Assembly (NCBI GenBank): GCA_031256725.1
Contig: JAIRQE010000024.1
Span: 16,360 to 48,359 of the forward strand
Reading direction: 5' to 3'
DNA: 32,000 bases
Source of the DNA: Propionibacteriaceae bacterium
GTDB lineage: Bacteria > Actinomycetota > Actinomycetes > Propionibacteriales > Propionibacteriaceae
Shown: positions 1-32,000 of the stretch, piece by piece
Layout: the number at the start of each line of letters is the position of its first letter
How positions within the stretch are numbered: position 1 is the first letter of the stretch
Notes under the pieces: generated by a model
The model's database searches: none
Told to the model about the DNA's origin: nothing
The model's input: only the letters and a program-made list of their open reading frames with translations
Made by a program: the position numbers and the translations under genes

Positions 1-75
1 CAAAATGGAAGGTCACATTCTCAGCCTGAGAACGAAGACTATCGACGAAATCGACATCGTTTATCCAAGCGATCT

Positions 76-834
76 CTAGCTGCTGAGTACAATCCTCGTG
101 AACAGCGAATCGAGTTCCTCCCATCCGGGGTTGGGTTCACCTGGAAGGGCTGCAATTCGAGAATCAAGAATTGGAAGAGTTGTCTCAATGTGCTGGTTGA
201 GAGCCTCAATTCTGGGTACCTTCTTCTTCTCAGGAGTATTGACTTTGGCCTCAAGCAGGGCCTCAGTGTTGGCCGTCAGATTGGCGTCGGCTTGCGCGGA
301 AACTAGATCAGCAAAAAGAACTGGCGGTGGAGTCTTCCGATCAAGTATCCATTGGCAAGCAAGAATAGGGCGCAAGACATACAGATACTTCTTGAGTGTG
401 ACAGTGTCCCCTCGAAGATGTTCACGATAGTTGCCTGCAGCCATACTGAAATAGTGGTGAAGTGCCGATTTTGCCTGAAAGTACAACGCACTCACCTCGC
501 GTACCCACTCCCACTCAGTGGTGGTGCGATAGATGACTGGGGAGTTCATCCACTCGAATAGGGTCGGATTCGAGCCCCGCATTAACCTCAGGGTCTTATC
601 AAGATCCCATCCATTAATATCAAGAACCTCATCTAATTGCCACTCAATGACATCCCGTGTCTTTCCGAGTCGCCAGTAGAAATCTGGCTTACGTACATAG
701 ATAAAACGTACGTCATAATCACTGTCCGGGGAGGCAAAACCCCAAGCTCGCGAACCTGATTCAACAGCATGAAGGATACGGACCGACTCATTGGTCTCAA
801 TCTCTGTCAACTTCTCTGCAATAATTTCCAGCAT
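76..834 (-). CDS. Pol-beta-superfamily nucleotidyltransferase domain protein (YcgL / pfam10127 RlaP-like predicted nucleotidyltransferase)
   Basis: 252-aa ORF. The N-terminal HAVESGSRAWGFASPDSDYDVRFIY fits the minimal NTase motif G[SG]-x(9-13)-DxD. The rest is a helical C-terminal region typical of this family. Family assignment is from memory. Confidence 0.7.
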   Translation of the reverse strand: MLEIIAEKLTEIETNESVRILHAVESGSRAWGFASPDSDYDVRFIYVRKPDFYWRLGKTRDVIEWQLDEVLDINGWDLDKTLRLMRGSNPTLFEWMNSPVIYRTTTEWEWVREVSALYFQAKSALHHYFSMAAGNYREHLRGDTVTLKKYLYVLRPILACQWILDRKTPPPVLFADLVSAQADANLTANTEALLEAKVNTPEKKKVPRIEALNQHIETTLPILDSRIAALPGEPNPGWEELDSLFTRIVLSS

Positions 835-1106
835 CTCTTTAGTCTAATAGCCCGCCCACCCACGAGAAGGTTCATGACGTTGTCTGGCAAAAGGTGATCT
901 ATGGAATCTGGGGCAACCAGTGACTCACCAAACCACGGTCCATTATTGAGGCTGCACCCGAAGAACTCCAAGGACTTTACGAGGCAATCCTTCTCTCGTT
1001 GATACGTCCCCTGACACCTCCTCGCAGTGATGAGACATTGAGGGTGCAAGCAGTACCACCGAGTACACTTCCTCACGAGGTGCCCATGGGAGTCACCCGG
1101 ATTGGA

Positions 1107-1892
1107 ATGAAGATGATTGTTGCCCCTATGACTGGCCCTTGGGCTGTACTCGTCTTGGTGATGGCTGTGACTGGAGTCACAATCCACTTCGTATTCCGCA
1201 AGCGTGAACGCGATGTCAGACGCCGAGCACTCCTCATCTTTGCGCTAGTCAACCTGGGGTTCTCCATCACCTTCCACCTGACTTATATGATCAGCCCACC
1301 ACCTGAGGGCTTCCCAATCTTCCAGAATCTTCCCCTACATCTGTGTACCCTCATGAGTTGGTTGATGCCGTTCGCAGTGTGGTTCGACTGGCGGCCACTG
1401 CGGGCAGTCATCTTCTTCCCTGGCGCTCTCGCTGGGATGGCAGCATTGTTTTCTGCCGCCCCATCGTATTGGTACTATGGACTCTTTGACCTTCACACCT
1501 TCTTCTGGGTCAGCCATGGTTTCAACGCGGTCATCCCCTTCCTTCTAGCCTCCCTCCAGTTGTACCGGCCGAAGCTCATTGAGGCTGCTCTTGCTGCCTT
1601 GTACATCTTCATTGCTGCGCTGCTAATCCTCCCGATCACACTGATCTTCCGGGCTTGGGTGGACCCTGGTACGAACTACTTCTATGTCTTCGACCCCGAG
1701 GGCGCTGTCGTCCTAGAGTTCTTCAAGAACCTCATCCCACTCCCAGTCATCTACCTGATCCCACTACTGATCGTGGCTATTCCCGTCATGATGGGCCAGT
1801 ACGGAATCTACCGCCTAGCGAACCGAAGCCATCTCTCCAAAGAGACCTTGACCGAAACTATTGAAGCAACCGCCGACGCTACTTCCGCTTAG
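1107..1892 (+). CDS. Polytopic integral membrane protein, YwaF/TIGR02206-like
   Basis: The ORF spans 999..1892. I prefer the ATG at 1107 (MKMIVAPMTGPWAVLVLV...) because the first TM helix starts there and the 36 upstream codons are hydrophilic and Pro-rich. It is strongly hydrophobic throughout, with several apparent TM helices. Motifs LPLHLC, GALAGMAAL, YRP and NYFY resemble the YwaF family as I recall it. Confidence 0.6.
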   Translation: MKMIVAPMTGPWAVLVLVMAVTGVTIHFVFRKRERDVRRRALLIFALVNLGFSITFHLTYMISPPPEGFPIFQNLPLHLCTLMSWLMPFAVWFDWRPLRAVIFFPGALAGMAALFSAAPSYWYYGLFDLHTFFWVSHGFNAVIPFLLASLQLYRPKLIEAALAALYIFIAALLILPITLIFRAWVDPGTNYFYVFDPEGAVVLEFFKNLIPLPVIYLIPLLIVAIPVMMGQYGIYRLANRSHLSKETLTETIEATADATSA

Positions 1893-3918
1893 TGTACTCA
1901 CTCAGGGATCTGGTACGGAGGAAACTCTCGCCCACTATGGCGTACACCTTCGCAGCCGTTTCTACCTCTGACAAGGGTACATACTCGTCGGGACTGTGGG
2001 CTTGGGTGAGGTCCCCAGGACCATAGACGGCTCCGGTGATTCCTTGTCGGGCGAGCAACTCCACCTCACAGTACCCACGGAATAAGGCCGATTCAGCAGT
2101 CGTACCTGTGACTTCATGGTGGGCGCGCTCTAAGCCCTCAGCGAGAGTGGAATCCTCACCAGCCTGCCATGGGGAGAAGGATTGCTCACACACGAGGTCG
2201 GCGTCGATGTCGTTATCTGCGCAGACTTTGGCGAAGATCCGACGTACCTCGCTGATGACTTCCTCGATATCCTCGCCTGGGAAAACCTGCCGGTCGAAGG
2301 CGATCCGGCAGGTGTCTGGTACGAAGGTGACCCCCACTCCCCCTTCAATGACACCAAGATTCACGCTGGGATCATGAGGGAAACCAAGTGTGGCTCCAAG
2401 CCCGCGCAAGGACTCATGGTACTCCTGGAGTGCAGCCACGATTGTGGTCATCTTCACGATGGCATTGTCACCACGTTCAGCCATTCCTGTATGCGATGAG
2501 CGCCCTCGTACGACCGCTGTGAACTCTGCCGCACCCTGCAAGGCCGAGGCCACCTGGAGCGAGGTTGGTTCGCCCACGATTGCCTGAGTGCAGTTCTTGA
2601 GGGTACCCGCGTTAATCAGCGCTTGGGTACCCTTGAACCAGACTTCCTCATCAATGACTGCGGTGAGCATCAGGCTTCGGTGACGCGGTACCTCGGCTTT
2701 GACGATGGCTTCAATAGCGGCCACCATGGCGGCAAGACCGCCCTTCATGTCACAGGTTCCCCGGCCATAGACCTTGCCATCAATGATCTCCCCACCCAAT
2801 GGGTCGGTTGTCCACAGGCCCAGATCCCCAATAGCAACCGTATCGACATGCCCATTGAACAGCAGGCATTCCTCGGATTCCCCATGCAATACCGCCACAA
2901 CATTCGGGCGACCAGGTTCGACCTCGTGAAGCTCCACATCAAGGCCACATCTGGCTAAACGCTCCGCGATCAACTGGGCCGCTTCCCCTTCCCGACCAGG
3001 CGGATTCTCGGAGTTGGCGCGTACCAAATCTGTGAGGAAGGTACCCAAGGCTTGGGAATCCACGAAGTCGGCTGCAGTACGAGGTTCAGTTGGGTGTACA
3101 GAACTTGGAAGTGGAGTACCAGAGGTCACCTTTGTGGCAGTCGCCTTGGTTGAAGGTACTCCCCGGATGGACTTCAACAGGTGGCTGGACAGTTCAATAA
3201 AACGGGGATGGGATTGCATCTCCAAACGCCGTGGCCGAGGAAGATCAACCTCAACTTGGGTGTGAATGCGACCGGGCCTCGGGGTCATGGTCATCACGCG
3301 GTCAGAGATGTACACCGCTTCTTCGATGTCGTGGGTGACGAAGAGTACGGTCAGACGATGGGTCTCCCAGACCTCAGTGAGAAGCTCCTGCATCTCGTGA
3401 CGGGTCAGAGCATCCAGGGCACCGAAGGGCTCATCCATGAGCAGGATCTCTGGACGATAGCTCAGTGAACGGGCGAGGGCAACACGCTGCTGCATCCCAC
3501 CAGAGAGTTGGGCGGGGTAATGATCCTCGAAACCTAGAAGACCCACCAATTCCAGATGTTCACGGGCAACCTCACTACGTTGGGTAGCAGTAAGGGGTTC
3601 ACCACGCAAGGCGAACTCGACATTTTTGCGGGCGGTCAGCCATGGCAACAAGGTTGCATGTTGGAAGACCACTCCCCTGTCCCGACCAGGGCCAGTGACT
3701 GGTTCCCCGCTCACGATGACTTCACCAGTGGTGGGTTCAGTCAAACCAGCAATGATCGATAGGAGGGTGGATTTCCCGCAACCGGAGACACCCACCAGGG
3801 AGACAAACTCGTTCTCACCCAGGGTGAGATCAATCTCCTCAAGGGCGCTGACAGATCCGAATCTCTTTGACAGGGATCGAATTTCGACTCTGGGTGTGAC
3901 AGGATTCGTGCTCATCAT
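1879..3918 (-). CDS. Fusion protein: NitT/TauT-family ABC transporter ATP-binding domain (aa 1-~252), S/T/P-rich linker, then M20-family metallo-amidohydrolase (ArgE/DapE/YlmB-like, aa ~284-679)
   Basis: One uninterrupted 679-aa ORF. The NBD carries Walker A GVSGCGKST, signature LSGGMQQR, Walker B ILLMDEP and H-loop VTHD. The linker is VPSTKATATKVTSGTPLPSSVHPTEPRTAADF. The M20 part carries HVDTV, GRGTCDMKGG, VIDEE and a C-terminal AHSPDE. The start overlaps the permease stop (ATGATGA at 3912-3918). Confidence 0.85.
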   Translation of the reverse strand: MMSTNPVTPRVEIRSLSKRFGSVSALEEIDLTLGENEFVSLVGVSGCGKSTLLSIIAGLTEPTTGEVIVSGEPVTGPGRDRGVVFQHATLLPWLTARKNVEFALRGEPLTATQRSEVAREHLELVGLLGFEDHYPAQLSGGMQQRVALARSLSYRPEILLMDEPFGALDALTRHEMQELLTEVWETHRLTVLFVTHDIEEAVYISDRVMTMTPRPGRIHTQVEVDLPRPRRLEMQSHPRFIELSSHLLKSIRGVPSTKATATKVTSGTPLPSSVHPTEPRTAADFVDSQALGTFLTDLVRANSENPPGREGEAAQLIAERLARCGLDVELHEVEPGRPNVVAVLHGESEECLLFNGHVDTVAIGDLGLWTTDPLGGEIIDGKVYGRGTCDMKGGLAAMVAAIEAIVKAEVPRHRSLMLTAVIDEEVWFKGTQALINAGTLKNCTQAIVGEPTSLQVASALQGAAEFTAVVRGRSSHTGMAERGDNAIVKMTTIVAALQEYHESLRGLGATLGFPHDPSVNLGVIEGGVGVTFVPDTCRIAFDRQVFPGEDIEEVISEVRRIFAKVCADNDIDADLVCEQSFSPWQAGEDSTLAEGLERAHHEVTGTTAESALFRGYCEVELLARQGITGAVYGPGDLTQAHSPDEYVPLSEVETAAKVYAIVGESFLRTRSLSEYTKRK

Positions 3919-4709
3919 CGTACCTTCTCGTAACGGAAAAGCATACGACCAATAGCCCTCATGATTTGGTCGAAGATCAACCCGAGGAGACCCAGGACCA
4001 CCAGGTACCCGATGATGGTGTCTGTGGCGAAATAACGTTGGGCAACGGTGATTCGATACCCCATACCGCCACTGGCGGCGACCAGTTCAGCGACGACCAG
4101 CCAGGTCCAGGCCCATCCGAGGGTGATCCTCAAAGTGTCGAAGATCCGGGGCCACGCGGCGGGGAAAACGATCCTTGCGAGGATCTGGTGGCGTTTCATT
4201 CCCAGGGTTTCACCCAGGTGGATCATGGATTGGGGTACCTGATGGACGGCATCGGTGATCATGAGCACCTGCTGGAAGAAGGTACCCATCCAGATGATGG
4301 CGAACTTCTGTGAATCACCTGTCCCCACCCAGAGGATCGACAGTGGCACAAAGGCAACCACTGGCATATAACGGACAAAGTCGAAGAGAGGTTCCAACCC
4401 TGCTCGGATCCTTGCGGACATCCCCATGAAGGGGCCGATCGCCAGGGCCATCACAGTGGCGAGGAGGTACCCGATGGTGATCCGATAGACGGACAACCCA
4501 ATGTCGCTCCACAGTTCACCATTCTTGGCTCTGACCACCAGGGAACCGATGACATCCCCAGGGCTGGGAAGGAACAGACTGGGAACAAGTCCGGCTGCGG
4601 TGACCGCAAACCAGACCAGCCCCAATACTGTGAAGGTTCCAAGTGTGATGACCAGATACTGACGTCTGGAGATCTTGGCCCGTACCCGGGAACCTCTGTT
4701 CGACACCAC
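3915..4709 (-). CDS. ABC transporter permease (NitT/TauT family, SsuC/TauC/ThiX-like)
   Basis: 264-aa ORF with a GTG start preceded by AAGGA. It is a multi-TM protein with a BPD-transporter-like core (MGTFFQQVLMITDAV...LGMKRHQILARIVFPAAWPRIF, an EAA-loop-like segment). It is translationally coupled to the downstream ATPase. Confidence 0.85.
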   Translation of the reverse strand: MVSNRGSRVRAKISRRQYLVITLGTFTVLGLVWFAVTAAGLVPSLFLPSPGDVIGSLVVRAKNGELWSDIGLSVYRITIGYLLATVMALAIGPFMGMSARIRAGLEPLFDFVRYMPVVAFVPLSILWVGTGDSQKFAIIWMGTFFQQVLMITDAVHQVPQSMIHLGETLGMKRHQILARIVFPAAWPRIFDTLRITLGWAWTWLVVAELVAASGGMGYRITVAQRYFATDTIIGYLVVLGLLGLIFDQIMRAIGRMLFRYEKVR

Positions 4710-4714
4710 GTTCC

Positions 4715-5698
4715 TTAGCTGAGGTACTGTGCGTCGATCGCTTGATCAGGATCGGCAGAACCACTCAACAAACCAGCGGTGACTGCAACCTCTTTGACCG
4801 CAGGGAGGGTGGCCGTACGATACTCGCCATCCAACAAGCGCTGGTTGTCGGAGAGACTGTAGAAGATCACACCATCGAAGGCAGTGACAAGATCTGCAGG
4901 ATCCTCACCAACACCACGGGCGATGATGGCGCGACCATCCTCAACATTGGCGTTGTAATAGTCAACGGCCTGACCCCAGGATGCGATGAGTGCCTTCACA
5001 GCATCAGCGTTCTCGGCAGCAAACTTGTCGGAAACCATCAATACATCCGAGATGAGACCCTGCTTGGCGCTCGCATCATAGATGACATGCATGTCTGAGT
5101 TCTCAGCCAAGGCGGAGGTGATATAGGGCTCATAGGTCACTGCGGCAGGTACCTGACCAGCAATCACAGCAGCACCAGCATTAGCTGCACCCATGGGCAC
5201 CTTCTCAATGTCAGTGATCGTCATCCCAGCCTCAGCCAGTGCATAGTTCAATAGGAGATCGGAGGTTGCGCCCTCTTCATAGGCGACCTTCTTGCCTTTC
5301 AGATCGGCGACTGTTGTGATCTCACTCGTGGTGATAATGGCATCGGCCGATGTGGCAGCGTCCTCAAGAAGTACGATCTTGGCTTCGACTCCAGATTCGA
5401 TCATCAGTAGCGCCCCATGGGAGGCAACATTGAGAGCATCAACTCGGCCACCAGCCAAAGCAGCCAACATATCGGCATCAGCCTCGAAGTCGGTCAACGT
5501 AACATCCAACCCATTCTCGGCGAAGAAGCCCTTCTCTTGGGCAATGTACCAGGCTCCATATCCCAGCCATGGTTGAATAGCAATTGACACCTTCGTCAAG
5601 CCTTCATCCTCAGTCTTGTCATCAGCGGTAGTACATCCACCCATGAATCCAGTAGCCAAGAGAGCTAAAGAAATCAACATAACCTTGGGCATGCGCAT
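4715..5698 (-). CDS. ABC substrate-binding lipoprotein, NMT1/THI5-like (sulfonate/nitrate/taurine/ThiY family)
   Basis: 327-aa ORF. Signal peptide plus lipobox MLISLALLATGFMGGC. The periplasmic-binding fold pattern (IQPWLGYGAWYIAQEKGFF...GLDV, ADLKGKKVA) is typical of the NMT1/SsuA family. It is the first gene of the 3-gene operon. Confidence 0.8.
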   Translation of the reverse strand: MRMPKVMLISLALLATGFMGGCTTADDKTEDEGLTKVSIAIQPWLGYGAWYIAQEKGFFAENGLDVTLTDFEADADMLAALAGGRVDALNVASHGALLMIESGVEAKIVLLEDAATSADAIITTSEITTVADLKGKKVAYEEGATSDLLLNYALAEAGMTITDIEKVPMGAANAGAAVIAGQVPAAVTYEPYITSALAENSDMHVIYDASAKQGLISDVLMVSDKFAAENADAVKALIASWGQAVDYYNANVEDGRAIIARGVGEDPADLVTAFDGVIFYSLSDNQRLLDGEYRTATLPAVKEVAVTAGLLSGSADPDQAIDAQYLS

Positions 5699-5861
5699 AT
5701 CGCGGCACCTTTCTTTGTAAGTTCAGGTGATAAACCTAGCTAAGTTATGTTACGAAACATTGACGATAGTGACGATGGTGAATTCCTCGTCCTGGGCTAC
5801 CATGAGAACCTGGTTCAGTTTGCTCTGCACCCCACCATCCATCTTGGAGGACATCGCTTTT

Positions 5862-7091
5862 ATGTTCGGTACACCTGAAGTCCTAGCTCCCGCCGGCAAT
5901 CCGGAACGTTTGGATGCTGCCATTCGCTATGGCGCGAATGCGGTCTACCTTGCGGGAAGACAGTACGGTTTGCGCTCTGCTGCTGGGAACTTTGATGACG
6001 AGCAATTAGCTCAAGCAGTGAGTACTGCCCACGCACATGGGGTTCATGTCTACATCACCTGCAATACTCTTCCACGCGATGATGAGTTGGATGGACTCCC
6101 GGCGACCATGGAGTACTGGCAAGAGATCGGAGTCGACGCCATCATTGTGGCTGACCTGGGGGTCTTGAACCTGGCCAAGCACCATGCACCTCAGTGCGCG
6201 ATCCATATGTCCACACAAACTGGCATTGTCAATAGCCTCACAGCGCGAGAGTTGCATGACATGGGGGCCTCCCGGGTGGTACTTGCTCGCGAGTTGTCCA
6301 TGGACGAGATCGCCGGGATTCGCGAACGTACCCCGCCAGAACTCGAACTGGAAGCCTTCGTACACGGGTCAATGTGTATGGCCGTCTCAGGGCGCTGCAT
6401 GATGTCGGCTGCCATGACGAACCGTGACGCCAACCGCGGCAATTGCACCCAGCCCTGTCGATGGAGTTACACCATCGTCGAAGAGAAACGTCCAGGGCAA
6501 TACATGAGTGTCGAGGAGGATGCCTCCGGTACCTATATCTTTAACGCTGAGGACCTCAATATGGTTGAGCATCTGTCTGCCCTCACAAGAGCTGGGGTTA
6601 CCTCCTTCAAAATCGAGGGACGCGCCAAATCACCCTTCTATGTTGCCGTCATCACCAACGCCTATCGCGTGGCGGTCGACGGCCTAGTTGCCTCAGGTTT
6701 CGACCCAGACTACCGACCCGCCCCCTGGGTCATTGAGGAACTCAACAAGGTCTCCCATCGCCCCTATGGCACAGGTTTCTTCTTCGGCCCACCTTCCCAG
6801 TCAACCAATTTCGGAGGGTACGTACGCGACTACTCTCTCGCCGCAGTTGTTGAAGGCTGGGCCGATGGGAGGTTGTACCTCACTCAGCGCAACAGATTCC
6901 TGGCAGGCCAAGCCTTGGAGGTGCTCCTGCCTGGGCGAGAACCCGTGTGCTTGATGGCCGAGGATCTGCGTGACGGAGACGGCGAACCTATCGATGCTGC
7001 ACGCCACCCCATGATGCCAGCCTCCATCCGCTCTGGTACGAGCCTGCCGCCGGGAAGTTTTGTACGTATGGAGATGGCGAAATCTCGATAG
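5862..7091 (+). CDS. U32-family 'peptidase' with 4-Cys Fe-S motif (TrhP/RlhA/UbiU-type family)
   Basis: The ORF spans 5727..7091. The ATG at 5862 (MFGTPEVLAPAGNPERL, the canonical U32 N-terminus) is preceded by GGAGGA at 5846-5851. The motif C-x6-C-x15-C-x3-C (CMAVSGRC...NCTQPC) is encoded at 6375-6458. Confidence 0.85.
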   Translation: MFGTPEVLAPAGNPERLDAAIRYGANAVYLAGRQYGLRSAAGNFDDEQLAQAVSTAHAHGVHVYITCNTLPRDDELDGLPATMEYWQEIGVDAIIVADLGVLNLAKHHAPQCAIHMSTQTGIVNSLTARELHDMGASRVVLARELSMDEIAGIRERTPPELELEAFVHGSMCMAVSGRCMMSAAMTNRDANRGNCTQPCRWSYTIVEEKRPGQYMSVEEDASGTYIFNAEDLNMVEHLSALTRAGVTSFKIEGRAKSPFYVAVITNAYRVAVDGLVASGFDPDYRPAPWVIEELNKVSHRPYGTGFFFGPPSQSTNFGGYVRDYSLAAVVEGWADGRLYLTQRNRFLAGQALEVLLPGREPVCLMAEDLRDGDGEPIDAARHPMMPASIRSGTSLPPGSFVRMEMAKSR

Positions 7092-7176
7092 GATGAAGAT
7101 GCGCAGTCCATGGGTACGCTTGAAGACGCGCAGGTCCATCGTGGAAAAGGATCGGATCACGAGCTAGTCTAAGATC

Positions 7177-7818
7177 ATGACCGACTATCCCGATTATCCC
7201 CGTGAGAGGCGACCCATCCCTGCTTCCCTGAGGTCACATGCAGCCCAGAATCCTGGTGGGTACGTTGCGGAGATCGACAAAACCATGATCGGTAATCCCG
7301 ATGGGTATGTACCCAATGAGGCCATCTTAGGGCTCTTCTGCATTGGTACCGATGGGCAAGCTACTGGCGAATTCATCGTCAACCCCCATCATGGTCAAGT
7401 CAAGGATGACTTCAGACTATTGGAGGACTCCAATCATTGGCTCGGCTGGATGCCCGACAAACCCGCCCTAGCCATTCGCAAGATCCTGGAAGAGGTACTC
7501 AATGAACAGGTCGCCGGGTCAGTCCTGGATTGGGTAAAGGTCCTTAAAGAACCAGTATTCCTCACCTCAGGAATTCGCTCCCCCCAAGACTCCACAAAAA
7601 TCATCGTGCGACGTACCGCTTTGGCCATAGTCTTCGCTTTAGCGGTACGCCCACCCTCCGAAAAGATCCAAATCCTCACCGGAGCATTCTCCTGGGTAGT
7701 CACAGGCCTCAATCAGGGCCCGAGACGGGATCGCACCTGGCTGGACCTAGGAATGACACGCATACAAGCAGAACAAGCCCTAGAAAAACGCATCTTCGAG
7801 GATGAAGGAACCAACTAA
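7177..7818 (+). CDS. Hypothetical protein (conserved-actinobacterial-looking, no function assignable)
   Basis: 213-aa ORF with coding-like composition in a clean intergenic context. The N-terminal segment GGYVAEIDKTMIGNPDGYVPNEAILGLFCIGTDGQATGEFIVNPHH looks like a recurring actinobacterial motif, but I cannot name the family with confidence. Confidence 0.55.
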   Translation: MTDYPDYPRERRPIPASLRSHAAQNPGGYVAEIDKTMIGNPDGYVPNEAILGLFCIGTDGQATGEFIVNPHHGQVKDDFRLLEDSNHWLGWMPDKPALAIRKILEEVLNEQVAGSVLDWVKVLKEPVFLTSGIRSPQDSTKIIVRRTALAIVFALAVRPPSEKIQILTGAFSWVVTGLNQGPRRDRTWLDLGMTRIQAEQALEKRIFEDEGTN

Positions 7819-7898
7819 TCTGAGATTCATCCCCCCTCAATTTCTTAGAACCCAACCCCATCGCGTACAATGATTCTCCGGTGCGTAGACGCACCAAT

Positions 7899-7975
7899 GG
7901 TACCTATAGCTCAGCTGGTAGAGCATCTGGTTGTGGTCCAGAGGGTCGCCGGTTCAAGTCCGGTTAGGTACCCCA
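7899..7975 (+). tRNA. tRNA-His (anticodon GTG), with encoded G-1 and encoded CCA
   Basis: Hand-folded cloverleaf. 8-bp acceptor including G-1:C73 (GGTACCTA/TAGGTACC), D arm GCTC-AGCTGGTA-GAGC, anticodon arm TCTGG-TTGTGGT-CCAGA, T arm GCCGG-TTCAAGT-CCGGT, then CCA at 7973-7975. Confidence 0.9.
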
Positions 7976-7990
7976 CAGGAAGATCGAGCG

Positions 7991-8024
7991 CAGCGCGAAC
8001 GTGGTTCGCGCTGTTGTGGTTTTC
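7991..8024 (+). terminator. Rho-independent terminator after tRNA-His
   Basis: Perfect 10-bp stem cagcgcgaac / gttcgcgctg (7991-8000 / 8004-8013) with a 3-nt loop, followed by ttgtggttttc. Confidence 0.6.
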
Positions 8025-8223
8025 AGAGAGGGCGCGGCGGATGCTCGCATCCGTGAGCGACCGCTCAGAAAACCACGCAATGTGAGCAAAGCTCGCATTG
8101 CCGAGAACAAGCAGACGCACCTCAATGTCAGATGACTGACGTATCTGACACTATTCATGCTTGTGGGGTTTCTGTGTCACGAGATACGTCTCCTGACATC
8201 CCACGCAGACAAGTCTGCAACCA

Positions 8224-8595
8224 TTACTCTTCGTAGGGCGGCAGGACTAACTCATCTTGATTCTCCAACTCACGTATACAATTCATGATGTCTTCGTACT
8301 TTGGTTGAGAAACAATAACAGAAACAGGCTTCCCGTGAAAGGTCACAAGTACATCGTGTGTCGCCGACATTTTCACGACTCGACTGAAATAATGTTTCGC
8401 ATCCGTAAGCGGGAAAACAGCATCCAACTCAAGATGTGGGAAGACTTTCTCATATTTCTGAGTTGAGACAATGATTGCCATAGGCTTTCCGTGATGGGTC
8501 ACAAGTACATCCTCTGTTTGCGACTTAGTAATCAACTGACCTAGTAAATGCTTTGCATCAGAAGTAGAAAAAGTGGCTGCATTCGATATGTCCAT
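8224..8595 (-). CDS. Tandem-duplicated Phd/YefM-type antitoxin-like protein (two antitoxin N-domains in one chain), orphan
   Basis: 123-aa ORF in AT-rich DNA. Residues 7-51 and 59-103 are ~50% identical to each other. Each matches the Phd/YefM N-domain pattern (x-DAKxxhxxlh...dVlVTxHGKPvxvIVSxxxYE). No adjacent toxin ORF. Confidence 0.7.
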   Translation of the reverse strand: MDISNAATFSTSDAKHLLGQLITKSQTEDVLVTHHGKPMAIIVSTQKYEKVFPHLELDAVFPLTDAKHYFSRVVKMSATHDVLVTFHGKPVSVIVSQPKYEDIMNCIRELENQDELVLPPYEE

Positions 8596-8633
8596 GACAT
8601 CAACCTACCTGCATATCAGCAGATATCCTAACG

Positions 8634-8661
8634 ATTATAAGTATTTACTCTATAATCTGAA
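8634..8661 (-). promoter_or_regulatory. Candidate sigma-70-type promoter for the tandem-Phd gene
   Basis: On the minus strand: TTCAGA (plus 8656-8661), a 16-nt spacer, then TATAAT (plus 8634-8639). This sits 38 nt upstream of the ATG. The leader contains GATAT-N5-GATAT and an EcoRV palindrome (plus 8611-8628), a possible autoregulatory operator. Confidence 0.4.
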
Positions 8662-8740
8662 TTACCTAAGACCTTCATCAACCGTCAGTCCGTACCAAAA
8701 CTCCACCACGGCACCCGATAAACGGCATCATCGCCGACCC

Positions 8741-8780
8741 GGCAACGAAAAGGGGGTGCGCCAGAGGAGTTTCGCACCTC
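8741..8780 (-). terminator. Rho-independent terminator downstream of eda
   Basis: The minus-strand RNA reads gaggugcg-aaacuccucugg-cgcacccc followed by cuuuucguu. The 8-bp stem is plus 8753-8760 / 8773-8780. Confidence 0.55.
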
Positions 8781-8857
8781 AGTATTACTGATACTAATTA
8801 GCTTTAACGTGAATCCGGTCAGGGATCAGGGAATCTGAGTACAGACATCCCAAGGTT

Positions 8858-9475
8858 TCAACCCAAAGAGGCTACGATCCCTAGGGCCTCGCGTACGAGA
8901 GCGGCGATGCCATCGAAGTCTCCGGTTTCCAGAAGATGTTGGGGTACCATCCATGAGCCGGCTACTGCTGGTACACAGGGAAGGCGCAGATAGCCAGCCA
9001 TATTTGAAGCTGAGACTCCACCAGTTGGCACGAACTGGGTTGTTGCAAAGGGAGCAGAGAGTCCAGCGATCCCCTCAGGGCCACCGAATCGATCTGCGGG
9101 GAAGAACTTGACTGTATTGATCCCAAGAGCCTGGGCCGCCATGATGTCTCCAGGGGTAATGCACCCTGGGAGGATCGGCTTTCCTTGAAGTTGAGCTTCA
9201 CGTACGATGTCTGCGCGAAGGCCTGGGCTTATCAGGAATTGTGCGCCTGATTCCACAGCAAATTCAACCTGGTCTGGTGTGACAACCGTACCTGCCCCTA
9301 CGGTCATCCCCTCAACCTCTGACATGATGGCAATGGACTCGGCAGCAGCCTCAGTCCTGAATGTAACCTCTGCAATGGGCAGACCTGCCTCGACTAGGGT
9401 TCGAGCCAAGGGGTAGGCATCCTCTGCGTCGTGGATAACAACGATGGGGATAATGCGATGGGCGAAAAGGTCCAT
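8858..9475 (-). CDS. eda: 2-dehydro-3-deoxyphosphogluconate / 4-hydroxy-2-oxoglutarate aldolase (KDPG aldolase)
   Basis: 205-aa ORF. Family pattern IIPIVVI..., LPIAEVTFRT, GAGTV, FLISPG, KFFPA and VPTGGV is characteristic of Eda. AGGAGG RBS upstream. Confidence 0.85.
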   Translation of the reverse strand: MDLFAHRIIPIVVIHDAEDAYPLARTLVEAGLPIAEVTFRTEAAAESIAIMSEVEGMTVGAGTVVTPDQVEFAVESGAQFLISPGLRADIVREAQLQGKPILPGCITPGDIMAAQALGINTVKFFPADRFGGPEGIAGLSAPFATTQFVPTGGVSASNMAGYLRLPCVPAVAGSWMVPQHLLETGDFDGIAALVREALGIVASLG

Positions 9476-9610
9476 AAAAAACCTCCTGGGATAAAGCGGG
9501 CTGCGGTCTTTTGCGACCTATCCTTGGTCGACCAGACTCCCCTAGTCTAACCGAGATCAGTACAGAACCTCTACGTTAGATATCAGATCATATGCTGTGC
9601 GGACTGCGCG

Positions 9611-10636
9611 CTACTCCTCAATCCGGTGTACTTGAGCAAAATGACAGGCGCTGTCATGCGTGCCCACCAGGTCATCATGGGTAGCCAATTCGGGGATCTC
9701 AACTGCGCAAGTCTGCCTCTGCTCCTTGGTCATCCTCCAGCAACGGGTATGGAATCGGCATCCCCCTGGCGGATTGGCTGGCGAAGGTACATCCCCGGCC
9801 AACACGATCTGTTTCCTGGAATCCTTAAGACTCGGATCGGGTACTGGTACTGCCGAAAGCAGAGCCTGGGTATAGGGATGGGTGGGACGTTCGTAGATCT
9901 CATCCTCATTGCCGATCTCCACAATGCGCCCAAGGTACATCACAGCCACTCGGGTGGAGATATGGCGTACCACTGCCAAATCGTGGGCGATGAAAATATA
10001 GGACAAGCCCAATTCAGATTGAAGGCTCTCCAAGAGGTTCACGACCTGGGCTTGAACGGAGACATCCAAAGCAGACACAGGTTCATCAAGAATCAACAGT
10101 TTCGGGTTGAGAGCAATCCCTCGGGCAACCCCAATACGTTGACGTTGGCCACCTGAGAATTGGTGGGGATAACGGTTGATGTGCTCAGGATTGAGACCCA
10201 CGAGATCAAGGAGCTCTTGTACCCTGGTCCTCCTGGAACCCTTGGGTGCAACATCAGGATGAATATCGAAGGGTTCACCCACAATATCTCCAACCGTCAT
10301 CCTAGGATTCAAGGAGGTGTACGGATCCTGGAAGATGATTTGAATATCCCGGCGCAGTTTACGCATGGCAGAACCCGTGGGGGATTGCTTGTACATATCC
10401 ACCCCAGAGAAGTTGAGGGAGCCCGATGTTGGCTCCTCTAACCTCATCAGGAGGCGACCGAGGGTGGATTTCCCACACCCGGACTCCCCCACAACTCCAA
10501 GGGTCTCCCCCTTATGGAGGTCGAAGGAGACACCGTCTACGGCCCGTACCCATCCGGTGACATGCTGGATGATCCCGGTTTTGATGGGATAGTGCTTAAC
10601 CAGATCCCTGGCTTCCAGAAGTACCTCAGTCATCAT
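9611..10636 (-). CDS. Oligopeptide/dipeptide ABC transporter ATP-binding protein (OppF/DppF-like)
   Basis: The ORF extends to 10696. The start is chosen at ATGATG 10636/10633, which overlaps the upstream stop (…GATGATGACTGA). Walker [18 protein letters not shown], Walker B LILDEP, and a C-terminal oligopeptide-type Cys-rich tail. Confidence 0.85.
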
Positions 10637-11690
10637 CAGAGCCTCCCTGGATGTGGGCTGTGACCTCAGGTGAATCCAGTCGCCAACATGCCGCATATCG
10701 AGAACCCTGGTCGAGTTCGGTCAGGGGAGGTGGGCTACCTTGACGACATTCCTCAGCCGCGAACCGGCATCGCGGATGGAAGGGACACCCCTCAGGCATG
10801 GCGAGAAGGTTCGGCGGCAGCCCACCAATGGCTGGCAGGACCCCACCAGACTTCGCATCCATTCGGGGTACGGACTCCAACAACCCAATAGTGTAGGGAT
10901 GGCGGGGATTGGCATAAACATCATGAACCATAGCTGATTCGACCATGCGACCTGCGTACATCACTGCGATGCGGTCTGCGACATTGGCGACGACACCAAG
11001 ATCATGGGTGATCAAGATGAGCCCCATACCGGATTCTTCCTGGATCTGTTTCAGCAGATCCATGATCTGAGCCTGTACTGTCACATCCAGGGCGGTTGTG
11101 GGTTCATCCGCGATAAGGATGGCAGGGTCCAAGGCGATAGCCATAGCGATCATGATGCGCTGGCGCATACCACCCGAAAACTGATGGGGGAAGGCTTTGA
11201 CTCGTTCGCGTGCCCCAGGAATCTTGACCTTCTCCATGAGTGCAATGGCTTGTTTGAGGGCATTCGCCTTAGTCATTCCTCGATGGATTCTAAACATCTC
11301 TGCAATCTGCCATCCCACTGGAAAACAGGGGTTGAGTGATGAGAGTGCATCCTGGAAGATCATCGCAATGTGAGCACCACGTACCTTGCGGCGTTCCTTC
11401 TCCTTGAGCCCGAGAAGATCCACTCCGCAATAGTTGACGACTCCCCCAGTCACAAAACCTGGAGGGGTGTCCAGTATCCCCATGATGGCTTGGGCTGTCA
11501 CTGATTTCCCTGAACCGGATTCACCCAGAATAGCGAGGGTCTCGTGTCGATCCAGGTGAAAACTCACGCCATTGATCGCATTCGCGATCCCTTCCCGGGT
11601 TCTAAACTCCACATGAAGGTCCTCCACGTCAAGCAGGCGTCCGTTCGAAGATACCCACTGGTTCGATGAGGTCGACTCGTTAGTAGCCAT
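10626..11690 (-). CDS. Oligopeptide/dipeptide ABC transporter ATP-binding protein (OppD/DppD-like)
   Basis: 354 aa. Walker [17 protein letters not shown], Walker [13 protein letters not shown]-loop ITHD, and a C-terminal Cys-rich tail [14 protein letters not shown]...ACW. Confidence 0.85.
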
Positions 11691-11693
11691 GAT

Positions 11694-12632
11694 TCACCTC
11701 AACTTCGGATCGAGAGCGTCTCGGATCACTTCACCCAACATAATGAAGGACAAGACAGCCAATGAGAGGAAAAGGGCAGGGAACATCAACATGTGTGGAG
11801 CCTGGCGGATATACCCCAAGGCTGAAGCATTCGAGATGGCGATCCCCCAAGAAACGGTAGGCGGTTGGAGCCCAATACCCAGAAAGCTCAATGTTGCCTC
11901 CGTCGCTATATAGGCACCCAAGTCAATCGTCGAAACCACGATCACTGGGGCCAAGGAGTTCGGAACGATATGAGAGCCCACAACATGCATCGGCGATGCA
12001 CCAAGTGCTCGAGCCGCTTGTACATAATCATTGGGTTTGGTTTGAAGAACCGAGGATCTCATCAAACGGAAGATACTGGGCCACCCCAAGATCGACAGAG
12101 CAAAAACCACTTTGAAGACCACAAGAAGATAGTTGGACCCTGGTGGAGTAGGAATTGTGTACATGATGATGATTCCACCCAGCAACAGTGGGATAGCGAA
12201 AAACATGTCAGCGAGTCGGGAGAGTACAGTATCCACCCAGCCACCAAAGTAGGCGGCAATGGTACCGAGGATTGATCCAAGGATTGCTGTAAATCCTGCG
12301 GTGAAAATACCCACCATGATCGAAGCCCTCGCTCCATGGATGGTACGGGCGAAGATGTCGCATCCCTGGAAGTCATAACCAAAGACAGCCCCCGGACCAG
12401 GAGGTTGACGAGAGTACTCCAAGAAGCAGGCTCGCGGATCCTTGGTGGTGAACAGTTCTGGAACTATGGCCATAATGATGAAGAAGATCAGTAGTGCTGC
12501 CGCAAACCAGAACAATGGGCGTCGGCGCATGATCTCCCAGGCATCACCCCACAAGGAGCGTGGTTTGCCTTGGACCTGTTCGGGGGTATCACCCAGGATG
12601 GGTTCCACATGTGTATGAGGGGTTTCAGTCAT
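11694..12632 (-). CDS. Oligopeptide/dipeptide ABC transporter permease (OppC/DppC-like)
   Basis: The ORF extends to 12674. The ATG at 12632 (MTETPH...) overlaps the upstream stop (ATGACTGA). Multi-TM protein with an EAA-type loop (YVQAARALGASPMHVVGSHIVPN). Confidence 0.85.
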   Translation of the reverse strand: MTETPHTHVEPILGDTPEQVQGKPRSLWGDAWEIMRRRPLFWFAAALLIFFIIMAIVPELFTTKDPRACFLEYSRQPPGPGAVFGYDFQGCDIFARTIHGARASIMVGIFTAGFTAILGSILGTIAAYFGGWVDTVLSRLADMFFAIPLLLGGIIIMYTIPTPPGSNYLLVVFKVVFALSILGWPSIFRLMRSSVLQTKPNDYVQAARALGASPMHVVGSHIVPNSLAPVIVVSTIDLGAYIATEATLSFLGIGLQPPTVSWGIAISNASALGYIRQAPHMLMFPALFLSLAVLSFIMLGEVIRDALDPKLR

Positions 12633-13548
12633 GGCTGATCCTTGGATCCAAGACACCATAGAGGACGTCGACAATGAGATTCACAATGAGGTACACGAGC
12701 ACGAGACAGATCACAGCCCCCACAACTGAGACACCATCACGTTGGCTGATGGATCTCCACAGGAAGAATCCGATCCCGTTGACGTTGAAGATTCTCTCCG
12801 TGACGATGGCTCCACCCATGAGTACCCCAAAGCTAGCGCCGATATAGGTCACCACTGGAAGCAACGAGTTACGCAGGGTATGGATTCCCACAGTACGCGC
12901 GGTGGATAACCCTTTGGCTTTCGCGGTACGCACATAGTCCGCTCGAAGATTCTCGACCAGTGAGGTACGGGTCAGGCGTGCTGCATATGCGACAGACAGT
13001 GAACCCAGAACCAGCCCAGGCATCAACAACTGCCCCCAGGATCCATCCCCAGCAGTGATGGGAGCCCATCCTAACTTGATCCCAAAAAAGAATTGGGCGA
13101 GGCCACCAACCACGAAAACAGGAACAGAGATGAAGACCAGGGTGGAAACAATCACAAGATTGTCAGCGAGTTTTCCTTTGCGGATTCCGGCAAGGATTCC
13201 GGCTGCAACACCCACAATGGCTTCAAAGAGTATGGCGATGAATGCCAATTTAGCGGTTGTGGGATACCGAATAGCAAGTTCATGGACGACGGTATTGCCA
13301 TAGAAGTTCGTACCCAAATCCCCTTGAATCAGTTTCCCAAGATAGAGGATGTACTGGACGATGAAGGGCTGATCCAAGTTGTACTCTGCCCGAAAAGCAG
13401 CCACATAAGCCTCGGAGCACGGGCGGTCACCACAGCGACCAGCCGTGGGATCCCCCGGCAACATGAAGACAAGGAAGAATATGAAAAACGTCGTGCCGAG
13501 GAGTACAGGGATCATCTGCAGGAGACGACGCACGATGTATTTTCCCAA
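12625..13548 (-). CDS. Oligopeptide/dipeptide ABC transporter permease (OppB/DppB-like)
   Basis: The ORF extends to 13584. I prefer the TTG at 13548 (M-GKYIVRRLLQMIP, the canonical family N-terminus) because AAGGAGGA lies 5 nt upstream. EAA loop DYVRTAKAKGLSTARTVGIHTLRNS. Confidence 0.85.
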   Translation of the reverse strand: MGKYIVRRLLQMIPVLLGTTFFIFFLVFMLPGDPTAGRCGDRPCSEAYVAAFRAEYNLDQPFIVQYILYLGKLIQGDLGTNFYGNTVVHELAIRYPTTAKLAFIAILFEAIVGVAAGILAGIRKGKLADNLVIVSTLVFISVPVFVVGGLAQFFFGIKLGWAPITAGDGSWGQLLMPGLVLGSLSVAYAARLTRTSLVENLRADYVRTAKAKGLSTARTVGIHTLRNSLLPVVTYIGASFGVLMGGAIVTERIFNVNGIGFFLWRSISQRDGVSVVGAVICLVLVYLIVNLIVDVLYGVLDPRISHD

Positions 13549-13626
13549 GACATCCTCCTTTTGTTCGCTACCTAGGTAGCGCACAGGGTGGCAGCCGAGG
13601 GTCGACTACCACCCCACGCGAAGTGA

Positions 13627-15279
13627 TTATGAAGCCAACACCACAGACCCAAAGTCGAATGTCGAGAATGGGGTCATCTTGATGGACTTGATATTCGTTG
13701 AGAATCCGTACTGGCTCTGCTGAGTCCACAGAGGCATCGCCGGCATCTCTTGGTCGAGGACACGCTCAGCCTCCTGGTACAGAAGGTTGGCAGCATCATT
13801 GGTCGTAGCAGCAGCAGCTTCGCGCAGCAAACGATCGAAGTTTGCATTAGAGAAATCCGAGTCATTTGCTGAAGCACCAGTGGCGTACAACGGTGTCAGG
13901 AAGTTCTCAATGGACGGGTAGTCCATCTGCCAGCCGGCGCGCATAATACCCTTGAGTTCGCGAGCCTTGATCTTGTTGCGCAGGGTAGCGAAATCAGGAG
14001 TTGCTTGAACCAGGCATTCGAGTTCCAGGTTGTTCTTGATTTGGTTACACACGGCATCAGCCCATTGCTGGTGTCCACCATCACCGTTGATCCACAGTTC
14101 GAGTGGGCCAGGATAGCCGCCGGCCTCAGCCAGAAGCTCCTTGGCACGATCAGGATCGAAGACGCAATTAGTACATTGATTCTCGCTGAAGCCATCAACT
14201 ACGGGGCTGGTCCAGCCAGTGGCAGCAACGCGAGCATTGTTGAAGACGATATCCACAACTTGACTGCGGTCAACAGCCATGGAGATCGCCTGACGTACGC
14301 GAATATCAGCCATACCTGGGTCAGTCTTGGCTGGAGAGAAGGTCAGAGCCTGGAAGACACCTGTGTCCTTGGTACCCCATCTTGGGGCTCCAGCAGAATC
14401 AACAAGGTCCTGCTTCCACATGTCTGCGACCAGATAGTCAGCCGGAATAAGGTCAGTGACGTCGAGGTTGTTCGCCACAACATCCTGGTATGCCGCAGTG
14501 CTATCGTTGTAGATCTTGAAGGTGACCTTATCCACAGAACCTGGGAACTTGCCGGAGTACCCTTCAAATTTCTCGATCACGATCTCAGTGTCAGTCTTCG
14601 AGGTGACCTGGAAGGGACCAGCGGCAATCGGCTTTTTCGCGAATTCGAGCTTGTCTTCGCTTGCGAAGAAAGCATCAGGCTGTGGTGCGAAAGCAGTGTA
14701 CCCCAAACGAACCGTGAGGTTGGATGTGGGAGCAACAGTACGAATGGTGAAGGTGTAGTCATCGAGGACCTCAAGACCCTTCATAGAGTCAGCGACCGGA
14801 ACCTCTTTGCAATCGGCGTCGCCACATTGCATGTCTTCATAGCCTTCGATCATTTCAAAGAAGTACTCGTTCATTTGGGCATTGGGACCATAGGCGCCCC
14901 AGTTCCATGCGTCAACGAAATTGTGAGCCTTGACTTCTGTTCCATCCTGGAACATATAGCCCGGCTTTAGTTTGACGGTCCAGTTGATGGCATCATCAGT
15001 CTCAATGGACTCGGCGATGTCGAGCTCAGGGGAAGCATCATCAGCGTTGTAGTGGATGAGCTTGGCTTCGGTGGCATCAAGAATATTGCCACCGCAGACC
15101 TCATTGGTATTGGTAGGAAGTAGTTCGCTTTGCGGAGTGCAGCCGCGAACTGTGATCGCGGAGATTCCCCCGGATGTACCTGGGTCATTGTTTCCACCAT
15201 CAGATGCACAGGCGGTGGTTCCTAGGACCAACAACGCGGCAGCAATTCCGGCTGTCAAGATCCTGATAGGAGTACGCAT
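13627..15279 (-). CDS. ABC substrate-binding lipoprotein, family 5 (OppA/DppA/NikA-like)
   Basis: The ORF extends to 15297. The start is probably the ATG at 15279 (MRTPIRILTAGIAAALLVLGTTAC, signal peptide plus lipobox). The family-5 SBP pattern runs throughout (DIAESIETDDAINWTVKLKPGYMFQDGTEVKAHNFVDAW). Confidence 0.85.
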   Translation of the reverse strand: MRTPIRILTAGIAAALLVLGTTACASDGGNNDPGTSGGISAITVRGCTPQSELLPTNTNEVCGGNILDATEAKLIHYNADDASPELDIAESIETDDAINWTVKLKPGYMFQDGTEVKAHNFVDAWNWGAYGPNAQMNEYFFEMIEGYEDMQCGDADCKEVPVADSMKGLEVLDDYTFTIRTVAPTSNLTVRLGYTAFAPQPDAFFASEDKLEFAKKPIAAGPFQVTSKTDTEIVIEKFEGYSGKFPGSVDKVTFKIYNDSTAAYQDVVANNLDVTDLIPADYLVADMWKQDLVDSAGAPRWGTKDTGVFQALTFSPAKTDPGMADIRVRQAISMAVDRSQVVDIVFNNARVAATGWTSPVVDGFSENQCTNCVFDPDRAKELLAEAGGYPGPLELWINGDGGHQQWADAVCNQIKNNLELECLVQATPDFATLRNKIKARELKGIMRAGWQMDYPSIENFLTPLYATGASANDSDFSNANFDRLLREAAAATTNDAANLLYQEAERVLDQEMPAMPLWTQQSQYGFSTNIKSIKMTPFSTFDFGSVVLAS

Positions 15280-15464
15280 ATTTATGCTCCATTTCATTTT
15301 ATAATAATAAATTCGACAGAAGAGTGTTGCTCCTCGCAGTCAACCTCACCATTCTGCCATAGAGAATTCCCTGAAATCTACCGATTGACTTAGTTATTTT
15401 TGAGAGGGTACGCTGATGGGCTCATTTGCCATCTCTACTACTTATATTTTAAATAATTCCATAA

Positions 15465-15478
15465 ATGATAATTATCAT
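15465..15478. promoter_or_regulatory. Perfect 14-bp palindrome ATGATAATTATCAT (Fur-family-box-like half sites) in the AT-rich opp leader
   Basis: Read directly from the sequence. It is self-complementary and lies ~186 nt upstream of the SBP start, inside a ~240-nt very AT-rich stretch (15298-15540). Confidence 0.35.
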
Positions 15479-15620
15479 GAAAGATAAGAAGCAATCACTT
15501 GCGCTGTGACGAGCTCTAAAAGCCCAATACTGTCTACTTAACCCCAGTCAAGTGAAGAGAACTTGGAATATCTATGCGTACTGAGATTGGAGTAGAAGGT
15601 CTGGATCCTGCGGCTTGCGC

Positions 15621-15770
15621 GCAGGATGACGAAGGGGGCCTGAGCTGACGACGATCTGATCAATGACGGTGGTCCTGAGCAGGATGGCGACGGAACTGAG
15701 GTGCCAACGGATCTGAGCAGAATGACGACCTGAACCTGGATGAAGGACCCAGAATGACGAAGGGCCGCCC
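15621..15770. repeat. Degenerate ~19-nt periodic repeat (core [A/C]A[G/A]ATG[A/G]CGA, flanked by CTGAGC)
   Basis: Cores at 15623 aggatgacgaa, 15661 caatgacgg, 15681 aggatggcgac, 15719 agaatgacgac and 15751 agaatgacgaa. ctgagc occurs at 15640, 15675 and 15713. Confidence 0.4.
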
Positions 15771-15789
15771 TGCGGAACAGAGCGGCCCT
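15761..15789 (-). terminator. Probable intrinsic terminator downstream of pntB
   Basis: 8-bp GC-rich stem agggccgc / gcggccct (15761-15768 / 15782-15789). On the minus-strand RNA it is followed by uucgucauucu. It starts 17 nt after the pntB stop. Confidence 0.5.
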
Positions 15790-15805
15790 CTCAAGTTGAG
15801 AGTTC

Positions 15806-17221
15806 TTACAAGGCTCGGATGATATCCTCCACACGCTCCTTGGCATCACCGAAGAGCATCATGGTGTTTTCTTTAAAGAACAGAGGATTCTGAACCCCAG
15901 CGTACCCAGCATTCATCGACCTCTTGAAGACGATGACTGTGGTCGCATTCCACACCTCTAGGACTGGCATACCAGCGATGGGGCTGTGCGGATCATCCAA
16001 GGCAGCGGGGTTCACTGTGTCATTAGCGCCAATGACCAAGACCACATCTGTGGATGGGAAGTCATCGTTAATCTCGTCCATTTCAAGGACTACATCATAG
16101 GGAACCTTAGCCTCAGCCAACAAGACATTCATATGACCGGGAAGGCGACCCGCCACGGGATGGATTCCGAAGCGTACCTCCACACCTTGGGCGCGAAGCT
16201 TGGAGGTCAGATCCGCTACTGCGGCCTGAGCCTGGGCGACAGCCATTCCATAACCTGGAGTAATGATGACCGAGCGAGCATTGGTGAGCAGGGATGCAAC
16301 CTCAGAGGCTGTGGTCTCGCGATGTTCGCCGTAATCCTTGTCGTCGCCTGTGATCTCACCGTCGGAACCGAAGCCACCAGCAATCACAGAGATGAAGGAA
16401 CGATTCATAGCCTTACACATGATGTACGACAGGTAGGCACCCGAGGAACCCACCAGAGCACCAGTGATAATGAGCAGATCATTATCGAGGGTGAAACCGG
16501 CCGCGGCAGCAGCCCACCCGGAATAGGAGTTCAACATCGAGACCACAACAGGCATATCGCCGCCACCGATACTCGTCACCAAGTGAACACCGAGAGCTAA
16601 GGAGATGGCAGTGACGAGTACAAGTTGCCACAGATGAGGCTCAAGGACGAACCATACTGTCAGACCGATAATGACCACGACTGCCGCCAGGTTGATGACA
16701 TTGTGGTTGGGGAGCATGAGCGGCTTCGAACGCATCTTCGCTGAGAGCTTCAGGTACGCGATGATCGACCCTGTGAAGGTCACAGCGCCGATGAAAATTC
16801 CCACGAACAACTCTCCACGATGAAGTCCCGTCGAATCGGCTAAAGGCACCTCAAGATAGGCGTTCCATCCCACAAGTACAGCTGTCAGCCCCACAAAGGA
16901 GTGCAAGAGTGCGATGAGTTCAGGCATACCAGTCATCTCGACCCGAAGGGCAAAGAAGATGCCGATCACAGCACCCGCAGCCATGGCGACGAGGATGGCG
17001 ATGATTGCCCACGAGGGCCCACTTGGGGCAACACCCTCAGATCCAGTGACCTTGAGGACTGTACCCAAAATAGTGAAAAGCAAGGCGATGGCCATGCCGA
17101 CCATACCGAAGATGTTGCCCCTCTTGGAGGATTCATGCTTGGAGAGTCCAGCAAGGGCGAGAATGAAGCAGAGGCCCGCGAAGATATAGGAGCCAGTAAT
17201 CAGTGATTGGGTCATGGTCAC
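15806..17221 (-). CDS. pntB: NAD(P) transhydrogenase subunit beta
   Basis: 471 aa. N-terminal multi-TM domain plus a C-terminal NADP(H)-binding domain III ([13 protein letters not shown]..., [30 protein letters not shown]). 4-nt overlap with pntA. Confidence 0.9.
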
Positions 17222-18756
17222 GCCTTCCTGAACATCTTGAGCATTCGCTGGGTCACAACGAACCCACCAAAGATATTGATACTAGCCAGGAGGATTCCCG
17301 TAATCGACAGTATGGCGATTGGGACTCCCACATGTGACGTACTTAAACCAATCAGAGCTCCCACGATGATGATCCCAGATATGGCGTTCGTTACGCTCAT
17401 CAGTGGGGTATGCAAAGAGTGATTCACATTGCCGATCACGTAGTACCCAATCACCACAGAGAGCATGAAGACCATGAAATGACCCAAGAGCTTATCGGGT
17501 GAGACCCAGAACATCGCCAACAGAGCCAGCACACAGATACCGAGGACACCCCAGGTAATCCGTGGATCCCTCTTCTTCGGTTCCGCCTTAACAACCGGAG
17601 CCGCCTCAGTCTGGGCCGCAGGCGCAGCGGAGACCGAAACTGCTGGTGGTGGCCACATAATCTCACCGTTACCCACAACAGTCATGGAGCGTTGGACGAC
17701 ATCGTTCATGTCGAGTGTGAGGACACCATCCTTGTCAGGGGTGACAAGCTTCATCAGGTTAACGATATTCGTTCCATAAAGCTGTGAAGCTTGGGTTGGG
17801 AGACGACCAGCAAGGTCTGTGTACCCAATGATCTTGACACCATTACTGGTGATAACCAGCTTATCAGCCACCGATCCGGCGACGTTTCCACCAGCACCAG
17901 CAGCCATGTCCACGATCACCGAACCCGGCTTCATGGAGGCCACCATCTCTTCGGTAATCAACCGTGGGGCTGGCTTACCCGGAATGAGCGCTGTCGTGAT
18001 GACGATGTCAGAAACCTTGGCCTGCTCGGCGTACATCACCTCAGCGGCCTGGGCATAAGCCGCAGATGCTTCCTTGGCATAACCGTCAGTGGAGACCTGC
18101 TCCTCGTCGACCTTCACAGCCACGAAGGAGGCACCCATGGACTCAACCTGCTCGGCCACCTCGGGACGGATATCTGTGGCATGTACCACAGCGCCCAAGG
18201 AGTTGGCGGTACCAATGGCTGCAAGTCCAGCGACACCAGCACCCGAGATGAAGACTCGCGCCGGTGGTACCTTTCCTGCCGCAGTAACCTGCCCAGTGAA
18301 GAAGGAACCGAACTCATGTGCCGCTTCGATGACCGCACGATACCCACCGATATTGGCCATAGAACTCAACACGTCCAAAGATTGGGCCCTAGAGATTCGT
18401 GGTACTGCGTCCATCGCCAAGACTGTCAGGCCACGCTTGGCCAGATCATCCAGGAGTTCTGGGGACCTCGGCGCCGCGATCATCGCGATCAGGGTTGCCC
18501 CCTCGCTCATCGCATCAAGTTCGGCGTCTATAGGTGAATTGATCTTGCACACCACATCCGCTGCCCAGGCAACAGCTCGTCCAACAATCTCGGCTCCCTG
18601 CTCGGCATACTCAGCATCAGGATAGGAAGCCTTGGCCCCCGCTCCTTCCTCAACTACGACCTCGTAACCCAGTTTGACGAGCTGGCCGACTGTCTTCGGC
18701 GTTGCTGCAACTCGGGTTTCCGCAGGAGCGGATTCCATTGGGATACCTATCCTCAT
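17218..18756 (-). CDS. pntA: NAD(P) transhydrogenase subunit alpha (full-length, domain I plus 4-TM domain)
   Basis: The ORF extends to 18819. The ATG at 18756 ([20 protein letters not shown], the canonical N-terminus) is preceded by AAGGAG. Alanine-dehydrogenase-like dI with [11 protein letters not shown], and C-terminal TM helices. Confidence 0.9.
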
Positions 18757-18870
18757 ATGGCTCCTTCTTACTCGGGACTCAGCTACCTTGTGAGTCCATG
18801 TCCGATTTAGTACAGACAAGCAACTGTACTGCCCTAGGAACTTTTTAGTTCTAGGACCCTCATATCTTGG

Positions 18871-20952
18871 TCACTCTATGACGCCAAGGGCACTCTTGGC
18901 CTCCGAGACTACACGGTCAGCGGTGATCCCGAATTCTTCATAGAGCTTGGAAGCCGCCGCTGAGGCTCCGAAATGGTCGATACCGATCTTCCGACCGTCG
19001 CTCCCACAGATTTCGGCCCACCCATACGTGACTCCAGCCTCCAGAGAAACCTTGACGGCTTCTGGAGGAATGACATCCATCCTATACGATTCTGGTTGAC
19101 GAGCGAACCACTCCAGGCATGGGGCCGAGACAACTCGGGTCGGTATCCCCTCCTTTTCCAAGGTCTCGCGAGCCGCCACAGCAATCTCCACCTCGGACCC
19201 TGTTGCGACGACAACAACTGCGGGGGTATCTGTACTCGAATCGATCAGTGTGTAGGCACCCTGAGCCACCTCGGATGCAGGCGCGAAACCTGTACCCTCA
19301 CTACGATCGAAGGTTGTCAAATCCTGGCGACTCAAGATGAGTGCTGTTGGATGATCCTTGATTTCCAGGATGAGTCTCCATGCTTCGGCGACCTCATTGG
19401 CATCAGCCGGACGGATCACATCGAGATTCGGGATGAGCCTCAAAGAGGCGATATGCTCCACAGGCTGATGGGTGGGGCCATCCTCCCCCACACCAATAGA
19501 GTCATGGGTCCACACGAAGATTGATGGAATCCCCGATAGGGCTGCAATCCTTGGGGGGGTTCTCATATAGTCAGAGAAGACCAGGAACGTACCACCATAG
19601 GCCCTTGTCAACCCGCTGTTCATTGCATTGAGTATCCCACCCATCGCATGTTCGCGGATACCGAAGTGGAGGGTACGTCCATTCGGATCAGGGGTCCAGT
19701 CTTGCGATCCACGGTGTGCAGGCAGGAAGGAGGGCTTCCCCTTCATAGTCGTGTTATTGGATCCAGCCAAATCTGAAGATCCACCCCAGAGTTCCGGTAC
19801 CACATCAGCTAAAGCGCTCAACACCTCTCCCGAAGCCGCGCGCGTCGACTTCTTCCCAGCAGGGAACTGAGACAAAGCAACATTGAGCCCAGAAGGCACC
19901 TTCCCAGCCAGGATTCGGTCAAGGAGTGCCTTTCCTTCCGGGTTTGCGCTAGCCCAAGCCTCAAACTTGGGGTCCCACAGGGTACGCGCAGTAGCTGCCC
20001 TCTTAGCTGCATTGGCCCTAGCGTGGGTGATCACCTCATCGGCTACATCGAAACTCTTCTCGGAATCCATACCGAGGTGGGTCTTCAGTGCAGCGACCTC
20101 CTCGGCCCCAATCTTGGCTCCGTGGATCGAATGGGATCCAGCCTTGTTCGGCAATGGCCATCCGATGACTGTGGTGACCTTAATGAAACTTGGGCGATCA
20201 GTGATTGCCTTGGCGGCTTCAATGGCCTGAAAAAGTTCTTCAACCTTCTCTTCGTAGGTGGTACCCCCATTGGTAAAGTCCACTGTTTGTACATGCCATC
20301 CATAAGCTTCATGACGTGCGACAACATCCTCGGTGAAGGCAATCACAGTGTCACCCTCAATGGAGATCCTATTGTCGTCATAGATGAGAATGAGGTTGCC
20401 TAGGTCCTGGGTTCCTGCCAAGGATGCTGCCTCTGAGGCGATCCCCTCCTGCATGTCCCCATCTCCACAAATGCAATAGACGAAATGGTCAAAGACCGAC
20501 TCCCCTGGCTTGGCGCTCGGATCGAACAGCGCCCTTTCCTTTCGGGAAGCCATCGCAAAACCGACAGCATTGGCGACACCTGCTCCGAGGGGACCTGTCG
20601 TACACTCCACTCCAGGAGTGTGACCATACTCTGGGTGTCCAGGAGTCAGAGCCCCCCAGGTACGAAATTGTTTGAGATCCTCCAGTTCGACACCATACCC
20701 GCCAAGATAAAGTTGAGTGTACTGAGTGAGCGAAGAATGCCCGATTGATAGTACGAAACGATCCCGGCCCAACCAGGTGGGATCACTCGGATCGGTATTC
20801 ATAACTTTCTGGTACAACAGGTACGCGATGGGTGCCACTGAGATCGCTGTCCCCGGATGTCCATTCCCGACTTTCTCAACTGCATCAGCCGCTAAAACTC
20901 GTGCAGTGTCGACTGCTCGTGCATCCAACTCATTCCAACTCCAGGTAGACAT
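18871..20952 (-). CDS. tkt: Transketolase
   Basis: 693 aa. GHPG thiamine-diphosphate motif region, GDGDMQEG, and THDSIGVGEDGPTHQPVEH. Confidence 0.92.
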   Translation of the reverse strand: MSTWSWNELDARAVDTARVLAADAVEKVGNGHPGTAISVAPIAYLLYQKVMNTDPSDPTWLGRDRFVLSIGHSSLTQYTQLYLGGYGVELEDLKQFRTWGALTPGHPEYGHTPGVECTTGPLGAGVANAVGFAMASRKERALFDPSAKPGESVFDHFVYCICGDGDMQEGIASEAASLAGTQDLGNLILIYDDNRISIEGDTVIAFTEDVVARHEAYGWHVQTVDFTNGGTTYEEKVEELFQAIEAAKAITDRPSFIKVTTVIGWPLPNKAGSHSIHGAKIGAEEVAALKTHLGMDSEKSFDVADEVITHARANAAKRAATARTLWDPKFEAWASANPEGKALLDRILAGKVPSGLNVALSQFPAGKKSTRAASGEVLSALADVVPELWGGSSDLAGSNNTTMKGKPSFLPAHRGSQDWTPDPNGRTLHFGIREHAMGGILNAMNSGLTRAYGGTFLVFSDYMRTPPRIAALSGIPSIFVWTHDSIGVGEDGPTHQPVEHIASLRLIPNLDVIRPADANEVAEAWRLILEIKDHPTALILSRQDLTTFDRSEGTGFAPASEVAQGAYTLIDSSTDTPAVVVVATGSEVEIAVAARETLEKEGIPTRVVSAPCLEWFARQPESYRMDVIPPEAVKVSLEAGVTYGWAEICGSDGRKIGIDHFGASAAASKLYEEFGITADRVVSEAKSALGVIE

Positions 20953-21071
20953 GACATCCCTTCAACTTCGGTTCATTGTCACTCCCCAAACGAGGAGGAT
21001 TTTCCACAAGCCAGCCTATCCGATTCACCGCAATCCAGCCCCCTTGGGTCCACCTCCGCTCCCCCCAAATC

Positions 21072-21086
21072 TTCGCGAATCGCGAA
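21072..21086. promoter_or_regulatory. Perfect 15-bp palindrome TTCGCGA-A-TCGCGAA upstream of tkt
   Basis: Read directly. It lies ~120 nt upstream of the tkt start codon. Function unknown. Confidence 0.3.
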
Positions 21087-21373
21087 AATCCTGGGCTTTC
21101 ACCGCGACGCGCCGATGTAGATGTGGAAAAGACTAGGTTTATCAAATAATGGACTGTATGCAGAAATAGGAATCAGAGGGAGAAACCCATCCTTTCCCCG
21201 AGATAACGAATCAATGCCCTCATCCGAGATATCGAGCGAGGTAGATACAAAGGCATCGAGCCACAACCCTGGCTCACGCCGTCAGACGTTCACCCAACGG
21301 GTGTTGCGTGATGGGGTACGTACCGTTGCCTTTGATAACCCCTAAACCACTCACCTCATTGCCTCTTTTCTTT

Positions 21374-21688
21374 TTAAGCTACCCGAAGTTCTTCTATAGG
21401 GTGTCGACGAGCAGCAATGATGGCTGGTACACCAGCAGCGGTCAGACTGACAGCAAGCGAAAGAACAATAACTGCCAAAGTGAACTGTCCACTAGGACAC
21501 AGATCGCCTAAAACGAGCAACAAGTATGCGATGCCTACACCGAGTGCTGCTCCAATGCTGGCAGAAATACGTCTCACCCGCCCCATCTGCGGTAACTCAC
21601 GCTCGTCTCTCGTGGCATCAACCAACTGTATTGGTAAAGTTCGCGCTTTCACTTGGTTAAAAACCCCATAATGGTGGCGGACAAGCAT
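21374..21688 (-). pseudogene. FtsX/MacB-type ABC permease C-terminal remnant (last two TM helices only)
   Basis: TRDERELPQMG resembles the ERxREIGxL loop after TM2. Two TM helices follow, then the family-typical tail PAIIAARRHPIEELRVA (compare ...AARLDPVEALR). No TM1, periplasmic domain or TM2 lies upstream. An internal ATG at 21586 could still give a 70-aa 2-TM peptide. Confidence 0.45.
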
Positions 21689-22184
21689 CAGTAGCAGCTA
21701 TAAAGTCTGGGCCATGAAAGACAAGTTCAACCGACTGGTATGGCTTTCGGCTAGGCGACTGAGCTAACCAATCCTCAACAAACTGCTGCTCACTCGGAGG
21801 CTCCGCAGAGTCGTAACCATGCTCCAATAAACACAGGTGATTCGCCACTTCAAGTGGATACAATCGATGATAGTCTTCAGCAGTTAATGGATCATTGAAA
21901 CCAACCTGCTCAGCACATCTTGCTTCGTCGGACTCATAAAGTGGCACTTGCTCTTTGGGTAAGGTAGGCCCCTCGATAGTGCCACCACTATATATGATCT
22001 CCCAACCAGCATCCTCCAAGCAATCCTGCAATTCACCCAGTTTCCCATATGTATGGGACGGTAGGGTTTGAGGAGGGCCACTTGAATTATCAGTCTGACC
22101 CTCCTCAACCAACGCACAACCAACAAGTACTAAGGCCACAGCTAGAACTCCAGCCACCCATACATTTTTACTTATTCGTCGCAT
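21657..22184 (-). CDS. Cys-rich secreted lipoprotein, hypothetical
   Basis: 175 aa. Signal peptide with a perfect lipobox (AVALVLVGC). Four further Cys, two of them in repeated xCLExxGW/Y contexts (QDCLEDAGWEI, HLCLLEHGYD). AT-rich codon usage. Confidence 0.6.
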   Translation of the reverse strand: MRRISKNVWVAGVLAVALVLVGCALVEEGQTDNSSGPPQTLPSHTYGKLGELQDCLEDAGWEIIYSGGTIEGPTLPKEQVPLYESDEARCAEQVGFNDPLTAEDYHRLYPLEVANHLCLLEHGYDSAEPPSEQQFVEDWLAQSPSRKPYQSVELVFHGPDFIAATDACPPPLWGF

Positions 22185-22639
22185 TTGATTACCTATCCTT
22201 ACGTCGCGCCTATCCGTGGGCTTGTCGTATTTTGAAAGGGGATGTTTTCTAGACCTCCCTCAATATCACCAAGATTACACCCCTCCCTCTGAAGAAAAAC
22301 AACGATGTCCATTATTCGGGCAAATCGAGATAGTTTTTATAAAATACACAACAAAATACGCTGAAGATTGCGGGAATCGAGCCATTTCCCGATGAAAGAC
22401 AATCTCAACTCAGCCATTGCGTTCCACCACCTGACGGGGGAATGCCAGATTAACGGTGGGCGGGCGTCCTGGCATTGTAAGTCGTCACTGGTTTCTAGCA
22501 GGTGTCTCACAAAAAGGTTGGTACGCCCATCCCAGTACAAAACTCAACTGCTAAATCCGCAAGAGTCGACCGATAAACGCTCGAGATTCCGAAGGGCTTT
22601 TCGAAGATATCGTAAAATCACCTCCCTGCTACTTCCTCA

Positions 22640-24736
22640 CTACGTATGGCGAAGATGTCGTACAACTGCACGGGTGAGACGGGCAGTGGTTGTACTAGAT
22701 ATGGGCGCTGGAGTCTCAGAGTTCGGGGAATACCATGTGGTCTCCAGATATTCGCGTACCTCATCCAGGGTTTGAGCGAGGTCTGGATCACAGCGCGTGG
22801 CTACCTTCTTCAAGGCAGACCTCACGGATGTACCTTCGGAAATGAGACCAACTTTGATTGCCTTGCGGCGAATGACTCGCCACGAGCGCTCAGGAGTGTA
22901 ACTGCGAACATAGGCTGTACGTACTCCAAACCCCACACCAGCAGCGATGAGTACACCCACTGCAAGTCCAAGAATCCACCCCAAACCACCAGAGGAAATT
23001 CCAGGATTCTCATTGTTGGGAGTACTCGGTTGGTTCGATGGAAGATCGCTAGGAACAATTGTCGAAACCCCATCAGGGGTGGTAGGACCATCACTGGGCT
23101 CAGGAGGGGATGTGGTTGGATCACCTGGTCCTGCTCCTGTGATGCTGGGTGTCGGCTCATAGCGTACCCACCCAAGTTCAGGGTAGAGGGCCTCTGGCCA
23201 CATGTGGGCATTCGTGTTCCTGACCTCGACCCAAGCATCAACATCACTTGGACTGACAAGGAACCCAATACTCACTCTCATAGGTATCCCCACCGACATC
23301 GCCATGACAGCCATTGCCGTTGAGAAGTGAATACAGTATCCCTGCTTATTCTGCAGAAAATCCCAGACCGGGTCACCTGTTGTCGTCCATGATGGGGACA
23401 GGGTGTACACAAATTCCGGTCCCCGAAGATAGGATTCGATGGCCGCCAACATCTCCCCTTGGGTACTCGCCGATCCAATGATTTCAACAGTGAAGTTACG
23501 AATCTCCTCCTGGTAGGGGGTATTCACCAACGGCAATGCATTAGGGCCAATGCCCCTATCAACATCAATCACAGTCAATCCGCTACGGTCCAAGACCGTT
23601 GACTGGATGGTATAGGTATCCCCACGTTGGATATCCCGAGTCGCCTGGAGGGAGTCTGTACCCAACTCGTAAGCAATCCCGAACCCAGAGGTACCCGTAA
23701 TCCCTCGTGGTCCGACTGTGGTGGGAAGGTACCTCCCCATCGGATTACGGATCTCCATATATACCTCACCATTGGGGCTCCACGGATCCTTGTCCGAGAT
23801 CATACGACCTTCGTCGCCCTCCCAGACCATCTGGTCATCATGGTAGACAGACCTCGCTCCAGGATCTGGGGTCCATACTGTACCCGAGAAGGAGGTCAAC
23901 GAGATCGCTCTCAAAGGCCCGTTGATCTTCCCTCGAACAAAGAGGATCACCTCATCCGACTCTGAGCGCAATTGATTCGACACATCAATGGGGCTGTTCA
24001 ACTGCACACCAGTGGAGTCTGAGTATTGTCCTCTCAATCTTTCAAACAGATCAGGCATTTCACCCCACCCAGGAAGAGATGGTGCTACTACGGTCGCCAC
24101 AAGCCCACAGATGACTCCCACGCTCACCACGGGTACTGACATGACTCGCAATCCTCGTGGTGTGGTCTGCATCCTTTGAGCCACAGCAACCAAGAAAAGA
24201 AAGGTCACCCCTGTCGCGATTGCCAACCCCAACCCCTGACTGGGATTACCAGCAATAAACAGTATCCAGCATCCCAAGATGGGCAATCCGGCCCACACTG
24301 GGCGCGCAGCCCCCAAAGAAAGGAAGACCACCAACAAACATACTGGCCCCAATCCGAAGACTGCCAATGGCATGAAGACCTCCGGGTTCGACACGGGACG
24401 CATGTACTGACTCAAAGCAAGGATGGAGTCCCTCACAGCCCAGGCAACATCGGTCAGTGTCGAAGGTGTGGGGAAGGTCAATGGTGTACCACGGACAACG
24501 AAACACAGGTACCAAGCCCAGACGAATATCCCCAACACAGCCGAGACGAGAACCGAGATTCGTGGAAACCTTTCGGTAAACCGAGGTATGGTACCCAGCC
24601 ATACAACAACGGTAAACAGAATCGGAAGAGCAATCATATGCCCTTGCCATAACCCCGCCACCATGAGGTTTGTGAGCCCCATACATGTGAATATGAGGGA
24701 TACACAGCTGAACAGTGCAATCAGCCCACGATTCAT
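22640..24736 (-). CDS. Transglutaminase-like membrane protein (TgpA-like: N-terminal multi-TM region, TGase core, Pro-rich linker, TM helix, DUF4129-like C-terminus)
   Basis: 698 aa. TGase core QGYCIHFSTAMAVMAMSVGIPMRVSIGF (Cys468) ... NAHMWPEALYPELGWVRYEPT (His511, Glu527). ATGA overlap with the upstream DUF58 gene. Confidence 0.85.
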   Translation of the reverse strand: MNRGLIALFSCVSLIFTCMGLTNLMVAGLWQGHMIALPILFTVVVWLGTIPRFTERFPRISVLVSAVLGIFVWAWYLCFVVRGTPLTFPTPSTLTDVAWAVRDSILALSQYMRPVSNPEVFMPLAVFGLGPVCLLVVFLSLGAARPVWAGLPILGCWILFIAGNPSQGLGLAIATGVTFLFLVAVAQRMQTTPRGLRVMSVPVVSVGVICGLVATVVAPSLPGWGEMPDLFERLRGQYSDSTGVQLNSPIDVSNQLRSESDEVILFVRGKINGPLRAISLTSFSGTVWTPDPGARSVYHDDQMVWEGDEGRMISDKDPWSPNGEVYMEIRNPMGRYLPTTVGPRGITGTSGFGIAYELGTDSLQATRDIQRGDTYTIQSTVLDRSGLTVIDVDRGIGPNALPLVNTPYQEEIRNFTVEIIGSASTQGEMLAAIESYLRGPEFVYTLSPSWTTTGDPVWDFLQNKQGYCIHFSTAMAVMAMSVGIPMRVSIGFLVSPSDVDAWVEVRNTNAHMWPEALYPELGWVRYEPTPSITGAGPGDPTTSPPEPSDGPTTPDGVSTIVPSDLPSNQPSTPNNENPGISSGGLGWILGLAVGVLIAAGVGFGVRTAYVRSYTPERSWRVIRRKAIKVGLISEGTSVRSALKKVATRCDPDLAQTLDEVREYLETTWYSPNSETPAPISSTTTARLTRAVVRHLRHT

Positions 24737-25908
24737 CGACCTCTCCTCAGTTGGGAACCTGCGAAGTTAGATAGGCGCTCGCCCGCCTCCGCTAAGGATG
24801 AGACCCCCGCCATGGACAGTACGCTCCACCCGGCTTTGTCGAGAGCCGCTCCCACCCTCTGATCATCTGACAGGAGTACAGCAAGGGCACCCCCATTACG
24901 TCGACTTCGCCCCTGGGGTGGACTCACGATAGTCATATCCTGACCATCTGTGGCCATGATGAGGAGAGAGACCCCCTCAATAGGATTTTTGGTTATGGGT
25001 CCTGCCACCTCCTCATCACTGACAATCGCCAGAAGGGTCAACAGCTCACCCAGATCGGAACGAACCATCTGAGATCCACAGGCCAGATCCACGTCAAACC
25101 CAGCCCTATCCATGTCCACCACCCATGATCCAGCCAAGGAGATCGCAAGTTCACGAAGAGCAAAGGGAGAGTTCTGCGAGACCATCACTCCCACCCAAGC
25201 GCGATCTGCCTCAGTAGGTTCCTCTGCTCGTGTCATCAATTCTCCACGGCGGGCCGAGGATCGCCAATGTACTCTGCGCAAATCATCGCCTGGGCTATAG
25301 GCCCGTACAGTGGTGTTGTCCTGATGGGGTTGAACATATCCGAGACGACCTACTGTCCCCTCGCGATCCTCAGCAACCACAAGGCTGCGAATCTCCACGA
25401 TCCTTGGCCAAGCGGTCACCTGGGAGGTAGTGGCATCCACCACCCTTGCCCACCACAGACCCAGAGCACTGAAACGGGTCAAGGATGCTGGCCCGAGAGT
25501 CCACTGACCTCTGCGCGGTGGTACAAGCTCATAGGCGAGAACAGCTCCTTGAGGTCTCATCCCCCGAGGTAGTACGTCCACAGCAGAACTCAACTCATCT
25601 GGTACCCATTCCTCCAGACCCGTGGAATCAATGCTCCGTGTTGTGAGAGCAACACGGGGTATGAGGTGTACAGAAATCTTCTCACCAGCTGAACCGGGGT
25701 TTGGCCTAGCAACTCGAACCAGCGAATCCATAGGTTTGCGCCCTTCGATGAGCAGAAACCTAAGACCATCGGTAAGGATGGCGATGAGGATCAACACTCC
25801 AGCCCCAACAGTGGGTATGGATGCGAACCCGAAACCCATGATGGTCAAAAGCAGACCTACGACACCAAGAACGATGGTCCTGGTCAGGGGGCGGATCCCG
25901 GCTGACAT
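24733..25908 (-). CDS. DUF58 domain protein (MoxR-associated)
   Basis: 391 aa. Two N-terminal TM helices and the DUF58 signature VRAYSPGDDLRRVHWRSSARRGELMTRAEE. TAATG overlap with moxR. Confidence 0.8.
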   Translation of the reverse strand: MSAGIRPLTRTIVLGVVGLLLTIMGFGFASIPTVGAGVLILIAILTDGLRFLLIEGRKPMDSLVRVARPNPGSAGEKISVHLIPRVALTTRSIDSTGLEEWVPDELSSAVDVLPRGMRPQGAVLAYELVPPRRGQWTLGPASLTRFSALGLWWARVVDATTSQVTAWPRIVEIRSLVVAEDREGTVGRLGYVQPHQDNTTVRAYSPGDDLRRVHWRSSARRGELMTRAEEPTEADRAWVGVMVSQNSPFALRELAISLAGSWVVDMDRAGFDVDLACGSQMVRSDLGELLTLLAIVSDEEVAGPITKNPIEGVSLLIMATDGQDMTIVSPPQGRSRRNGGALAVLLSDDQRVGAALDKAGWSVLSMAGVSSLAEAGERLSNFAGSQLRRGR

Positions 25909-26906
25909 TAGCGAACCGCGACCCGGGCAACAATCTGGGCAAGGGCTGCTTGTACCCCTTCCTCGGAGGTGAAACGCCCATAGGAGAGTTTGTGGCCCCA
26001 GACATGGGGTACCATCTTTTGCACATCATCAGGAATGACATACTGTCGACCTGCGAGTACTGCAGCACTCTTAGCTGCTCTCAGCAACTGGATTCCTGCT
26101 CGTGGAGATACTCCAAGTTTGGCCTCAGGCATTGAGCGTGTAGCCCGAGCAAGATCGACAATGTACCTTTTCACAGATTCAGCCGCATGAAGGGATCGTA
26201 CTGTTGACACCATCTGACTCACCTGCTCGGCTGTGACAACCGAAGTGATCTTATCCATGGGATCGCTTAACTCCTGGGAATCGAGCATCCGTACCTCATC
26301 CTCAGCACCTGGATATCCTAAGGACATACGAACCATGAAGCGGTCACGCTGGGCCTCAGGAAGGGGATAGGTGCCCTCCATCTCGTACGGATTCTGGGTC
26401 GCCACCACCATGAAAGGCTTCGGTAGTCGATAGGTTTGCCCATCAACTGTGACATGAGATTCCTGCATGGATTCGAGCAAGGCGGACTGTGTCTTTGGTG
26501 AAGCCCTGTTAATCTCATCGGCGATCACAATATTGGCGAAAATCGGCCCAGGAGTGAACTCAAAGACACCCGCTTGGGGACGGAAAACTGAGGCACCTAC
26601 GATGTCTGATGGGAGTAGATCGGGTGTGAACTGGATCCGCGCAGCATCCGAATCGATGGCAGCAGCTAGCGCCCGAGCAAGAGTCGTCTTCCCCACACCA
26701 GGGATATCCTCAATGAGAAGATGGCCTTCCGCCAACATGGCGATGACCGCCAATTCGATGGCTGGGGTTTGCCCCTTGAGTACGACCTCCACTGCACGAA
26801 CAATTGTGTATGGATCAATCGTGGGGAGCGAGGATACCCCTCGTCTCAATTCTTCAGGCCGTGGATGAAGCTCAGACACGCCATTCCTCCTCGTCATGGG
26901 GTCCAT
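25908..26906 (-). CDS. moxR: MoxR-family AAA+ ATPase
   Basis: The ORF extends to a GTG at 26927. I prefer the ATG at 26906, preceded by GGAGGGGG. Walker A DIPGVGKT, Walker B IVIADEINRASPKTQSALLE, ATQNP. Confidence 0.9.
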   Translation of the reverse strand: MDPMTRRNGVSELHPRPEELRRGVSSLPTIDPYTIVRAVEVVLKGQTPAIELAVIAMLAEGHLLIEDIPGVGKTTLARALAAAIDSDAARIQFTPDLLPSDIVGASVFRPQAGVFEFTPGPIFANIVIADEINRASPKTQSALLESMQESHVTVDGQTYRLPKPFMVVATQNPYEMEGTYPLPEAQRDRFMVRMSLGYPGAEDEVRMLDSQELSDPMDKITSVVTAEQVSQMVSTVRSLHAAESVKRYIVDLARATRSMPEAKLGVSPRAGIQLLRAAKSAAVLAGRQYVIPDDVQKMVPHVWGHKLSYGRFTSEEGVQAALAQIVARVAVR

Positions 26907-26997
26907 CAGATCCCCCTCCACAAACACACGCTATCCCTAGCATAGCCGGTAGGGGCCATGGCTCCATACGGGCTGGGTGTAGAATGAACCAAGTTCT

Positions 26998-28248
26998 ATG
27001 ACAACAGTTCCACATGCTCATCGCCCCAATTACAAGTATGTTCTCATGCTTGGATCCATGTGCGCCCTGGGAGCGATTTCAACCGACATCTATCTTCCCA
27101 ACCTACCTGATGTACAAACGGACCTAGGTTCGACTGCGGCTGCGGCCCAGTTCACGATCACGGCCATGATGGTTGGTAATGCTTTCGGTCAGCTTTTCAT
27201 TGGCCCCATGTCGGATCGCTTCGGTCGACGTCTTCCCGTTCTCATCGGGGTTTCGATGCACATCGTGGTTTCTTTGCTGTGCGCCTTCGCCCCTGCGATG
27301 CTTCCGTTGATCGTCTTTCGAGCCTGTCAAGGGTTCTTCAATGCTGCCACTGCTGTGGTTGCGATGGCTGTGATCCGTGATCGTTTCGTGGGTAGGGATG
27401 CATCCCGACTCATGGCTCGGCTCCTGCTCGTCATTGGCGTTGCCCCACTGTTTGCTCCAACCATTGGTGGGTACATTGGTGACTGGGTTTCCTGGCGTGG
27501 AGTCTTCGTTGTCCTAGCACTCTATGGCGCCTTCCTTTTGGTGGTTGTACTCATCAAACTGCCAGAAACTCTGCCTCCTGAACGTCGGGTATCATCGGTG
27601 ACCTCAACCTGGAAGGGGTACCTTGTTCTCCTGCGGGATCGCCACTTCATGGTTTTGGCGGTACTCCCCTCCCTATCCACCTGTGTTCTGATGAGTTATG
27701 TTGTCGGCTCCCCCTATGTCTTCAAACAGGCCTATCAGATGTCGACCACCCAGTTTGGTGTGCTCTTCGCTATTAACGGATTCGGTTTGGTTGCAGGCGC
27801 TCAGGTGGGTGCAGCTTTCATGAAGCGGTTCAATCCTGCGGTGATGCTTCGGTTCACCATCCCCGTCATGGCAGTACTCACTGGCTGGCTCTTTGTCGTA
27901 TGCCTGACAGGAATAGGCGGACTACCACTGATCCTGGTTTCCCTGTTCATGGTCTGTTTCTTCATCAACTTCGGCCCACCGAATGCGTCAACCTTGGCCT
28001 TGGGTCGCCACGGTGAACGAGCAGGTACGGCCGCTGCCTGTATCGGGTTCCTCCAGTTCGGTATCGCTGGAATGGTCGCTCCTATTGTGGGCTTGCTGGG
28101 GGAAAATGCGCGAGCCATGGGCACTGTGATGTTTGCCGCCTCCATGGTTGCCGTTTGTACTGTCGCCATCGGAACACCCTTGTTCCGTCGCGGCGGAGCA
28201 GCCCAGATGGATGAAGCAGCTATTCGACCGATAGGTCCACAAGACTAA
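26998..28248 (+). CDS. MFS transporter, Bcr/CflA drug-resistance subfamily
   Basis: 416 aa, 12-TM profile. The MFS motif A-like GPMSDRFGRR and the N-terminal pattern LGALGAISTDIYLPNLPDV are typical of Bcr/CflA. Confidence 0.85.
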   Translation: MTTVPHAHRPNYKYVLMLGSMCALGAISTDIYLPNLPDVQTDLGSTAAAAQFTITAMMVGNAFGQLFIGPMSDRFGRRLPVLIGVSMHIVVSLLCAFAPAMLPLIVFRACQGFFNAATAVVAMAVIRDRFVGRDASRLMARLLLVIGVAPLFAPTIGGYIGDWVSWRGVFVVLALYGAFLLVVVLIKLPETLPPERRVSSVTSTWKGYLVLLRDRHFMVLAVLPSLSTCVLMSYVVGSPYVFKQAYQMSTTQFGVLFAINGFGLVAGAQVGAAFMKRFNPAVMLRFTIPVMAVLTGWLFVVCLTGIGGLPLILVSLFMVCFFINFGPPNASTLALGRHGERAGTAAACIGFLQFGIAGMVAPIVGLLGENARAMGTVMFAASMVAVCTVAIGTPLFRRGGAAQMDEAAIRPIGPQD

Positions 28249-28302
28249 AGCGCAGCCCCCTAACGGGCGACTAGGTCCCCCCAGCCGCCCGCCCCCCCAC
28301 CT

Positions 28303-28336
28303 GTACCTCTGCCAAACGGCCGTGAGCAGAGGGTAC
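28303..28336. terminator. Hairpin between convergent genes (possible bidirectional terminator)
   Basis: gtacctctgc (28303-28312) pairs with gcagagggtac (28326-28336), with one bulge and a 13-nt loop. There is no clear U-tract, so support is weak. Confidence 0.35.
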
Positions 28337-28348
28337 GTGTGCGAGTCC

Positions 28349-28753
28349 CTAGAGGGTTTCGCGGTCGATGCGCGCCAAGGCTTCCTTCCATTGAGCAGTC
28401 AGCTTGGCCACATCAAAATCGGCAGTTGAGTGATCATGACAGATTGTGATCTTTGTACTCGTAGGACTGAGTTCCTCAAGGGTTACGTCAACCCATGTCT
28501 TCGGGGAATCGTCATCTTTATGCCATGAGAATCGAATCTCTTCGAGGGGATGGAAGGAGCGTGTTACTCCCCAGGTGCCATCTGTGGCTCTCCAAGTGTC
28601 ACCCTTGTCACCAAGGCTTGCACCCTCCCCAAGCAGCGCTGTTTGGCCGTCTTCAGTCAGAAGGACCGCCCACACAGTTTTGACCGGAAAGTCCACCACA
28701 CGTGAGACCACGGTGGTGACTGACGCTTGTGAATCGGAAACCTGCTCCGTCAT
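28349..28753 (-). CDS. SRPBCC-superfamily protein (AHSA1/START-like)
   Basis: The ORF extends to 28885. The ATG at 28753 (MTEQVSDSQASVTTVVSRVVDFPVKTVWAVLLTEDG) gives a 134-aa protein with the usual SRPBCC opening. The upstream extension is Cys/Arg-rich junk. Confidence 0.6.
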   Translation of the reverse strand: MTEQVSDSQASVTTVVSRVVDFPVKTVWAVLLTEDGQTALLGEGASLGDKGDTWRATDGTWGVTRSFHPLEEIRFSWHKDDDSPKTWVDVTLEELSPTSTKITICHDHSTADFDVAKLTAQWKEALARIDRETL

Positions 28754-28950
28754 AATAAAGCCTTTCTGATCTGCCAGGGTCACCCTGGCTGACGAGCATC
28801 GTCGCTCGTTACAACAAGACCATACTCCGACCCGGCCTATATGAAAAGAGAAAAACCTAGACAGAAGCCAAGTATTCGCCAACATTGCGGCAAATTTCCT
28901 TGAAAGACGGGATTTTCGATGATTTACATGGATTCATCTAGAGTGGACGT

Positions 28951-29829
28951 GTGCATATCAATCCTCTTCCTCTGGTAATGCTGTGCTTCCTTGGGGTGGC
29001 CGGGTGTAGCCATCCTCCATCCGCTGAGTATGGGCCCGATTTCACCCAACCTGGGCTCGCATCTGCCATGGTTGAAACCCTCATGGTTGAAGCTGGTACC
29101 ACCCGGGTCATCCATGTCGAGATCAGCACAACTGAGGTACAGATCTCGGTTGTCCGTGGTCGTGATGTCACCAGTTTCGCTTATCGTAACGGCCAGATTT
29201 CCACCATCGACTCTGACATTGAGTATGTCGGCCAAGCCATCTTCGACCCACGAGGGTTCAACCTTGAAACCATCGATTCCCTCTTCGCTCAGGCTGCAAC
29301 CTGGTCGGGCTCCAGTCGCGGACAGCGCCTCCAGATCCTTGACTATTCCTCGGGAGATCTCTACATGGCGGTCACCACCAATCCCGAAACCCTGCCTGTG
29401 TTCTTCGATGCTGACGGTGAGTTGGTACGTCCCATAGTTGCCAAGGATTTGGGTACATCCCTAGCTGAGTTCCTGGAAATCGACCAGGAGGTGGTACGTG
29501 TTGGAGTCGAGGTGGATGGGACCCTTTACGCAGACATCCCCGCTGGCGAAGATCAGGTATGGAGGATCCTCAGCAACGAAAGGTTCCCCACCCGTGAACA
29601 TGTGAAGTCTGAATCCAATCAACCTGAGTCCTTCCATTCTTCTATGCTCACCAATTCAGTACTTGATCGGCTCATAACTAGTGCCTCCATCCATCTCAAG
29701 TCTCCAGTAGATTCTGGAATCACTATGGTAATTGAGTGTGAGATGGGTGAGAGGTACCCGTCGATACATGTCAGCAAGGGTGGCACCAAGGTTGTGATGC
29801 ATCTAGATGGAACCCTCAAAACAAAGTGA
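28951..29829 (+). CDS. Lipoprotein, hypothetical
   Basis: 292 aa. Signal peptide plus lipobox LCFLGVAGC. The sequence looks beta-rich, with four loosely similar ~60-aa modules. Confidence 0.6.
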   Translation: MHINPLPLVMLCFLGVAGCSHPPSAEYGPDFTQPGLASAMVETLMVEAGTTRVIHVEISTTEVQISVVRGRDVTSFAYRNGQISTIDSDIEYVGQAIFDPRGFNLETIDSLFAQAATWSGSSRGQRLQILDYSSGDLYMAVTTNPETLPVFFDADGELVRPIVAKDLGTSLAEFLEIDQEVVRVGVEVDGTLYADIPAGEDQVWRILSNERFPTREHVKSESNQPESFHSSMLTNSVLDRLITSASIHLKSPVDSGITMVIECEMGERYPSIHVSKGGTKVVMHLDGTLKTK

Positions 29830-30077
29830 GCTCCATTCGTAACATTTTCATGAGGGAGGGTGGGAGATATCTGTTCTGGGACGTCTCCCGAGCAGAGGAT
29901 CTGCTTCCAAATGGGATCAGATCTGTGAGTGCCCAGAATAGATATGTCACCCTTCCCACAAAACTAAGGTGACCTCCACATTGCACGATTATTGGGGGAC
30001 ACATAGGGGCACTATCTTAATTTCATATGGCAGAAACACGCTAAAATAGAATTAAGACATACATTGAAGGAGTCCGT

Positions 30078-30980
30078 GTGACTAATCCAGTTCTTGCGAA
30101 ATCAGAGGCTTTCTCCCCCAATTTCGTTCAGCACCAGACCTATGGCCCCGCTGGGCAGTACCAATCCTATGATCCTAATCAACCCCAGGCGCAGTACCCA
30201 GGTCAGTATCCTGGCACTGAGCAGTACGCTCCTCAAGGCCAGCAGCCTGGGTATAACCAGTCCTGGCAGATGCCCACTCCTCCAGAACCCAAGATGACCC
30301 TTGATGATGTTCTCACCAAGACTGGCATCACCTTGGGCCTGATGATTGTCGTGGCTGTTGGCACTGTATCCATCGCTACGGCTCTGGGGATCAACCCTGG
30401 TCTCCTGATGGGTGCAGGACTCATCGCAGGTCTCGCCACCATCATCTTCCCTTTCATTGCTGCAGCACGTCGCAAGATCGGCCCCGGGATCGCAATCCCC
30501 TTCGCCATTCTTGAAGGTGTGTTCATCGGCGCTATCTCATGGATGTTCGGCTCAGTCTATGATGGCATCGTTCTTCAGGCTGTACTCGCCACCCTCGTTG
30601 CCGCCGGCATCACACTGGCTGCATTCAAGTTCGGGAACTTCAGGCTCTCCTCCAGAATGCGCAAGATTGTGTCGATGTCGATGTTTGCCTTCGTTGGTGT
30701 GGCCCTCGTCAACTTGATTCTTTCGTTCACTGGTGTTCTCGCCAATGGCGGTCTCTTCCCGGGACCCCACGGTGAGGTCACGATCTGGGCGTGGGTTGCC
30801 GCAGGTGTTGGAACAGTACTCGCTGTCCTCTCACTTGTCGACGACTTCCAATACATTGAGCAGGGTATCCACAATGGTGCTCCCGCTTCTGAGTCGTGGA
30901 GGGCTGCCTATGGCCTCACAGTCACCCTAGTGTGGCTCTATGTGAACCTTCTAAGAATCCTGTCCTATCTTCGCAGGTAG
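30078..30980 (+). CDS. Bax inhibitor-1/YccA-family membrane protein with P/Q/Y-rich N-terminal extension
   Basis: GTG start with GAAGGAG 6 nt upstream. N-terminus MTNPVLAKSEAF (typical of the actinobacterial BaxI_1 family), a ~70-aa low-complexity P/Q/Y region, then 6-7 TM helices. Confidence 0.8.
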   Translation: MTNPVLAKSEAFSPNFVQHQTYGPAGQYQSYDPNQPQAQYPGQYPGTEQYAPQGQQPGYNQSWQMPTPPEPKMTLDDVLTKTGITLGLMIVVAVGTVSIATALGINPGLLMGAGLIAGLATIIFPFIAAARRKIGPGIAIPFAILEGVFIGAISWMFGSVYDGIVLQAVLATLVAAGITLAAFKFGNFRLSSRMRKIVSMSMFAFVGVALVNLILSFTGVLANGGLFPGPHGEVTIWAWVAAGVGTVLAVLSLVDDFQYIEQGIHNGAPASESWRAAYGLTVTLVWLYVNLLRILSYLRR

Positions 30981-31124
30981 GTTCGCAGACACCACATGTC
31001 AGTGTCATTGTCAGAGGCCGTATCTCATGGCACCTAAATCGCTTCGATGAGCCACTCCAAATACACGATCATGTACCTCTGAGAAGTGTCATGAGATATG
31101 TCCCCTGACACGCGCAGACATGGA

Positions 31125-31163
31125 ATCCCCCGGCCCTCACCGCCGGGGGATCTTCTAATTCTT
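31125..31163 (+). terminator. Rho-independent terminator
   Basis: Perfect 10-bp stem atcccccggc / gccgggggat (31125-31134 / 31142-31151) with a 7-nt loop, followed by cttctaattctt. Confidence 0.7.
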
Positions 31164-31268
31164 GAGGGGGATCACCTATGAACAATCCCACTAGGGGCTA
31201 CCCCGGATTCCCCCTACTCTCGTACAAATCCACTCACCCTGGCAACCAAGTCGGACTAGACTGATCCT

Positions 31269-31610
31269 ATGACTCACGATCCGGAAGCCGCGTGGCCCCT
31301 CACTGACACAACCCCAGGGTACTTCCCCTCCACGACTCCCCAGCAGATGCCACCCAGCCAGATGATGCCCTATACAGGAAGCCCACAGTACACCCCCGCT
31401 AAACCAACCCCAGGCTTCAGTGTCACCCCAGACAACAGCACAATGAGACCCGGTCATCGCATCGCCATCCTAGCCATCATCCTTGGTGCTGCCGTGCCCC
31501 TCACTGCCATCTCAGCCAGCTACTTCGAGTTCCTCGGAATGATAGTGAGTTGGGCAGGAATAGTCTTCGTAACCGCCATAGCCTTCGGTGTAGGAATCCG
31601 CCGAAACTGA
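31269..31610 (+). CDS. Small membrane protein with Pro-rich N-terminus, hypothetical
   Basis: 113 aa. A ~60-aa P/Q/T/Y-rich N-terminal half, then two TM helices (IAILAIILGAAVPLTAISA, IVSWAGIVFVTAIAFGVGI). No family recognised. Confidence 0.5.
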   Translation: MTHDPEAAWPLTDTTPGYFPSTTPQQMPPSQMMPYTGSPQYTPAKPTPGFSVTPDNSTMRPGHRIAILAIILGAAVPLTAISASYFEFLGMIVSWAGIVFVTAIAFGVGIRRN

Positions 31611-31634
31611 CCTCCACGAGCCGTTTCTATCCGT

Positions 31635-31868
31635 TCAAACAAGCCCAGAGGTGAGGGTACAACGTACCCCCAAGCAAGCACTAGTGACGCATTCACACAA
31701 GCGAAGGGCAAGATCGGGATACATCCGCCCAGCACCCTTGTTATTCATGATCAAACAAGCGGAGGGTGGGGTACATCTGTCCCAAACCATATTCCCGAAC
31801 GGAGGAATTATTTCCCAAGGAAACAACTATGTGAGTGTGTTTGGGACAGATGTACCCCACTCTTCGCG
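31635..31868. repeat. Non-coding repeat cluster: three direct ~35-nt repeats phased at exactly 58 nt plus one inverted copy
   Basis: TCA[A/C]ACAAGC starts at 31635, 31693 and 31751. Each is followed by GGG[T/A]TACA...CCC. An inverted copy at 31839-31868 forms a perfect 22-bp inverted repeat with 31766-31787. Confidence 0.6.
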
Positions 31869-32000
31869 CACACAAACAACACTCTAGTCCGAAAATAACT
31901 GGTGTTTGGGCAGGGTTGTGTGTCTGGTGGGATGCACCATTGTGGTTGTGATCGAGTGTTGTGTCAGTCTGTTTGTTGGAGGGTGACTGTGTATCCAAGT

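Follow-up and report, generated by a model that had tools for sequence, protein, structure and literature searches.

Does an uncultured Propionibacteriaceae bacterium carry a genuine fusion of an importer ATPase to a hydrolase and, if so, what might the joined enzyme do? The locus lies in a window of 32,000 nucleotides, the whole stretch of DNA that was analyzed, from a metagenome-assembled genome of this organism. Using the list of open reading frames together with profile searches, we assigned positions 1879 to 5698 of the minus strand to a three-gene ABC importer operon encoding a substrate-binding protein (SBP), a permease, and a fused ATPase (Table 1). The original prediction had described such a minus-strand operon with an ATGA overlap at 3915 to 3918, and the reading frames, protein families, and overlap all agreed with it. 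The permease gene starts with GTG 5 nt past the TAA stop of the SBP gene and is preceded by an aagga ribosome-binding site; its product matched the NCBIfam models TauC, SaoP, and SsuC, each time under the model's own cutoff. At the next junction, the sequence of the overlap indicates translational coupling of permease to ATPase. The region upstream of the operon had no match to any Rfam family, even at E ≤ 10, and no match to a sigma-70 consensus on the minus strand, and no clearly conserved operator was found upstream across homologous loci.

Table 1. Coordinates of the operon and its parts in the window
Feature	Position	Strand	Basis or remark
SBP lipoprotein, NMT1/SsuA-type, 327 aa	4715..5698	-	Operon gene 1; Pfam and NCBIfam
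ABC permease, TauC/SsuC-like, 264 aa	3915..4709	-	Pfam BPD_transp_1, 2.8e-23
ATPase-M20 fusion, 679 aa, single ORF without interruption	1879..3918	-	ORF list
ATGA overlap, permease stop/ATPase start	3915..3918	-	Sequence: ...gta cgATGAtg agc...
Nucleotide-binding domain (NBD; ATPase) part of fusion, aa 1-252	3163..3918	-	Pfam ABC_tran and motifs
Linker, aa 253-286, GVPSTKATATKVTSGTPLPSSVHPTEPRTAADFV	3061..3162	-	Homologue comparison, pLDDT, split operons
M20 ArgE/DapE-type metallohydrolase part, aa 287-679 and TAG stop	1879..3060	-	TIGR01910, Pfam
Intergenic region 5' of operon	5699..5861	.	Common to divergent U32-peptidase gene; presumed promoter region

Both halves of the fused protein were recognized by profiles. 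The Pfam check proposed with the original prediction placed ABC_tran (residues 26 to 165, 2.3e-31), Peptidase_M20 (residues 353 to 660, 1e-29), and M20_dimer (residues 459 to 567, 3e-17) in one polypeptide. For NCBIfam, the fused protein scored 279.9 bits over residues 294 to 658, and its M20 part 282 bits, against TIGR01910, the ArgE/DapE family deacylase model (cutoff, 217.6), which is a generic subfamily model and the only one passed; the domain failed all ArgE, DapE, and YgeY equivalog cutoffs. Every motif quoted earlier was present in the translation: GVSGCGKST (Walker A), Q86, LSGGMQQR, ILLMDEP, and THD in the NBD, and HVDTV, GRGTCDMKGG, VIDEE, GEPT, and AHSPDE in the M20 domain. When 14 homologues were aligned, the Walker A, Q-loop, signature, Walker B, and H-loop were invariant. 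M20 residues H357, D390, E424/E425, E450, H641, and lid H476 aligned with HiDapE H67, D100, E134/E135, E163, H349, and H194, and these metal ligands, catalytic Glu, and lid His were invariant in at least 19 sequences at 49 to 75% identity. The suggestion that both halves look functional is thus borne out at the level of sequence. In AlphaFold2 models, the M20 domain had a pLDDT of about 90 (Foldseek TM-score up to 0.86 to DapE) and the linker had a low pLDDT; the NBD was modeled with low confidence because its alignment was shallow.

An in-frame fusion in a metagenome-assembled genome could be an assembly or sequencing artifact, with an overlooked stop or a frameshift merging two normal genes, an explanation to which we give essentially no credence. 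The window protein occurs unchanged under NCBI accession MDR0489341.1 and also in a Logan assembly, and the same in-frame fusion recurred in at least 13 distinct homologues from independent assemblies (JGI, ENA, NCBI, and Logan). Across these 13 homologues, identity to the window protein was 74 to 87% in the NBD, 60 to 72% in the M20 domain, and 6 to 39% in the linker. The linker was rich in A, G, P, T, and S and varied from 31 to 58 aa, and none of the 13 had a stop or frameshift in it. In the window it comprises 34 residues (3061 to 3162), near the approximate bounds of 3070 to 3162 first proposed. The unit of SBP, permease, and fusion recurred among unrelated flanking genes and was present in metagenome-assembled genomes labeled Propionibacteriaceae, Bifidobacteriaceae, and Micrococcales. 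Distribution was partly sampled, and figures for reference genomes and metagenomes refer to the matches listed. One allele (L171) contains a nonsense codon within the M20 domain; if real, it implies that the ATPase can be retained after M20 activity has gone. On this comparative evidence, the fusion is far beyond chance, as expected from the claim that the ATPase runs in frame into an M20 domain. The original prediction treated NBD-hydrolase fusions of this type as not known to be characterized, and no characterized one appeared in our literature search or among the best 150 of 1.84 billion cluster representatives, where the fusion itself formed one 50%-identity cluster.

Related operons in which the two genes are separate point to how the fusion arose. 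Three split operons (L003, L004, and L169) encode an SBP, a permease, a 246- to 249-aa ATPase, and a separate M20 protein in the same gene order as the fused operon. Their ATPases stop at the equivalent of residues 252 to 255, approximately, and the C termini in L003 ("...LLGTIRGQH*") and L004 ("...LLRSIRHPE*") fall exactly where the window linker starts; the linker corresponds to the NBD-stop, intergenic, and M20-start region of these two operons. Because the split ATPases end where the linker begins, the fusion arose by loss of a stop codon. In a neighbor-joining tree (no bootstrap), the fused M20 domains were monophyletic and sister to split M20s linked to ABC importers. The ancestor was a four-gene operon of SBP, permease, ATPase, and M20 genes, in which a short intergenic spacer became the linker once the ATPase stop codon was lost.

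Such an origin raises the question of whether the fusion does anything. Loss of a stop between translationally coupled genes could have been fixed in one lineage as a nearly neutral event, with the halves working independently and no benefit from channeling or coupling. We consider this possible but unlikely. It would fit the coexistence of fused and split forms with the same gene order in close relatives, a linker unconstrained in sequence and length, and the restriction of the fusion to one narrow clade (the single cluster noted above among the best 150 representatives). Moreover, the split genes, including those of L169, already overlap or abut, so one mutation would suffice. Yet the fusion persisted while its domains diverged to 60 to 75% identity, it occurs under three taxonomic labels, and no re-split descendant was seen within the fused clade of the neighbor-joining tree. 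Such persistence and spread argue against harm from the fusion but are no proof of an advantage.

To ask what might be imported, we compared the SBP with characterized proteins. It has a signal peptide with a lipobox Cys22 (conserved in at least 90% of homologues) and matched Pfam NMT1 (2.6e-24) and NMT1_2 (1.6e-21) as well as the NCBIfam model TIGR01728 SsuA_fam (167.5; cutoff, 163.5). Its best PDB matches were SsuA (2x26) and TauA (6ssy), and by family profile it was closest to SsuA (2e-17) and TauA (4e-16), with ThiY below the 1e-3 reporting limit; ThiY structure 3ix1 (2.3e-4) and THI5/THI13 were weak matches. The protein's NCBI name is [quoted passage not shown] TauA contacts the amine of its ligand through Glu106, Thr132, and Asp205 (PMC6906117), which align with invariant D119, T145, and D218. 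Further invariant pocket residues were W44, Y47, W50, D74, H94, D113, Y140, E141, D147, Y189, E190, Y192, W241, and Y248. Because the aligned pocket is acidic and aromatic and the TauA amine contacts are kept, the ligand may well carry an amine.

The original prediction proposed import followed by deacylation, and gene neighborhoods fit that logic: among the matches listed, this M20 clade almost always adjoins an importer gene. Orthologues at 46 to 53% identity adjoin other importers (SSF, MFS_2, or NCS1), and homologues at 36% identity or less have no adjoining NitT/TauT-type transporter like the one here, again among the matches listed. Operons that lack an M20 gene, in Ruicaihuangia caeni (L166) and Bifidobacterium moukalabense (L168), also encode SBP orthologues in which these pocket residues are kept; therefore, deacylation may not be intrinsic to the cargo, or the enzyme may be encoded elsewhere in these bacteria. 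Overall, we favor, with reasonable though not high confidence, a maintained ATPase-M20 fusion in a NitT/TauT-family importer operon whose M20 domain cuts an imported amide. The lipoprotein would catch a small polar solute, probably amine bearing, which a permease dimer powered by two ATPase copies would move inward. Each ATPase carries a flexible linker of 31 to 58 aa and then an ArgE/DapE-type di-metal amidohydrolase, predicted to be catalytically competent, which might act in the cytoplasm on an amide bond (N-acyl, N-formyl, or N-carbamoyl type) of the cargo or of a compound closely derived from it. Enzymes of the DapE/ArgE type work as homodimers, in which a His is borrowed from the lid domain of the other subunit. 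Because this His is conserved here, both M20 domains of one transporter could pair with each other beneath the NBDs, which would yield a fixed 2:2 assembly of transporter and enzyme. It is plausible that the first catabolic step is tethered to the importer, which might bring a kinetic benefit.

Other roles and cargoes were weighed against import and deacylation. The M20 domain could be mainly a regulatory or structural appendage that senses a cytoplasmic metabolite and gates the ATPase (trans-inhibition) without processing cargo. NBDs of the same family often carry C-terminal ligand-binding domains (NBD plus NMT1-like in P0255, P0158, P0152, and P0186), and regulators such as MalK, MetN, and ModC typically have a dimerizing C-terminal domain placed under the NBDs; NrtC structures 8w9m and 8wm7 offer further precedent (PMC10945777, PMC13287603). 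However, a purely regulatory role would not need the catalytic and metal-binding residues that are all invariant in the 19 or more sequences, and the unfused sister genes encode regular free-standing enzymes from this M20 clade, so we regard it as quite improbable; a single domain could, however, both regulate and catalyze. As for cargo, an N-acylated aminosulfonate such as N-acetyltaurine might be imported and deacylated to taurine, which would make the locus a fused functional analogue of NaaABB'CC'/NaaS. A pathway that imports N-acetyltaurine and then hydrolyzes its amide is already established (PMC4334477), and the narrow pass of SsuA_fam, the structural proximity to SsuA and TauA, the conserved amine-binding triad, and the "aliphatic sulfonate" in the NCBI name all point this way. 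We nevertheless find sulfonate scavenging distinctly unlikely. In alignments of about 25% identity, TauA Gly61, a main-chain sulfonate contact, is replaced by invariant Asp74 and the equivalent of Gln30 varies between Gln and Glu in the family, both of which would disfavor an anionic sulfonate. In addition, TauA, TauB, TauC, and Ssu equivalog scores were all far under cutoff, no locus had tauD, ssuDE, xsc, tpa, or other desulfonation genes nearby, and the HisD-family neighbor of M20 orthologues reads GGYPL, without the sulfonate-binding His of HpsN (PMC11382572).

The candidate cargo named in the original prediction, N-formyl-aminopyrimidine (FAMP) for thiamine-pyrimidine salvage by import and deformylation, was not supported and appears very improbable. 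In its favor, the SBP is an NMT1/THI5-superfamily protein, with the weak ThiY and THI5/THI13 matches given above, and its aromatic and acidic pocket could, judging from the alignment, accommodate an aminopyrimidine. YlmB is likewise an M20 enzyme (Jenkins et al. 2007, as cited in PMC5627462 and PMC10470507), and one distant M20 subclade adjoins permeases of NCS1, whose members include transporters for pyrimidines and thiamine. Against this, no TPP riboswitch was found in the window (gathering threshold), in positions 5600 to 6100 including the upstream region at 5699 to 5861 (E ≤ 10), or in loci L001 to L005, and no thi or tenA genes occurred in the window or the related loci examined, in line with the absence of both near the operon noted in the original prediction. 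The SBP profile is far nearer to SsuA/TauA than to ThiY, the M20 domain reaches the generic TIGR01910 model only, and the NCS1-linked loci bear YqeC and MobA-like genes and no thiamine genes.

Among known systems, TauABC and SsuABC (NitT/TauT family, TC 3.A.1.17) share the three-component architecture and protein families of the window operon: its permease and NBD are nearest to TauC/SsuC and TauB/NrtD-type models, and its SBP, with the TauA amine contacts kept, is nearest to SsuA and TauA. They differ in the far sub-cutoff equivalog scores of the window proteins, the altered putative anion site (Gly61 to invariant Asp), and the lack of nearby desulfonation genes, and TauB and SsuB have no C-terminal enzyme. 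ArgE and DapE share the fold, the catalytic and dimerization domains, and identical di-metal ligands, catalytic Glu, and lid His with the window M20 domain, but they are freestanding, and the substrate-carboxylate Arg178 of DapE is Leu in the window. Bacillus ThiXYZ and YlmB follow the same logic of an NMT1-superfamily SBP importer and an M20 deacylase acting on its cargo; there, however, the genes are unlinked and under TPP-riboswitch control, whereas the window has neither riboswitch nor thi context and its SBP is unlike ThiY by profile. In Streptococcus pneumoniae, metQ-hmrB-metNP contains an unfused M20 gene within an ABC importer operon (PMC5359408). Like NaaABB'CC' with NaaS (Ruegeria/Cupriavidus), this importer operon includes or adjoins an amidohydrolase with a presumed role in deacylating what is imported, although the two belong to other ABC families (MetNIQ and Opp type) and their enzymes are separate polypeptides. 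The cyanobacterial nitrate and bicarbonate importer subunits NrtC and CmpC, from the same transporter family, resemble the fusion in joining an NBD through a linker to a cytoplasmic C-terminal globular domain of about 270 to 400 aa. In NrtC/CmpC, that domain is a noncatalytic, SBP-like allosteric sensor, whereas its counterpart in the window is an M20 hydrolase whose active site is complete.

The minus strand of the window holds three tightly packed ORFs (ORF listing, positions 1879-5698): a substrate-binding lipoprotein (SBP), a permease, and a single 679-aa protein joining an ABC ATPase, or nucleotide-binding domain (NBD), to an M20 metallohydrolase domain. The NBD and M20 motifs quoted in the original prediction were all present in the translation, as was the ATGA shared by the permease stop and the ATPase start (3918-3915), and a Pfam search matched ABC_tran, Peptidase_M20, and M20_dimer in the one protein. 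After the SBP stop comes a ribosome-binding site and then the GTG start of the permease. In the window and in the fused loci, the ATPase shares one operon with an SBP of the NMT1 type and a BPD_transp_1 permease. The three-gene unit recurs in other loci amid unrelated flanking genes and is therefore a self-contained module. A scan for terminators and sigma-70 promoters gave nothing meaningful on the operon strand, and inspection by eye for a common operator upstream of the SBP genes yielded at most a weak GGTAAC/GTTATC-like element.

Features of the operon, its flanks, and compared loci (positions refer to the window unless a locus handle is given)
Feature	Position	Strand	Content
TMEM164-like membrane acyltransferase gene	999-1892		convergent with the fusion gene
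ATPase-M20 fusion, 679 aa, single ORF	1879..3918	-	Pfam ABC_tran 26-165, Peptidase_M20 353-660, M20_dimer 459-567
Linker, aa 253-286	3061-3162	-	between NBD and M20 domain
Permease, 264 aa	3915..4709	-	Pfam BPD_transp_1
SBP, 327 aa	4715..5698	-	Pfam NMT1/NMT1_2
U32 peptidase gene, TrhP/UbiU type	5727-7091	+	divergent neighbor
213-aa ORF	7177-7818	+	no Pfam match
tRNA gene	7900-7972		
123-aa protein	8224-8595	-	two tandem Phd/YefM antitoxin domains
Fusion in fused loci L170 and L171	8808-10796		
Junction duplication in split operon L003	L003:7890-8050		imperfect, tandem, 89 bp
ORF arising from the duplication, 30 aa	L003:7912-8004		M20-like N terminus, ATPase-like C-terminal tail
HisD-family paralog directly upstream of M20 orthologue	L093:6582-7850; L092:3760-5028; L005:1162-2430		
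NCS1-linked M20 clusters	L098:7959-13486; L099:2097-7872		
SBP-permease-ATPase operon of Ruicaihuangia caeni (CP159582.1)	L166:2851-9692		no M20 gene

The flanking genes were characterized as well. At its 3' end, the fusion gene overlaps the TMEM164-like gene by 14 bp (1879-1892), and no terminator-like structure was detected between the two. The U32 peptidase reaches 308 bits against the TrhP model, short of the cutoff. The GTG listed as its start (5727) probably lies too far 5', and a start near 5862 (MFGTPEVL...) fits homology better; the gene is not kept beside the operon in other loci. Between it and the tRNA gene lies the 213-aa ORF. Just past the tRNA gene, GC content is lower (0.486 over 8001-9000), and the Phd/YefM protein encoded there has no obvious toxin partner. 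Given the lower GC content and the proximity to a tRNA gene, this stretch may represent an integrated element of small size.

The fusion is a genuine, conserved, and derived trait. The identical protein is deposited in NCBI nr (MDR0489341.1; contig of 48,359 bp), and a Logan assembly contains another copy that is one residue shorter at the N terminus and otherwise identical. Searching 5.8 billion clustered proteins, we recovered full-length fused homologues with 62 to 75% identity from JGI, ENA, and NCBI metagenome-assembled genomes labeled Propionibacteriaceae, Bifidobacteriaceae, and Micrococcales. There are 13 distinct fused sequences in total, a count to which locus L170 adds one, while L086, L088, and L091 repeat proteins already in the set. 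Across these 13, identity to the window protein is 74 to 87% in the NBD and 60 to 72% in the M20 domain and only 6 to 39% in the linker, which is rich in A, G, P, T, and S, ranges from 31 to 58 aa, and is in frame every time. The in-frame fusion originally proposed thus recurs in each homologue, and an artifactual origin is effectively excluded. In one fused locus, L171 (= L090), codon 488 is an in-frame TGA; L170, from a different sample and 99.96% identical, reads GGA there and encodes an intact 662-aa fusion. This single G-to-T change reflects either a nonsense allele at the strain level or an error in the reads. Public annotation labels the fusion an "ArgE/DapE family deacylase" only and misses the transporter half.

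The distribution of the fusion is narrow, being confined to one clade of uncultured Actinomycetota. An exhaustive search with HMMER through 1.84 billion cluster representatives placed one cluster (P0002) with the NBD-M20 architecture among the 150 best matches; independent fusions of these two domains elsewhere among ABC families would rank lower and may exist. The other long NBD proteins of the family among those 150 were NBD plus NMT1-like domain (NrtC type), NBD plus permease, and tandem NBDs, the exceptions being P0224, whose C terminus has no assigned domain, and P0166. The latter, another unusual fusion, is a 612-aa protein joining an NBD of the same family to a C-terminal region with weak similarity to a beta-propeller (PF25292). 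Among the reference-genome matches listed, which bear little on how the fusion is spread among taxa, the best was 36% identical, and none of L006 to L085 had the transporter of the window operon beside the M20 gene. Literature searches found no published description of such an NBD-M20 fusion; the remark in the original prediction that NBD-hydrolase fusions of this type are not known to have been characterized is borne out by these searches and by the 150 best HMMER matches.

The closest stand-alone M20 homologues (51 to 57% identity) point to how the fusion arose. They sit in four-gene operons (L003, L004, and L169) that encode an SBP, a permease, a 246- to 249-aa ATPase, and the M20 enzyme as separate proteins. 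The split ATPases end in "...LLGTIRGQH*" (L003) and "...LLRSIRHPE*" (L004); at exactly this end point the window protein runs on as "...LLKSIRGVPSTK...", and the M20 genes of L003 and L004 start just 5' of a conserved "VD...L..LVRA.S.NPPG" segment. Because the split ATPases end and the split M20 genes begin at its edges, the linker derives from what was once the stop codon, spacer, and start. In a neighbor-joining tree without bootstrap, the fused M20 domains formed one clade, with the split ABC-linked forms as its sister group, a topology that fits one stop-loss event. The ATPase-end/M20-start junction of the split operon L003 also carries an imperfect tandem duplication (51/70 positions match) that yields the 30-aa ORF, which suggests that this junction is prone to recombination.

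Both halves of the protein appear intact. Walker A (GVSGCGKST), the Q-loop (Q86), LSGGMQQR, Walker B (ILLMDEP), and the H-loop (H196) were invariant in 14 homologues. The NBD fell below the NCBIfam equivalog cutoffs for ntrCD (256 versus 291.8), TauB (239.5 versus 357), and SsuB (218.5 versus 395), and we classify the transporter by family as a NitT/TauT-type importer. SaoXPA, a selenoprotein-linked system (bioRxiv 10.1101/2022.07.06.499078) that supplied the second-best NCBIfam matches, was also below cutoff and was set aside as not relevant. For the M20 domain, H357, D390, E424, E425, E450, and H641 correspond to H67, D100, E134, E135, E163, and H349 of HiDapE (HMMER alignment, 3ic1), giving di-metal ligands H357, D390, E425, E450, and H641 and a catalytic glutamate, E424. 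In the lid domain (PF07687, 459-567), H476 aligns with HiDapE H194. Metal ligands, catalytic Glu, and lid His were invariant in 19/19 fused and unfused sequences, so the loss of ligands that the original prediction had considered is not the case, and both halves look functional, as it had proposed. In an AlphaFold (AF2) model of the whole fusion, the M20 part reached a pLDDT of around 90, with TM-scores of up to 0.86 to DapE and ArgE (Foldseek); the NBD was modeled poorly, which we attribute to a shallow alignment of about 12 rows over this part. In DapE, H194 reaches across the homodimer and acts in trans. Because ABC importers have two ATPase copies, the fusion supplies exactly two M20 domains per transporter, which would pair with each other.

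The C-terminal 395 aa fall within the ArgE/DapE deacylase subfamily TIGR01910 (279.9 to 282.2 bits versus a cutoff of 217.6; NCBIfam). All DapE models were below cutoff, and the substrate-carboxylate contact Arg178 of DapE aligns with Leu. Equivalogs for ArgE (TIGR01892, 208 versus 297.7; PRK05111, 166 versus 460) and YgeY (194 versus 321) were likewise below cutoff, and a YqeB/YqeC/Mo-hydroxylase context is absent from the window. By curated cutoffs, then, the domain is assigned to the ArgE/DapE subfamily and not to DapE, ArgE, or YgeY.

Orthologues of the M20 domain at 46 to 53% identity also adjoin importers, here drawn from different families: an SSF symporter (L005, L096), an MFS_2 transporter (L092-L095), or an NCS1 permease (L098, L099). 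Homologues at ≤36% identity were not linked to the transporter of the window operon. Import paired with deacylation while the transporter is swapped supports an enzyme that acts on imported material. "Import and deacylate," as originally proposed, is the best-supported reading of the operon, and we regard it as probable.

Several of these neighborhoods have features of their own. A divergent MerR regulator and a HisD-family paralog accompany the M20 gene in L005 and L092-L095, whereas L096 has neither and carries a divergent MatE gene in their place. The HisD-like protein scores equally to HpsN (8wwe) and HisD (4g07). Its motif, GGYPL, differs from the GRY[A/S]H of HpsN and the GSAPL of HisD (PMC11382572); as it is without the sulfonate-binding His of HpsN, we rejected it as a clue to a sulfonate. 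It may represent a third specificity class, one that oxidizes an amino alcohol set free by the deacylase. In L098 and L099, a 48%-identity M20 gene accompanies DUF2889, the NCS1 permease, YqeC, and a MobA-like nucleotidyltransferase. These clusters resemble selenium-dependent molybdenum hydroxylase neighborhoods, yet the M20 proteins score below the YgeY cutoff, and that identity was rejected. The M20-less operon of R. caeni directly follows hisC-hisB-hisH-hisA and an SseB-like gene. With the HisD-like genes of L005, L092, and L093, this recurring proximity to the histidine pathway is a weak lead that may be plain synteny.

The original prediction had named N-formyl-aminopyrimidine, imported and deformylated for thiamine salvage as by ThiXYZ and YlmB, as a candidate substrate. 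This was not supported, and we consider it highly improbable. That prediction had itself recognized no TPP riboswitch upstream and no tenA or thi genes nearby. No TPP riboswitch (RF00059) matched in the window, in a permissive scan (E ≤ 10) covering 5600-6100, or across L001-L005, and no other riboswitch was detected upstream of the operon over the same sequences. The 32-kb window and all fused and split loci examined are devoid of thi and tenA genes. Beside M20 loci of Bacillaceae and other Firmicutes (L025, L034, L050, L031, L045, L040, L043), the scan returned no TPP riboswitch, only a T-box. The M20 domain reaches no equivalog, scoring 163 against a cutoff of 412 for PRK08596, a model that presumably covers YlmB-like Bacillus proteins. 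The SBP is nearer to SsuA (2e-17) and TauA (4e-16) than to ThiY, which its family profile did not report at E ≤ 1e-3; ThiY (3ix1) matched the single SBP sequence at 2.3e-4. A plain sulfonate is also doubtful. The SBP passes the SsuA_fam subfamily model marginally (167.5 versus 163.5) and falls far below the TauA equivalog (55 versus 304), and no desulfonation genes were found near the operon. TauA contacts the amine of its ligand through Glu106, Thr132, and Asp205 and the sulfonate through Gly61 (PMC6906117). In a profile alignment at about 25% identity, the three amine contacts correspond to invariant D119, T145, and D218, Gly61 to invariant Asp74, Gly79 to Ala92, and Gln30 to Gln or Glu. The predicted pocket is strikingly acidic and aromatic, with W44, Y47, W50, D74, H94, D113, D119, Y140, E141, D147, Y189, E190, Y192, D218, W241, and Y248 all invariant. 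Our best guess, from alignments at about 25% identity, would be a small molecule that bears an amine or is cationic and that contains a hydrolysable amide. The pocket is identical in SBP orthologues from the M20-less operons of R. caeni and Bifidobacterium moukalabense, so deacylation may not be obligatory for the cargo of this family.

The tether may bring kinetic or regulatory coupling, and a serious alternative is that the fusion is selectively near-neutral. The M20 pair could be an integral transporter part, dimerized beneath the NBD dimer as the regulatory domains of MalK and MetN are. The opening and closing of its lids, or occupancy by product, would then be mechanically tied to the ATPase cycle, and import would be obligatorily linked to amide cleavage. 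We consider this obligatory coupling unlikely; if true, it would make this a group-translocation-like or product-gated ABC importer, a mode not previously described. A dimeric enzyme on a dimeric ATPase, in a fixed 2:2 ratio, would be attractive for testing physical coupling of transport and first-step metabolism. The fusion is also a natural "Rosetta stone," tying an ArgE/DapE-type deacylase clade to a widespread actinobacterial SBP family that also occurs in Bifidobacterium and Microbacteriaceae. Both are uncharacterized, and the ligand of one would annotate both.

ABC importer ATPases are known to carry regulatory domains. One joined to a complete catabolic enzyme was found neither in the literature nor among the best database matches. 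The nearest architectural precedent, NrtC/CmpC, belongs to the same transporter family and has an NBD with a C-terminal domain that is SBP-like, allosteric, and noncatalytic (8w9m; PMC10945777, PMC13287603); the C-terminal domain of the fusion is M20 and not NMT1-like. Three known systems, metQ-hmrB-metNP (PMC5359408), NaaABB'CC'/NaaS (PMC4334477), and ThiXYZ/YlmB, follow the same logic of import and deacylation, but with transporter and enzyme as separate polypeptides.

Follow-up and report, generated by a model that had tools for sequence, protein, structure and literature searches.

Phd of phage P1 and YefM of E. coli carry one domain per chain, followed by a toxin-binding tail of 25–35 residues, and the gene of the toxin (Doc or YoeB) lies immediately downstream. 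In both YefM and Phd, DNA is bound by the dimer of N-domains, and the operators are palindromic (PMC4803016). Two arginines, R10 and R31, are needed for DNA binding in the E. coli YefM, with R31 being essential (PMC4803016). Only one of the two tails of the YefM dimer binds YoeB, and Doc bridges Phd dimers, which results in conditional cooperativity (PMC4803016). The regulation of the Phd-Doc and YefM-YoeB modules depends on dimerisation, toxin-coupled folding and toxin-bridged cooperativity.

Solo antitoxin genes are very common (PMC2701414), and orphan antitoxins have likewise been reported to be common (PMC7192599). Those that have been described keep the single-domain architecture. Natural single-chain versions of dimeric DNA binders are found in MraZ, which has two AbrB-like domains, and in the F-plasmid TraY, which has two ribbon-helix-helix units. 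The protein described here shares with these the principle of a normally homodimerising domain duplicated in tandem within one chain. MraZ and TraY differ from it in that they have other folds and form widespread, characterised families, whereas this protein is a singleton known from sequence alone. Like the orphan antitoxins, it is an antitoxin homologue without an adjoining toxin; orphan status is common among such homologues, and the unusual part is the tandem architecture only. From its sequence and from a structural model, it can be proposed with moderate confidence that the protein is a toxin-independent, single-chain Phd/YefM pseudo-dimer that acts as a DNA-binding repressor.

The window, which is the whole stretch of DNA analysed, comprises 32,000 nucleotides from a Propionibacteriaceae MAG. 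The ORF listing and translation place a complete ORF with an ATG start at 8224–8595 on the minus strand, and its 123-amino acid product is present exactly as the sequence-only reading had given it. This product is NCBI MDR0489346.1, annotated as a “prevent-host-death family antitoxin”, and is labelled P0001 here, with the relatives recovered in searches labelled P0002 and so forth. A word-index protein search returned MDR0489346.1 as its sole match. P0001 is a singleton from one metagenome sample, which counts against the repressor reading. A second, independent assembly (the Logan assembly of SRR14710887) aligns to window positions 790–9459 over 8670 bases with zero mismatches. Given this agreement and a nucleotide identity of only 61% between the two copies, it is excluded that the tandem is an assembly artefact.

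By sequence and by predicted fold, P0001 belongs to the Phd/YefM family. The PF02604 profile (PhdYeFM_antitox) matches the whole protein in two stretches with 62.7 bits, and with 34.2 and 32.7 bits, respectively, each half on its own exceeds the curated cut-off of 29.8; the two domains first assigned by eye are thereby borne out. The NCBIfam profile TIGR01552 (phd_fam) also matches in two stretches, with 55.1 bits against a cut-off of 20.8. The likeness to Phd and YefM lies in these matches, as both halves exceed the PF02604 and TIGR01552 cut-offs, and in the same predicted N-domain fold. Unlike Phd and YefM, the window protein combines two domains in its chain with a single short tail, and its gene lacks a toxin partner. 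The Pfam alignment stops at position 56 of the 74 profile positions, and only around 20 residues follow the second core.

The hand alignment on which the tandem was first recognised is reproduced by BLASTP (E 1e-16): residues 7–51 and 59–103 align without gaps at an offset of 52 codons and are identical at 23 of 45 positions. The cores stand as first described, but the repeat unit is probably slightly longer, extending to an ELD/ELEN motif. The sequences CTTGAGTTGGAT (HLELD, copy 1) and CGTGAGTTGGAG (RELEN, copy 2) match in 10 of 12 bases when a two-codon gap is allowed. Repeat unit 1 (aa 7–58; 8422–8577, minus strand) consists of the Phd/YefM N-domain core, a shortened helix 3 and the linker FPHLELD, with the Pfam match spanning aa 8–50. 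Repeat unit 2 (aa 59–110; 8266–8421, minus strand) consists of the core with a full-length helix 3. It is followed by the acidic C-terminal tail of aa 111–123, ENQDELVLPPYEE, encoded together with the stop codon at 8224–8265 (minus strand). This short tail, also noted in the sequence-only reading, is the sole tail in the protein and copy 1 is without any.

At the DNA level, a search of the window for the 15-nt block GGTCACAAGTACATC found exactly two occurrences, as had been claimed, with 0 expected in shuffles. The instance in copy 1 (8497–8511) encodes DVLVT and the other lies in copy 2 (8341–8355). Over the two copies the nucleotide identity is 61%, and at this level of identity a DNA-level repeat finder reported no internal repeat in the gene.

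A structural model was obtained with AlphaFold2 from an alignment of 81 rows (A5), which has depth for copy 2 only; MAFFT puts every single-domain homologue on the same half. The mean pLDDT with this alignment was 78.4 and the pTM 0.57, while a run from the single sequence gave a pLDDT of 36. Copy 2 is modelled with a pLDDT above 90 and copy 1 with 65–76, and the value for copy 1 counts against the repressor reading. Both halves are predicted to adopt a beta-alpha-alpha-beta-beta-alpha arrangement, which is the Phd N-domain fold. The third helix of copy 1 appears in the model as a single turn (aa 46–49) followed by a nine-residue coil; that of copy 2 extends over aa 97–114. A pTM of 0.57 is compatible with an intramolecular pseudo-two-fold packing of the halves but is not decisive.

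One half of the model was compared with solved structures using Foldseek, and it matched the Phd-fold chains 2odk, 4zm0_B, 3hs2, 9g12_C and 3g5o_A with a probability of 1.00. The rmsd for these five chains was 1.3–2.4 over 48–54 columns, with 2odk giving a target-normalised TM-score (TMt) of 0.80 at an rmsd of 1.3. The chain 4zm0_B comes from a Phd-operator complex. When the domain profile was searched against the sequences of solved structures, the best matches were the M. tuberculosis RelB1 (9g12_C, E 1.4e-05) and RelF/Rv2865 (3g5o_A, E 2.5e-04). The next-closest by sequence are the metagenomic families of P0004/P0006 and P0013, which are Phd-fold antitoxins of RelE/ParE toxins. Unlike the window protein, RelB1, RelF and proteins of the P0004/P0006 and P0013 type are single-domain proteins of 82–96 amino acids with long tails, followed by PF05016 toxins.

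The residues known to matter in YefM were located through alignment A4, which includes an approximate YefM sequence. The position of R10 is a lysine in both halves. At the position of R31, copy 1 has His33 and copy 2 has Phe85, which counts against the repressor reading.

According to the sequence-only reading, no toxin-sized ORF precedes or follows the gene. No toxin or toxin remnant was indeed found, but two same-strand ORFs of 64 and 69 amino acids do exist downstream (7964–8158 and 7911–8120). Both cross the tRNA-His gene in antisense orientation, and neither matches a Pfam toxin family, the sole match being a sub-threshold one of 17 bits to a transposase HTH. Stop-free six-frame pieces of at least 20 amino acids from the flanks (7960–8240 and 8580–8880), of which the ten longest were scanned with Pfam, contained no toxin families. 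There were no toxin domains in the small ORFs or intergenic-gap ORFs of the 32-kb window, no match to the PADLOC defence-system library and no remnant of a toxin pseudogene in either flank. ParE, RelE, YoeB and Doc were covered by tblastn searches, for which two ParE queries were genuine sequences and three other toxin queries approximate ones. The only notable match, with Doc at window positions 125–379 (E 0.017), was rejected, being a shadow ORF opposite an RlaP gene with no Fic/Doc Pfam match. With no toxin gene adjoining it or lying within the 32-kb window, the locus falls outside the definition of a type II toxin-antitoxin module. The RlaP-family gene itself (76–834, minus strand; PF10127, 295 bits) encodes an RNA-repair-pathway nucleotidyltransferase, and the ORF opposite it that gave rise to the spurious Doc match lies at 98–430 on the plus strand.

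The gene is located between eda, encoding the KDPG/KHG aldolase (8858–9475, minus strand; PF01081, 204.6 bits), and a convergent tRNA-His(GTG) gene (7900–7975, plus strand), after which there is a terminator-like hairpin (7990–8014). Between eda and tRNA-His, a stretch of around 700 bp (8100–8800) has a GC content of 0.385–0.48 versus 0.52–0.60 in the flanks. It contains solely the phd-like gene, with a GC content of 0.43 against 0.54 for the window, and the upstream region with its promoter. By its composition, this stretch looks foreign to its flanks. Housekeeping genes make up the remainder of the window, for example those of ABC transporters and of a U32 peptidase. A search for a direct repeat of the tRNA-His 3′ end, which would mark an integration, gave only short, chance-level matches. 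The only related genome found, a Propionibacteriaceae MAG, has an eda gene with 71% identity that is followed by neither tRNA-His nor a phd-like gene; this eda locus says nothing about an insertion.

Several other features of the window can be recorded. Between the tRNA-His hairpin (7990–8014) and the 3′ end of the phd-like gene there is an inverted repeat (8016–8035/8057–8076) with 20-nt arms that are 85% complementary and with no Rfam match. It could be the terminator of the phd-like gene or a leftover of an inserted segment. Directly upstream of tRNA-His, a 213-amino acid ORF (7177–7818, plus strand) has neither a Pfam nor a PADLOC match. Within a transporter operon, the 679-amino acid product of 1879–3918 (minus strand; L001 5545–7581) matches the Pfam families ABC_tran, Peptidase_M28, Peptidase_M20 and M20_dimer; an ABC ATPase fused to a metallopeptidase in this way is unusual. 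The region 20952–22640 (about 1.7 kb) has a low coding density, with only small ORFs of 55–175 amino acids, none at the Pfam cut-off; the sole weak match there, on a 104-amino acid ORF, scores 16 bits against a cut-off of 26.8 bits.

The closest relative of P0001 is P0002, a single-domain protein of 67 amino acids from the ENA metagenome assemblies ERZ27257339 and ERZ27257340. It is identical to copy 2 at 29 of 45 positions and to copy 1 at 19 of 45, and it carries the same acidic tail type as P0001. The two proteins are alike in copy 2 identity, in the leader and start block, in the type of acidic tail and in the absence of a toxin. They differ in that P0002 has one domain and a different setting, being convergent with a Dam-like methyltransferase. 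On the two short contigs that carry it, P0002 is followed after 10 bp by this convergent D12-class (Dam-like) adenine methyltransferase gene and preceded by a divergent gene, with no toxin. Two more distant relatives do adjoin toxins. Downstream of P0006, an uncalled ORF matches PF05016, the ParE toxin family, with 44.4 bits, and P0013 lies directly upstream of a PF05016 gene. Because of these neighbours, the lineage of P0001 and P0002 is taken to descend from antitoxins of RelE/ParE-type toxins. The contig of P0006 holds a small toxin-antitoxin island (L004 1120–4612) with a Phd and PIN pair, an RHH and Fic pair, and P0006 with its ParE-family ORF. This last ORF, at about 4358–4612 on L004, was missed by the gene caller.

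The ribosome-binding and start block of the gene, GTAGGTTGATGTCATGGA (8591–8608, minus strand), includes the ribosome-binding site AGGTAGG and is identical at 17 of 18 positions to the corresponding block of P0002 (L003 239–256). The block common to both genes reads GTAGGTTGATG(C/T)CATGGA. As this block is conserved with the toxin-less P0002, the toxin was lost before the P0001 and P0002 lineages diverged.

The divergence of the two copies was estimated with the Nei-Gojobori method over 45 codons with approximately 31 synonymous sites, which are near saturation, and this counts against the repressor reading. Between copy 1 and copy 2, pN was 0.31 and pS 0.65, giving a dN/dS of about 0.27 with synonymous sites near saturation; between copy 2 and P0002, pN was 0.20 and pS 0.50, for a dN/dS of about 0.28. 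In both copies, non-synonymous sites have changed less than synonymous sites. With a nucleotide identity of 61% between the copies, the duplication is old by sequence. Copy 2 is nearer to P0002 than to copy 1, and thus either the duplication is older than the split of P0001 and P0002, or copy 1 has evolved faster; the ~31 synonymous sites do not separate these possibilities. As copy 2 is without the MDISNA start and copy 1 is without a tail, the tandem arose by internal duplication and not by the fusion of two complete genes.

The sequence-only reading had proposed a check of whether the tandem recurs. Among 1.84 billion representative proteins, no other tandem relative came up at the sensitivity of phmmer, the five matches being P0001 itself, one spurious protein and three single-domain proteins. 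The spurious match, P0003 (1936 amino acids, 14 stretches), is a repetitive eukaryote-like protein. P0101 is also 123 amino acids in length but was set aside, as it has a single domain and an unrelated extension. A broad N-domain profile search (A4) listed only proteins of up to 97 amino acids; it missed P0001 (151 bits locally) and P0010 (77.7 bits), both of which score above its top-listed matches, and this incomplete list is not a valid negative. Searches with tblastn found nothing in plasmids and no tandem in phages, where the only match was a single-domain RelB-like gene of the Gordonia phage Bunnybear. Nothing relevant was found in the literature on tandem or duplicated Phd/YefM domains. 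The tandem Phd architecture is real and apparently very rare, and tandem Phd proteins in other lineages are possible.

When the model was compared by Foldseek with the viral models of BFVD, it aligned along its whole length with three proteins. Two of these, A0A7S5UXR8 (139 amino acids) and A0A8S5MKF9 (115 amino acids), align over more than 130 columns with probabilities of 0.96 and 0.72 and low TM-scores, and they may, going by their models, be two-domain Phd-like phage proteins. The third, AB2_54 of the Acinetobacter phage IME-AB2, was discarded because it has one Phd-like domain with a helical tail and no Pfam match.

The single-chain repressor could have arisen as follows. The ancestor probably resembled P0002, a short gene for a single-domain protein, and consisted of the leader, an MxI start, a lone N-domain and an acidic tail. 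Long ago, about 156 bp (52 codons) of it would have been duplicated internally in tandem, which doubled the dimerising, DNA-binding N-domain, and a linker of 7–9 residues stands in for the C-terminal helix and tail of copy 1. The two halves are proposed to fold back on each other and to form the two-fold N-domain dimer within one chain. With two N-domains, a short linker and a single tail, the minimal functional unit would be reproduced in one chain. Such a monomer may bind an operator and act as a repressor of its own promoter and perhaps of others. The covalent linkage would make the formation of the dimer independent of concentration and of a toxin co-repressor. A pseudo-dimer with a single tail could not support the conditional cooperativity that arises in Phd-Doc through toxin bridging. 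Nor would the operator have to be a symmetric palindrome, given that the identity between the halves is only 51%.

The most likely target would be the promoter region of the gene itself. A promoter-like sequence, TTCAGA-16 nt-TATAAT, lies approximately 38 nt upstream of the ATG (8634–8661, minus strand) and was identified by consensus match only, at 10 of 12 positions. Between its −10 element and the ribosome-binding site, an imperfect palindrome, GGATATCTGCTGATATGC (8611–8628, minus strand), was read from the sequence and is self-complementary at 14 of 18 positions. This palindrome is a candidate operator only, without statistical support and short enough to occur by chance. The leader of P0002 is without it, which counts against the repressor reading.

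A serious alternative, which is nonetheless judged unlikely, is that the protein is a trans-acting antitoxin or anti-addiction module. The acidic tail would bind and neutralise a RelE/ParE-type toxin whose gene lies at another place in the genome or arrives on a plasmid or phage, and the doubled N-domain would only stabilise the protein. The distant relatives P0013 and P0006 are true antitoxins with ParE-family toxins, and P0001 and P0002 have both retained the acidic tail. An arrangement of two N-domains with one tail is workable, as the YefM dimer uses one tail per YoeB (PMC4803016), and an anti-addiction role has been suggested for orphan antitoxins (PMC7192599). However, the Pfam match ends at profile position 56 of 74, leaving around 20 residues after the second core, and the 32-kb window contains no ParE, RelE, YoeB or Doc homologue. 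A protein that binds DNA could at the same time neutralise a ParE/RelE-type toxin in trans.

It is improbable that the locus is a decaying toxin-antitoxin remnant in which the toxin has been lost and a duplicated antitoxin gene persists without a function. An orphan gene in a small low-GC stretch beside a tRNA gene, known as a single copy in public data, would fit such a history, and solo antitoxin genes are very common (PMC2701414). Against this, the ORF is intact and both copies remain above the family cut-offs despite a nucleotide identity of 61%. Furthermore, pN is below pS between the copies and in the comparison with P0002, the leader and start block is kept in the toxin-less P0002, and the flanks hold no toxin pseudogene. 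The signal of selection and the conserved toxin-less relative make a functionless remnant less likely. The sequence-only reading had set a distinct architecture apart from a locus decaying after the deletion of its toxin, and more than a recent loss is indeed indicated: P0002 is also toxin-less and both copies have pN below pS.

Pairing between chains, whether by a domain swap or as a dimer of tandems that would bring four N-domains together in a tetramer-like assembly bridging two operator sites, is very improbable, for all that the linker is short (7–9 residues), copy 1 is without most of helix 3, the pTM of the model is only 0.57, and the M. tuberculosis YefM (3d55, among the Foldseek matches) crystallised as a tetramer.

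The importance of a single-chain pseudo-dimer repressor is limited in that it is a singleton from one metagenome and that tandem dimeric DNA binders have precedents in other folds (MraZ, TraY). If the halves form an intramolecular Phd-type dimer, the protein would be a natural single-chain version of the antitoxin DNA-binding module. As a covalent dimer with one tail, it would remove all three of the dependencies of Phd-Doc and YefM-YoeB regulation and would provide a natural test of the N-domain dimer alone. A stable monomeric Phd-fold binder with two independently evolvable half-sites could also be a useful scaffold.

It can be suggested tentatively that an antitoxin fold lost its toxin, fused its dimer halves by duplication and diverged, and that it is now a monomeric transcription factor with an asymmetric operator. 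In that case, P0002 would represent the single-domain intermediate in which the toxin was already lost, and there would be a documented route from a component of an addiction module to an ordinary regulator. The single-chain repressor, if true, would illustrate how orphan antitoxin genes are recruited as regulators.
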